64,000 nt of DNA from a bacterium (GCA_043803945.1 JAZDJN010000087.1:317126-381125), one strand, 5' to 3'. Counted from the stretch's first letter, positions 1-64,000 are shown. Numbers and translations: made by a program. The notes: a model not told the origin generated them from the letters alone.

Positions 1-2435
1 AATTCTGTGCTTGATTGTTGAATAAACACAGTAAATCGGATCCACCGAGCGGCAGGATCAATCAATTCACCTAACTTCTCTGCAACTTTTTGTCGCAGGT
101 TATTGATGGATCCTTCATTTGTTGTCTGAATGCCAAACTCGCTTGCTGTTTCTTCCACTATTGCTGGAGGCATGGTGGTTTCAGGAATCGTTGAATCTAT
201 TACTCCTGGTTGCGGAACAACTGGTGGTTGTCCAATGGGAAGTTGAGGAGATCCACCCTCCTCCACAAATGGCTCTACCACGAGAACATCATTCCATTCA
301 GTTCCTGCAAAAGCCGGTGTACTGCCACAGTATCTTGTTCGAGCATTCTTCAAACCAACGCGCTTGTCCTTACACAATTGTGAGAATGCTTGAGTTAGAA
401 TAGTTTCAGCCGTGAAGACGGGGAATCCAAGAGTTTTTTTATAGGTCGCCTTGATTTCACCAACCGTCCTATCAAAAATGAGTTTACCTGGTTCCTCTTG
501 CAGACAATCAATAATATGATCCTCAAATCTTTGACGTGGATAAATATTTTGTTGCAGTTGTGTTAGTACCTCTGTCCGATTTGTGGCGGAGCCAAGTGGT
601 TCAAGTTCAAATTCAAGCGTTTGTTCTCCGTTTGCTTTTGTGTGGATTGACACATAATACAGACCGGCCTTCTTAAAGACCTCATCGATATATCGAACGT
701 TCTCAATGCTGATTTTCTCGTATTGTCGTTTTCTCTCAGCATCGTTAGTGTGGCCGGCAAGATTTGAAGCTGACATTGCGAGCTGCGCCCATTTTACTAA
801 ATCAGGATTATCCAGGGCGTTAAATGATTCGGATTTTGGCTCAAGAAGAATTATTTGATTGCGTATTTCAGCGCCATGATAAACAAAGGCTTTCTCTGTC
901 TTGTCTAATCGGTGGGGTGCGAGAACCCAGCGGAGGCTATTTTTATCCAGTTGGGAAAGAGAATTTCGTGCTTGTGAAGAATCTCTAAAAATAACTGCAT
1001 TTGAATCACCAAATACATTTACCCGCCAACGAGTTAACGAAAACTCTCGTGCATCGTTAGGATCGATCTTCAGGGCACCATACTCCACCTTAGCATACGG
1101 TTTTTCTTGAGTGTCGAAGAAATAAGATTCTTCTGAGCGCTGGAAGTAAGCTCCAAGTTTATCAAGCGCTTGCAATGTCGCTTGGAAGACATTAAAATCG
1201 TCTCCTGGTTTTATGACCTGACGTTGAAGCTCTGCTTCCTTTATTCCTCTAATCGAACCACTACCAGTAAGAGTCGCACTAAGCGTAGCTGAGACAACTT
1301 CAGTAGAAAATGGCAAGGAATGCAGATCTCTTAAATCTGCTTGTGCGCAATTTAAGATGTGTTGCCCGGGATCGAGATCTGTGAGTCGATTACGAATACC
1401 GTTATCGTTGATATCGATGTGAGCTGCGGTAATGATATCTGTCTTTTTATAAGTGTTACGAACGACATTTGCCAGAAGCCCAAGTGGTCCTCTGTTACCT
1501 TGAAAATTTTGTCTAAGGACTCTATGAAGAAACATATTGAGTAGCTCTGGAGAAAATGGGAAACTACTTCTCAATTGATCGGAATATTTTTCATCTACAA
1601 CAATGCCAACCTTCTTCCATTGATTGACATAACTGGAGATGACATTATCGACTTTCGCCCGATCGACGGAATTGGCATTTGAAAAAAGGCGATGGAGGAT
1701 CACATTTTGTCGATCACGGGGTTCAGTGAACTTCACATTTATAGGACCAACTCGTTTTAAGGTATCTCCCGGTTCTTTGGTTGCTTCGTATACCGATGCG
1801 AACATAGTAACGGAAGTTGTATCAGTACGATTTGCTTCCTCGCTCAATTGCTGAAGAAAAAGGATATTCTGCTTTTGGTTAAAATCATGTGGCATACTTT
1901 GAATACCCATCTCGAGCTCATCGAGAATGAGGATTAATTTTTTACCCGATAAGGCAATTCTGAGCTCATCGAGATTTGGTACTTTCTTTGGATCAATCTT
2001 TGAGGCCAATCCAAGTTTATCGAACACCATCCACCAAATCGAATCGAGAGGAAAATCTGTAAACTTATGAATTATAACCGTGACGTCTTCCGGGAGATTG
2101 CAGGTTAGATTATGTTTAGCAAGCCAAGTTCTGGCAATTGATGGACTGGTGAAGAGGTGATAGATTAACAATTCGAGATGTGACTTACCGCTTCCTTTGA
2201 ATCCTTCCAGAAGAAATAATCCTGGTGTTCGTTCACTCGAATTGAACCGCTGGTGTAAATTTTCCAATACTATCTTGACGTCAGCGGTTGGATAGGTGAT
2301 ATCGAAGAAGTCTTGGGGTCGGGACTCAATAGATTTCTTCTTTTGATCCCTTAGATTCTCAAGATCGATAACTCCTTCGATTCCATCTTTTTTGAGGACT
2401 TCTGGGCGGGGGGTAATGATGTCGGAAAGGCTCAT
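1..2435 (-). CDS. DUF499-family AAA+ ATPase, anti-phage associated; 3' end lies outside the window (>811 aa)
   Basis: Not in the ORF track. ATG at 2435 with an AAGGAGA RBS. Manual translation gives MSLSDIITPRPEVLKKDGIEGVIDLENL...FFDITYPT, Walker A EGFKGSGKSH, Walker B LILILDELE, FPFSPEL and NFQGNRG. The frame reads open at every stretch I translated, down to the window edge. Confidence 0.8.
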   Translation of the reverse strand, partial: MSLSDIITPRPEVLKKDGIEGVIDLENLRDQKKKSIESRPQDFFDITYPTADVKIVLENLHQRFNSSERTPGLFLLEGFKGSGKSHLELLIYHLFTSPSIARTWLAKHNLTCNLPEDVTVIIHKFTDFPLDSIWWMVFDKLGLASKIDPKKVPNLDELRIALSGKKLILILDELEMGIQSMPHDFNQKQNILFLQQLSEEANRTDTTSVTMFASVYEATKEPGDTLKRVGPINVKFTEPRDRQNVILHRLFSNANSVDRAKVDNVISSYVNQWKKVGIVVDEKYSDQLRSSFPFSPELLNMFLHRVLRQNFQGNRGPLGLLANVVRNTYKKTDIITAAHIDINDNGIRNRLTDLDPGQHILNCAQADLRDLHSLPFSTEVVSATLSATLTGSGSIRGIKEAELQRQVIKPGDDFNVFQATLQALDKLGAYFQRSEESYFFDTQEKPYAKVEYGALKIDPNDAREFSLTRWRVNVFGDSNAVIFRDSSQARNSLSQLDKNSLRWVLAPHRLDKTEKAFVYHGAEIRNQIILLEPKSESFNALDNPDLVKWAQLAMSASNLAGHTNDAERKRQYEKISIENVRYIDEVFKKAGLYYVSIHTKANGEQTLEFELEPLGSATNRTEVLTQLQQNIYPRQRFEDHIIDCLQEEPGKLIFDRTVGEIKATYKKTLGFPVFTAETILTQAFSQLCKDKRVGLKNARTRYCGSTPAFAGTEWNDVLVVEPFVEEGGSPQLPIGQPPVVPQPGVIDSTIPETTMPPAIVEETASEFGIQTTNEGSINNLRQKVAEKLGELIDPAARWIRFTVFIQQSSTE

Positions 2436-2575
2436 TGTTTTCTCCTTATTTCCTAATTCAAATATAAAAGAAATAAGGAATTATATCAAGACGCTTTCAA
2501 GAATTCTTGAAATGTCTTGATTTATCCGTGTAAACCGCAACCCTTTTATAGATTAGGGACCGTTATAAATAACAC

Positions 2576-2610
2576 AAAGGGTTGTCTCTCTTGTTCGAGG
2601 GACAACCCTT
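2576..2610 (-). terminator. Stem-loop downstream of ctpA, probable intrinsic terminator
   Basis: Inverted repeat AAGGGTTGTCTCTC / GAGGGACAACCCTT about 25 nt after the ctpA stop. Confidence 0.65.
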
Positions 2611-2635
2611 CTTGCTCTACTCTTAATGAATGGGG

Positions 2636-4270
2636 CTATTTCAAGTTGGCAAACTTCGCCGCTTCCGGCAACAGGCTTAGCGCTTTCTGGAACTGCGTAT
2701 CAACCTGCAGCATGACAGGATACCAGCCGTCGTTTGCCCAGAAACTATGGGCGATATGCCCTTTGATTCTTGTCTTGATATAGGCAATATCCTTTTCAAA
2801 TTCACTCTCGTTGATTGTGATCTCTTTCTTCTTGATAAAGGCTCTGAACTCTGCAAGGATCTTCTCGTCAACGGTAAAGGATGTGAGATATTTTTTCAGA
2901 TCGCTGCTCCAGTTTTGCCGAATCCCCTGTCCGGCTCCATCGAGGTAAGCTGTTACAAATTGATAGAAGAGGTCCCGGCGGAAGAGGTCCTCCGTAGTTT
3001 TGGTCAGGTTCATCGGTTTAATAACAAAGTCGGGTGTAACACCGCCGCCGCCATAGACGATGCGCCCCTTATTGGTTTTAAACATCGGGCGGGTTGTATC
3101 GGCAGTCTCTTTAAGGTCTTTCTTGTGTTCGAGATTATCGCCTTCCTGCTCGTTGCGCTCAAAGGCCTCACGCTGGTATGCAGATTTATCTTTCCCTTCG
3201 TACATGCGCTGAATTAATCTTCCGCTTGGAGTATAGTAACGTGCAATGGTCAGCCGGATGCCGGAGCCATCGGGAAAATCGAGCTGCCGCTGGACAAGCC
3301 CCTTGCCAAAGCTTGTCTCGCCAACGATGAGGCCGCGGTCCCAATCCTGGATTGCGCCAGCAACGATTTCGCTTGCACTGGCAGATGCGTTATTCAGCAG
3401 AATAACCAGAGGGATTTTTTCGTACTCCTGACCTGTTGTTGCCACATACCGTTCTTCTATTTCCGGCCTTCGTGCTTTGGTGTATACGATGTTCTTCGGT
3501 TTATCCTTCGTTCCGCCATCGAGAAAGAGGTCGGCCATGCGTACCGCCTGTTCCATCACACCGCCGGGATTGTTCCGCAGGTCAAGAATCAGTTTTTTCA
3601 TCCCTCGATCCTTCAAGCCGGCAAGAGTACGCTTCATTTCATCATCGGTGGTCAGAGCAAACTTGTTGACACTGATATACCCAACCTCGTCGTTAATCAT
3701 GGTTGCTACATCGACACTCTTGATATCGATAATATCGCGGACGATATCGTACGTGAGGAGTTCCTTCACACCGGGGCGAATGATGCCGACCTTCACGCGC
3801 GTTCCCTTGGGGCCCCGCAGCCGTTTTGACGCTTCTTCAACACGAATACTAACGGATGCACTGTCGTTGATTTTTACAATCCGATCGTTTGCCATAATGC
3901 CGAGCCTTGCAGCAGGACCGCCGCCCATTGGTTCCAGCACAATGATCGAGTCGTTCAGTTCGCGTATTGACAGCCCAACCCCCTGATAGTTACCGCGCAT
4001 CTCCTCCGTCACCCGTGCAAATTGCGTGGGCCTGAAATACATGGAGTGCGGGTCCAGGCTGTCGATCATCCCGTAGATCGCCCCATCAACAAGATTTTTT
4101 ACGCTCACCTCCTCAACATAGTACTTCTCTGTGAAGCTGAGAACATCCTGGAACTTCTTGATCTGTTCATACATATTGTCGGCAGAGCTTAACTCTCGGG
4201 ATTGAAAACCGAGAAACAGTGCAACGAGGACAAGGACGACAAGCGTGCCGGCCGAAAACTTCTTTTTCAT
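2636..4270 (-). CDS. ctpA: S41 family carboxyl-terminal processing protease with PDZ domain
   Basis: Signal/anchor, LDPHS, PDZ GVGLSI, DLRNNPGG, catalytic SASASE and SFGKGLVQ. Confidence 0.93.
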   Translation of the reverse strand: MKKKFSAGTLVVLVLVALFLGFQSRELSSADNMYEQIKKFQDVLSFTEKYYVEEVSVKNLVDGAIYGMIDSLDPHSMYFRPTQFARVTEEMRGNYQGVGLSIRELNDSIIVLEPMGGGPAARLGIMANDRIVKINDSASVSIRVEEASKRLRGPKGTRVKVGIIRPGVKELLTYDIVRDIIDIKSVDVATMINDEVGYISVNKFALTTDDEMKRTLAGLKDRGMKKLILDLRNNPGGVMEQAVRMADLFLDGGTKDKPKNIVYTKARRPEIEERYVATTGQEYEKIPLVILLNNASASASEIVAGAIQDWDRGLIVGETSFGKGLVQRQLDFPDGSGIRLTIARYYTPSGRLIQRMYEGKDKSAYQREAFERNEQEGDNLEHKKDLKETADTTRPMFKTNKGRIVYGGGGVTPDFVIKPMNLTKTTEDLFRRDLFYQFVTAYLDGAGQGIRQNWSSDLKKYLTSFTVDEKILAEFRAFIKKKEITINESEFEKDIAYIKTRIKGHIAHSFWANDGWYPVMLQVDTQFQKALSLLPEAAKFANLK

Positions 4271-4488
4271 AAAATCACCTTTTTCACAACCTCTATCAAT
4301 ATCATGATCGCGTAGTTACCTTATGTAACGAACAAGATGCAATAACAATTCCTTCATTAAAATACGAAATAACCCGCTCAGACAAAACTGTTATTTCTCC
4401 AATTCCTGTTTCTTATTCCTGATGGTATAAAAATCTTGTCGGTTCTTTCATATCACAACATCTTAACTGATCTCACACCACCGTGCAT

Positions 4489-4511
4489 AAAAAACCCCAG
4501 CAGAGCCGGGG
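4489..4511 (-). terminator. Rho-independent terminator of the decarboxylase-kinase-TPR operon
   Basis: Minus strand CCCCGGC-TCT-GCTGGGG followed by a T-run, about 30 nt after the TPR gene stop. Confidence 0.75.
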
Positions 4512-4541
4512 CGCGTGCAACACAGCTCGTTTTTCTCATCA

Positions 4542-5513
4542 TTAATTCATAAGCTCGCTGACCCGTTTTTGTGCATTCACCTTATCGGGCCCATCGGCAA
4601 TCAAGACAAGGTAGATTTGATAGTATTGGACAGCCTCAGTGAATGAGCCGCGGAATTCGTACATTTGCGCTTTCCTAAACAGGTGCGATGCTGTCGAAGG
4701 ATCTGCTTTCAGTGCCCGTCCATAGTGTGCCACGGCGACATCGACTTTCCCTTTTGCAACATAGGCATCGCCTAGAAGCCGGTACCCTTCTGAATCATCG
4801 GGAGTGAGCATCAAACATTTTTCAAGGACAGCAATTGCATCGTCGATCCGTTTTTTTGAAAAGAGAAACTCTCCAAGGCGCCTATAGGCTTCGCCCGCTC
4901 CGGGCTTCACCTTGATTGCCTTTCTGAAGCAATCTTCTGAGAGCTTGAAGTTTCCTTTTTCTGCCATTACTTTTCCAATGGCGAGTAACCCCATATAGGA
5001 ATCAAGCCGATATATTTGTTGTGCCTGGACATGGGCCTTATCGAATCCGCCTCCTAACAACGAAGGAGCAAGAAGGTAATACTCCAGCAATGCCTCCCGA
5101 TAGGGAACTGAGTTTGCATCATACTGGACCGCTTCTTCCAGATGCTCTTTTACTTCAAGCGCAATGAAGGGTTTGCGAAGCATCCCGGCAGAAGGGAATT
5201 CAAGTTTATAAGCTTCAGCAAGCTTGTAGTGATACTCGGCGTTTTGCCGCTCCAGTGAAACGGCAAGCTCAAATTCCTTGATTGCCTCCATCGTCTTGCC
5301 CGGTTCCGCAAGCAATGCAATGCCGCTCAGATAATGTGCTTTTGCCCTGTCGTCCCCATCAGACCTCATCTCACCGGAAAGGGTCTCAGCATGAAGTTCC
5401 TGTTGGAGGGTGTACACAGGTGGTTGATTTGCTTCAACCTCTTCGTTCAACACAACCAGGGAGAGTAGGAGTATTAAAATCCCCCATGCGATTGAATACG
5501 CCTGTTTTTTCAT
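4542..5513 (-). CDS. Secreted tetratricopeptide-repeat protein
   Basis: Likely start MKKQAYSIAWGILILLLSLVVL (signal-like). Multiple TPR motifs such as AEYHYKLAEAY, EAYRRLGEFL and EGYRLLGDAY. Confidence 0.8.
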   Translation of the reverse strand: MKKQAYSIAWGILILLLSLVVLNEEVEANQPPVYTLQQELHAETLSGEMRSDGDDRAKAHYLSGIALLAEPGKTMEAIKEFELAVSLERQNAEYHYKLAEAYKLEFPSAGMLRKPFIALEVKEHLEEAVQYDANSVPYREALLEYYLLAPSLLGGGFDKAHVQAQQIYRLDSYMGLLAIGKVMAEKGNFKLSEDCFRKAIKVKPGAGEAYRRLGEFLFSKKRIDDAIAVLEKCLMLTPDDSEGYRLLGDAYVAKGKVDVAVAHYGRALKADPSTASHLFRKAQMYEFRGSFTEAVQYYQIYLVLIADGPDKVNAQKRVSELMN

Positions 5514-5579
5514 GGCATTGTTCCTTGTCTGCTGTCTTAGCAATACGACAAACTTGTACCGATGTTGCACGAAGAACGC

Positions 5580-6728
5580 TTATCCCTTTATAGCGGCAGC
5601 ACCTGCTGCGGCTTCCTTTTGGTTTTCCTCTCCAATACGATACGGTACTTTTATACACACTTCCAGCCCCTTCGCTGGGATACTGGTAAATTGGAGGGCT
5701 TCAAGGTCGCCATAGAGCTGAATCAAACGGGCCCTTGTATTGCTCAATCCGATTCCTTCTGTAATCCCGGTGCCATTTTCACTCGGCAGCCCGGGCCCAT
5801 TATCAATAACAGTAAGATGTACTTTTTCGTTCATTTTACGGGCAGCAATAGTTACCATTCCCCCGCTCCGCCGGGTATTGACGGCGTACTTAATCGCATT
5901 TTCGACAATCGGCTGAAGGATGAGATTAGGAACCTTCAAGGGGAGCAGTTCTTTTGGAATATCGATGACGACTTTAAGGCGGCGCCCGAACCGCACTTTC
6001 TCTATCTCTAGATATTGTTGAAGAAAATCAATTTCTTCCTTCAACGTCACCTCCTGCACGCCAACGGTCTTCAGGGAATAGCGCAGAAGGTCACCCAGTC
6101 TCGTCAGAACCCGATCGGCATCGTCAACATTTTTATGCATGAGCGAAGAAATTGCATTCAGGGTGTTAAAGAGAAAGTGCGGGTGAAGTTGCATTTTCAA
6201 TGCCTGAAGTTCTGCCTGGGTGAGTTGTTGTTTCAGTTTCATCGTATGCAGTTCGTGCTCACGATAGCGATGATAGTATTCAACAAGATACCCAACGGCG
6301 AGCACAATCCAGTACGTGAGCACATTCATGTGGAAATTCACAGCAAAGAGAAACTCCACCGACCGAAATTCTTCAAAGAGTTGAAGAGCATATGGCCTGA
6401 AGGACATATCCACAATCTGCGCGGCGATCAACTGGGTTACTGCGAGGATGAAGCTTACCGGTATATGAACGAGGAGTGCCCGAATGATCGATTGCCGTTC
6501 AAAGCGGAATCGTTTCGCGAGCCAGAAGATTATCGGCGTGAAGAGCGCCCAGAGGTAGTAAAATGGAAGATTGATCTGAATTGCGCGCGACCAGGAGATC
6601 GACGATTTCAAAATATCGGCATACCAGACATACGCCTGCGACGCGAAGAACAATCCCACGAGCGTCCAGATTAACCACACGAGAAGCCACCGAACCAGCC
6701 GATATTCAAAAAGCTTGTGCTTGAACAT
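5580..6728 (-). CDS. LytS/YehU-family membrane sensor histidine kinase
   Basis: N-terminal TM helices, LKMQLHPHFLFNTLN, LQPIVENAIKY, DNGPG and GIGLSN. Confidence 0.93.
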   Translation of the reverse strand: MFKHKLFEYRLVRWLLVWLIWTLVGLFFASQAYVWYADILKSSISWSRAIQINLPFYYLWALFTPIIFWLAKRFRFERQSIIRALLVHIPVSFILAVTQLIAAQIVDMSFRPYALQLFEEFRSVEFLFAVNFHMNVLTYWIVLAVGYLVEYYHRYREHELHTMKLKQQLTQAELQALKMQLHPHFLFNTLNAISSLMHKNVDDADRVLTRLGDLLRYSLKTVGVQEVTLKEEIDFLQQYLEIEKVRFGRRLKVVIDIPKELLPLKVPNLILQPIVENAIKYAVNTRRSGGMVTIAARKMNEKVHLTVIDNGPGLPSENGTGITEGIGLSNTRARLIQLYGDLEALQFTSIPAKGLEVCIKVPYRIGEENQKEAAAGAAAIKG

Positions 6729-6744
6729 ATCTTAAATAATCCAC

Positions 6745-8232
6745 CTACTTTGTACGCAATGATTGTTTCTGTTTCTCTGCTTCTTCCTTAATGATGTGCC
6801 AGACAGAGCGAACATCCTCTTCGCGAACCCGCAGATGACTGACGACAAGCCGGATAACATAGTCCCCTTTCAACTTCGTATGGGAAAGATAGGCTTTGCC
6901 GGTTTTGTTAACGGTATGCATTAGGCGTTCATTGAACGCATTCAATTCCGTTTCACTCTGAATGTCTTTTGGGTGCGCGCGAAAACAAATCGTGCTGAGC
7001 GGGACCGGTGCCATCAGTTCAAACTCCGGATCGTTTTTAATCCACGAAGCAGCTTCACGGGCAAGACGAATATGTTCTCTGAATCGCGCTGCCAATCCTT
7101 CCCACCCAAAATACCGGATGACAAACCAGAGTTTGAGTGCGCGAAACCTGCGCCCAAGCTGGAGTCCGTAATCCATCAAGTTCTCAACCTCGCTGTCTGC
7201 CTGTGTACGAAGATATTCGGGAATGAGGCTGAATGCCTGTTTCAAGACGGCCGGTTTGCGTGTATAGAACGCACTGAGGTCTACAGGCACCGCCATCCAC
7301 TTGTGCGGATTAATCACAAGCGAGTCGGCCCGGTTGCATCCATTGAGAATGTACTGCATCTCGGGTATAATGGCGGCAGTACCACCATGGGCCGCATCAA
7401 CATGAAGCCAGAGATTCTCGCTCTCGCAAATGTCGGCAATGCGCGGAACAGGATCGATGCTCGTGCATGACGTTGTACCAACTGTTGCGGTGACACAGAA
7501 CGGCCTGATGCCGCGGCGCCGGTCTTCCTGAATTGCCTCTTCCAGCGCCTCCGGGATCATCTGGAAGGAATCGTCAACCGGAATTTTTCGCACACCATCC
7601 AATCCAAAACCGAGCGTGATCGCCGCTTTATCGATAGATGAGTGCGCAAATTCAGAAGCATACATACGCAATTTTGGCAGATCTGTTCTGCCGGACATTC
7701 CCTGCTCACGGATGTGGAGGTCACCCGCCTGCTCCCGCGCAGCCACAAATGCGTGCATCGTGCTGATCGACGCCGTATCGTAGATGATGCCCCAGTACTC
7801 CTCCGGTAATCCAATCATTTGCCTGAGCCAGCTTAGTGTGACCTGCTCCAGTTCCGTCACAACGGGTCCGGTTTGCCAGATCATGCCGTTCACACTGAAT
7901 GCCGCACTATAGATATCGGCAAGAATTCCCGGGCTGCTCGCGGATGAGGTAAAGTAGGCAAAGAACCGCGGATGATTCCAGTGCGTCATACCGGGCATGA
8001 TGAGTGGATCAATGTCTGCAAGAATTTCTTCCATCCGTTGACCCTGAAGGGGCGGCGACTGCGGTAATGAATTCTTGATTTGCCCCGGCTTGACGGTGGG
8101 AAGGACTGGAAGCTCTTCGAGCCGGTCAAAATAATCCGAGACCCAGTCGATAACGTCATGGCCGCTGCTTCTAAACTCTTCCGTTGGCATATCGCCGGCA
8201 GAGGGTGGTTGTTTATGTTCGTCGTTGTTCAT
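6745..8232 (-). CDS. PLP-dependent group II aromatic L-amino-acid decarboxylase (DDC-like)
   Basis: MTHWNHPRFFAYF, LWLHVDAAHGG, PLP lysine in INPHKW, and LGRRFRALKLWFV. Confidence 0.9.
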   Translation of the reverse strand: MNNDEHKQPPSAGDMPTEEFRSSGHDVIDWVSDYFDRLEELPVLPTVKPGQIKNSLPQSPPLQGQRMEEILADIDPLIMPGMTHWNHPRFFAYFTSSASSPGILADIYSAAFSVNGMIWQTGPVVTELEQVTLSWLRQMIGLPEEYWGIIYDTASISTMHAFVAAREQAGDLHIREQGMSGRTDLPKLRMYASEFAHSSIDKAAITLGFGLDGVRKIPVDDSFQMIPEALEEAIQEDRRRGIRPFCVTATVGTTSCTSIDPVPRIADICESENLWLHVDAAHGGTAAIIPEMQYILNGCNRADSLVINPHKWMAVPVDLSAFYTRKPAVLKQAFSLIPEYLRTQADSEVENLMDYGLQLGRRFRALKLWFVIRYFGWEGLAARFREHIRLAREAASWIKNDPEFELMAPVPLSTICFRAHPKDIQSETELNAFNERLMHTVNKTGKAYLSHTKLKGDYVIRLVVSHLRVREEDVRSVWHIIKEEAEKQKQSLRTK

Positions 8233-8269
8233 CGTCGTTCACTGGTGCGCTGGCGCAGCACACTCACCC

Positions 8270-9187
8270 TTACCGGGAGGAAGGCTGCACCGGTGATGTT
8301 ACGTCAAAAACAATTCTCCACTTGTTATCCAACTCCCTCCTCCACACCCTTGCGAAGTATCCTTGCTCGATAATTGTAGAATCGGAAAGCAGTTCGCTTT
8401 GTGTGTAACTGCCGTAGGTGTACCCCAGGTCGGCAGAACTTGCTGTTTCTGCTTTTTGTATTTCCCAGGTGATCATAAGTTTTTTCGGAGAGAAATAGCG
8501 CTCGATGGTATCCCTGCCGACGAATGGTTCCAGATTTTGACGATAGAGCCGCGACTCGTCCGCAAGGTGGAGGGAGAGCGCGGTACGATATCCTTCCGTT
8601 TTCACATCTCTTAGGAACTCGCTCTCACCGGCGCCCAACGATGATTCTATGCTGCTCTGCTTATAAGAACCTGCAAGCTGCGGCGGCCGTTTTGCGCTTG
8701 CTCTCCGAACCTGCCTGTCACCGGTGAATGGCGTTCCTGTTTGAATGCCAAGATCCAGGGCAACATTCCATTGGCCATCGGATTGCTTTTTCCAAACAGT
8801 AAAATAATATCCATGCCTTGCTGGTTTTTTCTCCGCTGTGTTATCGGTAAGCGTAAATGGGCCCGTTGTATAGCCGAGAGCGCCATCCTGGGAGACATCG
8901 GCAACAATTGGCTGCCAGTCCAGTGTTACTGCAAGAGGATTTTCGGGCGGAGGCACCTTTTTCATGGCCTCTTTGTACTTTAGAGGATTCGGGCGAAACA
9001 CAATTCCTTCATCGGAGAAGAACTTCATAAACGCATCGCGCACTCCGTGGGCAACACTGTATCGGGCGAAGGATCGCTCTGCTTCGACAAGCGATTGAAA
9101 GGAAGCGTCTTCCTGCTGTGTCCAAACTAGACCTCCACAGAGGAACAGAAAAAAGAGTCCTGGCCAGATTTTTTGAGAATCCATCAT
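8270..9187 (-). CDS. Secreted tandem NTF2-like (DUF4440/SnoaL) domain protein
   Basis: Signal peptide and two homologous halves: GALGYTTGPF...GYYFTVWKKQSDGQW and ADLGYTYGSY...GYFARVWRRELDNKW. Confidence 0.8.
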   Translation of the reverse strand: MMDSQKIWPGLFFLFLCGGLVWTQQEDASFQSLVEAERSFARYSVAHGVRDAFMKFFSDEGIVFRPNPLKYKEAMKKVPPPENPLAVTLDWQPIVADVSQDGALGYTTGPFTLTDNTAEKKPARHGYYFTVWKKQSDGQWNVALDLGIQTGTPFTGDRQVRRASAKRPPQLAGSYKQSSIESSLGAGESEFLRDVKTEGYRTALSLHLADESRLYRQNLEPFVGRDTIERYFSPKKLMITWEIQKAETASSADLGYTYGSYTQSELLSDSTIIEQGYFARVWRRELDNKWRIVFDVTSPVQPSSR

Positions 9188-9307
9188 CCTTGTTTCCCTT
9201 GATCCAGAGTTGTCCTCACGGGTTTGATTGATTCTGCCTGTTCTTGAACGTCCACGGGAGTATTGTACTCAATAGTTCCAATAAAAAACATCATGTCTGT
9301 TCCGGTA

Positions 9308-9451
9308 AATAAAGAAGCCCGCGACTGACGATCTGAAGGAAGCAATACCACACGCAAGGGATATAAGGAGGGGATGTCCTTCCGAAGGAATGATATCGGG
9401 GGACGTGTACGGTATGAAGGCCTCCCGCTTAGTCAACAGCGGGCTTTCAAC
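9308..9451 (-). ncRNA. Candidate ~140-nt rod-shaped small RNA or structured leader
   Basis: TATACT -10 (9458-9463, minus) lies just upstream. Nested complementary segments AAGCCCGC/GCGGGCTT, TGAC/GTCA, ATACC/GGTAT, ACACG/CGTGT and GATAT/ATATC. The 3' end is U-rich (CUUCUUUAUUU). Confidence 0.5.
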
Positions 9452-9484
9452 GCTACCAGTATAGAAAAGAACATAATAGCTTCA

Positions 9485-9515
9485 CCCTCAGGATACAACC
9501 CTGAGGGCGTTTTTT
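9485..9515. terminator. Hairpin between lytTR and the candidate sRNA promoter
   Basis: CCCTCAGG / CCTGAGGG 8-bp stem; the T-run is on the plus strand. Confidence 0.45.
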
Positions 9516-9591
9516 CAACCGCTTAGGGATAATGTCCAATCAAACGGTGTCAGAGTGGTTATATTTGCACACCAATATTCTTCCCCTGGTG

Positions 9592-10425
9592 TTACTCGGC
9601 TTTGCCAAGCAATTCCGGCAGATTGCTGCGATATCCCCGGCTCATTGTTAATTGTGTGCCGTCTTTCAGAATAACAACGTAGTCGCCATGAAACCAGGGC
9701 TGCAATTCCTTAATCCTATCGATGTTAACGAATGTGGATCGATGAATGCGAAGGAATTTCGATTGATCGAGTTTTTTCTGAATCCCGTTCATTGTTTCAC
9801 GAACCAGGTGCGACATGCTGCCCATATGCAACCGCACATAATTTCCCGATGCCTCGATCCAATCAATATCGTCCGTTTTGATGAAAAATATTTTCCCCTC
9901 CGATTTGACTGCGAGACGGTCTATCATTTTCCCTTTCGCCTTTATCTCACCGAGAAGCGAGAGCAATTTTTCCGAGAGTGCTTGTGCCTGGCCCTTTGAT
10001 AGCTGCTGGCGGGCTTGCTCCACGGCATTGTGAAACCGGTCGCGATCAAACGGTTTGAGCAAATAGTCGACCGCATGCACCTCGAACGCACGAATTGCAT
10101 ACTGGTCGTACGCCGTCACAAAGATGACCGCTGGAAGGTGTTCCTTCTGCAGGGCATTGAGCACACCGAATCCGTCAAGCTCGGGCATCTGAATGTCGAG
10201 AAAGAGGAGGTCGGGTTTTTTCGATCGAATCATCTCAACGGCTTCCTGTCCGTTTGTACATTCTCCGATGAGTTCTATTCCCGTTTCTTTCTTCAGCAAA
10301 TTGACAATTTTCTGTCGAGCAGGCGGTTCGTCATCAACGACAAGAGCGCGTATTATCTTTTGTGGTTTCACGCAGAAGTTCTTTCGTCTGTGGTGGATGG
10401 TTGCTGCATTGTTTTGACGTCTCAT
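9592..10425 (-). CDS. LytTR-family DNA-binding response regulator
   Basis: Receiver VVDDE, FLDIQMP, FVTAYD and YLLKPF. LytTR domain IEASGNYV and FLRIHRSTFVN. The true start may be further in. Confidence 0.93.
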   Translation of the reverse strand: MRRQNNAATIHHRRKNFCVKPQKIIRALVVDDEPPARQKIVNLLKKETGIELIGECTNGQEAVEMIRSKKPDLLFLDIQMPELDGFGVLNALQKEHLPAVIFVTAYDQYAIRAFEVHAVDYLLKPFDRDRFHNAVEQARQQLSKGQAQALSEKLLSLLGEIKAKGKMIDRLAVKSEGKIFFIKTDDIDWIEASGNYVRLHMGSMSHLVRETMNGIQKKLDQSKFLRIHRSTFVNIDRIKELQPWFHGDYVVILKDGTQLTMSRGYRSNLPELLGKAE

Positions 10426-10565
10426 ACATCGTAAAGTTTCATGCCTCCAAGGAACAACTCTCCGGGATTGTGCACTCCAGGGAACCAGTTGAAAAGAATA
10501 GAAAATAATGTAACCACGAAGAAGACACGAAGGAAAAAACGAAATACCTTTAAATCAATTTACGT

Positions 10566-10781
10566 ATTTACTCAGCACATTCAAAAGTCCATCGTGTTTT
10601 TTTTCTATATCCCCCTTTGCCAAAGGGGGGTTGGCCCGCTCCGCCGAAGCGGGAGCGAGGCTGGAGGGGGATTTCTCGGAAATCTGCAAAATATTTCTCG
10701 ATCATATCTTCCGACATGCGGACAGAATGAATATCAAATCCCCCTTACCCCCTTTACGAAAGGGGGAATTTACTTAGCACA
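10566..10781. repeat. REP-like doublet element flanked by 14-bp direct repeats
   Basis: Palindromes CCCCCTTTGCCAAAGGGGG (10611-10629) and CCCCCTTTACGAAAGGGGG (10748-10766). Inner inverted pair GGGGGATTT (10666-10674) / AAATCCCCC (10736-10744). Flanks ATTTACTCAGCACA and ATTTACTTAGCACA. Confidence 0.7.
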
Positions 10782-10785
10782 CGTA

Positions 10786-10951
10786 CTAGAAACCTGAACG
10801 AAAAGTCCAACCACGAAGGACACTAAGGACTCGAAGATTAAGAAAGAGAAAAGAGCTCTTAAAAATTTAATCAATTCAACAGCTTTTCCTTTGTGTCCTT
10901 GGTGAACTTTGTGGTTTGATTATGTTCTTAACTTTTCGTCCATGTTTCTAG
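10786..10951. mobile_element. 166-bp MITE-like element with 21-bp terminal inverted repeats ending in CTAG
   Basis: CTAGAAACCTGAACGAAAAGT versus the reverse complement CTAGAAACATGGACGAAAAGT (19/21). A second, internal 28-bp inverted repeat (10809-10836 / 10889-10916) matches at 22/28. No coding capacity. Confidence 0.7.
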
Positions 10952-11071
10952 AACGTTTACAAGGGAAGTAAAATTACCTATATTCATCCGAAACGAGCGA
11001 GTCCAAGGTTCAAGAACAATTCATTGGCCTCCAGATCGACGCATAAAACAAGAGAGGATTAACGAAGAGTT

Positions 11072-12082
11072 GTGATAGAGACGAAGAAGATGCAAATCTC
11101 TCCCGATCATCCCGAGCTGGAAATTATCGAGTATGCCGCAGGGGTATTGCGAAATGGAGGAGTCGTTGCTTTTCCCACCGAGACAGTGTACGGACTTGGT
11201 GCGGATGTTTTGAACCTCGATGCCGTTCGAAAAGTCTTTCAGGCGAAAGGCCGCCCCTCAGACAATCCTTTGATTGTCCATGTTGCGCCGAAAATTGACC
11301 TTGAAGAGATCATTGATGAATACCCTGAGAAGGGTGTGCTGCTGGCACAGAAATTCTGGCCCGGACCGTTGACGCTTGTTGTGAAGCGAACAATTCTCAT
11401 CTCCGATCTTGTCACTGCATCGCTGGATACCGTTGCCGTTCGAATGCCCGCTCATCCGGTGGCCCTTGCGCTGATCGATGCACTCGGTGAGGGATTGGTT
11501 GGGCCTAGCGCCAATATCTCCGGGCGCCCGAGTCCAACAACCGCTCAACATGTCTTGGATGATCTGAGGGGAAGAATCGACCTCATTCTCGATGCCGGTC
11601 CGACAATAATTGGACTCGAATCGACTGTGGTCGATGTGACCATTGATCCGCCGGCAATACTGCGGTTTGGAGGATTACCTCAGGAACTGATCGAAGAGTG
11701 TATCGGACCTGTACAGATCGGGTTGACAAGCGATTTGCAAAAGCGTTCACCCGGCTTGCGGCACCGCCATTATGCACCCCGTGCAAAAGTTGTTCTCATC
11801 CGGTATGAAGATGAAGCAGGATTCGTGGAACAATTGCAGCATTATCGACTTCAGGGAAAGCAGGTGGGGAGTATCATCAATTCTGCATTGCTGGCGAGAG
11901 TTGAGTCAGGATTGTACAAAAGAGCGTTACCATCCTCTATCGAAGTATTCGCACGATATCTTTTTAGAACGCTCCGTGAGTTGGATGCCCTCGGTGTTGA
12001 TGTAATTCTCATTGAAGGAGTGAAAGAAGAAGGTTTGGGAGTCGCTGTAATGGATCGGTTGCGAAGAGCCGCGCAGGATTAA
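11072..12082 (+). CDS. sua5: L-threonylcarbamoyladenylate synthase, Sua5 type with C-terminal domain
   Basis: VAFPTETVYGLGA, KGRPSDNPLIVH, PSANISG and SPGLRHRHYAP. Confidence 0.95.
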   Translation: MIETKKMQISPDHPELEIIEYAAGVLRNGGVVAFPTETVYGLGADVLNLDAVRKVFQAKGRPSDNPLIVHVAPKIDLEEIIDEYPEKGVLLAQKFWPGPLTLVVKRTILISDLVTASLDTVAVRMPAHPVALALIDALGEGLVGPSANISGRPSPTTAQHVLDDLRGRIDLILDAGPTIIGLESTVVDVTIDPPAILRFGGLPQELIEECIGPVQIGLTSDLQKRSPGLRHRHYAPRAKVVLIRYEDEAGFVEQLQHYRLQGKQVGSIINSALLARVESGLYKRALPSSIEVFARYLFRTLRELDALGVDVILIEGVKEEGLGVAVMDRLRRAAQD

Positions 12083-12132
12083 GACAAGCTCTAGTCTTTA
12101 CCAAATTTTGTTTGGTAGCCCCCACCATAGTA

Positions 12133-12504
12133 TTAGATCTGCCAGAGCCTCTCAATGGCTGCATCGAGTGTTGGCAGAAAGAAAATCTGATTTCTCCTAT
12201 TACTCTCCAGGATGAATGCCTGAAGGCTCACACTTGAGTATTTTGAGAAGTTGCCCACCATGGCGATTTGGACCATATAGTTTGTGAACTTCTGTAAAAT
12301 TTCACCTGCAAGACCTGTGCTGAGATTGAAAAAATCCGATGTAACATTTTCTTCGTGAAAAATTATTTTCCTTGCACCATGATCGTCCGCGGTCATCATA
12401 ATATCCAAAGCCTCCTGAACATTAGAGAGAATAACTCCCACTGCTTGAATTTCTGCTATCGTTAAATGATTTCTCTCATGGAGTATGATGGTCATGGAAA
12501 TCAC
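12133..12504 (-). CDS. DUF4180 domain protein
   Basis: FFNLSTGLAGEILQKFTNY and FILESNR signature. Confidence 0.85.
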   Translation of the reverse strand: MISMTIILHERNHLTIAEIQAVGVILSNVQEALDIMMTADDHGARKIIFHEENVTSDFFNLSTGLAGEILQKFTNYMVQIAMVGNFSKYSSVSLQAFILESNRRNQIFFLPTLDAAIERLWQI

Positions 12505-12754
12505 TTCCTTCTGGACTATTCCATTTTCGTAGAATACGCAGTAGATCCGAGTGCGATTTGCGCCCTTTCATTCCGAATCCACCTCTCTTGTGTTTAAGGT
12601 GCAGATTTTATTGAAGGTAATTAAGAATTTGTGAAAAAAAAGGGAACAGATGGGCAACTCTCGACACAATGGAACATAGTTTACTCGGGAGTGTTCTTTT
12701 GGAATTTTTGGTTATATTAATACCCCATTTTGACAAAGACACATAAGGCTGCAA

Positions 12755-13471
12755 ATGACCCATTTGAATGTTGAAATCATAGAACAATTTGCCCGTTTAG
12801 ATCCGCATCGTGAAAAACGAACCGGTATCCCTGAAGCGGTGTTTGCCGAAGGGAAAAGCTGCAGGCAGGTTATTGCAGCAGTGCGGAGACTCGCTGAAAA
12901 ATCTGGCTCAGGGCTCGCAACACGTGTTGAAAAGAAATGTGCCAAGGAAATTTTAAAAACACTCAAAGTCAAATTCCAAGTTCATTACAATGCCATTGCC
13001 CGTACTGTAGTGGTTGCGTCGAAAAAGAGGCAGCGAATCCTCGGGGGCACAATCGCCGTCCTGGCAGCAGGTACATCGGATCTGCCTGTAGCCGAGGAGG
13101 CAAAGGTGACCGCTGAGATGATGGGATGTACTGTTCTCGCCTATTACGATGTGGGTATTGCAGGAATTCACCGTCTCTTAGATCCATTAAGGGAGATTCA
13201 TCTTCAAGATGTTGCCGCTCTGGTTGTTGTGGCGGGAATGGAAGGAGCTCTCCCATCGGTTGTTCGAGGGCTCGTCGCTGTTCCTGTGATCGGTGTACCG
13301 ACAAGTACGGGGTATGGATTTGGCGGGCAGGGGAAAGGCGCTTTAATGACTATGCTGCAATCGTGTGCACCGGGATTGACCGTGGTGAATATCGATAATG
13401 GATTCGGCGCCGGCGCGACGGCGGCATTGATTGCGAATCGGCTGGCAGCAGCATCAAGGGAAAAGAAATAA
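12755..13471 (+). CDS. larB: Nickel pincer cofactor biosynthesis protein LarB (PurE-like)
   Basis: RLDPHREKRTGIPEAVFAEGK, AGTSDLPVAEEA, DVGIAGIHR, AGMEGAL, PTSTGYG and VVNIDNGFGA. Confidence 0.92.
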   Translation: MTHLNVEIIEQFARLDPHREKRTGIPEAVFAEGKSCRQVIAAVRRLAEKSGSGLATRVEKKCAKEILKTLKVKFQVHYNAIARTVVVASKKRQRILGGTIAVLAAGTSDLPVAEEAKVTAEMMGCTVLAYYDVGIAGIHRLLDPLREIHLQDVAALVVVAGMEGALPSVVRGLVAVPVIGVPTSTGYGFGGQGKGALMTMLQSCAPGLTVVNIDNGFGAGATAALIANRLAAASREKK

Positions 13472-13495
13472 TTCCACAGACAATACGGAGAGAGT

Positions 13496-13978
13496 ATGAA
13501 ACAGTCTATGGCATTGGTTGGTATCATGGTTGGAAGCAGTTCCGATACAGAAGCGATGGAGCCGGCCCGGGTAATACTGAAAGAATTCGGCATTGCATTT
13601 GAGTTCAATGTCCTCTCGGCGCATCGCACACCGGATCACGCATTGCGCTACGCTGCAGAAGCTGAAGGGCGGGGGATTGAGGTGATTATTGCTGCGGCAG
13701 GCGGTGCAGCTCATTTACCCGGTGTAGTGGCAGCGAAGACTCTCCTTCCGGTCATTGGTGTACCGATTAAATCGAAAGCCCTCAATGGCCTCGACTCGCT
13801 TCTCTCCATCGTTCAGATGCCACAGGGAATCCCCGTGGCAACAGTCGCGATTGATGGAGCTGGTAATGCTGCTCTTCTTGCCATTGCGATCCTCTCTGGT
13901 AAGTATCCGGAGCTGAGAAAAAAAATTCTTGACTACAGGAAGAAACTTGAAGAAAAGGTTCTCAGCGCAAACGGCTAG
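13496..13978 (+). CDS. purE: N5-carboxyaminoimidazole ribonucleotide mutase
   Basis: [15 protein letters not shown] and [14 protein letters not shown]. Confidence 0.96.
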
Positions 13979-14240
13979 CGATTGAGCGATTTTATGGTAT
14001 GATGTTCTTTCTCATTTATTCCAATGGATTAAGAACCTTTTGAGTGACGCAGGGTTATTCTCGAATTAGAGAATTATCGTGGTGCCGCGAATGACAGGGA
14101 GCAACAAATCTCATATCCATCCTTAATGAGAGCAAATAACACAAAATGAGATTGGTAAAACATTTTGAATCGATGATATCTTTTAAGTACATTTATCTGT
14201 CATCAATTTCTCCCGAAAAGAATAAAGGGGTAAGCCGCCG

Positions 14241-14888
14241 ATGAGACTCGACCATTTTATTCAAAAACTCCTACCGCATGATGAGATGTTTTATACCTAT
14301 TTTGAGCAGGCAACACAAAACTTGGTACGTGCAGCAGACCTGTTAAAGCAGCTTATTTTGGAGACTGATCCCGCCATACAAAAAAGCCTGGTGGATAGAA
14401 TAAAAGATGTGGAACACGATGGCGATGATGTTGCCCATAAAATCTTCTCGGAGTTAAATGCAACATTTGTTACACCCTTCGATCGAGAGGACATTCATCA
14501 CTTGACATCCTCGCTCGATGATATTCTGGATCAAATGAATGGATGTGCAGGGAGAATTACTTTATATAAGATCAACGAGATTCCAGAGTCCATGCATCGG
14601 CTTATCGATATTCTTCGATATTCTATCAAAGAATTAGATCGGGGTGTCACACTCCTTCGAAAATTGCACGAGTCCGATGAACTCCAGCAGGTGTTCAAGA
14701 AAGTCAATGAATATGAGAATGACGCAGATGATGTTTTTGAAGTCGCAATTGCCGATCTTTTCGAAAAGGAGAAAGATCCGATACGCATCATCAAATTAAA
14801 AGAAGTATTCGTCGGCCTTGAGACTGCTACCGATAAGTGCGAGGATGCTGCAAACGTTCTTGAAGGAATTTACATAAAACATGCTTAG
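14241..14888 (+). CDS. DUF47/PhoU-like phosphate transport regulator
   Basis: FVTPFDREDI, ENDAD and LETATDKCEDAA; lies upstream of pit. Confidence 0.9.
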   Translation: MRLDHFIQKLLPHDEMFYTYFEQATQNLVRAADLLKQLILETDPAIQKSLVDRIKDVEHDGDDVAHKIFSELNATFVTPFDREDIHHLTSSLDDILDQMNGCAGRITLYKINEIPESMHRLIDILRYSIKELDRGVTLLRKLHESDELQQVFKKVNEYENDADDVFEVAIADLFEKEKDPIRIIKLKEVFVGLETATDKCEDAANVLEGIYIKHA

Positions 14889-15020
14889 CGCTGCAAACAG
14901 TGATTCGCACTGTACAGTTCGATCGAGTAGCCATCGAACACGTTCTGCCTGCTCAGGTCGATCAAGCCTTATCTTCACCAACTGATAACGACGCCAATAA
15001 TTTTCTCTGGATTCGTCAAT

Positions 15021-16004
15021 ATGACTCTCATCATCACTGGAATATTCATAGCGCTTGTCTTTGATTTCCTGAATGGGTTTCATGATTCAGCAAACTCGAT
15101 TGCGACGATTGTCTCTACACATGTTTTGACACCCAGGAAAGCGGTTCTCTTTGCTGCTTTCTTTAACCTGGTCGCAGCGTTTATGTTCGATGTCCATGTA
15201 GCTAAAACTATTGGAAAAGGCCTGGTTGATTTGAAGCAGGTCAATGAGTTTGTCCTCCTTTCTGGTCTGATTGGTGCCATCGTCTGGAACATTATTACTT
15301 GGTATTTAGGGCTTCCGACAAGTTCATCCCACGCACTCATGGGAGGTATGGCGGGGGCGGCCATCGCAAAAGCAGGATTCGGTGCTATCCTATATAGTGG
15401 ATGGACTATGACAATCATTTTTATTGCTGTTGCACCGCTTATGGGGATGTTGATGAGCTTTATCTTGATGGCAAGCCTCATGTGGATATTCCATAATCGT
15501 CCATCTGCAAAAATTAATAAGACATTTCGAAGACTCCAGCTACTTTCTGCTGCACTTTACAGCCTGGGTCATGGCACGAACGATGCGCAGAAAACCATGG
15601 GGATTATTACCGGCATGCTTGTCACCGCAGGATTTCTCTCGACATTTGAAGTCCCTTTTTGGGTTATCTTATTATCGCATACTGCAATAGCACTAGGAAC
15701 ACTCTTTGGTGGATGGCGCATAGTCAAAACAATGGGTCAGAAGATCACGAAGCTCAAGCCGTCAGGAGGATTCTGCGCTGAAACGGCTGGTGGCATAACA
15801 CTGCTTGTTACGGCATTCGCAGGTATTTCTGTGAGTACAACACATACCATCACCGGAGCAATTATGGGGGTTGGGGCAACGAAACGGCTTTCTGCAGTAC
15901 GCTGGGGTCTGGCAGGAAATATTATTACAGCGTGGATTCTTACAATTCCACTTTCCGGATTGGTCGGAGCAGTATCCTATCTCGTTATCTCGTTGTTTCT
16001 TTAG
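15021..16004 (+). CDS. pit: Inorganic phosphate transporter, PiT family
   Basis: NGFHDSANSIAT, GLPTSSSHA, HGTNDAQKTMG and VSTTH. Confidence 0.93.
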   Translation: MTLIITGIFIALVFDFLNGFHDSANSIATIVSTHVLTPRKAVLFAAFFNLVAAFMFDVHVAKTIGKGLVDLKQVNEFVLLSGLIGAIVWNIITWYLGLPTSSSHALMGGMAGAAIAKAGFGAILYSGWTMTIIFIAVAPLMGMLMSFILMASLMWIFHNRPSAKINKTFRRLQLLSAALYSLGHGTNDAQKTMGIITGMLVTAGFLSTFEVPFWVILLSHTAIALGTLFGGWRIVKTMGQKITKLKPSGGFCAETAGGITLLVTAFAGISVSTTHTITGAIMGVGATKRLSAVRWGLAGNIITAWILTIPLSGLVGAVSYLVISLFL

Positions 16005-16018
16005 CACCAAAGGATTAT

Positions 16019-16038
16019 ATTTCGTCAGACAACGAAAT
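16019..16038 (+). promoter_or_regulatory. Putative ArsR operator 1
   Basis: Palindrome ATTTCGT-CAGACA-ACGAAAT immediately upstream of arsR. Confidence 0.65.
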
Positions 16039-16046
16039 GAGAAACG

Positions 16047-16400
16047 ATGGCAACCTATAAAGAACTGGCTGAATTCTATTACGCGATAGCAGACCCAAAG
16101 AGAACTAAAATATTGAATCTCTTACGCGTGCGATCACTCTGTGTTTGTGAAATTACTGAATTGGTGGGATTGGCGACCTCAACAGTCTCTGAGCATCTCA
16201 AGATTTTAAAGAAAGCAGATCTCATTCTGCAGGAGAAGGATGGAAAGTGGGTTAATTATACTTTGAATCTCAAGTCACGGAAGAACCATGTAGCAGCACT
16301 CCTTGCCAACTTCGACACTGTGCTGAAATCCGATGAATTTGTGTCACACGATGCGCAACTCGTCCAACGCGTAGACCGTTATAAACTCTGCTCCATCTGA
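16047..16400 (+). CDS. arsR: ArsR/SmtB transcriptional repressor
   Basis: ADPKR, LCVCEI metal site, STVSEHLKILK and GKWVNY. Confidence 0.92.
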   Translation: MATYKELAEFYYAIADPKRTKILNLLRVRSLCVCEITELVGLATSTVSEHLKILKKADLILQEKDGKWVNYTLNLKSRKNHVAALLANFDTVLKSDEFVSHDAQLVQRVDRYKLCSI

Positions 16401-16416
16401 TTTTTTTTGCCTTATC

Positions 16417-16436
16417 ATTTCGTCTGATGACGAAAC
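16417..16436 (+). promoter_or_regulatory. Putative ArsR operator 2
   Basis: ATTTCGTCTGATGACGAAAC, a near-copy of operator 1, upstream of the permease. Confidence 0.65.
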
Positions 16437-16457
16437 AAGGAAGACTGAAGGCCTCCT

Positions 16458-17759
16458 ATGAATTGGAAAGAGGAAATAAAATATTTGGTTTGGATTGTCG
16501 GCGGTTTCGTTCTTGCATTTTACCTTCCGACAAGCAACCTTGTTTTTCAAAATGCTGTCAATGAATCTCTTGCATTACTCAAATGGTATGCGCGGGAACA
16601 TGTACTGCTCTGTTTAGTGCCGGCGTTTTTTATAGCCGGTGTGATTTCTGTATTTGTCAGTCAAGCGGCAGTGATTAGATATTTTGGAGCCCGGTCGAAG
16701 AAGTGGCTTGCCTACCTCGTGGCTTCAGTTTCAGGAACAATCCTTGCTGTTTGTTCATGCACAGTGCTGCCGCTATTCTCTGGAATCCATAAGCGTGGGG
16801 CGGGGCTCGGTCCGGCGATTGCATTTCTTTATTCCGGTCCGGCGATCAACATTCTAGCGATTATCCTCACGGCGAGAATTCTCGGACTTGAGATGGGTGT
16901 CGCACGAATTGTTGGCGCTGTTTCTTTCAGTGTAATCATCGGTTTGATCATGGCGTTTATTTATCGAAAAGAAGAACAGATGAAAGAAGAGCAGCAGCTT
17001 GCACTTCCGGAAGTGGAAGAAAAGCGCCCGCTCTGGCAAACAGCCACACATTTCTTCATTCTCGTTGCCATTCTCGTTTTCGCAAACTGGGGATCGCCAG
17101 GAACAACAGATGGTTTCTGGTATAGCATCTTTGCCAATAAGTGGTACATCACTGTTCTCTTCAGCGTTGGATTTGCTCTTTCACTCATATTCATCCTTAA
17201 GCTTGGGAAGGATCAGGTACTCCTCGCTTCAATTGCAGTCCTCCTCGCCTCAATCATTTGGGGATCGAATCCCATGATACCGTTCATCGTCGCTGTCCTT
17301 GCGACATCAATTATTCTTACGAGGTCTAAGGGCGAAGGAGAGGAATGGATGCATGAGACATGGTCATTCGCAAAACAGATATTACCGCTTCTCGCAGGTG
17401 GTGTGCTGCTTGCGGGGTTTTTACTTGGGGGGCCAATCACAAAACAAGGTATTATCCCAAATGATTGGATTGCATCACTTGTCGGTGGGAACAGTCTCTT
17501 TGCGAATTTTTTCGCCGCGATCGTCGGTGCATTTATGTATTTCGCAACACTGACGGAAGTACCGATTGTCCAAGGCCTGATGAATGGCGGAATGGGAAAA
17601 GGCCCGGCATTGGCACTGCTGCTTGCCGGCCCGGCATTATCCTTACCGAGTATGCTTGTCATTCGTGGTGTAATCGGCACTCAGAAAACAGTTGTCTACG
17701 TTTCCCTTGTGGTAGTCATGGCGACAATAAGTGGTATGATCTTCGGAGCGTTATATTAA
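16458..17759 (+). CDS. ArsP/DUF318-family permease
   Basis: AREHVLLCLVPAFFIAG, AVCSCTVLP, YSGPAIN, YFATLTEVP and LLAGPALSLP. Confidence 0.88.
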   Translation: MNWKEEIKYLVWIVGGFVLAFYLPTSNLVFQNAVNESLALLKWYAREHVLLCLVPAFFIAGVISVFVSQAAVIRYFGARSKKWLAYLVASVSGTILAVCSCTVLPLFSGIHKRGAGLGPAIAFLYSGPAINILAIILTARILGLEMGVARIVGAVSFSVIIGLIMAFIYRKEEQMKEEQQLALPEVEEKRPLWQTATHFFILVAILVFANWGSPGTTDGFWYSIFANKWYITVLFSVGFALSLIFILKLGKDQVLLASIAVLLASIIWGSNPMIPFIVAVLATSIILTRSKGEGEEWMHETWSFAKQILPLLAGGVLLAGFLLGGPITKQGIIPNDWIASLVGGNSLFANFFAAIVGAFMYFATLTEVPIVQGLMNGGMGKGPALALLLAGPALSLPSMLVIRGVIGTQKTVVYVSLVVVMATISGMIFGALY

Positions 17760-17816
17760 GAGAAGTGGTTCTGAGTTACACGGACTATTCGCCTAATTCA
17801 AGAAAGGAGCAGATGT

Positions 17817-18062
17817 ATGCTTGATATCAAAGTCCTTGGTCCTGGTTGTGCAAATTGCCATAAAGTTGAAACACTAGTTCGTGAAATTGTGTCTGAGCAT
17901 AAGATTGAGGCGACTATTGAAAAGGTAACTGATAGAAACCGCTTTCTCGACTATGGTGTGATGCTGACTCCCGGCCTCTGGGTCAATGGAAAACTGTTGA
18001 GCAGCGGTAAGATCCCTACGAAAAGTACAATGGAACATTGGCTGCTCGATGCTGCGAAGTAA
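17817..18062 (+). CDS. Small thioredoxin-like redox-active disulfide protein (MTH895/ArsE type)
   Basis: IKVLGPGCANC and YGVMLTPGL. Confidence 0.9.
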   Translation: MLDIKVLGPGCANCHKVETLVREIVSEHKIEATIEKVTDRNRFLDYGVMLTPGLWVNGKLLSSGKIPTKSTMEHWLLDAAK

Positions 18063-18084
18063 TTCATCGAATATGGAGCGATTG

Positions 18085-18324
18085 ATGAAAGTACAAATTC
18101 TTGGTACTGGTTGTACAAAATGCAGAACGCTGGAGGAACGTGTACGGCAGTTGGCAGCGATACATCAATTGCCTGTCGAAGTTGAAAAGATATCCAATCT
18201 TCATGAAATCATGAACTATGGAATCATGATGACACCCGGCCTGGTAATCGATGGTGTTGTTAAAAGTGTCGGCTCAATCCCTAAGGATGATCAATTGCTT
18301 ATTTGGTTGAAAGGAACACAATAA
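18085..18324 (+). CDS. Second MTH895/ArsE-type thioredoxin-like protein
   Basis: MKVQILGTGCTKC and YGIMMTPGLVIDG; tandem paralogue of the previous gene. Confidence 0.9.
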   Translation: MKVQILGTGCTKCRTLEERVRQLAAIHQLPVEVEKISNLHEIMNYGIMMTPGLVIDGVVKSVGSIPKDDQLLIWLKGTQ

Positions 18325-18755
18325 TGGCAAGACAACTTCTGTCAATTATGGTAATCCTCATCATCTGCAATCTGGTTCTCTCTGCCCAATCGAAGAAATT
18401 ACAAACGAAGAATACACAGGCACCGATCGTGAAAGATTCAAACAGCACAACGGCCAGTCCTCTAGTCACTTTTGTCGAACTTGGCTCGGTGACCTGCATT
18501 CCCTGTCAACAAATGCAGCCGGTGATGAAGGCTATTGAAGAAAAATACGGTGATCAGATTAACATTGTGTTCTATGATGTCAGAAAAACTGATCAACAGC
18601 GATATGCGAAACAATATAAAGTGCGCGTAATCCCAACCCAGGTCTTTCTGAATAAGGAAGGAAAGGAGTTTTTTCGTCATGAGGGATTCTATCCAGAGAA
18701 GGAGATCGATCTCCTTTTGAAAAAGCAAGGTTTGAAAAATCTCAGCGGTGAATAG
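18324..18755 (+). CDS. Secreted thioredoxin-family protein
   Basis: Signal peptide, CIPC motif, IPTQVF and RHEGF. Confidence 0.88.
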   Translation: MARQLLSIMVILIICNLVLSAQSKKLQTKNTQAPIVKDSNSTTASPLVTFVELGSVTCIPCQQMQPVMKAIEEKYGDQINIVFYDVRKTDQQRYAKQYKVRVIPTQVFLNKEGKEFFRHEGFYPEKEIDLLLKKQGLKNLSGE

Positions 18756-18757
18756 AT

Positions 18758-19459
18758 ATGTTGGAAAGTATTTTCAATTGGTTGTCGAATGCAATGAATG
18801 GGCAGTTCGAACTTGCACTCGTTGCGGCATTTGGATGGGGCGTGATTAGTATAGTCCTGAGTCCGTGCCATTTATCGAGCATTCCGCTTGTGGTGGGATA
18901 CATCAGCAGCCAGAACAGCCATGAAATGAATCATCCTTTCCGAATATCGTTTGTCTTTGGGATGGGCATCCTCATCACCATTGGTTTGATTGGTACAATT
19001 ACTGCGGCGTTAGGGCGAATGATGGGCGATGTCGGTGTTTGGGGTAATCTTTTTGTTGCAGCAGTATTCTTTATTGTTGGATTATATTTGATGGACATCA
19101 TCAGTATCAACTGGAATAGTTTTACACCGAGTGCATCGCTCGCTCGCGGATGGAAAGGAGCGCTGCTGCTAGGACTTCTCTTCGGCATTGGACTCGGTCC
19201 TTGCACCTTTGGCTTTATGGCTCCGGTGCTCGGCGTTGTGTTCAATGTTTCCGCAACCAATATCATACAGGCAATTTCATTGTTGGCAGCTTTCGGGATC
19301 GGGCACTGTTTCGTTCTCGTATTGGCAGGCGGCACAGCAGGGACTGTACAAAAGTATCTCAATTGGACAGAGAAGACAAAAGGCGCAACATATCTAAAAC
19401 GCATCGCAGGTGCATTAGTGATGGTTGCAGGTATGTATTACCTCTATACGGCGTTATGA
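18758..19459 (+). CDS. ccdA: CcdA/DsbD transmembrane electron transporter
   Basis: LSPCHL and GPCT redox cysteines in a multi-pass membrane protein. Confidence 0.85.
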   Translation: MLESIFNWLSNAMNGQFELALVAAFGWGVISIVLSPCHLSSIPLVVGYISSQNSHEMNHPFRISFVFGMGILITIGLIGTITAALGRMMGDVGVWGNLFVAAVFFIVGLYLMDIISINWNSFTPSASLARGWKGALLLGLLFGIGLGPCTFGFMAPVLGVVFNVSATNIIQAISLLAAFGIGHCFVLVLAGGTAGTVQKYLNWTEKTKGATYLKRIAGALVMVAGMYYLYTAL

Positions 19460-19576
19460 GAGGATTACAGGAGTATCAATGCTTAGTTATGCAGAGATGA
19501 TAATATTCGCGCTGCATTCGTTGGATTGGCTGCAGAGAACTGCTGTTGATCACATCGTAGAAAACCGAGGTATCTG

Positions 19577-19852
19577 ATGCCCGGTTCATGTTGTGCAAAT
19601 CCAATTGCTACCATAATCAAAGTCGGAAATTTCGATGCTGGCATCGTGGGCTTGGAGGCAGCGTTACGAAATGTCTACATCTCCGCTGTTGAGGATGAGG
19701 AGCAGGTGAAGACTGATCTTTTACGATGGGTGAAGGAGTTCGGAAACTACATCGCACCCCCCTCGGAACACGACTATAAAGAGGCCCTCTTCCGTGAATA
19801 CCAGAAATTTGCGGTAAAAACAGAGCGAGAAGCGAAGCTACAACGATCATGA
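19577..19852 (+). CDS. Small hypothetical protein with N-terminal Cys-Cys
   Basis: GAGG RBS; MPGSCCA, GIVGL, NYIAP and YKEALFREY; inside the ars operon. Confidence 0.65.
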   Translation: MPGSCCANPIATIIKVGNFDAGIVGLEAALRNVYISAVEDEEQVKTDLLRWVKEFGNYIAPPSEHDYKEALFREYQKFAVKTEREAKLQRS

Positions 19853-19861
19853 AAAGGGCGT

Positions 19862-20299
19862 GTGTCTATGAATTTCGATAGATCACAATCAGGCTTTGTC
19901 ACGACCAATGGTATGCATAACCTCTCGCCGCGTGAAGCTGCAAAGTGGTGCTCCGAAGGAGCAATTACCCTCGATGTTCGAGAGGAGTACGTTAACCAGT
20001 ACAAGAAATTCTCCGTTCCCGTTTCAATTCAGATTCCCTTCAGTCAGTTACATCAAGCATTCCAACAACTACCAAAAGACAAATGGATCATCGTGGCTGA
20101 TTCATCAGGTATGCAGAGCAAAGCAGCGTATGAGTTCCTGCAACAGAATGGATATACACAACTTTCAAATCTCGCCGGTGGGATGGTGGAGTGGGAACGT
20201 GATGGTATGCCTCTGCTCATCGAGAAGAGTGAAAAACTGACCGGCTCGTGCGCGTGCCAGTTACGTGCTCGTGATTCAAAGAAACCAACAATGAAATAG
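19862..20299 (+). CDS. Rhodanese-like domain protein lacking the catalytic Cys
   Basis: LDVRE and NLAGGMVEW. The active-site loop reads ADSSGMQS. C-terminal CAC. Confidence 0.8.
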   Translation: MSMNFDRSQSGFVTTNGMHNLSPREAAKWCSEGAITLDVREEYVNQYKKFSVPVSIQIPFSQLHQAFQQLPKDKWIIVADSSGMQSKAAYEFLQQNGYTQLSNLAGGMVEWERDGMPLLIEKSEKLTGSCACQLRARDSKKPTMK

Positions 20300-20384
20300 A
20301 TTCAGACGTGTCGCTTGAGCTAATGGGGAAATATCCCGTTAATAGAAGAAAGTGTCAGATTAACAACAAGAGAAACGAACCATT

Positions 20385-20813
20385 ATGAACGTCCTTATCC
20401 TCTGTACCGGCAACTCCTGTCGCAGCCAGATGGCGGAAGGTTTTCTAAAATCGATAAGCGATGAGCTCGAAGTATTTTCAGCAGGGACACATCCTGCATC
20501 AACCGTACATCCCAATGCCGTACGTGTGATGAAAGAAATCGGTATTGACCTTTCTACCCATACGCCAAAGGGTGTCGAACAATTCCTGGATCAGGAATAT
20601 GATTATGTCATCACCGTGTGCGGCGAGGCAAAAGAGTCCTGCCCGGCATTCATCAGCACTGTAAAAAACCGAATTCACATGGGATTTGAAGATCCAGCCA
20701 AAGTGACCGGTTCTGAAGAATTTGTTCTCGGAGAATTCAGAAGGATACGAGATCAAATTCGAGACCAGTTTTCTGACTGGGCAAAGCTTGTGCTGAGCAC
20801 TCAGCAATCATAA
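20385..20813 (+). CDS. arsC: Arsenate reductase, LMW-PTPase/thioredoxin-coupled type
   Basis: LCTGNSCRSQMAEG, ITVC...CP and FEDPA. Confidence 0.93.
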   Translation: MNVLILCTGNSCRSQMAEGFLKSISDELEVFSAGTHPASTVHPNAVRVMKEIGIDLSTHTPKGVEQFLDQEYDYVITVCGEAKESCPAFISTVKNRIHMGFEDPAKVTGSEEFVLGEFRRIRDQIRDQFSDWAKLVLSTQQS

Positions 20814-20832
20814 CTCGATCAAGGAATTCATT

Positions 20833-21915
20833 ATGACGGAATCAACCGGGAAAAAGCGACTGAATGTTTTTGAACGATATCTCACACTCTGGGTTGGGCT
20901 TTGTATGATTGCCGGTATCCTTATTGGGAAACTCTTTCCGGGTGTCACAAATGTCTTACGCGAAATGGAATTTGGCACAGGGAGCCATATCAATATTCCC
21001 ATCGCAGTACTCATCTGGCTGATGATCTACCCTATGATGCTGAAAATCGATTTTACGAGCATTCTTGGTGTCCGGAAGAAACCCACCGGATTGCTCATCA
21101 CGCTCGTGATTAATTGGCTCGTAAAACCGTTCTCGATGGCATTCATCGGCTGGCTCTTTTTTACTCAGATCTTTTCATCGTTCATCAATCCGGAACTGGC
21201 AAATCAATACATCGCCGGAGTAATTATTCTCGCTGCTGCACCCTGTACAGCGATGGTGTTCGTCTGGTCGTATTTGACAGATGGAGATCCAGCCTACACA
21301 CTCGTTCAAGTGTCTGTCAATGACCTCATTATGCTCGTCCTCTTTGCCCCCATAGTCAGTTTGCTGGTAAGCGGGGCAAGTACGCTTACCGTTCCCTTTA
21401 TGGTATTGCTCTACAGCGTTATCATTTTTATTGTGATACCCTTGAGTTTAGGCAGTATTAGCCGTTCACTTTTGATGCGGTGGAAAGGGAGAGTGTGGTT
21501 TGAGAGCCGGTTTTTAAGATTTTTTCATCCGATTACCATTCTCGCTCTTTTGACTACCTTAGTCTGCATCTTCGCATTTCAAGCGGATAATATTACCGAC
21601 CGATACTTCCATGTGATCCTCATCGCAGTACCTATTCTCTTACAAGTGTATCTTAATTCCGGACTTACATATGGATTGATGAAATTCTTTCACGTCCCTC
21701 ATGCGATAGCAGCACCAGGAGCCTTAATCGGCGCCAGTAATTTCTTTGAGCTCGCCGTTGCTACTGCGATTGCCCTCTATGGTCCGGAATCTGGGGCAGC
21801 GTTGGCAACGGTTGTCGGTGTTCTCGTTGAGGTTCCTGTCATGCTAAGTGTCTGCAGTATTTGTAACCGGACTCGAGATTGGTTCGATGCTACACCGGTA
21901 ACAATCGAACACTAG
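20833..21915 (+). CDS. acr3: ACR3-family arsenite efflux transporter
   Basis: FERYLTLWV, WLMIYPMM, APCTAMVFVW, SNFFELAVA and GVLVEVPVM. Confidence 0.95.
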   Translation: MTESTGKKRLNVFERYLTLWVGLCMIAGILIGKLFPGVTNVLREMEFGTGSHINIPIAVLIWLMIYPMMLKIDFTSILGVRKKPTGLLITLVINWLVKPFSMAFIGWLFFTQIFSSFINPELANQYIAGVIILAAAPCTAMVFVWSYLTDGDPAYTLVQVSVNDLIMLVLFAPIVSLLVSGASTLTVPFMVLLYSVIIFIVIPLSLGSISRSLLMRWKGRVWFESRFLRFFHPITILALLTTLVCIFAFQADNITDRYFHVILIAVPILLQVYLNSGLTYGLMKFFHVPHAIAAPGALIGASNFFELAVATAIALYGPESGAALATVVGVLVEVPVMLSVCSICNRTRDWFDATPVTIEH

Positions 21916-22082
21916 ATTCAAGAACGTTATCGATAGAGACGTTTTCTTTTAAGGGCGAACCTTATTTTCTCTTTTTGTGATAATCGTTCTTTAGTCCAGT
22001 TGCTTTTTAATCAGCTTTTTTGAACTTTACCATTACCTACTGATCCATTACCACAAAATCACTTTTAGAAAGGGGATGTGGT

Positions 22083-22412
22083 ATGGTTATCTGGCATAAT
22101 TCTCCGGATGCTTCTCGAATCCCGGAACACGTCACCTCATCGCAGGAAGTAGAACTTTGGTTTGGTACTCACCCTATTGAGTGGGGACAAGCAGTCTGGG
22201 TAGAGATCAAGCTGCACAAAGTCGATGGGAAAGAGATTGCTGTCTCGCTTCCTGCCCAGTGGCACTCCAATAACGAGCAGCGCAATAACTCTTACTGGAT
22301 TGCTCGCATCGGCGAATTTGAATCAGGTGACAAACTCGAATATGAAGTACACGGTTCTTGCGGTGATCTTCGGGTTTGTTGCGAAGAAATCTTTTCGTTC
22401 GATGTGAGTTGA
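22083..22412 (+). CDS. Hypothetical small beta-rich protein, possibly a stand-alone Ig/carbohydrate-binding module
   Basis: AAGGGG RBS; Trp-rich beta pattern (WFGTHPIEWGQAVWVE, NSYWIARIG). Confidence 0.55.
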   Translation: MVIWHNSPDASRIPEHVTSSQEVELWFGTHPIEWGQAVWVEIKLHKVDGKEIAVSLPAQWHSNNEQRNNSYWIARIGEFESGDKLEYEVHGSCGDLRVCCEEIFSFDVS

Positions 22413-22449
22413 GTGTGCTGTTGCAATCGTTGCGTGTCGTCTGATTTTC

Positions 22450-23433
22450 TTAAAGCCACCCTTGGGCTTTGTACCAGCGATACGTTTTCTCCAGACCCGC
22501 CTGGAGCGGAATTTCTGAACTGAATCCCAGATCCTGCCGAATACGGTTTGGGGAACAGACCCAATGCTTTACCGCAAAATCCCGTACCTTTTCCACATTC
22601 AGGAGCGGTGGTTTATTAAGAAGCGTAGAAATTGTCTGCGCAATCCCGGCTATTCCATACATCAGAGGCACTGGTATCGGGAGGTGAGTAATTTTCTTCT
22701 GTGCAATTCCGGCAAGGATAGTACCAAGTTCTTCAAATGAAGTGATCTCCTCGTTGGACGCAAAATAGACCTTGCCCACTGCTGCATCCGATGTTGTTGC
22801 CAACAGCGCTGCCCGTGCCAAATCTTGAGCATGGATAATATTCAATGTCTTTCCAGCCTCAGCGACGATGGGCAAATATCCCCAACGAATCCATCGAAAG
22901 AATTCCAAAATATCTCTATCACGCGGCCCATAGACGGCAGGGGGACGCAGAACGACAATTGGCAATCGATCTCGATAGGAGAGGCAAAGTTGTTCGGCTT
23001 CAAGTTTTGACACTCCGTACGAGGTAATAGGGCGGCATGGAGCAGACTCATCAAACGGGAAACCGTCAGGACTTGGTCCAACGGCGGTTAAGCTCCCCAT
23101 GAAGAGGATTTTTTTTAATCGAGTACTTTGAAGAGCAAATTCCAGCAAATGACGGGTAGTTTCGACATTCCCCTCAAAAAAATCTTTCTTCCGAACAGCC
23201 TTTGTAATACCGGCGATATGAACGATGTAATCAAAAGAATTGACAAGAGCATGAAGAGTGTCTATTTTCATTAAATCGGATTGAATCACTGTGACGGGCA
23301 GGTTTGTCAACCAACCAAGATCTCTCCGGCCGGGCCGGATGATACAATGGACATCAAATCCCTGCTGTAAAAAATGTTCGACAGTGTGGCTGCCGATGAA
23401 ACCAGTTCCCCCTGTAATAAGTACTGTTGCGAT
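22450..23433 (-). CDS. NAD-dependent epimerase/dehydratase (extended SDR), candidate ceramide or 3-ketosphinganine reductase
   Basis: Extending the track ORF 41 codons upstream adds the Rossmann motif ATVLITGGTGFIG. YGVSK catalytic motif and RPPAVYGP. The apparent start is ATC after GGAGG. Confidence 0.8.
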   Translation of the reverse strand: MATVLITGGTGFIGSHTVEHFLQQGFDVHCIIRPGRRDLGWLTNLPVTVIQSDLMKIDTLHALVNSFDYIVHIAGITKAVRKKDFFEGNVETTRHLLEFALQSTRLKKILFMGSLTAVGPSPDGFPFDESAPCRPITSYGVSKLEAEQLCLSYRDRLPIVVLRPPAVYGPRDRDILEFFRWIRWGYLPIVAEAGKTLNIIHAQDLARAALLATTSDAAVGKVYFASNEEITSFEELGTILAGIAQKKITHLPIPVPLMYGIAGIAQTISTLLNKPPLLNVEKVRDFAVKHWVCSPNRIRQDLGFSSEIPLQAGLEKTYRWYKAQGWL

Positions 23434-23557
23434 AAACCCTCCAAATCCATTTGGTTTCGTTGACTTTCTTTGACTATTGAAGTATATTCAAAAAAAGATG
23501 TACAAGCAATCAGGGACTTCCATTGCTGTAGCCACCCATATTAGACTGGAGACTGAA

Positions 23558-24772
23558 TTGGATCTATTTGAGAAATGTCGCAGTTTTACCCGTGCCGATG
23601 AGGTGAAGGCGCTTGGTCTTTATCCCTACTTCCACGCTATCGAGGAAAGTGAAGGACCTGTTGTTAAAATCGAAGGTCGCAGAATCATCATGGCGGGATC
23701 AAATAATTATCTCGGTTTGACTGCTCACCCCAAAGTCAGAGAAGCTGCTATTGAAGCCGTACGGAAGTACGGCACCGGATGTTCCGGCTCACGCTATCTA
23801 ACGGGCACGCTTGACCTGCATGTGGAACTTGAGGCGCGGCTCGCCAAGTTCATGGGAAAAGAGGACTGCCTACTTTATAGCACAGGATATCAAACGCCTC
23901 AGGGTATTATTCCCACACTCGTTGGACGTGGAGAATATGTTGTCTCTGATAAGGATAACCATGCAAGCATCGTAGCCGGAACCCTGGTTGCTGCCGGGCA
24001 GGCTTCGTACATTTCCGACAGCGGCAATGGAGTGATTCGATATAAGCACAACGATATGAATCATCTCGAGGTAGTCATTTCCGCCCTGCTCCTGGAAGCG
24101 CCGAAGTTGATTGTGACCGATGGCGTCTTCAGTACTTCAGGCGAAATTGTCGACCTTCCGAATCTCGTGAAGGTTGCCAAAAAATACAATGCAAAAGTCC
24201 TGGTGGATGATGCGCATGCCATTGGTGTTATTGGTAAAGGAGGCCGCGGCACAGCAAGTCACTTTGGTCTGGAGCAGGAAACCGATATGACCTTTGGGAC
24301 ATTCAGCAAGACGTTTGCCTCATTAGGCGGATTTGTGGTTGGAGAACGCAATGTCATCAATTATCTCAAGCATCATGCTCCTGCACTGATCTTTAGTGCA
24401 AGCCCGACTCCCGCTTCAGTCGCATCAGCGTTAGCTGCCCTCGATGTTCTGGAAAAAGAACCAGAACGGGTTGATAAACTTCTCAAGAATGCAAGAAAGA
24501 TGCGCGCAGGATTTAAAGCGATGGGATATCATGTCGGCGAACACGATTCCGCTGTAGTTCCCGTGATCATCGGCGATACTGAAAAAGTACTCCTGATGTG
24601 GCGTGCACTCTTCGATGCGGGAGTTTTTGTGAATGCCTTTATTCGACCGGGTGTGCCGCCGGGATTGGAGATGTTGCGGACCAGTTATATGGCCACACAC
24701 GAAAATGAACACCTTGATAAGATTCTGGAAGTCTTCTCGATCGTTGGGAAGAAGATGGGCGTTCTCAACTAA
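23558..24772 (+). CDS. spt: Serine palmitoyltransferase-like alpha-oxoamine synthase
   Basis: TTG start after GGAG (MDLFEKC). [19 protein letters not shown] and PLP motif GTFSKT, resembling Bacteroidota Spt more than BioF. Confidence 0.75.
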
Positions 24773-24807
24773 GATGGATCTCGTCTCACAATAATTTTTC
24801 ACAAAGG

Positions 24808-24850
24808 GAAAGCCGCAGGTAAAATGTATCTGCGGCTTTCTGCTTTATTT
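24808..24850 (+). terminator. Stem-loop or terminator between spt and the GNAT gene
   Basis: GAAAGCCGCAG / CTGCGGCTTTC 11-bp stem followed by TGCTTTATTT. Confidence 0.65.
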
Positions 24851-24892
24851 TCAATACATCCATCCTCAAGTCATTAGATCAGAGGTCATTCG

Positions 24893-26011
24893 ATGAGTAG
24901 TATCACAGTACGAGAAGTGCAATCGAACAAGGATCGTGATGAGTTTATCAAATTTCTCTGGAAAATTTACGACGGTAATCCTTACTGGGTTCCACCGCTT
25001 CTGATTGATCGGAAGAAATTGATGGACAGGCAAAAGAAGCCATTCTACAAGCACGCGGACGTGCAATTCCTAATCGCTGAACAAGATGGTGAGATGGTGG
25101 GACGTATTGCTGCTATTGTGAACCATAACCACATCAAAGAACATCAGGAACAGGTTGGATTCTTCGGCTTCTTTGAATCGATTAACGATCAACAGGTCGC
25201 AAACACGCTCTTTGACGCGGCAAAGAAGTTTCTCAAAGAGAAGGGAATGACCGCCGTGCGTGGACCGGCCAATCCATCCGTCAACGACGAATACGGCCTG
25301 CTCATAAAGGGATTCGACCAGAGTCCGACTATTTTGATGACGTACAATCCGGAGTATTATCCAACATTGATCGAGCGATATGGTTTTTCAAAGGCGAAAG
25401 ATCTTTATGCGTATCTCCTGAAACAGGAGTTGTTCTATTCGGAAAAAATGGTACGGGCGAACAGGTTAATCCGGGAAAGGAACCATCTCACGTTTCGTTG
25501 CATTGACATGAAGGATTTTCACCGCGATGTCGAAATCATCAAGAAACTATACAATACCGCGTGGGCAAAAAATTGGGGTGCTGTTCCAATGACCGAAGAT
25601 GAAATGGATACTCTTGCCAAGGATTTAAAACCGCTCGTTGTTCCGGAACTGGTGGTCTTCGCGGAGAGGAACGGAGAACCTGTCGGTTTTTCGCTCGCGA
25701 TGCCGGATATCAATGTATCCTTGAAATATAATAAGAAGGGGAGATTGCTTCCCGGACTGTTCCATTTGTTTTTCCATAAGAAAGAAATTAATTTAGTACG
25801 CATTCTCGTACTCGGCGTGTTGCCGGAATATCTCAACACCGGAGCGGGTGGAGCCTTGTTTTATGAAACGGCTGTTCATGCCAAAGAACTTGGGTATGAT
25901 TTCGGCGAGGCGAGCTGGATTCTTGAGGATAACGAGCGCATGGTCCGCTCGGCTGAACTTATGCAAGGTGAAATTTCTAAAACATATCGAATTTATCAAA
26001 TGACGATTTAG
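24893..26011 (+). CDS. Tandem-GNAT protein (YghO-like), candidate bacterial ceramide synthase
   Basis: PYWVPPL, GRIAA, GFFGFFES, MTYNPEYY, AWAKNWGAVP, SWILEDN and KTYRIY; directly after spt. Confidence 0.75.
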   Translation: MSSITVREVQSNKDRDEFIKFLWKIYDGNPYWVPPLLIDRKKLMDRQKKPFYKHADVQFLIAEQDGEMVGRIAAIVNHNHIKEHQEQVGFFGFFESINDQQVANTLFDAAKKFLKEKGMTAVRGPANPSVNDEYGLLIKGFDQSPTILMTYNPEYYPTLIERYGFSKAKDLYAYLLKQELFYSEKMVRANRLIRERNHLTFRCIDMKDFHRDVEIIKKLYNTAWAKNWGAVPMTEDEMDTLAKDLKPLVVPELVVFAERNGEPVGFSLAMPDINVSLKYNKKGRLLPGLFHLFFHKKEINLVRILVLGVLPEYLNTGAGGALFYETAVHAKELGYDFGEASWILEDNERMVRSAELMQGEISKTYRIYQMTI

Positions 26012-26064
26012 CGTTGTTGCGGATTCTAAAGTCGTACGAACCAGCTTTTCAGAAGGATGACTCG

Positions 26065-26982
26065 ATGCCTCTTCAAAAAGTCGAATTTATATGGATGAAT
26101 GGAACACTTGTTAAATGGGAGGATGCGAACATTCACATTCTCTCCCATGTGATTCATTACGGATCAAGCTGGTTTGAAGGTATTCGATGTTATGAAACGG
26201 CAAAGGGATCGGCTATTTTCCGGTTCGAGGACCATCTGCGTCGATTGTACGATTCCGCTCGGATGTACCGGGCAAAAATCCCTTACACTCCTGCTCAACT
26301 CGAAGCGGCGACAAAGGAACTCATCAAAGCAAATAAGATGAAATCCTGCTACATTCGTCCACTTGCGTACCGGGGTTATGGCGATGTGGGAGTGAATCCA
26401 TTCCCATGCCCTGTCGAAGTCAGCATTGCCGTTTGGGATTGGGGTGCCTATCTCGGTGGTGGAGCGCTGGAAAAGGGAATCGATGTGTGTGTCTCGTCCT
26501 GGCAGCGATTTGCACCCAATACTCTTCCAACGATGGCAAAATCGGGCGGCAATTATCTTAATTCACAACTGATTAAGATGGAGGCCCTTGCAGAGGGATA
26601 TGCCGAAGGGATCGCACTTGATGTGAACGGGAATATCAGCGAGGGGAGCGGCGAAAATATTTTTCTGATCCGCGATAAGGTTATTTATACACCTCCGGTT
26701 ACCTCGGCCCTTCTCCCGGGTATTACACGGTTGTCGATCCTCACCCTGGCGAAGGATCTCGGATATGAACTCCGTGAAATGAATCTGCCGCGGGAAATGC
26801 TTTATGTTGTCGATGAGATATTTTTTACAGGGACAGCGGCAGAGATTACACCGGTTCGGTCCGTGGATAAAATGTCCATTGGATCTGGCGAGCCGGGACC
26901 TGTCACGCGATACATTCAGGAAGCGTTCTTCAAAGTTGTTCGTGAAGGAAACGACAAGTATGGATGGCTCAATTTTATCTAA
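26065..26982 (+). CDS. ilvE: Branched-chain amino acid aminotransferase
   Basis: HYGSSWFEGIRCY, AKSGGNY, EGSGENIF, LPGITR and FTGTAAEITP. Confidence 0.95.
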   Translation: MPLQKVEFIWMNGTLVKWEDANIHILSHVIHYGSSWFEGIRCYETAKGSAIFRFEDHLRRLYDSARMYRAKIPYTPAQLEAATKELIKANKMKSCYIRPLAYRGYGDVGVNPFPCPVEVSIAVWDWGAYLGGGALEKGIDVCVSSWQRFAPNTLPTMAKSGGNYLNSQLIKMEALAEGYAEGIALDVNGNISEGSGENIFLIRDKVIYTPPVTSALLPGITRLSILTLAKDLGYELREMNLPREMLYVVDEIFFTGTAAEITPVRSVDKMSIGSGEPGPVTRYIQEAFFKVVREGNDKYGWLNFI

Positions 26983-26994
26983 GGGTATACGCCG

Positions 26995-27612
26995 ATGAAA
27001 ACTACAGGGGAAAATTCGCTTTGGAAAAATATCTTTTCACGCGGCGATACTCCCGATGGCAGTACTGAAGCTCTTCTTAGCCATGTACCGGCCTTTGGAG
27101 CACTCTCACCCCGTGAGTTAAAAGAAGTAGCGGCTATTGTTCATAAGCGCGAGTACCAGTCCGGCGAGCATGTATTCTTTCAGAACGATCCGGGCCTCGG
27201 GATGTATATCATCCGTTCAGGAGAGGTTTCTATTACCATCTCTGAAAAGGAAGGTGAACAAAAAGAGCTGGCCCTTCTCAGGGAAGGTGATTTTTTCGGC
27301 GAGCTGGCTCTTCTTGATGAATCACCCCGTTCTGCCACCGCAATCTGTAAAACCAATTGCTCACTCATTGGTTTTTTCCGCCCCGATCTGTTTGAACTGA
27401 TCGAAAAAGAAACAGACCTTGGCGTCAAGATCATTCTGAAACTGGCTGAGATTGTTGCGGAACGGCTTCGAAAAACCGATATTGAACTTTCAAAAGTAAA
27501 AAGTCAGCTTGATCAAGTGGAACACAAACGCGATCGCTCCGAACGGTTAAAAAAGGAAGCAGGTCATGGCAAAGACAAAACAACCCACCAAAAGAAAACT
27601 CCAGCGTCATAG
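26995..27612 (+). CDS. Cyclic-nucleotide-binding domain protein
   Basis: MYIIRSGEV and GDFFGELALLDESPRSATA. Confidence 0.9.
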   Translation: MKTTGENSLWKNIFSRGDTPDGSTEALLSHVPAFGALSPRELKEVAAIVHKREYQSGEHVFFQNDPGLGMYIIRSGEVSITISEKEGEQKELALLREGDFFGELALLDESPRSATAICKTNCSLIGFFRPDLFELIEKETDLGVKIILKLAEIVAERLRKTDIELSKVKSQLDQVEHKRDRSERLKKEAGHGKDKTTHQKKTPAS

Positions 27613-28102
27613 AGCATCTGCTGCCGAGAAGCCTAAGAGCAGCATCCAGCTCAAACGTATACTGGTTCCTATTGATTTCTCTGAGCACTCAAAAAGTGCA
27701 CTGAGGTATGCTGTTTCGTTCGCGCAACAATTTCATGCCTCTCTTGACCTGATCTATGTCGTTGAACCCACGGTCTACCCAGCCGATTTCAGTTTTGGCC
27801 AGATCGGGTTTCCCAATGTCGAGGAGGAATTGCGAAAGAAGGGTATGGAGGAGTTGGAGGAACTGGTAAAGGCTAAAATCGGCAATCGCGTTCCAGCATC
27901 GTCCATTGTCCGAACCGGGAAAGCGTTCTATGAAATTGATGAATATGCCCGGGAAACTGCGGTAGACTTGATCATTATTGCCACCCACGGACACACCGGC
28001 GTTGAACATATTCTCTTCGGCAGCACGGCGGAAAAAGTTGTTCGCCATGCCCCTTGCCCGGTGCTTGTTCTCCGGAAAGGTGAAAAAGAGTTTGTGGTTT
28101 AG
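27566..28102 (+). CDS. Universal stress protein
   Basis: ILVPIDFSEHS, IIATHGHTG and FGSTAEKVVRHAPCPVL. Confidence 0.93.
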   Translation: MAKTKQPTKRKLQRHRASAAEKPKSSIQLKRILVPIDFSEHSKSALRYAVSFAQQFHASLDLIYVVEPTVYPADFSFGQIGFPNVEEELRKKGMEELEELVKAKIGNRVPASSIVRTGKAFYEIDEYARETAVDLIIIATHGHTGVEHILFGSTAEKVVRHAPCPVLVLRKGEKEFVV

Positions 28103-28217
28103 GAGAAATGATTCAGGCGGCCTCTTGCTTCATGCTTTCTCGCATGGAGAGGAAGGGGATACCCTGTTCTGGCTGAGGTGGTCTTCCGATTTTCGATTGA
28201 AGCTGGAAAGAGGGAAA

Positions 28218-29213
28218 TCAACTTTCCCGTTCAATGACAAAATCTACAAATTGCAGAAGTGCATGCTTTGCCTCAGAATCGGGAACCGGAACAAGGCACT
28301 GCCTGGCTTGCTGGGCATAATATTCCGCCCGTCCTTTTGAGTATTCAATCCCGCCATGCGCTTGGATAAAATCAAGTACCCAGAAAAGTTCTTTCTTCCT
28401 CGCTCCGCTTTTCACAAGCTTCAATGCTTGCTTTGCTTCCTTCTGTGGTGCTTGCCGTAATGCATAGATGAAGGGGAGCGTGAGTTTTTTTTCCTTCAGA
28501 TCGGTGCCGGTTGGCTTACCGATAATACTTCTGCGTCCGAGATAATCAAGTAAATCATCGCGAATCTGGAAGGCGATGCCGACATTTTCACCGAAGTTAC
28601 GGAAGAGCGCTCGTTTCTCCTTATCCTCGGTCGTGCTCGCAGCACCAATCTCGGTGCAGGTCGATAACAATGAAGCTGTCTTGTCGCTGATGATTTTCAA
28701 ATAAGTCTCTTCATCGGTGTTGAGCTGGCGGCTCTTCTGGATCTGCAGTAACTCACCCTCGCTCATGCGCTTGACTGCGCGGGAGGTACAGAGGAGGAAG
28801 TAGGTATCATCATGTTCCAGGGAGAGAAGCAAACCTCGGGAGAGCAGGTAATCGCCCATGAGAACGGCTACTTTATTTTTCCATACGGCATTGATTGATG
28901 CGAATCCCCGGCGTGTATCAGCATCATCGACGACGTCATCGTGGATCAGGGTTGCGGTATGAAGAATCTCCACTAAGGTGGCCGCACGGAATGTACTCTC
29001 CTGAATCGAACCGCATGCTTTAGCGCTCAGGAAAACCAGGATGGGGCGTACCCGTTTTCCTTTCTGACGGATAATATACCGCGCGACAAGATCCACAAGT
29101 CCCACCTGTGAACGCATTGCCTCGCGAAAAAATGTGGTAAACTGCTTCAGTTCCGATTCGATCGGGTCTTTGATAGACTGGAGCGAATGAAAATTCTTAT
29201 TGGAAAGACTCAA
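28218..29213 (-). CDS. Polyprenyl diphosphate synthase (IspB-like)
   Basis: GKRVRP, HDDVVDDADTRRG, KTA and FQIRDDLLD. Confidence 0.93.
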   Translation of the reverse strand: MSLSNKNFHSLQSIKDPIESELKQFTTFFREAMRSQVGLVDLVARYIIRQKGKRVRPILVFLSAKACGSIQESTFRAATLVEILHTATLIHDDVVDDADTRRGFASINAVWKNKVAVLMGDYLLSRGLLLSLEHDDTYFLLCTSRAVKRMSEGELLQIQKSRQLNTDEETYLKIISDKTASLLSTCTEIGAASTTEDKEKRALFRNFGENVGIAFQIRDDLLDYLGRRSIIGKPTGTDLKEKKLTLPFIYALRQAPQKEAKQALKLVKSGARKKELFWVLDFIQAHGGIEYSKGRAEYYAQQARQCLVPVPDSEAKHALLQFVDFVIERES

Positions 29214-30028
29214 GCACTTTTCCCTTCATCACCGGAATCTGCAGCAAAACGTTTATCTCGATTTTTATTCACAACGGCGGAAATCAGAATACCCAACTCA
29301 TACAGTATGACCATGGGGATACCGAGGAGCATCTGGGTCACGATATCGGGCGTAGGAGTGACAACTGCGGCAATGATAAGGATAGCCACAATCGCATGAC
29401 GCCGGTACTTTCGCATAAACGCAGGAGTAAGCAGCCCCATCTTCGATAAGAAATAGGAAATCATCGGCAGTTCAAAAACGAGTCCCGCTCCGAGAATCAG
29501 CGCCAGGAGAAAGCTCATATAACGGTCAATGGAAACATTCAATTCAATGTACTGTGTCCCGAATCTGGCAAAGAATGTCAAGGCCGTAGGAACGAGTATG
29601 AAATAGCCAAATGCCACGCCCGAGAAAAAACAGAAGGATGTAAAAGCGACGATTGCCGAAATGTAACGGCGTTCTTTCGGAAGCAGACCCGGAGCAACGA
29701 ACCTCCAGAGCCAGTAGAGCGTATTGGGCATGCTCAGGATAAAGCCGCAGATGAGCATCGCCTGCATATAGAGGAGTACGATACCGTACGGTGAAAGAAC
29801 CTGTGCCTTCATTCCGACTGCAGTGAGCGGCCGGAGGAGAATCTGTATCACAATGAACTCTGCGTAGATACCGCAGACGGTCGTTGCGATAACGAGCCCG
29901 ATCAGGATTTTTACAATATGCCAGCGAAGCTCTTCGAGATGCTCAAGGAACGACATTTCTTGTTCGGTCGCATTCTCACCGGCCGGATTCTTACTTCGAA
30001 AATATTTTAAGAGCAAGTTCTTCAGCAT
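29210..30028 (-). CDS. tatC: Twin-arginine translocase subunit TatC
   Basis: MSFLEHLEELR, FVAPGL, FELP and TPTPD. Confidence 0.95.
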   Translation of the reverse strand: MLKNLLLKYFRSKNPAGENATEQEMSFLEHLEELRWHIVKILIGLVIATTVCGIYAEFIVIQILLRPLTAVGMKAQVLSPYGIVLLYMQAMLICGFILSMPNTLYWLWRFVAPGLLPKERRYISAIVAFTSFCFFSGVAFGYFILVPTALTFFARFGTQYIELNVSIDRYMSFLLALILGAGLVFELPMISYFLSKMGLLTPAFMRKYRRHAIVAILIIAAVVTPTPDIVTQMLLGIPMVILYELGILISAVVNKNRDKRFAADSGDEGKSA

Positions 30029-30038
30029 CGTCGCTTTG

Positions 30039-31343
30039 TCATGATTTGTTGAGAAGCTCTGAATACAGCGGGAACGATGAGCAGAAGTCCTGAATTTCCT
30101 GTCGCACCTTCGACTGCTCTTCAGTACTGCTGATCTTCGAGATGATCCGGTTGATGAAGGATGCGACGACAGCCATTTCCGATTCTTTCATTCCCCGTGT
30201 GGTTAATGCCGGTGTGCCGATCCGAATTCCGCTTGTAATGAACGGCGATTTGTCGTCAAATGGGACGGCATTTTTGTTGACCGTAATCCCTGAAAGATCG
30301 AGGGCTTCCTGTGCATCTTTTCCGGTTACGTTCTTGTTGCGAAGGTCAATGAGCATCAAATGGTTATCCGTACCGCCGGAGATGATTTGAAATCCATGAC
30401 TGCTTAACGATTGAGCTAACACCTGGGCATTTTTGATAACCTGCTCTGCATACGACTTAAAATCGGGTTGGAGGTTTTCAAAAAAGCCGACTGCTTTAGC
30501 CGCAATCACGTGCATGAGGGGGCCGCCTTGAATTCCAGGGATGACCATTGAATCAAGAAGTTCGGACATCATTTTTTTTCTACCCGACTTCGGCGCAACC
30601 TGCCCGAAGGGATTCTCAAAATCCTTGCCCATGAGGATCAATCCGCCACGCGGACCACGAAGTGTTTTATGAGTAGTCGATGTAACGACATGACAATGGG
30701 GGAGTGGGTTATTCAACAGATTCATCGCTATCAGGCCTGCGGGATGTGCGATGTCTGCAAAGAGAAATGCTCCGACCTGGTCCGCAATCTCGCGAAAGGC
30801 CTTGTAGTCGATGTTGCGTGAATAAGCGCTGGCGCCGACGGTTATCATTTTTGGTTTTTCTTGTTGTGCCATCGCTTCCACATGGCCGTAATCGATATAA
30901 CCGGTTTCCCGAGAGACCCCATACGCTGAGAAGTTATATAACTGGCCTGAGAAATTAACAGGAGAACCATGGGTCAGGTGCCCTCCGTGCGACAGGTTCA
31001 TCCCCAGTACTTTGTCCCCTGGCTTTAAAAAGGTCATGTAAACGGCCATATTGGCCTGTGATCCTGAATGGGGCTGCACATTGGCATATTCAGCGCCGAA
31101 CAGTTTCTTCGACCGGTCCCGGGCAAGATTCTCCGCAATATCAACATACTCACATCCGCCATAGTAGCGTTTGCCGGGATATCCTTCTGCGTATTTATTT
31201 GTCAGAACGGAACCGAGTGCTTCGAGAACGGCAAGGCTCACGAAGTTTTCGGATGCGATGAGTTCGAGTTTGGAGTGTTGTCTGTTTATTTCCTGCTGGA
31301 TCGCACTGTACAACTCGGGATCAATGGTTGATAGATGGTTCAT
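30039..31343 (-). CDS. glyA: Serine hydroxymethyltransferase
   Basis: [21 protein letters not shown] and [12 protein letters not shown]. Confidence 0.97.
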
Positions 31344-31409
31344 ACGATACACTCAGTAAGTGATGAGAAGTTGAGGAGGCGATTACAGTAATCCCGTACC
31401 GGTAAGTCC

Positions 31410-31847
31410 TCAAAGTTGTGTAAGAGCATGGATTTTTTGGATCCTTCGCTCGTGACGTCCGCCTTCAAATGGAGTTTGAAGAAAGATGGTGACAATTTCA
31501 ACGACAGCTTCCCAACGAAGGAGGCGTTCTCCGAATGCAAGGACATTTGCATTATTATGCAGACGGGCGAGACGCGCTGCTTCAACAGATTCACAAGCGG
31601 CAGCACGAATCCCTAGATGCTTGTTGGCAATGATGGACATGCCGATGCCTGTGCCACAAATGAATATTCCCCTCTCACATGTTCCTGATGAGATCGCACC
31701 ACAGGCAGGGTGAGCCCAGTCGGGATAGTCGGTCGAATCAGAAGTATGGGCGCCGTAATCGCGGTAATCTATTTTCAGTTGATCAAGGAGCGGCTTTAAT
31801 CGTTCCTTATACGCAAATCCTGCGTGATCGCTTGCTAATGCAACCAT
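31410..31847 (-). CDS. rpiB: Ribose-5-phosphate isomerase B
   Basis: ASDHAG, CGTGIGMSI, HNNAN and FEGGRH. Confidence 0.95.
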   Translation of the reverse strand: MVALASDHAGFAYKERLKPLLDQLKIDYRDYGAHTSDSTDYPDWAHPACGAISSGTCERGIFICGTGIGMSIIANKHLGIRAAACESVEAARLARLHNNANVLAFGERLLRWEAVVEIVTIFLQTPFEGGRHERRIQKIHALTQL

Positions 31848-31853
31848 GGGGAA

Positions 31854-33077
31854 TTAATCCTGATCAAATTGTAAGAACCACATTTCGCTGGCACTGAGAG
31901 AAAGATTGAGGCGGAAGAATGTATCCCGTTGAAGTTTGTTTGAAGTTGTACCCCGTGTTCCTACCTGGAGACCGAGATTAAGGTTAGCGTCAATTCCGAT
32001 GGGAAACCCAAATCCTGCCGTGGCAGAGAATTCCTCAATCGCCGTACCGCCAAAGGTGAGGTATGAGGAGTTGTAGGAAAATCCGGCACGATAGGTCATT
32101 TGAGAAATAAAAGTGTTTCTGTCGCGTTGTGGAATGACTTCGAAACCCGCTGAGAATCGTGTGCTATTCTTTAGCTCCGGTGGAACCGTGCCGAAAAATT
32201 TTGCCGTTCCCCAGTATTGTTGGGCAATATCCGCAGTGAGAACATATTTTGCATCAATGAGATAGGAGGCACCAAATCCGATACTTGCCGGCAAATCGGC
32301 ATTTGCCGCGCTTGTGAATGTGGTATCCAGATAGGTCCGCTCCCGGTCGATGCTAAATGTGGATGGAGTGGAGAGCACAAATCCGATTGTTAAATGTTCG
32401 AGCGATGGCATGTTGAGCGCTGTTCCGACTTGTTGGTAGATGGCGCCGAGACTCACATTGGCTGCACCGTAGTAGTCGGATCGGTCAATTTCGCTGTCAT
32501 AAAATGTTGGATCTGAAAAATTGTATCGTGCGTTCTGATAAATTTGTCCGAAAATATAGTTGAACTTGAATCCCAAAAGGAGTGATCCGGCAGGAGAGAC
32601 GGAACCACCCAGACTTACCTGTGTCAGTCCACCTTTTCCTAAGAAGGTTTGTTCCAATGTAGAATCCGAGCTTTTCAACGCATAGTTCACAGAGCTATAG
32701 GGAGAAATATCGAGCATGGCAGAAACGCCATGTTCCCTCGAGATAGGAAATGCAAACGCGAGCGCTTTGAATCCTCCGCGTTGACGAGAACCTGACGCGT
32801 TAGCATCTTTCGAGCTGAGCGATGTATATTCAAATCCCCCATCGATACGCGTGTAGGACAGCCTTCCAATGCCGGCAGGATTTAAAAGATTGATGAAGCC
32901 GTCTCCAGCCAGGCCGATGCCTGATCCTCCCATCGCTGCGAGGCGGCTGCCGCCATAACTGGCAAGGTCACCGATACCAAATCTCGAATAGAGTGATCCT
33001 TGAGCGGAAGCAGCGGATGCAATTAGGGCGAGAAGGAGGAACAAGAAAATGATGCTAAAATTGTTGCGCGTTTTCAA
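31854..33077 (-). CDS. Outer-membrane beta-barrel, FadL/PorV-like
   Basis: Signal peptide, SLYSRFGIGD, AMGG, NPA and C-terminal EMWF. Confidence 0.7.
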   Translation of the reverse strand: MKTRNNFSIIFLFLLLALIASAASAQGSLYSRFGIGDLASYGGSRLAAMGGSGIGLAGDGFINLLNPAGIGRLSYTRIDGGFEYTSLSSKDANASGSRQRGGFKALAFAFPISREHGVSAMLDISPYSSVNYALKSSDSTLEQTFLGKGGLTQVSLGGSVSPAGSLLLGFKFNYIFGQIYQNARYNFSDPTFYDSEIDRSDYYGAANVSLGAIYQQVGTALNMPSLEHLTIGFVLSTPSTFSIDRERTYLDTTFTSAANADLPASIGFGASYLIDAKYVLTADIAQQYWGTAKFFGTVPPELKNSTRFSAGFEVIPQRDRNTFISQMTYRAGFSYNSSYLTFGGTAIEEFSATAGFGFPIGIDANLNLGLQVGTRGTTSNKLQRDTFFRLNLSLSASEMWFLQFDQD

Positions 33078-33103
33078 TGAGAATTCCTTGTGATGATTGC
33101 AAT

Positions 33104-34297
33104 CTACTCAACGACATAAATGAGCGTTAGTTTTGGGCGTAACGCCAGATTTGTTGTCATGCCGTGAAACGTAAAGAGATCAATACTACTGGCTTCAGTG
33201 ACTCCGGCCAGATAGACTTTATAATTCCCCGGTTCGCGAGTCCATCGATGTGCATAAGGGGTAATGACGTAACTATAGACTGTTTCGCCATTGACAGTGT
33301 TGCGCTGGCTTGGCGCATAGTAACTCTCATTTACGGTGCCGCCGAGATCGGAGAAGTAGGCAAATGTTGAATCGATGGTAAATGAATTTTTCCGTGATTT
33401 CGATTTATCCAGGGTCAGTTCAAGCAGAGCCCGATAGACGTACGCGCGTGGGGGAATCGATACGACGTTGAACGTGACGAATCCACGCGTTGCGGTTCCA
33501 TTGTAGACGTACATCTTCGTGGTGTCCGTAAGAGTTCCAAAGGAGCGTGCAACGGCGAGCGACCGCTGAACACCCGTGTTCATGATGACGGTGTCGATTT
33601 TTGTGGCCCCATCACGCTGATAAAGGATCTCCAGCTTTGGCAGTGTTGCTGTATCTCCGTTGATCGTGCTGAAAAATCCTTTGATCACGGAGAGGTTGGC
33701 AGATGGTTTAACAAGCACGCCATAGTTATACGTGATCGTATCGCCGGGAGAACCGATCCATTTCCGTAAGAGGAGAGTGTCAAGTGGAATCGAGAGAAGG
33801 GCAGTATCGGCGATGGAACCGAATGAAACGTTTCTGAGTGGGGCCGAGTTATAGAATCCTGTGTTTTGTATTGTATCGAGCGTAAGGAGATTGGGATCCC
33901 AACTCTTAAGCAATTCATGTGTTGTGATGGAAAAGGGTGCGAGCGAATCGCCCACATGCATTGATCCAACGATGCGGATTGATGCCTTCACCAGGCGTGT
34001 GGCACGTAACGATTCAGGCAGCGCTGTAAATTGGAGTAATGACCATGCCTCGACGTCTGCTGACTTTCCAATAAAGAACCGCGCGGCCTCGTACCATTTT
34101 GGGATTACTTCGATCGAGCCGCTTTGGATTGGACTTATTCTTAGAGTATCAAATTTCAGTTGGTCGCTGAGTGGAATAATTCCTGCACCGACAGGATTAG
34201 GATCCTCGCTGCACCCCCAGAATCCTAAACTCACGAAAAGTGTAAGGATGGGGAAAAGACTCCAGATGTTTTTTACTCGTTGGTTGTTTCTGATCAC
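33104..34297 (-). CDS. Lipoprotein, DUF4270-like
   Basis: Lipobox FWGC-SEDPNPVG and repeated PKLEILY / PKLTLIY. Downstream of glgA as in Bacteroidota. GTG start chosen over the longer track start. Confidence 0.6.
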   Translation of the reverse strand: MIRNNQRVKNIWSLFPILTLFVSLGFWGCSEDPNPVGAGIIPLSDQLKFDTLRISPIQSGSIEVIPKWYEAARFFIGKSADVEAWSLLQFTALPESLRATRLVKASIRIVGSMHVGDSLAPFSITTHELLKSWDPNLLTLDTIQNTGFYNSAPLRNVSFGSIADTALLSIPLDTLLLRKWIGSPGDTITYNYGVLVKPSANLSVIKGFFSTINGDTATLPKLEILYQRDGATKIDTVIMNTGVQRSLAVARSFGTLTDTTKMYVYNGTATRGFVTFNVVSIPPRAYVYRALLELTLDKSKSRKNSFTIDSTFAYFSDLGGTVNESYYAPSQRNTVNGETVYSYVITPYAHRWTREPGNYKVYLAGVTEASSIDLFTFHGMTTNLALRPKLTLIYVVE

Positions 34298-34599
34298 GAA
34301 AGAGCAATCCTGTTCTTGATTGATTGTGTGTAATTTACCGCGCCGCACGACACTCCGTTCTCTGTCGCTAATTGTTGTAGGAACATTCGGTCCTGCTCGG
34401 CTTCTTCGACCTGATGCAATCTGCCGGGAAATCGTTTTCTGAGAACATCCCCCGCTCATCTCCTGACCGCCAGGGATATTCGCTATTCGAATCGCCCGGC
34501 AGAGAGGAATAGGAGTCGAAGTTCCACGGGGAGGGTGAGATCGTGAATGCTTCAGCCGTTAGTAAAGAGCTGAAACAAATCTCTTGAGACGGCACACTA

Positions 34600-36081
34600 T
34601 TATTGCTTCAACAACTCCTTGTAGAGATTGACGTATTTTTTAGCAGAATGCTCCCACGAGAAGTCCTTAACCATCCCATTACGCATCAGTTTTTTCCATT
34701 CTTCCGGTTGATGGTAAACCTTCAAGGCACGTTGAATTGCTTTCAGCAGATCCTTTGAATCGTAATGGTTGAATTTAAATCCAGTCCCTTTCCCTGAGCC
34801 GGAATAATCCTCTACAGTATCATCCAAACCACCGGTGGCTCTGACGACGGGGACCGTGCCATACCGCATGCTGTACATCTGGTTCAAACCACAAGGCTCA
34901 TAGCGCGAGGGCATAAGAAAGATATCACAGCCCGCTTCAATCATATGTGCCAGTTCGTTATCGAGTCCAAAAATCACCGACATATGGTGGGGATACTGTT
35001 TCCGTTTCGCCTCGAATTTTTTCTCTAAAGCTTTGTCGCCCGTAGCAAGGAGTATAAACTGCACATCGAGTTTGAACAGGTCATCCAGAATATCGAGCAC
35101 GAGATCGAAACCTTTCTGTTCCACAAGGCGTGAAATCCCGCCAATCATCGGCCTGGTTTCCTTATACGGCAATCCGAATTTTTCGCAGAGCGCCTTCTTG
35201 TTGTCAATTTTCGCATCCAGCGATTTACTATCGTACTTTCGGTAAATAAATTCATCCGTAGCTGGATTCCATAAATTGTAATCGATTCCGTTCAGAATTC
35301 CGTGCAGGTCCTTTTTGCGGGTTGTAAGCAAGCCATTCAACCCAGCCCCATGTTCATCGGACGAGCAGATTTCTTCAGCATAGCGTTCGCTTACTGTTGT
35401 AATAGCATCACTAAAGAACAGTCCGGTTTTTAAAAAATTGAATTTGCTATAAGCTTCGACGCCTTCAGGTTGGAAAAGTTCCCTTGGAAGCCCTGATTTT
35501 TCAAAGGCCTCAGCGGAAAAGGCACCCTGGTAAGCCATATTGTGGATTGTAAAGACGGTTTTCACATGTTTAAAAAAGGAATCAGCGCCATACGTGTTCT
35601 TCATATAGGCAGGGACGAGACCTGTTTGCCAGTCATTGCAATGAATAATGTCAGGTTGCCAGCCCAGTCGCTTGAGTGTTTCAAGGACTCCCCGGCCAAA
35701 GAAGATAAACCGCTCATCATTGTCCTTATAGTCTTTCTTCCCTACCGGGCTTTGATAGAGTCCATCACGCCCGAAGTAATTGGTATTATCGAGGAAGTAA
35801 ACCTGGACTTTTTCTTTCAGATTGCTGATGAAAGATGATTTGACATTTCCAATTTCCAGCTTCTTCCCAACAGGGATCTGGATATCTTTGAGCCGTATGA
35901 TATCATGAAGCTTGAATTTGCGCTCACTAATAAAGCGATAGCGCGGCATCATAATACGAATTTCATGGCCCAGTTCTTTTACAGCCTGAGGTAATGCGCT
36001 GGAAACATCAGCGAGGCCCCCGGTTTTTGCAAATGGCTCCACTTCACTCGAAAGGAAGAGGATATTAAGCGGTTTGGACAT
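34600..36081 (-). CDS. glgA: Glycogen synthase
   Basis: KTGGLADV, HCNDWQ, TIHN and EPCGLNQ. Confidence 0.95.
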   Translation of the reverse strand: MSKPLNILFLSSEVEPFAKTGGLADVSSALPQAVKELGHEIRIMMPRYRFISERKFKLHDIIRLKDIQIPVGKKLEIGNVKSSFISNLKEKVQVYFLDNTNYFGRDGLYQSPVGKKDYKDNDERFIFFGRGVLETLKRLGWQPDIIHCNDWQTGLVPAYMKNTYGADSFFKHVKTVFTIHNMAYQGAFSAEAFEKSGLPRELFQPEGVEAYSKFNFLKTGLFFSDAITTVSERYAEEICSSDEHGAGLNGLLTTRKKDLHGILNGIDYNLWNPATDEFIYRKYDSKSLDAKIDNKKALCEKFGLPYKETRPMIGGISRLVEQKGFDLVLDILDDLFKLDVQFILLATGDKALEKKFEAKRKQYPHHMSVIFGLDNELAHMIEAGCDIFLMPSRYEPCGLNQMYSMRYGTVPVVRATGGLDDTVEDYSGSGKGTGFKFNHYDSKDLLKAIQRALKVYHQPEEWKKLMRNGMVKDFSWEHSAKKYVNLYKELLKQ

Positions 36082-36332
36082 TCTTCACCGAGAAATGATA
36101 AATGAACCCGAACTAATTTACCCAAATATTGCTACAATGGCAATTAAAAAAGCCATTTGGTGAAAGCGACTTTCTACCAGATTTCTATCGTGTGATCGGT
36201 GAAGCAACAAACCATTATCCATTTGACAATGATTCCAGCGAATCCGAAGATAAATCCAGAGCAAAAGTTCACATCAACTCATGCTCGATCATGAAAAATA
36301 TTAAAAAAAACCGAGAACCGATAAAATAAATC

Positions 36333-36361
36333 TTGACAATCTCTCTCTCTGTGTGTATTTT
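36333..36361 (+). promoter_or_regulatory. Sigma70-like promoter upstream of porU
   Basis: TTGACA - 17 nt - TATTTT with TG extension; the spacer is ATCTCTCTCTCTGTGTG. Confidence 0.55.
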
Positions 36362-36557
36362 TACACAAACAAAAATAGAACTCGGAGTACTTCATAGCGA
36401 ATTTGGTAAAGGTTTTTTCCTGAACTGACAATGAATCAAGGTGTTCAGGGCGGCGTTTTAAAATCGTAACAGCCTTTCCAAATTCGGTGCAGAAGTAAGA
36501 AAAACGTTTATGGTGCCGGATGGGAAAGTACAAACTACTCATTCGGTTTTTTGTTTT

Positions 36558-39500
36558 ATGCGCATACTTCTTATCATAGCACTTGAGATCACGCTCGGAT
36601 TGAGTCTCCTCGCCCAAGGTGTGAGCGATGTTCGGATTCTCGAAGAGGATGCCTCTTCGATAACAATTGAATATCTGCCACAGGTTGGTACCGGTTCGGT
36701 GAAGGGAGAAGATGGACGGTTCTACACCCGCTTCGAATTTCTGCATCGCGTCAACGACGCAGCGCAGGCGGGTGCACTACTCACATCCTACCGCTCACTT
36801 TTGCTGCATCTTCCTTCGAAAAATTCCACGCTCACAATTCTCTCCGCCGAATATCAAGATACCACGGGGATTAATCCGGCAGCGTTTCCCCGGTTTGAAT
36901 CAAGCCAGGGATTGGGGCTTACCGCCATCTATCCCCCCTTATCGCTTCAAACAACATCTATGGGGTTTCAACCTTCTCTTGCTGTAACGCTCAATGATGT
37001 TGGTGAAGCACGCGGCTTTCTCCTGGGTACACTAAAACTGTATCCGGTTCAGATTTCTGCCGGTCAATCCAAAGCACGAATCTATTCCCGATTGATCCTG
37101 AAGATAACATTCTCCACACCTCATCAATCTGGTCAGCGAATCTCCGATTTTATTCAGGGAGCCTTTCCGATTTCGAATCCCCGCGGGATTCTCACAAAAA
37201 CCACGGGGATAACCGGCGATTCACCGCTTGCGACGGGCGATTGGTATAAATTCGATGTGACGGCAACGGGGATCTATAAAATTGACCAGGCATTTTTCAC
37301 CAAAGCAAATATTTCACTCGGCTCGTTAGGGAACATTAATACCATTCGAATCTTTGGCAATGGCGGCAAAGAATTGCCGGAAAATCAGGAAACCAGCCGT
37401 CCGAATGGACTTCAAGAAATTGCCCGATTAGTAATCGACAACAACGGCAACGGACAACTCGATGCCGATGATGCTATTCTCTTCTATGCAAAAGCAGTCC
37501 GTGATTGGCAATACAACCAGGATGGAAATAGATTCCAGCATTACATTAATCATTACACGGAAACCAATACCTATTTCCTCACCTTCGGTGGAACGACACA
37601 GGGTAAGACCATGGGCACTATAGCCTCTTCGGCTCGTTCTGATGCTTATGTTCCTCCTGATTGCCTGGGAAAAACATTTCATGAGAAAGAAGCACTCAAC
37701 TTTCTCGATTCAGGCAGGGAATGGGCAGGCGAACAATTTGATTCAACTACAGCAGTCCAGGTTTTTACAACTTCACTGCCCGGGATCGATACCACCAAGC
37801 CGCTTCTCTATCGAGCAGTTTTTTACGGACAATCTGAATCCGATGGAATGTTTTATCTTGAAGAAAGCGGCAAGTCGATTGGAGCGCCTGTACTGCTACC
37901 TTCAACACCGAATTTCACGAGTGTCTATCAGCCCCGCGCCTATCAGACTCCAGTTCAGGAGTGGTGGACAAGGGCGTCGATCTCGGGAGAACGCAGCTCG
38001 CTGAGAATTCGTTACGCCGTGGCAGCACAGCTTGGCCCCTCGAAAGGATTTCTCGATTGGTTCGAAATCCATTATCGTCAGCGATTCGAGGCTGTAAGTG
38101 ATCTCTTGGTGTTCCATGCTCCCGATACGAGTGCAGTAGTGGAATACAGGCTGAGTAAATTTTCCTCCCGGAACGTCTACGCTTTTGATATTTCCGATCA
38201 TAACTATGTTCGATTGATAACGAACCTCTTGTTCGATCCTGCCGATCAGTCGAAAGTTACATTTCAGGTTTCGCAGACGAGCGGAGCCTTGAAGGAGTTT
38301 GCCGTCGTGGGGCCGCAGGGATTCAAAACACCGGCGAACCTGCGGAAGATCACCAATTCGAATCTCTCCGGAGTTGCCGACAAGATCGATTTTATTATCA
38401 TTTCCCCGAGTGAATTCCTCATCGAAGCAGAACGCCTGAAATCACACCGCATGAATCGAGATCAACTGAATACCATCGTCGTGAATATCGATCACATCTT
38501 TAATGAATTTTCCTCAGGTGTGCCCGATCCGACAGCAATCAGGGATTTTCTTTTCATGGCCTATAAATCCTGGAAGATTCCGCCAAAATATGTTTTGCTT
38601 TTAGGTGGAGCAAACTTTGACTACCGGAACATCAGAAGCACGGTGAGGAATTGGATTATTCCGTACGAGTCATCAAGCTCACTCCATCCACTCGGGACCT
38701 ATACGTCAGATGATTATTTTGTTCTCTTGGAACCGAACAACGAGCGAATTTCCATGGCCATCGGTCGAATGCCGGTTCGCTCAGTCACAGAGGCAAAAGA
38801 TGTCATCGATAAAATTATCCAGTACGAAATCGCCTCGCCCTTTCATACCTGGCGGAACCGGATCACTTTTGTTGCGGATGATGCGATTACGCCGAGTTAT
38901 GACAATGAATACATGCATACAACCCAGACCGATGAACTGGCTGAACGATTTACTCCTGCCGGGATTCAGAAGGATAAAATTTATCTTGTGGAATATCCCA
39001 CGGTACTCAGTGCTTCCCGCCGATTGAAACCAACAGTTAACCAGGCCATCGTCGATGCTGTGAACAAAGGAACCCTCATCCTGAATTACATCGGCCATGG
39101 AAGCCCGGTGGTCTGGGCAGATGAATATGTCTTTGTGCAAGCCGATGATTTTCCCAAGCTGCAAAATGATGGTCTCTACTTCCTCTGTGTTGCAGCCACC
39201 TGCGATTATGCCCGATATGATGATGACAGAAAAGTGAGCGCCGGAGAGCAACTCCTCACGCTCCAGAATCGGGGGGCAATCGCTGTCATTACTGCAGCGA
39301 GGGTTGTCTATTCAAATGAGAATGCGGCATTTAACAATACTTTGTACGAAAATATCTTTAAGCGTGACGCCGTCGGCCAACAACTGCGTTTAGGCGATGC
39401 TCTTTGGGCCACGAAGCAAACTCGTTATGGTCCTAACGATCATAAGTATCATCTCTTTGGCGATCCGACCATGCGGCTGGCAACACCGAGATTAACGGCC

Positions 39501-40544
39501 AGTATCGATAGTATTAACGGCAAGCAACCAACGGACACGATCACCGTCCCTATCCTCGGCAAGACAAAGCTTGCAGGTTCTGTACGGAAAGCTGATGGTT
39601 CGCGATGGGCTTCCTTTCAGGGACGTGCATTGCTGGAAGTCTTTGACTCTAAACGTACAGTAATGATACCCGAATGGGGCAATTTTTCCTATTCTGTCAA
39701 TGGCGGCTTAATTTATCGTGGAGAAATCTCCGTCCGCAATGGTTCCTACAACGCCATCTTTCCTGTGCCGAAGGATATCTCCTATGATAAGAATACCGCA
39801 CGCGTCTCCCTGTATGCGTGGAGCGATTCTCTTGATGCGAGCGGATTCACGGAAAACCTCATTTTCGGCGGCAGTGCGACCTCAGGAGAACAAGACACCA
39901 CCGGCCCAACGATAACAATTAAACTCGATGATGCAAATTTTCAATCAGGCGATTTTGTTAAGTCAGCATCGACCATCATTGTAGATCTGTACGATCAGAA
40001 TGGGATCAATACTTCAATTGCAGGGATTGGCCATCGTCTGGAAGCGTCTCTCGATCGATCCCGTACTATTGATCTCACGAATTATTACCGGGCCAATCTC
40101 GATACCTACCAGAGCGGTCGTATTGAATACCCGTTGAAAGAAGTGGCGGAGGGGAAGCACACGCTTGAGGTTAAGGCCTGGGATATTCACAACAATTCCT
40201 CTATGGCAGAAACTTATTTTGAGGTGAAATCGGAAGAACGGTTCGGCATCGACGATGTCTATAATTATCCAAATCCCTTCAACCATTCAACACAGTTTAC
40301 GTTCCGAAGAGGATCGTCTGAACCGATTTCGGTTGAAATAAAAATATATACTGTCGCGGGCAGGCTTATCGAGACGCTGCGCCGCGAATCGGTCTCCGAT
40401 CGATTTGTCCGCATTCCCTGGGAGGGAAGGGATCGGGATGGCAATGAGATTGCCAATGGAGTATATCTGTATAAAGTGATCACAACGTCGCTTGATGGAT
40501 CTTCAACGAATGAGGTGCTAGGAAAATTGACCGTGATGCGTTGA
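36558..40544 (+). CDS. porU: Type IX secretion system sortase PorU (peptidase C25)
   Basis: GDWYKF..TATGIYKID, IRIFGNGG, FNEFSSG, catalytic NYIGHG and ATC, LFGDP, KAWDIHNNSS and C-terminal YNYPNPF sorting domain. Confidence 0.9.
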   Translation: MRILLIIALEITLGLSLLAQGVSDVRILEEDASSITIEYLPQVGTGSVKGEDGRFYTRFEFLHRVNDAAQAGALLTSYRSLLLHLPSKNSTLTILSAEYQDTTGINPAAFPRFESSQGLGLTAIYPPLSLQTTSMGFQPSLAVTLNDVGEARGFLLGTLKLYPVQISAGQSKARIYSRLILKITFSTPHQSGQRISDFIQGAFPISNPRGILTKTTGITGDSPLATGDWYKFDVTATGIYKIDQAFFTKANISLGSLGNINTIRIFGNGGKELPENQETSRPNGLQEIARLVIDNNGNGQLDADDAILFYAKAVRDWQYNQDGNRFQHYINHYTETNTYFLTFGGTTQGKTMGTIASSARSDAYVPPDCLGKTFHEKEALNFLDSGREWAGEQFDSTTAVQVFTTSLPGIDTTKPLLYRAVFYGQSESDGMFYLEESGKSIGAPVLLPSTPNFTSVYQPRAYQTPVQEWWTRASISGERSSLRIRYAVAAQLGPSKGFLDWFEIHYRQRFEAVSDLLVFHAPDTSAVVEYRLSKFSSRNVYAFDISDHNYVRLITNLLFDPADQSKVTFQVSQTSGALKEFAVVGPQGFKTPANLRKITNSNLSGVADKIDFIIISPSEFLIEAERLKSHRMNRDQLNTIVVNIDHIFNEFSSGVPDPTAIRDFLFMAYKSWKIPPKYVLLLGGANFDYRNIRSTVRNWIIPYESSSSLHPLGTYTSDDYFVLLEPNNERISMAIGRMPVRSVTEAKDVIDKIIQYEIASPFHTWRNRITFVADDAITPSYDNEYMHTTQTDELAERFTPAGIQKDKIYLVEYPTVLSASRRLKPTVNQAIVDAVNKGTLILNYIGHGSPVVWADEYVFVQADDFPKLQNDGLYFLCVAATCDYARYDDDRKVSAGEQLLTLQNRGAIAVITAARVVYSNENAAFNNTLYENIFKRDAVGQQLRLGDALWATKQTRYGPNDHKYHLFGDPTMRLATPRLTASIDSINGKQPTDTITVPILGKTKLAGSVRKADGSRWASFQGRALLEVFDSKRTVMIPEWGNFSYSVNGGLIYRGEISVRNGSYNAIFPVPKDISYDKNTARVSLYAWSDSLDASGFTENLIFGGSATSGEQDTTGPTITIKLDDANFQSGDFVKSASTIIVDLYDQNGINTSIAGIGHRLEASLDRSRTIDLTNYYRANLDTYQSGRIEYPLKEVAEGKHTLEVKAWDIHNNSSMAETYFEVKSEERFGIDDVYNYPNPFNHSTQFTFRRGSSEPISVEIKIYTVAGRLIETLRRESVSDRFVRIPWEGRDRDGNEIANGVYLYKVITTSLDGSSTNEVLGKLTVMR

Positions 40545-40612
40545 TACCGAATGCCTTGCAGTGTTCTGCAGGGTGAACTATACTTCCATAACGAATAAAG
40601 GAGGTCACGTCC

Positions 40613-40987
40613 ATGGCCCGACGATCGGTAGCACGCTCGCACGTTCATCTAATAGAATCCCCGCACCAAACCGGTACGGGTTCTCTCACAACGAACAAGG
40701 GAGTTGAGCAAGTACCTTCAGGAAGAGGAACAGCTCAAATTTTTTCTTTGAAGAATATTGAAGAAGGCGGTCACACCTCGCATGCTTCTGGTGCGGGAAC
40801 GAAACGAAGAATGAAACCGTGCATTCTTCTACCATTCGTTTCCAGAACTCGGGGCAAGGGAGGAAATCACTTAACAGTCGAAGAACTTTACCGGCAGTCC
40901 CAACGAGTAGAGAGCGAACTCTCTGCCGCGGTGAAGTGTACTTTGAACCTCATCCGTTCTTCCGCTTTAGGAGGGGAGAAGAGGTGA
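40613..40987 (+). CDS. Hypothetical 124-aa protein between porU and porV
   Basis: Perfect AAGGAGGT SD before the ATG; no recognisable motif. Confidence 0.4.
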   Translation: MARRSVARSHVHLIESPHQTGTGSLTTNKGVEQVPSGRGTAQIFSLKNIEEGGHTSHASGAGTKRRMKPCILLPFVSRTRGKGGNHLTVEELYRQSQRVESELSAAVKCTLNLIRSSALGGEKR

Positions 40988-41092
40988 GAAGCGGTTCATC
41001 ACTGATATGTTGAATATCACTGTAAATTAGACTAATTTATCCATGCCGGCATTCACAATGCGGGATTATTGTCAAAATTGGAGGATGTAGAT

Positions 41093-42196
41093 ATGTTTAA
41101 GGAATTTTTTGCTGTGGCAATTGTTTTACTGATGGTATGCTTTGAGACTGCTGTATCACAGGTTGCAACATCAGCAGTACCATTTCTGATGATTTCGCCA
41201 AACGCACGTTCCAGCGCCATGGGTGAAGCAGGTGCTGCGCTTGCGAATGATGCTTCGGCATCGTTTTGGAACCCTGCTGGACTTGCTTTCCAGAATGGCT
41301 CGGAAATCAGTCTCTCGCATGCCAACTGGCTGCCCGCATTTCAGTTATCCGATATGTTCATCGACTATGCGGTCTACCGGCGGAGCATGCCCGAACTGAG
41401 TGGAACTGTTGCGGCAAGCATAACCTATTTGAACCTTGGCAAATTCAATCGAACTGAAAATTCACCGGATGTTCTTGAAACCTTTAGTGCCTATGAGTTC
41501 GCTGTGACAGCCGGCTATGCAACCCAATTAAGTTCGACCTTTGGTATTGGAGTCAACGGACGGTATATCTATAGCCGGTTGGCACCATTCGCGACGGCAG
41601 AGGAACAAGGTAAAGGAACAGCCTCGGGATTCAGTTTCGATGTGGGACTCCTCTATAAACCCCAATCGATCCCCATTCCCTTCACCGACCTCGACCTCGG
41701 TGGGCGGCTGAATATCGGAATGAACGTTTCGAATCTTGGTCCGAAAATGACCTATATCGATGAAGCACAGGCAGATCCGCTCCCAACGAATTTCCGTCTG
41801 GGACTTGCGTTCAAGATCATCGATGACGAGTACAATCAGTTCAGCGCGGTTGCCGATGTCAATAAGCTGCTGATCAGGAAGAAGGATAATACATCCGATC
41901 CATTTTACAAAGCGATCTTCACTTCTTGGGTCGATAGATCATTCAAGGAAGAATTGCGTGAATTTGTGTCAAGCGTCGGTGTGGAATATTGGTACGATAA
42001 ATTTGTGGCACTCCGCGCAGGATTCTTCTATGAAGATCCTCAATATGGCAATCGTAAATTCCTGACGTTCGGTGCCGGTCTTCGCTACGATATTTACGGT
42101 TTTGATTTTAGCTACATCAACACATTCGAAGAGCAGCATCCGCTCGGTGAGACTCTACGTTTCTCATTGCTTATTTCGTGGGGGGGAGCACAATAA
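41093..42196 (+). CDS. porV: Type IX secretion outer-membrane shuttle PorV
   Basis: AVPFLMISPNARSSAMGE, FWNPAGL, SNLGPKM, LPTNFRLG, GNRKF and PLGETLRFSL. Confidence 0.9.
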   Translation: MFKEFFAVAIVLLMVCFETAVSQVATSAVPFLMISPNARSSAMGEAGAALANDASASFWNPAGLAFQNGSEISLSHANWLPAFQLSDMFIDYAVYRRSMPELSGTVAASITYLNLGKFNRTENSPDVLETFSAYEFAVTAGYATQLSSTFGIGVNGRYIYSRLAPFATAEEQGKGTASGFSFDVGLLYKPQSIPIPFTDLDLGGRLNIGMNVSNLGPKMTYIDEAQADPLPTNFRLGLAFKIIDDEYNQFSAVADVNKLLIRKKDNTSDPFYKAIFTSWVDRSFKEELREFVSSVGVEYWYDKFVALRAGFFYEDPQYGNRKFLTFGAGLRYDIYGFDFSYINTFEEQHPLGETLRFSLLISWGGAQ

Positions 42197-42241
42197 GCAA
42201 CCGGAGTTTTAAATTTCTCTCTCTGAATTGCCGAGGGACCT

Positions 42242-45200
42242 ATGCTCATTCGTAGCATCACTCTCGCTCTTCTGGTATCGTCTGTATCCGCCTTTGCACA
42301 AACCCGCCCTCTGGTTGTTCAAAATCAACGGGGCGGGGTTCTCTATGCGCAGCAGGCTGATGTCCGATCGATGGCTTCGCAGGATACGATATCAGTCCTT
42401 GCGGTTATGGTAGATTTCCAAGCCGATACCGATACCATGACGACTGGAAATGGGAAATTTCAATTGTCGGCCACATCGGTTCCGCTGATCGATCCCCCGC
42501 CGCATGATTCCTCCTACTTCTCCGACAAGCTTCGCTTCCTGACAAATTACTTCAGGAAAGTGTCGAATGGAAAAGTCAACATCAAATCGGAGGTCTTCGG
42601 GAAAGTTATCACGCTGCCGCAGAAGATGTCGAGTTATTCGCCTCCGAAAGATGGTTCGAATGAAAAGCTCTTGGCCGATTTTGTCGTTGCCAGTTGGCGG
42701 ATTGCCGACTCATTGTTCCCTCAAATCCAATTTAGCAAGTACCAGGCATTCGTCCTCTTCCATGCCGGTGTCGGGAGGGATTTCGATCTTGTGAGTCTTC
42801 TGGGAAGCGATCCAACTCCTTTTGATATCCCTTCGATCACGTTCAACCTCAATCTGTTTCGGAAGTATCTGAAGAATCCTGGCTTTGCAGGAATTCCGGT
42901 CGATGGCGGTACGAGGTTCATCACAAATTCACTCATCCTCCCTGAGACAGAGTCGAGGCCGATTCGCACGATCAGTCGGCTTGATACTCTTCAGTTAAGT
43001 GTGAACGGATTGCTGGCAAATTCATTCGGAAGCTTTCTCGGGCTTCCTGATCTGTTCGATACAAAAACCGGACGTACTGCAATCGGAGCATATGGGTTGA
43101 TGGATGGAGCGAGTATTGGAACCTTCAATGGCCTCTTTCCACCAGAACCATCGGCTTGGGAGAAGGTCCATCTCGGATGGGTTCAACCGATAACTGTCCC
43201 GGACGGGTTGGCGTCAATTTCTCTCCCTGCGGTCGGACTCACCCAGGCTGGCATGGATACGATTTATAAAGTCCCGATCAGCGATAGCGAATATTTTTTG
43301 ATTGAAAACCGCAGCCGCGATCCACAAATGAATGGCCAACACATCACTGTGCGGCAGGGGAGTTCTCTGACAACGGTCTCCTTTATGCGTGATTCAACAG
43401 GATTTATCACCGATGATGCCAGCCGCGTTTCCGGCAGTGTTATTGATGTCGAAGATTTTGATTGGGCGTTGCCGGGATACATAGGTGCTGAACCGGAATT
43501 TCACGGCGGGGGAATCCTGATCTGGCATATTGATGAGGATGTCATTCAGCGTGGACTCGAAACAAACGAAGTTAATGCCGATCCGGACCATCGGGGTGTC
43601 GATCTTGAGGAAGCAGATGGTGCTCAGGATATTGGCCGAACGTACGGTATCACTGAACCTGGTGTTGGTACTGAAAATGGATGGGCACTCGACTATTGGT
43701 TTTCAGAGAACATCGCTATTCCTTATCGCAATAGTTTCGACAAAAATTCTTTCCCCAACAGCAATAGTTATACGGGAGCAAAAAGTCTTGTCTCCATGAC
43801 GAACTTTAGCGGCCGCTCCCCGCGTATGACTGTTCTTGTCCAGCGGGGTGATGTTCAGATAACGCGGCTTACGGCATTGACAAAACAATTTTCCCCATCT
43901 GCCAATCCGATACCACCGACAGTATTTTCCAGATCAATTGCATGTGCGATCAACAACAACGTTTATCTCTTCACCAATCAGGGGACTTCCCGGACAAAGG
44001 ATCCAACGGGACAGTTGGCTTCCAAAGGAGGACAATTTGCTCCTGCAGGTTATGAGGCGGGGACGAATGGATTGGTGCTGGTTGGAGCACAAGACAGTTC
44101 AATTGTCATCTGGAATTTGACAGACAACAATAACGATTTACTCTATGAATCAATCCGTGATACCGTCATCACATTAGATGCCCGTATCTCAACACCCCCG
44201 ATGATTACGGATATTGCACTCCTTCGGGCCATTATAGTCGGAACGGAGAGAGGAACGGTGTGGCAGCTTAGCGTTACCGGATCTCTCATAAAGAAAATCA
44301 GTACGGCAACACTGGCAATCACTTCGATTGGTACACTTCCTTCGGCAAGCCTCTCGCGGCCGTATGAACTTTTCTGGACTGCAGCCGATATGCTCTATTC
44401 TGAACAGTCGTCATTCCGGCTGCCGGATGCCTCACTGCCCTGGATGCTTATTGGTGTCGGATCTGCTCAAGCGAATTATCTTGCTGTTGCACAAAAGGGT
44501 GGAAGACGAATTACTGGAGTGGACAGATCACTTGGAGAATTATTGTTTGATAACAATCTTCCCAGCGGATCTATTCACTCACTTTCGGCGGCAGATATTG
44601 ATGCCGATGGAAGCAAAGATATTGTTGTTAATGCAGGAACAGAACTCTACGCTCTCAATCGATCCGGCGTGGTTCTCTCGGGATTTCCAGTCAAGCCGCG
44701 AACGCCAGCGTCCATTGCCGGCAATGAACTGCTCGCAGATGTGAACGGCGATTCGTTTACCGAGATTGTTTCGGTAGACTCGAATGGAGTTCTCTATGCA
44801 TGGGATCGAAGGGGAAAGAATATTGATAGTTTCCCACTTCAACTCTCGGGCAGAGGAACGTCATTGTCTGCATTGTTCGAAACCGCACAGCAGCGTTTGG
44901 GATTGCTTGCCCTCTCATCTTCCGGAGCCATGAATGCAATAGAATTCAAACAGTCTTATCGAAAAGAAATTGTACACTGGGGGCAGTATCTTGCCGATGC
45001 AAACCATCATAATGGCACTGGTTCGGTTGATTCGGTGCGCATATCTCCCAGTCAGGAATTTTTCCCGAAAGCTAAAGTATACAACTGGCCAAACCCGGTC
45101 TACGGTTCTTCTACTCAAATACGATTTTCCTGTTTGGAAGCTGCCGATGTGCGGGTGAAAATTCTCGACCTTGCCGGGACGCTCATCGCTGAATTACAGG

Positions 45201-45340
45201 GACACGCCCTGGCAGGAATTGAGAGCGAGTTAACCTGGAATGTCTCCAATATTCAGAGCGGGATCTATCTTGCCCGGGTAGAAGCGATAGGCTCAAACAA
45301 GCGTGATGTCGTCATTATTAAAATTGCCGTTGTGAAATAA
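42242..45340 (+). CDS. T9SS cargo: M6 (immune inhibitor A)-like domain lacking HExxH, FG-GAP repeats, CTD
   Basis: LFHAG, LGLPDL, SAWEK..LGW, EYFLIENR, GILIWHIDE, DLEEADG, ADIDADG / ADVNGD and YNWPNP...SGIYLA. Confidence 0.75.
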   Translation: MLIRSITLALLVSSVSAFAQTRPLVVQNQRGGVLYAQQADVRSMASQDTISVLAVMVDFQADTDTMTTGNGKFQLSATSVPLIDPPPHDSSYFSDKLRFLTNYFRKVSNGKVNIKSEVFGKVITLPQKMSSYSPPKDGSNEKLLADFVVASWRIADSLFPQIQFSKYQAFVLFHAGVGRDFDLVSLLGSDPTPFDIPSITFNLNLFRKYLKNPGFAGIPVDGGTRFITNSLILPETESRPIRTISRLDTLQLSVNGLLANSFGSFLGLPDLFDTKTGRTAIGAYGLMDGASIGTFNGLFPPEPSAWEKVHLGWVQPITVPDGLASISLPAVGLTQAGMDTIYKVPISDSEYFLIENRSRDPQMNGQHITVRQGSSLTTVSFMRDSTGFITDDASRVSGSVIDVEDFDWALPGYIGAEPEFHGGGILIWHIDEDVIQRGLETNEVNADPDHRGVDLEEADGAQDIGRTYGITEPGVGTENGWALDYWFSENIAIPYRNSFDKNSFPNSNSYTGAKSLVSMTNFSGRSPRMTVLVQRGDVQITRLTALTKQFSPSANPIPPTVFSRSIACAINNNVYLFTNQGTSRTKDPTGQLASKGGQFAPAGYEAGTNGLVLVGAQDSSIVIWNLTDNNNDLLYESIRDTVITLDARISTPPMITDIALLRAIIVGTERGTVWQLSVTGSLIKKISTATLAITSIGTLPSASLSRPYELFWTAADMLYSEQSSFRLPDASLPWMLIGVGSAQANYLAVAQKGGRRITGVDRSLGELLFDNNLPSGSIHSLSAADIDADGSKDIVVNAGTELYALNRSGVVLSGFPVKPRTPASIAGNELLADVNGDSFTEIVSVDSNGVLYAWDRRGKNIDSFPLQLSGRGTSLSALFETAQQRLGLLALSSSGAMNAIEFKQSYRKEIVHWGQYLADANHHNGTGSVDSVRISPSQEFFPKAKVYNWPNPVYGSSTQIRFSCLEAADVRVKILDLAGTLIAELQGHALAGIESELTWNVSNIQSGIYLARVEAIGSNKRDVVIIKIAVVK

Positions 45341-45405
45341 GTAGCTGCCAGGTGAGTTCCTTGCTTCGTTTCAAGTGTGTTGGATCTGCATGCAGCGAGT
45401 GAAGA

Positions 45406-46071
45406 ATGGTTCGGACGATCGTACAAAAAGTTCTTTTATCAATTTTGTTTCTCTTTGCGCTCTCCGGTTGTGAGCGGGAAATCCCTGTAGCATCATCAAA
45501 CAGTAGTACGCAGGGCTATCGGATTGAAGGATTCATACTCGATGGGATGGGGAAACCTTTAAGTCGAGTTCCCATCAGACTCTCGTATTTTATCGACTTC
45601 GTCGATACATTAAATCGACCCAGTCGATTTTTTGTCACTGATACGACAGCAATCATCCGCGTTGCGGCTTATACAATGGAGAATCAGCTTCTCAAGATTC
45701 TATTCCAGGGAAGGGCGGTAAAAGGCGAGTTCAAAGCGGGATGGGACGAAACCGACTCGCTAAATGCTCCTGTTCTGAACGGCGTATATACCATTCAGTA
45801 TTTTATCGGTACAACAAAGAAGTATGCCGATACGGTATTAATCAATAGTCACATTGTTACACAGACCGACAGTATCGGGTATTATGTTATTCCACAGCAA
45901 TTGCTGCCGATGGGATACTTTCCGATCCCGATACTGAATTCAAGCGGAAAGTGGATCGGCCGGGGAGAGATTGCACCCTATGTGCGCCTGGATCTTTTGC
46001 TCAATCCCGAGCATCGGCTGTATGTGGATGTGAAAAAAGATCGTGTCACGAGGTACGATGTTCGAATTTAA
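45406..46071 (+). CDS. Hypothetical lipoprotein with a FlgD-Ig-like segment
   Basis: Lipobox LSGC and WDETDSLNAPVLNGVY. Confidence 0.65.
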   Translation: MVRTIVQKVLLSILFLFALSGCEREIPVASSNSSTQGYRIEGFILDGMGKPLSRVPIRLSYFIDFVDTLNRPSRFFVTDTTAIIRVAAYTMENQLLKILFQGRAVKGEFKAGWDETDSLNAPVLNGVYTIQYFIGTTKKYADTVLINSHIVTQTDSIGYYVIPQQLLPMGYFPIPILNSSGKWIGRGEIAPYVRLDLLLNPEHRLYVDVKKDRVTRYDVRI

Positions 46072-46081
46072 TAAATTGATC

Positions 46082-49000
46082 ATGCAAAAACGTTCAGGCA
46101 TTTTTTTTCTGCTTCTCTTCATGGTGGGATATTCTCTCTTCGGACAGGATGAGGGCTTTCATCATCCGGAGTTACAGTGGAAAACGATAGAAACCGAACA
46201 CTTTCTTGTGCACTATCATGGTGGAGCGGAGCGCTCCGCCCATGAAATTGCCAGGATCGCAGAAGAGATTTACCATCCCATCACGGCCTTGTATCAGCAT
46301 GAACCGGATCAAAAGGTGAGCCTTGTCATCCGTGATCATGATGACTATTCCAACGGCGCGGCATATTTCTATGATAACAAGATAGAATTCTGGGCGCCGG
46401 CTCTTGATTTCGATCTTCGCGGAACACATCCCTGGCTGCGTGATGTCGTCACGCACGAATTTACTCACATCATCCAGATCCAAACAGCGATGAAACTCGG
46501 AAGAAAATTCCCCGCCATCTATTTTCAGTGGCTTGGGTATGAAGCCGAGCGAAGGCCGGATGTTCTGTATGGGTACCCGAATGTCATCGTATCCTATCCT
46601 CTTTCAGCGTTTGTTGTACCGAGCTGGTTTGCTGAAGGTGTTGCGCAATACAACCATCCCGATTTTGAGTACGATTATTGGGATACCCATCGTGATATGA
46701 TTCTTCGGATGTATATGCTGGATGGCAACCCTCTTTCATGGGAAGAGATGTCGGTGTTTGGAAAAAACAGTCTGGGGAACGAGTCCTCGTATAATGCGGG
46801 CTTTTCGATTGTCCACTATATCGTCGATCATTATGGCCTTGAGTCATTGAAGAAACTTTCATTGGCATTGAGTTCGCTGAGCCGTGTCACGATCAACGGT
46901 GCTATTCAATCGGTTCTGGGTAAATCGGGTGAATCACTCTACCAGGAATGGCGGGCAGAAAAAGAGTCTCATTACCGGACGATTGCGGAGCAGATCACAC
47001 CACGGAAGGTCGAAGGGACTCTCATCGAAAAGGAGGGATTCGGCAATACCCATCCGGTTTTTTCTCCCGATGGTAAACGGCTCGCGTACATATCGAATAA
47101 AGGAGAAGATTACTTCTCACAAAGCAGTGTCTATCTCTGCGATTTCGAAACGGGTAAGACAGAGCAGTTGGAAATTGGTATACGATCCACGATTTCTTTT
47201 TCCCCGGACAGCCGGTTCCTGTACTACTCAAAACTCTCGAGAGAGAATCCCAACTGGTCACAGCTCTTCGATCTCTATCGCTATGATTGCAAGTCTAAAA
47301 CCGAAGAACGGCTGACGCATGCTTTGCGAGCCATGAATCCCAAGCTATCACCTGATGGGACCTCGCTTGTCTTTGTGTTCGGCAACGATGGCACGATGAA
47401 CCTTGGCGTTGTGGATTCCATTGGGAATAATTTTCGTGCACTAACCTCCTTCAAGAATGGTGAACAAGTCTATACCCCTGTCTGGTCTCCCGATGGGAAG
47501 ACCATTGCGTGCGGCTATTCTCAGGGATTTCGTCAATCGGTGGCGCTTATTGACGCAGATGGAAAAAATTTCCGCGTGCTCACCCATGGCAGCGATTCAC
47601 GCACTCCCGAGTTTTCAAAGGATGGCAAATCACTCTACTTCTCCAGTGATCAAACCGGCATCTTCAATATCTATTCCATGGAACTTGATACCAGAATGGT
47701 CTGCCAGATAACCAATGTACTGGGTGGCGCATTTGCACCTGCCACCAATAGCGATGGTACACTGGCGTATGTTGGCTATACCTCAGGAGGATTCAAAATC
47801 CTGCACCTGAAGAACCCGACACCGCTTGAAAGCGCTCAACGATCTGCCTCAAGCAGTGCAACTGTGACTGTTGTCAGCAAAGCGGACCCAACACCTGCGG
47901 CAATCAAGATCTCTGAGCCGCGTCCCTATCACAACACCTTTAGCAGCCTTTCGATTATCCCTTTGATCAGGCTCGATAATTACAACACCCATAATAAGGG
48001 ATTGGATATTCTGCGCGGCGGTATTTATTTCTATTCCGGCGATATGCTGGATAAGCTATCTCTTTTTGGCGCGGCGGCGATCAATTCACGATTTGAACGT
48101 GACCTCTTCTTCACCCTGGACTACCGGGATGCTGTACCCCTCTTCTATCAAGCAGGTTTGCGACCGACGGTTTCTCTGGAGGCCTATAACATTTCCCGCA
48201 AGACGGATGTTTCTCTGACGATGTACACCGATCGGGAGTATGAAATTCCAGCCGAAGTCACCTACAACCTCATCGAGTTTGTTGTTGCGATGAAACAGAA
48301 GCTGCTCGATGAACACAGCGATCTGAGAGTTTCCTATACGCACAGCCGCTATAATGCCGATGTCAGTTCATTTGTTATTCCGACGGTCGGGATCTCACCC
48401 GGTTTTCAAAATGTGTACCTGGTCGGTAATAATCTTCAAATGGAATTCTCTCATGAGGATATCCACCCCACCGTGGACAAGGATATCAATCCGATTGGCC
48501 GAACATTCAAGCTGCGCTATTCGTATGAGTTTTCAAAGTTCAACCCTGAAGGGAATTATGAAATCGAAAGCGGTCTGCTTGTTCCGCAGTACACACACCC
48601 GAAATTTCAGCGTCTGGAATTATTTTGGAATGAATATCTAAAGCTTCCCTTTCCGAAACATACCCTCACGCTCTCGCTCCATGGTGCCAGTATGTTTGGA
48701 AAGCAGGTCGATGACTTTTTCGATTTCTATGCAGGTGGATTTACGGGGATGCGCGGCTACCCGTTTTACTCAATGGGCGGCAGTGAACTATTCACTTTCA
48801 ATATTGCGTATCGGTTTCCGATTGTCAAAGCGATCAATTTCCGCGTCGCACAATTCTACTTCACCAAGCTTTACGGTTCAGTCTTTGGTGATGTGGGGAA
48901 TTCATGGCGGGGCAGCCTCTCTACGGTAAAGGGATTCAAGTCGGATGCCGGTTTCGAATTGCGCTTGGAAGCATTCTCTTTCTATCAATATCCAACCCGT

Positions 49001-49159
49001 ATCTTCTTCAGCGGTGCATATGGATTTGACCGATTCACACGCGATTTCCGAAGTGTCGATGTGACCTATGGAAAAGAGTGGAGGTTTTATCTCGGAGTGC
49101 TGTTCGGATTTGAATTAACACCTCACAACGAGCGGTTCCGTCCGATTGAATATCGATGA
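46082..49159 (+). CDS. Gluzincin peptidase + TolB/PD40 beta-propeller + Omp85-like barrel fusion
   Basis: THEFTH...WFAEG, repeated P.FSPDG / WSPDG, and GGFTGMRGYP with amphipathic C-terminal strands. Confidence 0.75.
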   Translation: MQKRSGIFFLLLFMVGYSLFGQDEGFHHPELQWKTIETEHFLVHYHGGAERSAHEIARIAEEIYHPITALYQHEPDQKVSLVIRDHDDYSNGAAYFYDNKIEFWAPALDFDLRGTHPWLRDVVTHEFTHIIQIQTAMKLGRKFPAIYFQWLGYEAERRPDVLYGYPNVIVSYPLSAFVVPSWFAEGVAQYNHPDFEYDYWDTHRDMILRMYMLDGNPLSWEEMSVFGKNSLGNESSYNAGFSIVHYIVDHYGLESLKKLSLALSSLSRVTINGAIQSVLGKSGESLYQEWRAEKESHYRTIAEQITPRKVEGTLIEKEGFGNTHPVFSPDGKRLAYISNKGEDYFSQSSVYLCDFETGKTEQLEIGIRSTISFSPDSRFLYYSKLSRENPNWSQLFDLYRYDCKSKTEERLTHALRAMNPKLSPDGTSLVFVFGNDGTMNLGVVDSIGNNFRALTSFKNGEQVYTPVWSPDGKTIACGYSQGFRQSVALIDADGKNFRVLTHGSDSRTPEFSKDGKSLYFSSDQTGIFNIYSMELDTRMVCQITNVLGGAFAPATNSDGTLAYVGYTSGGFKILHLKNPTPLESAQRSASSSATVTVVSKADPTPAAIKISEPRPYHNTFSSLSIIPLIRLDNYNTHNKGLDILRGGIYFYSGDMLDKLSLFGAAAINSRFERDLFFTLDYRDAVPLFYQAGLRPTVSLEAYNISRKTDVSLTMYTDREYEIPAEVTYNLIEFVVAMKQKLLDEHSDLRVSYTHSRYNADVSSFVIPTVGISPGFQNVYLVGNNLQMEFSHEDIHPTVDKDINPIGRTFKLRYSYEFSKFNPEGNYEIESGLLVPQYTHPKFQRLELFWNEYLKLPFPKHTLTLSLHGASMFGKQVDDFFDFYAGGFTGMRGYPFYSMGGSELFTFNIAYRFPIVKAINFRVAQFYFTKLYGSVFGDVGNSWRGSLSTVKGFKSDAGFELRLEAFSFYQYPTRIFFSGAYGFDRFTRDFRSVDVTYGKEWRFYLGVLFGFELTPHNERFRPIEYR

Positions 49160-49212
49160 CAAGCAATAAGTGCAAAGAAAGATTTAACCAGCAGAGTATG
49201 GAGGCTGTTCCA

Positions 49213-50154
49213 ATGATTAGACGCATGGTAGTTGTTGGGTTACTCTTGATAATAGCCATTTCCGTCCAGGCTCAATTCAAGCAGAATAAAATCCTCGATG
49301 AACATCAAAAAATTCATTTCACGGGAAACCTGAGCGTTGATCTCGCTCAATTGAATGAAATCTCAATCAATGAAGGACATGGCTTTGACTCGTTGTTGGA
49401 AGAAGAGAAAGTAAAGAAGTCACCTTTGCTTGCTGCACTCTACTCAGCGGCAATTCCCGGCGCTGGAGAATTCTATACTGAACGGTATTGGAAAGCCGGA
49501 GGATTTCTGGCAGCCGAAATTGCCTTGTGGGTCGTCTATGCAGTGTACGATGGGAAGGGAAATGATCAGACTGCCATTTTCGAGCAATTCGCCGACGATC
49601 ATTGGTCAGTTGTTCACTATGCTAATTGGATGGAGGTCTATGCCAATGAACTCCGCCCAGGGGTACAGTTCGGCCCTATCGTCATTAAAACGACAGGCAA
49701 GCCGTGGGAGAATATTAATTGGAATGAATTAAATCGAGCCGAAGAACTTCTCGGGCAGCAGGTGGGAAATGGTTTTACTCATCGGCTTCCCATGAGGCCC
49801 GACCAGCAGTATTACGAAGAGATTGGTAAATATCCCCAATACGGCGGGGGATGGGAAGATGCACAATCCTATCAACCCGGAGGCTATAAACCCTTTGATG
49901 TTACAAAATCAAATGTTCCACCGATGTTTTTTCAGTATTCCAAAATGCGCGGCCGGGCCAATGATCTCTACACCGTTGGAAGAACAGCAAGCTCTCTGCT
50001 TGTTGCGAACCATGTATTGAGTGCGCTCGATGCTGCCTGGAGTGCGACGCAGTTTAATGCTGAATTAAAAGTAGAAGCGCATCTCCAGCCGGTACAACGG
50101 CCCTATGGAATCGTCGAGTTTGTACCGACAGCTAAAGCAACTCTCCGATTCTGA
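49213..50154 (+). CDS. Hypothetical membrane-associated protein
   Basis: GGAGG RBS, signal peptide, KSPLLAALYSAAIPGAGEFY, QQYYEEIGKY and SALDA. Confidence 0.7.
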   Translation: MIRRMVVVGLLLIIAISVQAQFKQNKILDEHQKIHFTGNLSVDLAQLNEISINEGHGFDSLLEEEKVKKSPLLAALYSAAIPGAGEFYTERYWKAGGFLAAEIALWVVYAVYDGKGNDQTAIFEQFADDHWSVVHYANWMEVYANELRPGVQFGPIVIKTTGKPWENINWNELNRAEELLGQQVGNGFTHRLPMRPDQQYYEEIGKYPQYGGGWEDAQSYQPGGYKPFDVTKSNVPPMFFQYSKMRGRANDLYTVGRTASSLLVANHVLSALDAAWSATQFNAELKVEAHLQPVQRPYGIVEFVPTAKATLRF

Positions 50155-50223
50155 AATTCTTCAACGGATCGATCGAACTGAAATTCACTCAGTTAGTTTC
50201 TGAGCAGAGGTGTTGTCTCTCCT

Positions 50224-50388
50224 TCAGCGCTGACCATTATGGGACATCAGGTTGTCCTTAAGTATGCCGACACACATCTTGTCGTTCACCATAAAGGCGA
50301 GCCCGCCCATCATTTTCTTTTCCTGAACCTTAACCTGGGGTGGAAGGAATTGACGGACACGCTCTGCAAGTTTTTCATCATATGCCAT
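50224..50388 (-). pseudogene. Truncated TfoX/Sxy N-terminal domain gene (54 aa)
   Basis: Not in the track. AAGGAG RBS; MAYDEKLAERVR...EKKMMGGLAFMVNDKMCVGI, then a premature end. Confidence 0.75.
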
Positions 50389-50472
50389 AATAATGAATTC
50401 TCTCCTTGATTAAACACCAATGTAAACGTTCGCCCATAACGATTTTCATTTCGACCGATAGGCCAGGCATCA

Positions 50473-51036
50473 TCATCTCTTGAATATTTTAATGTTCTCT
50501 ACGATAGACCGAGACACTCTGGTCTGGATAGAGGTTGGTTTCCAATTAGGTCTCCAGTCGAGATAAAGGCTTTCTTTGATATTGCCAAAGGAAATATCGA
50601 TGACAAAGTACGGACCAACAATTTCCGAACGAGGTCCACCTAATCCTTCTGCACGCTTGCGAAGGAACAGCTCAACATAAGTTACTCCAAACTTGTTTCG
50701 TTTTACCTGGGCAGAGTCGATATCCTCGCAATAGGTCGATCCGTCCGGTCCGTCTGCCGCCGAACATCGTATCGCTAAGTTAATCGCGTTGGAACGAAAG
50801 TCAGTGAAATCAGCAAGGATGTCATCGAACTCTCCGAACAGAATCCTCTGACTATTGTGGATGACAGCAATATAGTGTGTGTCGACTTTTGCAGGATTCG
50901 AGCTATAGCTGCCGCCTTTGAGTGAAAAGAAGTCTGAGTACTCAATCGCATAGCCGCGCCTGCTATCAACAAAGATCGATCTCTCCTGGGATAACAGCGA
51001 GCCACAAAAGAAAATGACGATATACAAATACCTCAT
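50473..51036 (-). CDS. Hypothetical secreted protein
   Basis: Signal peptide and Cys pair in CSAADGPDGSTYC. Confidence 0.65.
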   Translation of the reverse strand: MRYLYIVIFFCGSLLSQERSIFVDSRRGYAIEYSDFFSLKGGSYSSNPAKVDTHYIAVIHNSQRILFGEFDDILADFTDFRSNAINLAIRCSAADGPDGSTYCEDIDSAQVKRNKFGVTYVELFLRKRAEGLGGPRSEIVGPYFVIDISFGNIKESLYLDWRPNWKPTSIQTRVSRSIVENIKIFKR

Positions 51037-51199
51037 CGTTTTAGTCCTAGGTGAACGATTATAGATGTGAATGATGTAATAATACTTCGCTGCAAAATAT
51101 TCAAGCCTCCTGGGCGAGTTCAGTAAAATGAACGTACGATCGCACGTGACCTGGTCATAAATGTTCGCTTGCTTTTAGCAAAGAGGATGAGATCAATTC

Positions 51200-52084
51200 T
51201 CATTCCCTTCTCTTTAAATGAAAAGTTACTTTGTAATTATCAGCATAGAGAATGTCTATACTCCAACCCGCTTTAGTAGCTCGATCTCTCCAGATAGTTT
51301 CAAAAATTCCCCTATACTCTTCGAGCGAAATAATGGGTTTCAGGTGCAACACTGTGAAGTAGAGGGAGAGGAATTGACTGTTCATCATAACGATTGCCTC
51401 ATCATCTTCAAGCTTCGCCAGTGTTACATCGTTCCCCCTCAGTTTGGCCTGCTCCCAGCAGAGATAAAGAATAAATGCCTTCTGAGATGAGGTGAACGGT
51501 ACCCAGGCTTTTGCTGCAAGATAATATCCGCCGCCATCCTTTAGCAGGTTCAGAGCGTATTCTTTTCCTTTCTCTTTGACGATAGGCAGATAGAAATTGG
51601 TAACGATAAAGGACCAATAGATTTCCTCACGCATCCAGTTCTTTTGCTGGTCGGCGATATCGGGAAAATCTGAAACCGGAGGCGGAGGAAGCGTATCGAG
51701 CCTGAGAAAGACCGCTTCCAGATGCTGGAAATACCATTGAGTATTTTCTGTAATGAAAGAAAAACAATAGCTGACCTTTTGATTTCCTGTAGTCCAGGGA
51801 ATGATATACTGAGTTCGATTGTCGAACTGAATAACTTTAGGGATGGCTGCCCAATCGCTTGCTGTTGCCAGTGTTCTTACGGAATCCAGATATCCCAGGA
51901 GGGTCGGTTTAAAGAAATCTCCAAGCTGGTTGTACGGATGAATCCTGTCTATGCTCATAGTCCCGCTTCTGAGTGCAGTGATGAATTCATGCCAGATGCG
52001 AAGCTCATCCTGGCAGTAGCCGATGTCAGAACACGAAGCGGAGCCAATGATAATTGAGCATGCGAGAAGAATTCGATTTATCAT
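51200..52084 (-). CDS. Hypothetical secreted protein
   Basis: GAGGTG RBS, signal-like N-terminus, 294-aa open frame. Confidence 0.7.
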   Translation of the reverse strand: MINRILLACSIIIGSASCSDIGYCQDELRIWHEFITALRSGTMSIDRIHPYNQLGDFFKPTLLGYLDSVRTLATASDWAAIPKVIQFDNRTQYIIPWTTGNQKVSYCFSFITENTQWYFQHLEAVFLRLDTLPPPPVSDFPDIADQQKNWMREEIYWSFIVTNFYLPIVKEKGKEYALNLLKDGGGYYLAAKAWVPFTSSQKAFILYLCWEQAKLRGNDVTLAKLEDDEAIVMMNSQFLSLYFTVLHLKPIISLEEYRGIFETIWRDRATKAGWSIDILYADNYKVTFHLKRRE

Positions 52085-52488
52085 AAGTACACCTCATTGG
52101 AAAATCCATCTGTTGAATGCCACCGAACATTGAAGAATTTGCATCATAGTTATGATTCGTTGATGAAGAAACGATTGAACGTTCATTGTCCAACTGAGAC
52201 CGGTCCAGGTGAAGAGCATTCAGGATCTCAGATTTTCGAAGTCGCTTGCCCATCTCGTTCTCCTCAGCGAAGTGTGTATTGTAGTTAGAAATCAATCACC
52301 TGGAGTTCTTCGGCAATGTTAAACCCTGCGTTCTCCACTCCTTTTCGCTCATTTGAGATATAGCTGTGATTCTCATCAATCGATTTGTTTGATCTCGTGA
52401 ACTCATCTTATAAAGTTAATTGATTTAGATCAAGTACCTTAACACAACCCAACGATTCATGCCATATGCCGTGGCGTCAGGGTTCTGG

Positions 52489-52983
52489 TCACAAATACCC
52501 CCCGCGCGCAGGTGGCAGCTTCTTGTATTCTGGCTTTGCCTCAACGAGCCTGCGAATGAACTCGAGAGTTTGCCGGAGCTTTGCAGCCCGAGCATCTGTT
52601 GAAACGATCGAATCTTCCCAGTAGAGATTCTTCCATCTGGAGTCAAGTTTGAACTTGAGGATATATGTTTGGTATGGAGTAAGTGAGGCAACAGTATCCG
52701 TCTGTTGGACGACGAACGTATCGGGGTAACTGAAGATGTCAATGCTCAGCAACCATGATTCTATACTGTCGAATTCTGCCTGTGAAAGTACACACCTGGT
52801 TATTATGGTTCCGTCAAGAATCAAGTCCTTCGTAAACGTGTCGTTAAACGAATTCAGCTCATTACGAGCGTTTATCCCGAACTTCAGTTGTATATTGAAT
52901 CGTCGATCGAGAGGTTCCGTTCCAGTATCAGTACATGACAACCCAAGAAGGACGAAGGCTATCAGGATCAAGGGGTGCTTCAT
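52489..52983 (-). CDS. Hypothetical lipoprotein
   Basis: Start MKHPLILIAFVLLGLSC (lipobox) after GAGGAAGG; C-terminal PEYKKLPPARGGYL. Confidence 0.7.
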   Translation of the reverse strand: MKHPLILIAFVLLGLSCTDTGTEPLDRRFNIQLKFGINARNELNSFNDTFTKDLILDGTIITRCVLSQAEFDSIESWLLSIDIFSYPDTFVVQQTDTVASLTPYQTYILKFKLDSRWKNLYWEDSIVSTDARAAKLRQTLEFIRRLVEAKPEYKKLPPARGGYL

Positions 52984-53190
52984 TGAAATACAATACCTTC
53001 CTCTGCGGATTGGTACATACCATGTGTCATCCCCAGACCTGGCAACACTCAGTACCTTTCTCGAGAGATATTTTGTTCCAGCCACAATGTTTCTGGAAGT
53101 GATAATCTTCTGCACGAGCACTAGTAACTGATTATGCATTACAGATAATCGTGGATAGCAGTACGGATGCAAATATTTTCTCAACATAGT

Positions 53191-55068
53191 CTACCGCCCA
53201 ACCATAGGAACAATTGCCAAGCGTCCCGATTCCGCTGAATAGGCAGCGAGCAGGCTTCTCTGGTCCGCCAAAGGAGGAAGCAGAATGTCCATATATGCCG
53301 GATTCCCATAATCGAAGTTACCGCCGCTTATGAAAATTGGTGCCGGAGGTGTTTTGTACACAGGCATTGGTTCGCCAAGAAAATTCATCATTCTGTTGCT
53401 GACAAGGCACGTTCCAACAAAGTACCTCCAGTCTTCAGCAGGTTCGCCGATGAGCTCAAGAGGCACCGAGAACTCAATCTCGTTGCTTTCATACTTCGAT
53501 ATGGCATTCACGATTTCGGGAGTGGAAAAAAAGATTTCTCCAAAATTGTTGGCGAGTGATATGCTTGTGCCGACATTCACTTTAATGTCATACCCGTCGT
53601 CCCCTGTAAATCTTACCCCATGACAAAACTTCTGCAGGTGTCGTTGTTGGCCCTTTCCCTTCTGAATCGCGATGATAGTGCCGATGACTATTTTCTCCGA
53701 TCGAGGTTGGTTACCCAGAACCAGCGGCGCTTTCAGTTTATTGAATTCAAGCCGAATGTACGCGTAGTGTTGGTCTTTGAACATCTCAACCTTTTTAAGA
53801 TCAAAACATCCCTTCGGATAATTTCCATAGGCAGGATAGAGGTAGTCCCCATCTCCCATGTCGTCTCCCTCCGCATCTGTCAGTGAGAATATGCGAGTTG
53901 CTGTTGAAGGAATCGTAGTTCCGATTTCTGGTATTCGTTTTTCGAGCAGCGATGCGGTCCACTCTCGTTCGAGCCGATCGATGGTTTGATGATACGTTGA
54001 CTCCAGACTGGCGATGATCGTATCGCCAGCCAGTGGTTTGGAGCAAAAAACTTTGAGTTTGCTCATTCCGTAACGGTCGTGAAGGAACCGAATGAACGAT
54101 CCAGCCTGGGAATAGGTGATATAGTTGTGCGAAAGAAACGTCCGGTTGTCCATGGTGAGGAGTGTTCTCAGCGGGTACTGGAATGACTGCACGATTTGAT
54201 TCCGGGCATCGTTGACGATGAAATCGCGTGTGGTATGAAAGGCACCGGCAAACGCACACGCAAGACCTTCGGTGATTGCGGGGTTCTCATCGTGCATACC
54301 CGCAAGACCGGCGATAAGATGAATGAGTTCGTGATGGTTCACAAAGGATGACGAAGCAACGAACCACAAATCCCATGTACCCGTCATGCCGGCGGATCTT
54401 GGAATTGCCGCATAGCCATTCACAGGACCGAAGTTCAAGAGCTTGCCGCATTCCATGTCGGTACGAGCCCTGTAGAAATCAATTTTCCGAGTTAATTGAA
54501 GATCAAATATCTGCAATGCTCTCGAGCATTCCAATTCGGCATATTGAATTTCTTCAAGGTAGTCACCGATCTCAAATTCTGGCGGATAGTAAAACACGAT
54601 ATGCTCAGTACTGAAGGTTCTCCAGCCATCGGTAAAAAGGTCTAATGGATTGATGAAGATCCAATGTCCATTTTCCTGGACGAGGTAAAATTTCAAGTCT
54701 CGTGCCCGACCAACAGTACTATCGCGAGGCAGCCATCGTACCTGTAGGATGCAACAGTCGTTCTCACGATCGGCTTTCTGAATCTCAAATTTTCCATTAT
54801 AAACAGACCTCTTCCAGTCAGCGAATGTCCCCCAGTGGTAGAATTCGTTGTGGATGGTCCAGAATCCTTTTCGGGCAAGGGATCTCTGGCTCCAGAGTAG
54901 TTTCACAGCAGTTGAATCAGAGGTGGACAGAGCCGCCAGGTATGTATTCAAGAGTTGAGCGGTGTCCGTGGGCGTGATCGTATTGGAGCCGTTGCCAATC
55001 CTTTTGTTGCAGGCTATTGGGAGAAGAAGGCATGCTGTGAAGAAAAGTCTAATGATTTTCAGAATCAT
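53191..55068 (-). CDS. Lipoprotein with gluzincin (MA) peptidase and glucodextranase-C/DOMON-like domain
   Basis: Lipobox PIAC, HELIH...ITEGLA, YSQAGSFIRFL..RYG and TDAEGDDMGDGDYLYP...FDL. Confidence 0.7.
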   Translation of the reverse strand: MILKIIRLFFTACLLLPIACNKRIGNGSNTITPTDTAQLLNTYLAALSTSDSTAVKLLWSQRSLARKGFWTIHNEFYHWGTFADWKRSVYNGKFEIQKADRENDCCILQVRWLPRDSTVGRARDLKFYLVQENGHWIFINPLDLFTDGWRTFSTEHIVFYYPPEFEIGDYLEEIQYAELECSRALQIFDLQLTRKIDFYRARTDMECGKLLNFGPVNGYAAIPRSAGMTGTWDLWFVASSSFVNHHELIHLIAGLAGMHDENPAITEGLACAFAGAFHTTRDFIVNDARNQIVQSFQYPLRTLLTMDNRTFLSHNYITYSQAGSFIRFLHDRYGMSKLKVFCSKPLAGDTIIASLESTYHQTIDRLEREWTASLLEKRIPEIGTTIPSTATRIFSLTDAEGDDMGDGDYLYPAYGNYPKGCFDLKKVEMFKDQHYAYIRLEFNKLKAPLVLGNQPRSEKIVIGTIIAIQKGKGQQRHLQKFCHGVRFTGDDGYDIKVNVGTSISLANNFGEIFFSTPEIVNAISKYESNEIEFSVPLELIGEPAEDWRYFVGTCLVSNRMMNFLGEPMPVYKTPPAPIFISGGNFDYGNPAYMDILLPPLADQRSLLAAYSAESGRLAIVPMVGR

Positions 55069-55149
55069 GATTTGAAAAATGAAATGATGTTCATGGATTG
55101 TTCTGTCAGACCGTATCACGCTCGATTAAATCGTACAACAGTAGCGCAT

Positions 55150-55983
55150 TCATTGGCTGAAATGTAACTTGCCATCCTTATCCAAAGTAATTATTCTTCC
55201 TGCGCCCAGCTCGACGAAGTGATCGCCATAGGCCTTCCGGAATGCGGCCATGGATTTGTCTCCTGTACAATGCGTAGCACCACAATACCGTACTCCCATG
55301 GTTTTGAAGGAATCGATGATGGCATTGATCTGCACATCCGAATGATTCAATAAATGAAAACCACCCAACACCACATAGGGATCTTTCTTCAATAGTTGTT
55401 TTGCCTTCTTCAGTATCGAGACGATACCCGGGTGGGAACAACCGGTGATCAATACCAGGCCTTGCGGAGTTTCGATGATCAAGCTTTGCTCAATTAATTT
55501 ATCTCCCATGGCTCCGGTTAGATGAGTGTAGGGAAAGAGCTCGAGAGGCGAACTCACCACAATATTTTTTAATTCGACATGGTTCAGTTGATTCATGGCA
55601 ATCGATCCAAGTTCTTCAGGAAGATACACGCACTGCAAGTTCTTTCCCCCGGTAACAGATGCTAGTCCGTCGGTATGATCTCCGTGACCATGGGAGATTA
55701 CCAGGTATTGAATCTGATTAGGATCGATGTGCGCCTGATTCATGTTATGAAGCAAAATATCCGGCCTGGCACCGGCATCAAATAAGATCGTCTTTTGCAG
55801 GCCTTCAATAACACATGCAAAGCCCCAGTCCTGTTTGAACATTTTATCACAAGCCGCATTATCATAGAGAATGGTGATTGTGACCGATGACGTGATGGAT
55901 GAGTCACACTTGACAGAGTCACCCGCCAGGCAATTTACAAAAGCAATTACGCCCAATGCGATTACTATGGATATATTTTTCAT
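55150..55983 (-). CDS. Secreted MBL-fold metallo-hydrolase
   Basis: ITILYDN, LFDAG, SHGHGDH, TGCSHPG, GGFHL and HCTG. Confidence 0.88.
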   Translation of the reverse strand: MKNISIVIALGVIAFVNCLAGDSVKCDSSITSSVTITILYDNAACDKMFKQDWGFACVIEGLQKTILFDAGARPDILLHNMNQAHIDPNQIQYLVISHGHGDHTDGLASVTGGKNLQCVYLPEELGSIAMNQLNHVELKNIVVSSPLELFPYTHLTGAMGDKLIEQSLIIETPQGLVLITGCSHPGIVSILKKAKQLLKKDPYVVLGGFHLLNHSDVQINAIIDSFKTMGVRYCGATHCTGDKSMAAFRKAYGDHFVELGAGRIITLDKDGKLHFSQ

Positions 55984-56365
55984 ACTATTTTACTCTGTCT
56001 TACTATGAATTGTATAAGATGCATCATATGGATTCATGCTGTTTCAGCTCTGTCTTGAATCGTTATTGCTCATACGCTTGCCGTAAAGTGTTTCTGCCAA
56101 TTCCAAGGTTCTCGGCGGCGCAGGGATTTGGGTATCCTGTTTTGCCGGATGCTGGTTTAATGGTTTTCGCTTGCCTTTATTTTGCCGCCACATGAGCTCT
56201 TTGAGAACGCGTGTCTTGTTGATAGCATCCAAATTCGTGAAATCGTAGACACTATCCTTAGCTACCAGATCGAATATCAAACCAATAAAGCCACCGACAA
56301 GATAAGCAGGTATTGCGTAACCTGCTGGAACGAGCAGGTACAAGATTCCTCGTTCGATATTACTT

Positions 56366-57463
56366 TCAGCTCCGATGCATATCATGAGTCCATTTTCGGC
56401 TGTGATGTGGAGCGGCCATCCGAATACCGAAATCAGCAAGAGAGGCTTCTGCCGGTATTGGAGAGCCGGGAATTCTATTCGATAGAGTTCGATAATACCC
56501 CCAATTGAGAATCAGGGATTGAAGAGCATGCACCCAAGACTTTACCATCCGTTGTAGCATGCGCGCTGGAGAATAAAAAGTTCTCCGAAATTTCAAATAC
56601 CCATTCCAGAGCGTTTCAGGAGACATACGTGCTGGCCGAAACGCGACTGCAGTTTTTCCATTGTAATAGCTCCAATCCTGAGTGAGAAGTCGGCCGTTTT
56701 GGCGTAACGATTCAAACAGAGGAGTTCTGGGAAAAGGAGTGAGGATACTGATCGTAGCTCCATCAATGCCTGCCTTCGTTGCTCCTGCGAGAGTCAAGTC
56801 AAATGTCGATTCGTCGTCGCCATCGAATCCAAAGACAATACCAGCTTGCACGGCGATCCCGTATTTATGAATACGTGCCACTCCTTCAGCGTACGTTTCA
56901 ACAAGGTTGAACGACTTATTTGCAAGCGCTAAGCTCTCCGCTGAAAATGATTCAAGTCCGAGAAACAAACAAACGCAACCAGCACGTGAAGCAGCTCGCA
57001 ACAACCTGTCATCTTCTGTGCTTGAAAGAGTGACCATCGCAGCCCACCGTTTATTTTGAGATTCAAGATCTTTAAATAGTTTTAACGCATAACTAGGACT
57101 CATAAACAATTGATCATCCCAAAACGTAAAGAATGAGGTTCGGAACGTACGAACCTCAGCGATCACTTCTTCCACTGGGCGAAAGCGGAGAGATGGATCA
57201 TAGATTTGCCGAAGGTTGCAGTAATTGCAGCGGTGGGGACATCCTCGAGTAGCGATGACCGTTGATTCAAACAGGCCTCTCTTGTGGATCAAGTCGCGTC
57301 GTGCTAACGGAATATTTTTTAAGCTTGGTGGATGGTTTGTCTTATAGATTGATTCAAGTTTGCCGTTTTCTGTGTCTGCAAGTACTGCCGGCCAGGTATC
57401 TTCGGCTTCACCTATCACAATAGTACATTCATTTAATTTAATATTTACACAATGAGTGAGCAT
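56366..57463 (-). pseudogene. 5'-truncated B12-binding radical SAM protein
   Basis: TRGCPHRCNYC, FWDD, GLES and LTPFPRT. Homology begins at IVIGEAE, so most of the B12-binding domain is missing. Confidence 0.7.
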
Positions 57464-57503
57464 CGTAATGTCTGCAGTTATGCGTCGTGATGCTCCTTAT
57501 CAT

Positions 57504-58250
57504 CTACCTTCTCAATGCCGCCTTCGAGAAGAGATGTTCCGGAATGTCCGCATCAAAAACGATCGAATCAATAAAGAATTCTGTTCCTTTGCCTTGTTTA
57601 AATATATCTTTGTACAGTGCTGATTTTGCTACCCATCGATTCTGAATTCTCATCACTTCAAGCACTTCCAAAGTCTTTAATAACTTACCGGTCTTTGCAT
57701 AGAGATTCTCTTTGAGAATCACGTATCGGCTTTTATCCACCCAGACTTTCCGGCTGTGATAAGCGATATTTTCCTTTTTCGCCACCAGATCCAAAACCCA
57801 GCATTCGCGGCCGTTCAGTGTTTCTTCGGAGGATACTTTAGCCGAATACAAATTCGGTAGGTGCGGGTCCTCCATCATGTCCTCGTACGAAAGGTCCGAC
57901 CCCATAACGGACTGTCGCAGCATATGTCCAGAGATCATGATTGTCCGGTCAGTGGACGGAGAATATGTCCACAACTGGTCACCGAGTTTGAGCATTTTGG
58001 TTCCCTTCTCGCGAGCTGGAGATAGATATTCGGTGAACGAATCGCTTGTGCCGCGCTGCCATGACTTCGCTTCCATAGTCCGGCTCTCACGCCTTCCGTG
58101 GATGATCATGCGCGAGACCACAATCTTGTTTTCCGAGAATGTGTTCTGATCAACCTTTTTAATGATTTCGTCGCCTGAGAGCGTTTGTGCCCGGAGTGAT
58201 GTAGTTGGCAGAAAGAGGAGAATGAGAAGAGAGAGGGATAATCGTTTCAT
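57504..58250 (-). CDS. Outer-membrane lipoprotein-sorting protein (LolA-like, DUF1329/DUF4292 type)
   Basis: SPAREKGTKMLK, MGSDLSYEDM and LYAKTGKLLK. Confidence 0.85.
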   Translation of the reverse strand: MKRLSLSLLILLFLPTTSLRAQTLSGDEIIKKVDQNTFSENKIVVSRMIIHGRRESRTMEAKSWQRGTSDSFTEYLSPAREKGTKMLKLGDQLWTYSPSTDRTIMISGHMLRQSVMGSDLSYEDMMEDPHLPNLYSAKVSSEETLNGRECWVLDLVAKKENIAYHSRKVWVDKSRYVILKENLYAKTGKLLKTLEVLEVMRIQNRWVAKSALYKDIFKQGKGTEFFIDSIVFDADIPEHLFSKAALRR

Positions 58251-59521
58251 GCTTCAAGTTCCTTGAATAACTGTGACGTTTGCCGCTTGTAAATTCCGAT
58301 TCCCGATATCGCCGTTCCGAGAAACGTTGCAAGCATTCCCGGCAAAAAACCGATCGCAAAGCTGAACGGCGTTATTTGTGCCCGTATGACGTTGCTCATC
58401 ATCAGCGAGCTCCCCTTCATCATCGACCCAAAATCGATCCCGTACACCTGCAAGTAATATGCTAATGCTAATCCAATCGCCGTGCCGAGGAAGGAACCAG
58501 CGAAGCCAATCATTAACGATTCGGCCATCATAGAACGATACACGTGCACTTTGTCCTCACCAATCGCCAACCGTACGCCGATTTCACCGTAGCGGCGCAA
58601 ACCTCCCGTTAATCCCGTATTCCATAAAACGATCGACATCGCAATCACAAAGATGCCGATGATGATGCTGGAGTATGCGTCGGCTAAATCGAGATAATCG
58701 GCAAGACCACTTTGGATCCGGAGCGTTCCCATGATCGGCGAGAATTCATCTTTCGGATTATTGTAATGGGAGTTAAATTCGATAGCCATCATACTTGCCC
58801 GAACTTCGTCATAGAGATCATCTCGAAAAAAGCCCAGGATTTCTCCAGCCCCTTGCTCCATGTCTAACGCCTGCTGGATGTCCACAAGATCGGCGATCAC
58901 TGCGCCCCGATCCATTGCGGCAATTCCGAAACGAACTGTTCCGACGATCGTAAAGTTAGCGACTGCTATACTCCCATTCATCGTTGAGCTGATCAGGGTT
59001 GCAGTTTCGCCGGGCCGAACAGCTAAACTCCTTGCGAGGTCATCGGCGATAAGAATTTCACATTGTCGCTGTGGCATCCGTCCCCTCACAACCGAGTTCT
59101 GAATATTCAAGATTTTCCACTCGGGACTTTCGGAGGATAATAGTCTTACAGCCGTTCCGAAGACCGGAGCCTGCACGCGCGTTTCACCTTGTTCATCGGG
59201 AATATCCAGCAGCCCGCCAAACTTAATCCGCGGTGTCCATACAATATCCGGGAATTTCCTCTTCAACTCGGCAAGAAGCGTATCGATGTGCATCAGTGCC
59301 AGATCGTTGGGAACTTGATCAGCTTCTTTGGCATACGCATTTGTCATGATACGCACATGACCGGTGGAGTAGTGCGCTGTGGACTGAACCATGAGGTCAA
59401 AAACTCCGTTCATGTAGGCATGCACGAAAACCGTGAGCATTGCGCCGATTGCAACGATGAGTAATGGAAACAGCGAGCGGGAACGATCGCGCAGCAGACC
59501 TTTGAGGAGGAATTGTATCAT
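58247..59521 (-). CDS. ABC transporter permease, FtsX/LolE type
   Basis: RDRSRS and RRYGEIGVRLAIG with 4-TM topology. Confidence 0.88.
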   Translation of the reverse strand: MIQFLLKGLLRDRSRSLFPLLIVAIGAMLTVFVHAYMNGVFDLMVQSTAHYSTGHVRIMTNAYAKEADQVPNDLALMHIDTLLAELKRKFPDIVWTPRIKFGGLLDIPDEQGETRVQAPVFGTAVRLLSSESPEWKILNIQNSVVRGRMPQRQCEILIADDLARSLAVRPGETATLISSTMNGSIAVANFTIVGTVRFGIAAMDRGAVIADLVDIQQALDMEQGAGEILGFFRDDLYDEVRASMMAIEFNSHYNNPKDEFSPIMGTLRIQSGLADYLDLADAYSSIIIGIFVIAMSIVLWNTGLTGGLRRYGEIGVRLAIGEDKVHVYRSMMAESLMIGFAGSFLGTAIGLALAYYLQVYGIDFGSMMKGSSLMMSNVIRAQITPFSFAIGFLPGMLATFLGTAISGIGIYKRQTSQLFKELEA

Positions 59522-60708
59522 GACATCTTTCCTCTCAATGCGTCGGTCGGTTTCAGTTTTGCAATCTTTCTTGTCGGAAGGAAGCTGACCACCGTCGTTA
59601 CGAATGACACGAGAATAGTTGTACCTCCAATCAATCCAGCGGAGTAGATGGGGAAAATTCGCTCACCGATCGCAAATCCGAAACTATCCACAGCTTCGGG
59701 CATTGCAAAACCTGTACTTGCAGCATATCCCAGCAAAGGAATGCCGTAGATTGCACCAACGACCGCAGCGAGGATTGCGTGGAAACCTCCTTCGAGCGTG
59801 AACAGCCCGATGATATTTGACCGCGTCATCCCCATTGCCATCAGTGTGCCCATTTCTTTCTTGCGGCGCCAGATGGAAAGGACTTGAGTGTCGAAGATTG
59901 CAAGCATAGCAAGAAATAGAAGAACCAAATACATGATGCTTCCACCGATAGACTTGCTTCTCACTAACTCGTGGATATCCCGGAGAAGAAAATTCAAGTC
60001 CTTGAACTCCCACCCAGGAACATTGGTCGGTGGCTGTTCTGGCTGCCCGGTCAATCGGATTTTGTTCAGCACCATAACCGTTGCTTCGTTCGGCATCTCC
60101 GTTATTTCTTGCAATCGATCGAGAGGAATCCACAACTGTTCATTGTCTATTTCTTGCACGATGGTCTTGAAGACCTCGACAATCCTGACATCCCTCGCAT
60201 CGAACGTGCCATGGACATCCCGCCACTGAACAGTCAGATCATCACCTTTGTGTAAGCCGGTGCTTCTTGCCATTCTCGCGCCGATCAGAGTTGGGATAGT
60301 TCCATCCTCAGTGTTTAGAAGAGAGGATGGAATGGACAGTATTTTCTGGTCCGGATCGATTCCCTTAAGGAGAATAGACCGAAAACGTCCTTGAGGGTAG
60401 ATCGTTGCTTGTCGGATCAGAATTGGCGTCGCCTCGTTGTGGCGCATAAGAAGCTCAAGTTCTGTTGGGATGGCAGAATGAGCATCTGAGAGTGAGAGTG
60501 GGTCGAATGGATCGTAGTTCTTTTGCTAATATTGTCCACCACCGTATAGAGCCTCAACGGTCGCCTTTTCGGCTTGGTCATTCATGCCATTATATAGGCC
60601 CTGAAGAAAGATGATGGTAACAAAAGCAAAGGAGAGCGCCACGACGTTGAGCCATGTCCGAAGGCCTGCGCCGAGAATATTCCGTATTGCAAGTTTGAGA
60701 GTTAGCAT
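59518..60708 (-). pseudogene. FtsX/LolE-type ABC permease interrupted by an in-frame TAG at 60526-60528
   Basis: Two track ORFs share one frame: MLTLKLAIRN...GGGQY*QKNYDPFDPLSL...RKKEMGTLMAMG. Confidence 0.85.
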
Positions 60709-60729
60709 AGTGTTTCTGTTTACAATTAA

Positions 60730-61443
60730 TTACTCCGTTGAGTGTTTTCCCGTCAACTCTTCATCCCTTTCAATTTTCCCATCCACAAGGGTGATCTTTC
60801 TCCTGAGATACGTGATCACCTTCTCATCGTGAGTTGCAAAGATGAATGTCGAGAGGAGTTCCTTGTTCAACTGCACCATTGTCTTCATTATATGATGTGA
60901 ATTCGCTGCGTCGAGATTTGCGGTCGGTTCGTCTGCAAGCACAATTTCGGGTTTCTTGACAATTGCTCGGGCGATCGCCACGCGCTGGCTTTCTCCGCCG
61001 GAAAGTTGTGCCGGCTTTGATTCTGCCCGGTCAGCCAAGCCGACCCATTCTAAGGCATCCATCACGAGTTGTTTTCGCTGAGAAGAACCGACACCCTGCA
61101 GCAGCAGAGGAAACTCCACGTTCTCGAACACAGTGTAGACCGGCAGCAAATTGAATGTCTGAAAGATGAAACCAATATGGGTGTTGCGCAATCGCGCCGC
61201 TTCCTTATGCGAGAGCGATTCGATGTTATGTCCAAGCACCATCGCGCTGCCGTTGGTGGGCGCATCAAGAGAGCCGATGATGTTCAACAACGTTGTCTTC
61301 CCCGACCCGCTTGGACCAACGAGTCCGACGAATTCACCTTTAGTGACAGAAAGATTAACCTGGTCCAGTGCTCTGAGTGTTGCCAATCCCAATGGATAGA
61401 TTTTATCGAGGTTTTCCGTTTTGATAAGGCTTGAATCGAGCAT
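60730..61443 (-). CDS. ABC transporter ATP-binding protein, LolD-like
   Basis: GPSGSGKT, LSGGESQRVA, LADEPT and ATHD. Confidence 0.95.
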   Translation of the reverse strand: MLDSSLIKTENLDKIYPLGLATLRALDQVNLSVTKGEFVGLVGPSGSGKTTLLNIIGSLDAPTNGSAMVLGHNIESLSHKEAARLRNTHIGFIFQTFNLLPVYTVFENVEFPLLLQGVGSSQRKQLVMDALEWVGLADRAESKPAQLSGGESQRVAIARAIVKKPEIVLADEPTANLDAANSHHIMKTMVQLNKELLSTFIFATHDEKVITYLRRKITLVDGKIERDEELTGKHSTE

Positions 61444-61452
61444 AGAGAGTCC

Positions 61453-62602
61453 TCAATGATTGAATACTATTATAAGTTGAACTCCGGTTCCCGCAAAAGA
61501 ATTACCGCCAGTTTGATTCTGATAGAGTTGGATATTTTCGGGATTCCAGAAGCCGAGGAGATAGATAATCCAATTGTCGTAAGTTCTTTGCCACGTGATG
61601 AGGCGGTACCATTCACGGTTCATCCAATCGCGATAAAGAATCGCTGTTAGTCGATCGATGACACCAAAAGGGTAGCTCAATGACAATGCGGACAGTCCGA
61701 GTCCGCTTGCTGGTAGAAAAGGCTTATCTGGTCTCTCTGATCGAAAATACTCGGTCACGACGTTCACGCCGTTCCCGACTTCGAACGTGTAGTCGGCCCC
61801 CAGTGTCCAGAGCCGCTGATATTCCATTCCAGGAAGATCCGTCTGTTGGTGAAGAAGCATGGCTTCGAACCATACTCCAATGCCTGCGTCCCATTTCCCA
61901 TCCAAGCCGAGCCGATCTTCGGGGGTGAAATCGTGTTGAATGGTACTCGAAAGGTTCTGAAGCCCACGGAGATCAACCTCACGGTGGTGATATGAGACGG
62001 CGATCTCTCCGGACAAAAGTGGAGTCTGAGTTCTTCCTCCATACTCAATACTGTTCTTTTTTGTCGGAGCGATCTCCCAGCCTTTCGTTTCATTGTTGCC
62101 GTATAGTCCCCAGAGCCAGAGGTTGGCGTTGTTAAGAAGGTAATATCGGAGAAGGAGAGCGTAGATCCCGTCAGTCAGTTGTTGTGGATCACGAGGATCG
62201 ATCCTGTCGAACCACATCAGCGACCGAAGTAGCGTCGCAGAACCAAAGTTTATTTTTTGCAGCCCAAACCGCGCTTCAAATGTGCTCGACGATAGCCGGA
62301 GCCAGCCCCGGTATGGCATTACTCGCGGCTTCAAGGTGGGTGCTTTGGTTTTTGGCAAAGCTTGCCGTTGCGAAAGCATTAAGTGATAATTCCATATCAG
62401 CTGTGATGTCATCGACGAATCCTTTTCGAATCGTAAGTTCCGGGATGTAGCGAAAACCGGCTTGAGACACTAAGGATTCATCTGGATTGGATTTCAGCCA
62501 TGTAGATGACTGACCCTGTATAATCCAAACTTGTGAAAAAGCGATACAAGGGGCAGCAAAAAGAAGTGAGAAAAAAATGATGTGTGTGATTTCTGATCGC
62601 AA
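61453..62602 (-). pseudogene. Frameshifted outer-membrane beta-barrel-like protein
   Basis: The signal-peptide ORF (62276-62602) and the body ORF (PYRGWLRL..GLQKINFG) overlap in different frames near 62320. Confidence 0.7.
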
Positions 62603-62669
62603 CGATTATCCATTTCCTGTTCACGATTCAATTGAAGGTACTGATTAAAGTATTTCGGAGCAAAATGAT

Positions 62670-62918
62670 GCATAACAGTTTAGGCAAAACGCCTGCCCCG
62701 ATGATGTCTATCGGGGCCGTCCCGTTCCGCCACTAAGAACGACTCATTTTCTGAGGCGGACGGGATGGAGCGAGCACTTTTTTACCCCGACGTAGTCGGG
62801 GACATTTGGCCAAACTAAGGTCCAACATCGCCTCTCCAGCGTGCGAGCCTGCCAGCCGTAACGGAGTGAAGGCTGGCGCCCCGCGGAGCGGGGCAAGCCG
62901 TTTTGCCGCTTGTTATGC
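62670..62918 (-). mobile_element. Integron attC-like recombination site, expanded to 249 bp
   Basis: Minus strand R'' GCATAAC-AAGC-GGCAAAACG ... CGTTTTGCC-TAAACT-GTTATGC R', 25 nt after the SDR stop. The interior holds several GC-rich palindromes. Confidence 0.7.
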
Positions 62919-62943
62919 GCCGCGCCCTCTCACTTGGCAGTGA

Positions 62944-63813
62944 TTACAAGGGCATTTGGTGCCCACCACCGACAAAGAGCATTTGCCCTGTGAGCCAGCG
63001 CGCCTGCCGAGACGCCAAGAAAACGATTACATCGGCCACGTCGTCGGGCTTTCCTATGCGACCAAGAGGAGTATGGGTAGCAATCTCTTTCTCCAAGTGA
63101 GAGGTAATCCATCCTGTTTGAATTGCACCGAGGGAAACGATGTTCACGGTGATTCCAAATTTCCCAAGCTCATGGGCAGCGGCACGGCTGTAGGACTCCA
63201 ACGCGTGCTTGCTTGCACCGTAAGATACTTCGGTGGCAAAACCAGAGGCGCCATCGGTACTCACGTTTATAATTCGCCCCCAATTCGTACCGCGGTTGAC
63301 AATACGCCGTGCATATTCAGCTATCATCAGCGCAACCGCTCGACTGTTCACCGAAAAGTGCATGTCGTGTGAGTTGGCAGTGATTGGAATGGTGGGAAAA
63401 TCCCACACGGTTTTCGTTACCTCAGCGAAATGGCTTTGGGGAACAAAGGTGTCGGGAATGCCATGAGCCGCGTTGTTGACGAGTATGTCTACGGGTCCGT
63501 ACACCTTCTCTGCCTGGTCGAACAACGCTGGTATGACCGCTGGCTTTCCGAGATCAGCAGGAACGACTTCAATCTTGCCACCAAGCGTGCGGACTGCCTC
63601 GATGACTTCGTGAGGGGTTTTCGAAATCTGCGCCTCGTAGAATTCTAGACCGTATTTGTCGGGAGCACTGGACCTCGAAGGCAATGGAAGGTAGGTCCCA
63701 AAGATTTGAGCACCTTCGGTGGCAAAGGCTTTCGCGGACGCGGCGCCAACACCGAACGGATTATTGACGCCCGTTATCAATACGACTTTGTCTCTAAGAT
63801 GAGTGTCGATCAT
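62944..63813 (-). CDS. SDR-family oxidoreductase
   Basis: ITGVNNPFGVG, LVNNA, YGASK, TPLGRIG and WLTGQ. Confidence 0.92.
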   Translation of the reverse strand: MIDTHLRDKVVLITGVNNPFGVGAASAKAFATEGAQIFGTYLPLPSRSSAPDKYGLEFYEAQISKTPHEVIEAVRTLGGKIEVVPADLGKPAVIPALFDQAEKVYGPVDILVNNAAHGIPDTFVPQSHFAEVTKTVWDFPTIPITANSHDMHFSVNSRAVALMIAEYARRIVNRGTNWGRIINVSTDGASGFATEVSYGASKHALESYSRAAAHELGKFGITVNIVSLGAIQTGWITSHLEKEIATHTPLGRIGKPDDVADVIVFLASRQARWLTGQMLFVGGGHQMPL

Positions 63814-64000
63814 AGATGATAACTACCTTTCGTGGTGGTCTGGTAATTAGCCCCCATCTAAGCTACTCATTACCCACAATTCGTGAGAAGGGTGAAGGGA
63901 GTTGTACAAGACATTTATTTTCAATATGTTATTGAGACAAGTATATGATAACATCTTGAAAGGAACAATGTCATGGAGCGATGGATAACTGAAGAGATCA

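Follow-up and report, generated by a model that had tools for sequence, protein, structure and literature searches.

RNAIII, the effector RNA of the staphylococcal agr system, is divergent from the regulator side of its locus and also encodes delta-haemolysin. RNAIII is driven by the LytTR regulator AgrA, is 514 nt long with 14 hairpins, and binds ribosome-binding sites through C-rich unpaired motifs (PMC5789755). RoxS/RsaE, FsrA and CsfG of Firmicutes are described as small, terminated RNAs that act without Hfq; their C-rich regions are unpaired and bind G-rich ribosome-binding sites (PMC8216469). PmaR of Agrobacterium tumefaciens is presented as a 'spoon-like' RNA, with a long stem and several C-rich tracts in a single-stranded apex that bind targets; these tracts are described as not anti-Shine-Dalgarno (anti-SD) and the targets as mostly activated (PMC6234868). 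Judged by titles and abstract openings, none of the papers that our search listed on Ignavibacteria and small RNA deals with an RNA of this class.

Here, we describe an RNA element in an uncultured Ignavibacteria-like bacterium, in the gap that separates a decarboxylase operon from the response-regulator gene upstream of it, within a 64,000-nucleotide (64-kb) stretch of DNA (the window). We conclude that it is a real, conserved, uncatalogued structured RNA element, C-rich and on the gene strand. Our leading, though tentative, reading is that this candidate gene specifies a terminated small regulatory RNA of ~145 nt, a predicted minus-strand transcript that would pair with ribosome-binding sites.

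The element shares selected features with each of the systems above. As with RNAIII, it adjoins a LytTR two-component system and carries C-rich unpaired motifs; unlike RNAIII, it is ~145 nt long, forms a single rod, lacks a conserved open reading frame (ORF) and an Rfam match, is co-directional with the regulator gene, and has no direct repeats of at least 7 nt upstream. It resembles RoxS/RsaE, FsrA and CsfG in its C-rich tracts and in belonging to a host in which Hfq was not found. However, its tracts lie in the apical part of one long rod rather than in separate hairpin loops, the phylum is a different one, and there is no sequence or Rfam relation, including to RsaE/RoxS, for which neither an Rfam match nor sequence homology was detected. 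The combination of a long stem and a C-rich apex recalls PmaR, with which no homology is known and from which the element differs by an exact CCUCCUU. In 6S RNA a central bubble sits between two long stems, whereas here just 5-7 bp of stem lie past the open region. Attenuator leaders likewise place a G+C-rich stem and U-tail ahead of an operon, and in the host genome a competing 5' hairpin adds to the likeness; in this case, though, 115 nt of structured RNA lie within the stem, conservation does not extend to the competitor, and nothing points to a ligand, leader peptide or binding protein. The multiple copies typical of a MITE or dispersed repeat were not found.

Genomic setting of the element

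The gene upstream of the element (9592-10425, minus strand) encodes a 277-aa BtsR/LytR-like response regulator with a receiver and a LytTR DNA-binding domain (Pfam Response_reg, 1.4e-27; LytTR, 1.2e-27); its NCBIfam scores for BtsR (191 bits) and LytR (172 bits) are both under the cut-offs. Downstream, 118 nt from the element to the first ATG, lies a four-gene operon on the same strand (4542-9187) with intergenic gaps of 37, 16 and 9 nt. It encodes a 305-aa double-DUF4440 protein (9187-8270), a PLP-dependent decarboxylase (8232-6745), a LytS-type histidine kinase (His_kinase/HATPase_c sensor; 6728-5580) and a TPR protein (5570-4542).

Several properties of the host bear on how such an RNA might work. 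The host uses Shine-Dalgarno (SD) sites: GGAG occurs at -20 to -4 in 19.5% of 3434 crude starts, compared with 4.1% in a control zone, and peaks at -14 to -9. Its promoters are of the sigma-70 type, with TTGnnn-N17-TAnnnT found upstream of genes 473 times in sense and 181 times in antisense orientation; the Bacteroidetes-type TAnnTTTG promoter is not enriched in the host genome (195 sense, 161 antisense). A search of the host genome did not find Hfq. CsrA (PF02599) was not found in the 100%-complete host assembly by a search that was positive in 3 of 14 named controls (E. coli, B. subtilis and T. maritima). The 16S rRNA gene, which would show the host's own anti-SD, was not found in the assembly; we take CCUCCUU to be the anti-SD core, as in bacteria generally and in line with the SD enrichment in the host genome.

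A predicted rod with a C-rich apical region

The element (9306-9451, minus strand) comprises a predicted start near 9451, a rod of helices P1-P5, an apical region and a U-rich tail. The 146 nt from 9451 to 9306 fold by RNAfold at -45.9 kcal/mol; dinucleotide shuffles average -34.3 +/- 3.8 kcal/mol, and none of 200 was as stable (z -3.07). An earlier note, made from the sequence, had described five nested helices with a closing stem and a U-rich tail on the minus strand, and this architecture was recovered. P1 (8 bp) pairs AAGCCCGC (9439-9446) with GCGGGCUU (9322-9315), and is followed inward by P2 (UUGAC/GUCAG), P3 (GGGAGGC/GCUUCCU), P4 (AUACC/GGUAU) and P5 (ACACGU/GCGUGU), with two small apical hairpins beyond. 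The 5' strand of P1 falls within a stretch, AGCCCGCU(G/A)UUGAC, conserved at 14 of 15 positions in a counterpart described below; its 3' strand runs into the tail CUUUAUUUA (9314-9306), giving a terminator-like end over 9306-9322.

The apical region is C-rich on both sides of the rod. All of the pyrimidine-rich segments listed in the earlier note (UCCCCC, UUCCUUC, AUCCCCUCCUU and UCCCUU) are present. The main C-rich tract, CAUCCCCUCCUUAUAUCCCUUG (22 nt; 9355-9376), contains CCUCCUU at 9371-9365 and faces the 5'-side C-run UCCCCC (9398-9403), which has CUUCCCCC in the equivalent place of the counterpart. Within the minimum free energy (MFE) fold, the open segments are CAUCCCC and AUAUCCCUU, with unpaired probabilities of 0.78-1.0. 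CCUCCUU had been assigned to a less-paired segment; it does sit in the main tract, but in the MFE fold its UCCUU is taken up in pairing to an AAGGA within the element, and its unpaired probability is 0.10-0.35. An alternative fold with a UCCUU-CGG-AAGGA apical hairpin frees that motif at a cost of 3.5 kcal/mol. The local 5' hairpin said to compete with the closing stem is also real: it spans 9449-9415 on the minus strand (-14.0 kcal/mol, z -2.2) and competes with P1-P3. This hairpin is not conserved, as its equivalent in the counterpart folds at -6.7 kcal/mol (z +0.5), which argues against the two-state attenuator that had been proposed as one function of the element.

We found no described family that accounts for this structure. 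Rfam gave no match at gathering score in the whole 64-kb window, and the comparison with known families, 6S RNA among them, left the element without a match. With E values of up to 10 admitted over 9150-9620, the only hits were two at chance level: a fragment of an lncRNA and, on the plus strand, DUF3800-X at 14.6 bits where the gathering score is 38.2. The possibility that the element is a dispersed repeat was excluded, since there is one full copy in the 5.5-Mb host genome and one in the counterpart genome; a DNA search of the host genome returned, beyond the full copy, seven matches of at most 29 nt each with E values of at least 0.8. Protein coding was considered and rejected. Neither a 55-aa ORF on the minus strand nor a 50-aa ORF on the plus strand is conserved, and the plus-strand ORF at 9374-9526 has its SD 1 nt from the ATG. 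An open frame in the counterpart shows no coding signal (20, 16 and 14 variable sites by frame) and is frameshifted in one variant.

A diverged counterpart in the same gap of another genus

Matches to the DUF4440 protein occur in 45 of 86 family genomes searched (host included), with long orthologues of 37-48% identity in four other genera. Because a DNA search of 60 relatives gave no match to the element, we searched by synteny, and the regulator-DUF4440-decarboxylase order was kept in 7 of the 19 loci first collected. The same order recurs in many of the loci from a metagenome scan (80 loci) and a species-genome scan (71 loci). A search with the 404-nt gap across 61 genomes (the host and the 60 relatives) returned, besides the gap itself, two 27-nt matches at E ~0.007, which we attribute to chance. 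BLASTN of the host element against the collected loci likewise gave no match at E < 0.01.

Within the LytTR-to-DUF4440 gap of another genus (L013/L112), we identified a 153-nt counterpart on the gene strand, with metagenome variants (L032, L033, which is identical to L034, and L035) that are 97% alike. It begins with UAUAGCCCGCUAUUGAC and finishes with GGCGGGCUAUAUUUUUU. Counterpart and host element have the same ends, a similar size, and a common topology of P1-P5 with an apical hairpin. Both contain CCUCCUU, which is fully unpaired in the counterpart, where the apical hairpin is followed by ACUCCUCCUUCUC with unpaired probabilities of 0.88-1.0. At the 5' end, 14 of 15 positions are identical. 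A global alignment of the two scored 1, compared with -34.6 +/- 5.8 for shuffles (z 6.2; 0 of 500), and the interior aligned alone gave z 3.45 (0 of 500).

Pairing was also retained. Using a structure-blind MAFFT alignment and the counterpart's own MFE structure, we found that 26 of the 40 cells can pair in the host row; of these, 14 are unchanged, 5 have a one-sided change and 7 a two-sided change. In slid controls, 13-24 cells paired and 0-3 changes were two-sided, and shuffles gave 1.5 +/- 1.1 two-sided changes, with 0 of 500 reaching 7. Covariation has little statistical power here because only two independent lineages are available. When a covariance model was built on sequences of the other lineage only, its search of the 64-kb window missed the host element even with filters off; the best hits were ordinary terminators with E values of at least 0.21. 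Applied to the host element directly, the same model aligned P1 and the tail only (4.8 bits), and the interior was not recovered. A loose search pattern (CCTCCT enclosed by a closing stem of 7 bp whose strands are 90-190 nt apart, then a T-rich tail) matched, among the collected loci, only the host element, the counterpart records and one other place, and in the host genome it matched 19 places in 11.08 Mb; both this pattern and the helix correspondences were chosen post hoc, after the sequences had been seen. Scanning the host genome for pairs of CCTCCTG no more than 120 nt apart gave 13 places, and none of them resembled an sRNA when inspected.

On the strength of these sequence comparisons, we take the host element and its counterpart to be diverged homologues. 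The homologue collection that the earlier note had called for yielded one diverged counterpart with compensatory changes (7 against 1.5 in shuffles); two lineages are too few for a formal covariation test.

Constraint coincides with the rod

In the other lineage, four distinct sequences differ at 3 of the 153 columns of the rod (2.0%). In the flanking non-coding DNA of the same four sequences, 37 of 201 upstream positions vary (18.4%), as do ~66 of 336 downstream positions when a 135-nt insertion in L032 is left aside. One of the three rod changes converts a G-C pair to G-U, another removes a C from an unpaired C-run, and the last affects a loop-adjacent pair. The limits of the constrained block are the limits of the rod. 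We regard this local purifying selection, which takes in the unpaired tracts, as the strongest sign that the rod itself has a function.

Distribution of the element is patchy. A third lineage (L014, L036) carries its first ~50 nt only and lacks the closing strand. At ten or more loci in a sister genus, the same gap holds a different conserved RNA-like block with a canonical terminator ~30 nt before the ATG. Because the third lineage has a partial copy and the sister genus carries a different block, the element is either dispensable or fast-evolving. Among 401 genomes of the class, a sample that the counterpart's genome lies outside, the pattern AGCCCGCTNTTG N{100,130} GCGGGCT had two matches (the host and one unrelated-looking place that is not C-rich), and the reversed control also had two.

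Promoter, terminator and strand signals

Immediately ahead of the element, a promoter-like site can be read directly on the minus strand (9458-9486): GGTGAA (9486-9481), a 17-nt spacer and TATACT (9463-9458). The placement of TATACT about 7 nt before the element holds with respect to the predicted start near 9451, but the closing stem begins 11 nt after the hexamer. TATACT is missing from a sigma-70 scan because its -35 is weak. That scan listed two sites in the gap, TTGAAA-17-TATCCT (9518-9490) and TTCATA-17-TATCAT (9418-9390), compared with 1.4 +/- 1.2 in shuffles. The counterpart has a promoter-like site of its own, (C/T)(T/C)G(A/G)AC with a 16-17-nt spacer and TACAGT, ending 10 nt ahead of the closing stem. 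A separate -10 box for the operon, TACAAT, had been placed near 9261-9266. The hexamer is present on the minus strand, one base from there at 9267-9262, and could serve the operon, although it lacks a good -35 and is absent from the scan list. A shared promoter module between the two gaps (CTATACTGG / TATRCTGG.ATAGCG) was rejected, as by our own estimate a 9-mer match is expected about once by chance in gaps of 400 and 670 nt.

A G+C-rich stem followed by a U-tract, the usual form of a terminator, is present in both lineages (GCGGGCUU plus CUUUAUUUA in the host; GGCGGGCUAUAU plus UUUUUU in the counterpart), and we predict termination at these sites; our terminator scan excludes them by its loop limit, as P1 encloses 115-125 nt. 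A second, 8-bp G+C-rich hairpin, CCCTCAGG/CCTGAGGG (9485-9507), lies between the regulator stop codon and the RNA, with a T-run at 9510-9515 on the plus strand that is an A-run on the minus strand. It could end the regulator mRNA, although it has no U-tract on that strand, or end a plus-strand transcript.

In the host genome the strand cannot be read from folding energy alone, since the plus strand of the element is about as stable, at -47.6 kcal/mol (z -2.80), a value that 1 of 200 shuffles matched. The canonical plus-strand terminator stands 34 nt past the element. In the counterpart the UUUUUU tail is on the gene strand only, and the gene strand folds better than its opposite (z -2.26 against -1.39); when flanks are included, the counterpart fold reaches z -0.49 only.

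We found no direct repeats of at least 7 nt in 9455-9600, a search that imperfect repeats could escape. The analogy to RNAIII is thus one of adjacency, since no upstream direct repeats tie the promoter to the LytTR protein. The RNAIII-like effector small RNA (sRNA) suggested by the earlier note is supported insofar as there is a discrete C-rich element with a conserved rod, an exposed CCUCCUU in the counterpart, and a host that uses SD sites; the link to LytTR control is the part that did not gain support.

A candidate target next to the element

Both elements have unpaired C-rich motifs complementary to SD sequences (open segments CAUCCCC and AUAUCCCUU in the host, ACUCCUCCUUCUC in the counterpart), with which they are predicted to pair. 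Anti-SD action is plausible because the host uses Shine-Dalgarno sites. The most conspicuous partner is the adjacent DUF4440 gene, whose start region, CAAGGGA AAC AAGGA U GAUG (9182-9201, minus strand), is complementary to the C-rich tract in blocks of 7, 5 and 4 bp. The resulting 16-bp predicted duplex spans the SD-like AAGGGA/AAGGA and both AUGs; its energy of -19.3 kcal/mol is equalled or bettered by only 0.7% of 4537 crude start regions. In two sets of shuffles, 30 of 2000 (1.5%) and 24 of 2000 (1.2%) reached this value. On the basis of this modeled duplex, the adjacent DUF4440 gene may be a target in the host genome.

The complementarity is not kept in the counterpart, whose tract pairs with its own DUF4440 start at -12.3 kcal/mol (top 11%). 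The counterpart tract reaches -16.5 kcal/mol (top 2%) with the start region of the regulator itself. In the host, the C-rich tract has no general preference for start regions, with a mean of -7.43 kcal/mol compared with -7.15 for coding-internal sites and -7.8 to -8.7 for shuffled tracts.

Discussion

We rank an autonomous terminated RNA ahead of a cis-acting leader, and a leader ahead of the 3' end of the regulator mRNA, noting that these readings can overlap. A leader or attenuator of the DUF4440 operon is possible but clearly the less probable of the first two. It would have P1 and its U-tail stop most transcripts from the TATACT promoter, and in read-through transcripts the C-rich tract would mask the ribosome-binding site 160-190 nt downstream until a signal intervenes. 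Such an arrangement is suggested by the short distance of 118 nt to the ATG, with no convincing separate promoter in between (TACAAT lacks a -35 and was unlisted by the scan), and by the high-ranking 16-bp complementarity to the DUF4440 start. Moreover, when 9451-9165 is folded as one RNA, the MFE structure exchanges the rod for the 5' hairpin together with pairing between the tract and the start region. In the sister genus the terminator of the unrelated block is so near the ATG that there is no room for a promoter, and its U-tract is predicted to pair with the SD; leader-type control therefore exists in the family. However, the long fold of 9451-9165 gains no stability over shuffles, 113 of 200 of which fold as well (z +0.12); the other lineage does not keep the competing 5' hairpin; and the counterpart rod is ~330 nt from its gene. 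These three observations are why the autonomous RNA is ranked first. The DNA between the counterpart rod and its gene is ~20% variable, contains a second terminator-like hairpin and, in one variant, the 135-nt insertion; the conserved unit is the rod alone, and the complementarity to the start region is not conserved with it. We consider it unlikely that the rod is simply an elaborate intrinsic terminator or 3' UTR of the LytTR regulator mRNA, without a regulatory role of its own or acting as an sRNA only through processing. The rod is indeed the first hairpin with a proper U-tail after the regulator gene in both lineages: the T-run of the host hairpin at 9507-9485 is on the opposite strand, the counterpart has a weak hairpin (6 bp with three G-C pairs) immediately past the stop codon, and the TATACT promoter is weak as well. 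Yet a terminator needs only a stem and a tail, whereas here 153 nt including unpaired C-rich tracts are near-invariant (3 of 153 columns, against 18.4% in the 200 nt before), and a -10-like hexamer is conserved 10-11 nt ahead of P1 in both lineages.

Two further readings appear improbable to different degrees. That the element is a non-functional relic, whether the remains of an inverted-repeat mobile element or a hairpin that arose by chance, has in its favor the inverted ends of 8-12 bp, which are TA-flanked in the counterpart, and the patchy distribution with a truncated copy in a sister lineage. It is hard to reconcile with a single copy in each of the two genomes, with an end-motif pattern found no more often than its reversed control (two each in 401 class genomes), and with the strong local constraint and kept pairing, which favor function. 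Least probable of all, in our judgment, is transcription of the plus strand into a purine-rich RNA with AAGGA/AAGGAGG motifs (9306-9451) that ends at the terminator at 9485-9515 and acts as a protein sponge or antisense RNA. This strand folds equally well, the only canonical terminator of the gap reads in its direction, and several of its AAGGA motifs resemble what we take to be CsrA sites. Against it, the partner protein that a sponge would engage, CsrA, was not found in the complete assembly; in the counterpart the U-tail belongs to the gene strand, there is no plus-strand terminator, and the opposite strand folds worse; the G-U pairs that we read in the predicted helices, four in the host and five in the counterpart, would become A-C mismatches on the plus strand; and the plus-strand ORF, with just 1 nt between SD and ATG, lacks conservation.

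We therefore return to the autonomous terminated RNA and outline how it might act, inferring each step from transcription, 5' end, termination at P1 and base-pairing action to the target and any LytTR control. Transcription would start near 9451 from the weak TATACT promoter or arise by read-through from the regulator gene, the latter being possible because the hairpin after the regulator has no U-tract on the minus strand. The RNA would fold as a rod, with its G+C-rich base and U-rich tail terminating the transcript. The apical third, which cannot self-pair because both of its sides are C-rich, would then display CCCCC and CAUCCCCUCCUUAUAUCCCUU. We propose that by pairing with purine-rich ribosome-binding sites these tracts would keep translation from initiating, as do the C-rich sRNAs RoxS, FsrA and RsaE of Firmicutes and the 3' domain of RNAIII, and that the best single candidate target in the host would be the adjacent DUF4440-decarboxylase-kinase operon. 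The RNA might thereby take part in regulation by the flanking LytTR two-component system.

SD use is uneven within the Bacteroidota-Ignavibacteria branch. If the autonomous reading is correct, SD-masking by C-rich sRNAs would extend to this branch, and the element would offer a first handle on the wiring of an abundant, uncharacterised LytTR/LytS-like two-component type around a PLP-dependent decarboxylase. The scope is modest, with two lineages and a candidate drawn from sequence and predicted fold; the candidate is nevertheless concrete, with predicted ends, a seed region and a candidate target defined.

More broadly, we speculate, and consider it a long shot, that the gap is a conserved slot for regulatory RNA across Ignavibacteria in which unrelated RNAs have replaced one another: an anti-SD rod in two genera, and, in a third, a leader with a terminator that pairs with the SD through its U-tract. 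The host rod would then be the effector arm of the two-component system, with an RNAIII-like logic, running from the LytTR system through an anti-SD RNA to translational control, that arose independently outside Firmicutes. The one RNA would work in two ways, as an sRNA when terminated and, when transcription reads through, as an anti-SD in cis for the kinase operon, closing a feedback loop.

Sister-genus block in the regulator-to-DUF4440 gap

In a sister genus, the gap between the regulator and DUF4440 genes carries a conserved block that is different from the RNA element. Our alignment of this block (A6; L018:1245-1460, L019:1253-1466, L023:808-1004 on the minus strand, and loci L057, L058, L065, L069 and L073) shows a near-invariant TTGATTGATTTTCA..TTCAATTTCGTTAATTCTCAC, followed after ~90 nt by a canonical terminator, GGGCCC.CGAG....CTCG.GGGCCUUGUUGCUUUU, with the ATG only ~30 nt further on. 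The terminator U-tract, together with a GUGUC, is the predicted pairing partner of the Shine-Dalgarno (SD) sequence AAAAGGACA. The block looks like an attenuating leader; no two-sided pair changes were found within it in A6.

Surroundings of the counterpart rod

The stretch between the 3' end of the diverged counterpart rod and the DUF4440 gene (L112:2093-2425) is non-coding and shows poor conservation. The 11-mer TCCTCCTTCTC occurs a second time ~20 nt past the counterpart's U-tail and is followed by further C/U-rich DNA, a hairpin flanked by A- and T-runs (L112:2329-2346) and then CTATACTGG, which precedes the DUF4440 gene. Between the promoter-like CTATACTGG and the DUF4440 start, variant L032 carries a 135-nt insertion (~830-965) relative to the three other variants.

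Hairpins of the form CCCGCC..GCGTTCGGGCGGG also occur elsewhere in the sister genome G108 (L187:1501-1522 and L188:13-35), with 91-95% identity to the counterpart's apical hairpin. These may represent a common terminator or REP-like hairpin.

Plus-strand features at the RNA element

Between the regulator gene and the RNA element is a perfect 8-bp hairpin (window 9485-9515); its plus strand carries TTTTTT and its minus strand AAAAAA. By its sequence it reads as a plus-strand terminator, and no plus-strand gene lies nearby. It may form an inefficient end of the regulator's mRNA, or it may end an antisense transcript that crosses the RNA element. A 50-amino-acid plus-strand open reading frame (window 9374-9526) extends through this putative terminator. 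The AAGGAGG located 1 nt ahead of its ATG is the mirror image of the element's anti-SD tract (CCUCCUU, minus strand), and the reading frame is not conserved in the counterpart.

Genome-wide features

Searches of the source genome assembly (G000) found no 16S rRNA, Hfq or CsrA, despite its rating as 100% complete. Upstream of its genes, the Bacteroidetes TAnnTTTG box showed no enrichment; SD motifs and TTG-N20-TAnnnT promoters were both enriched.
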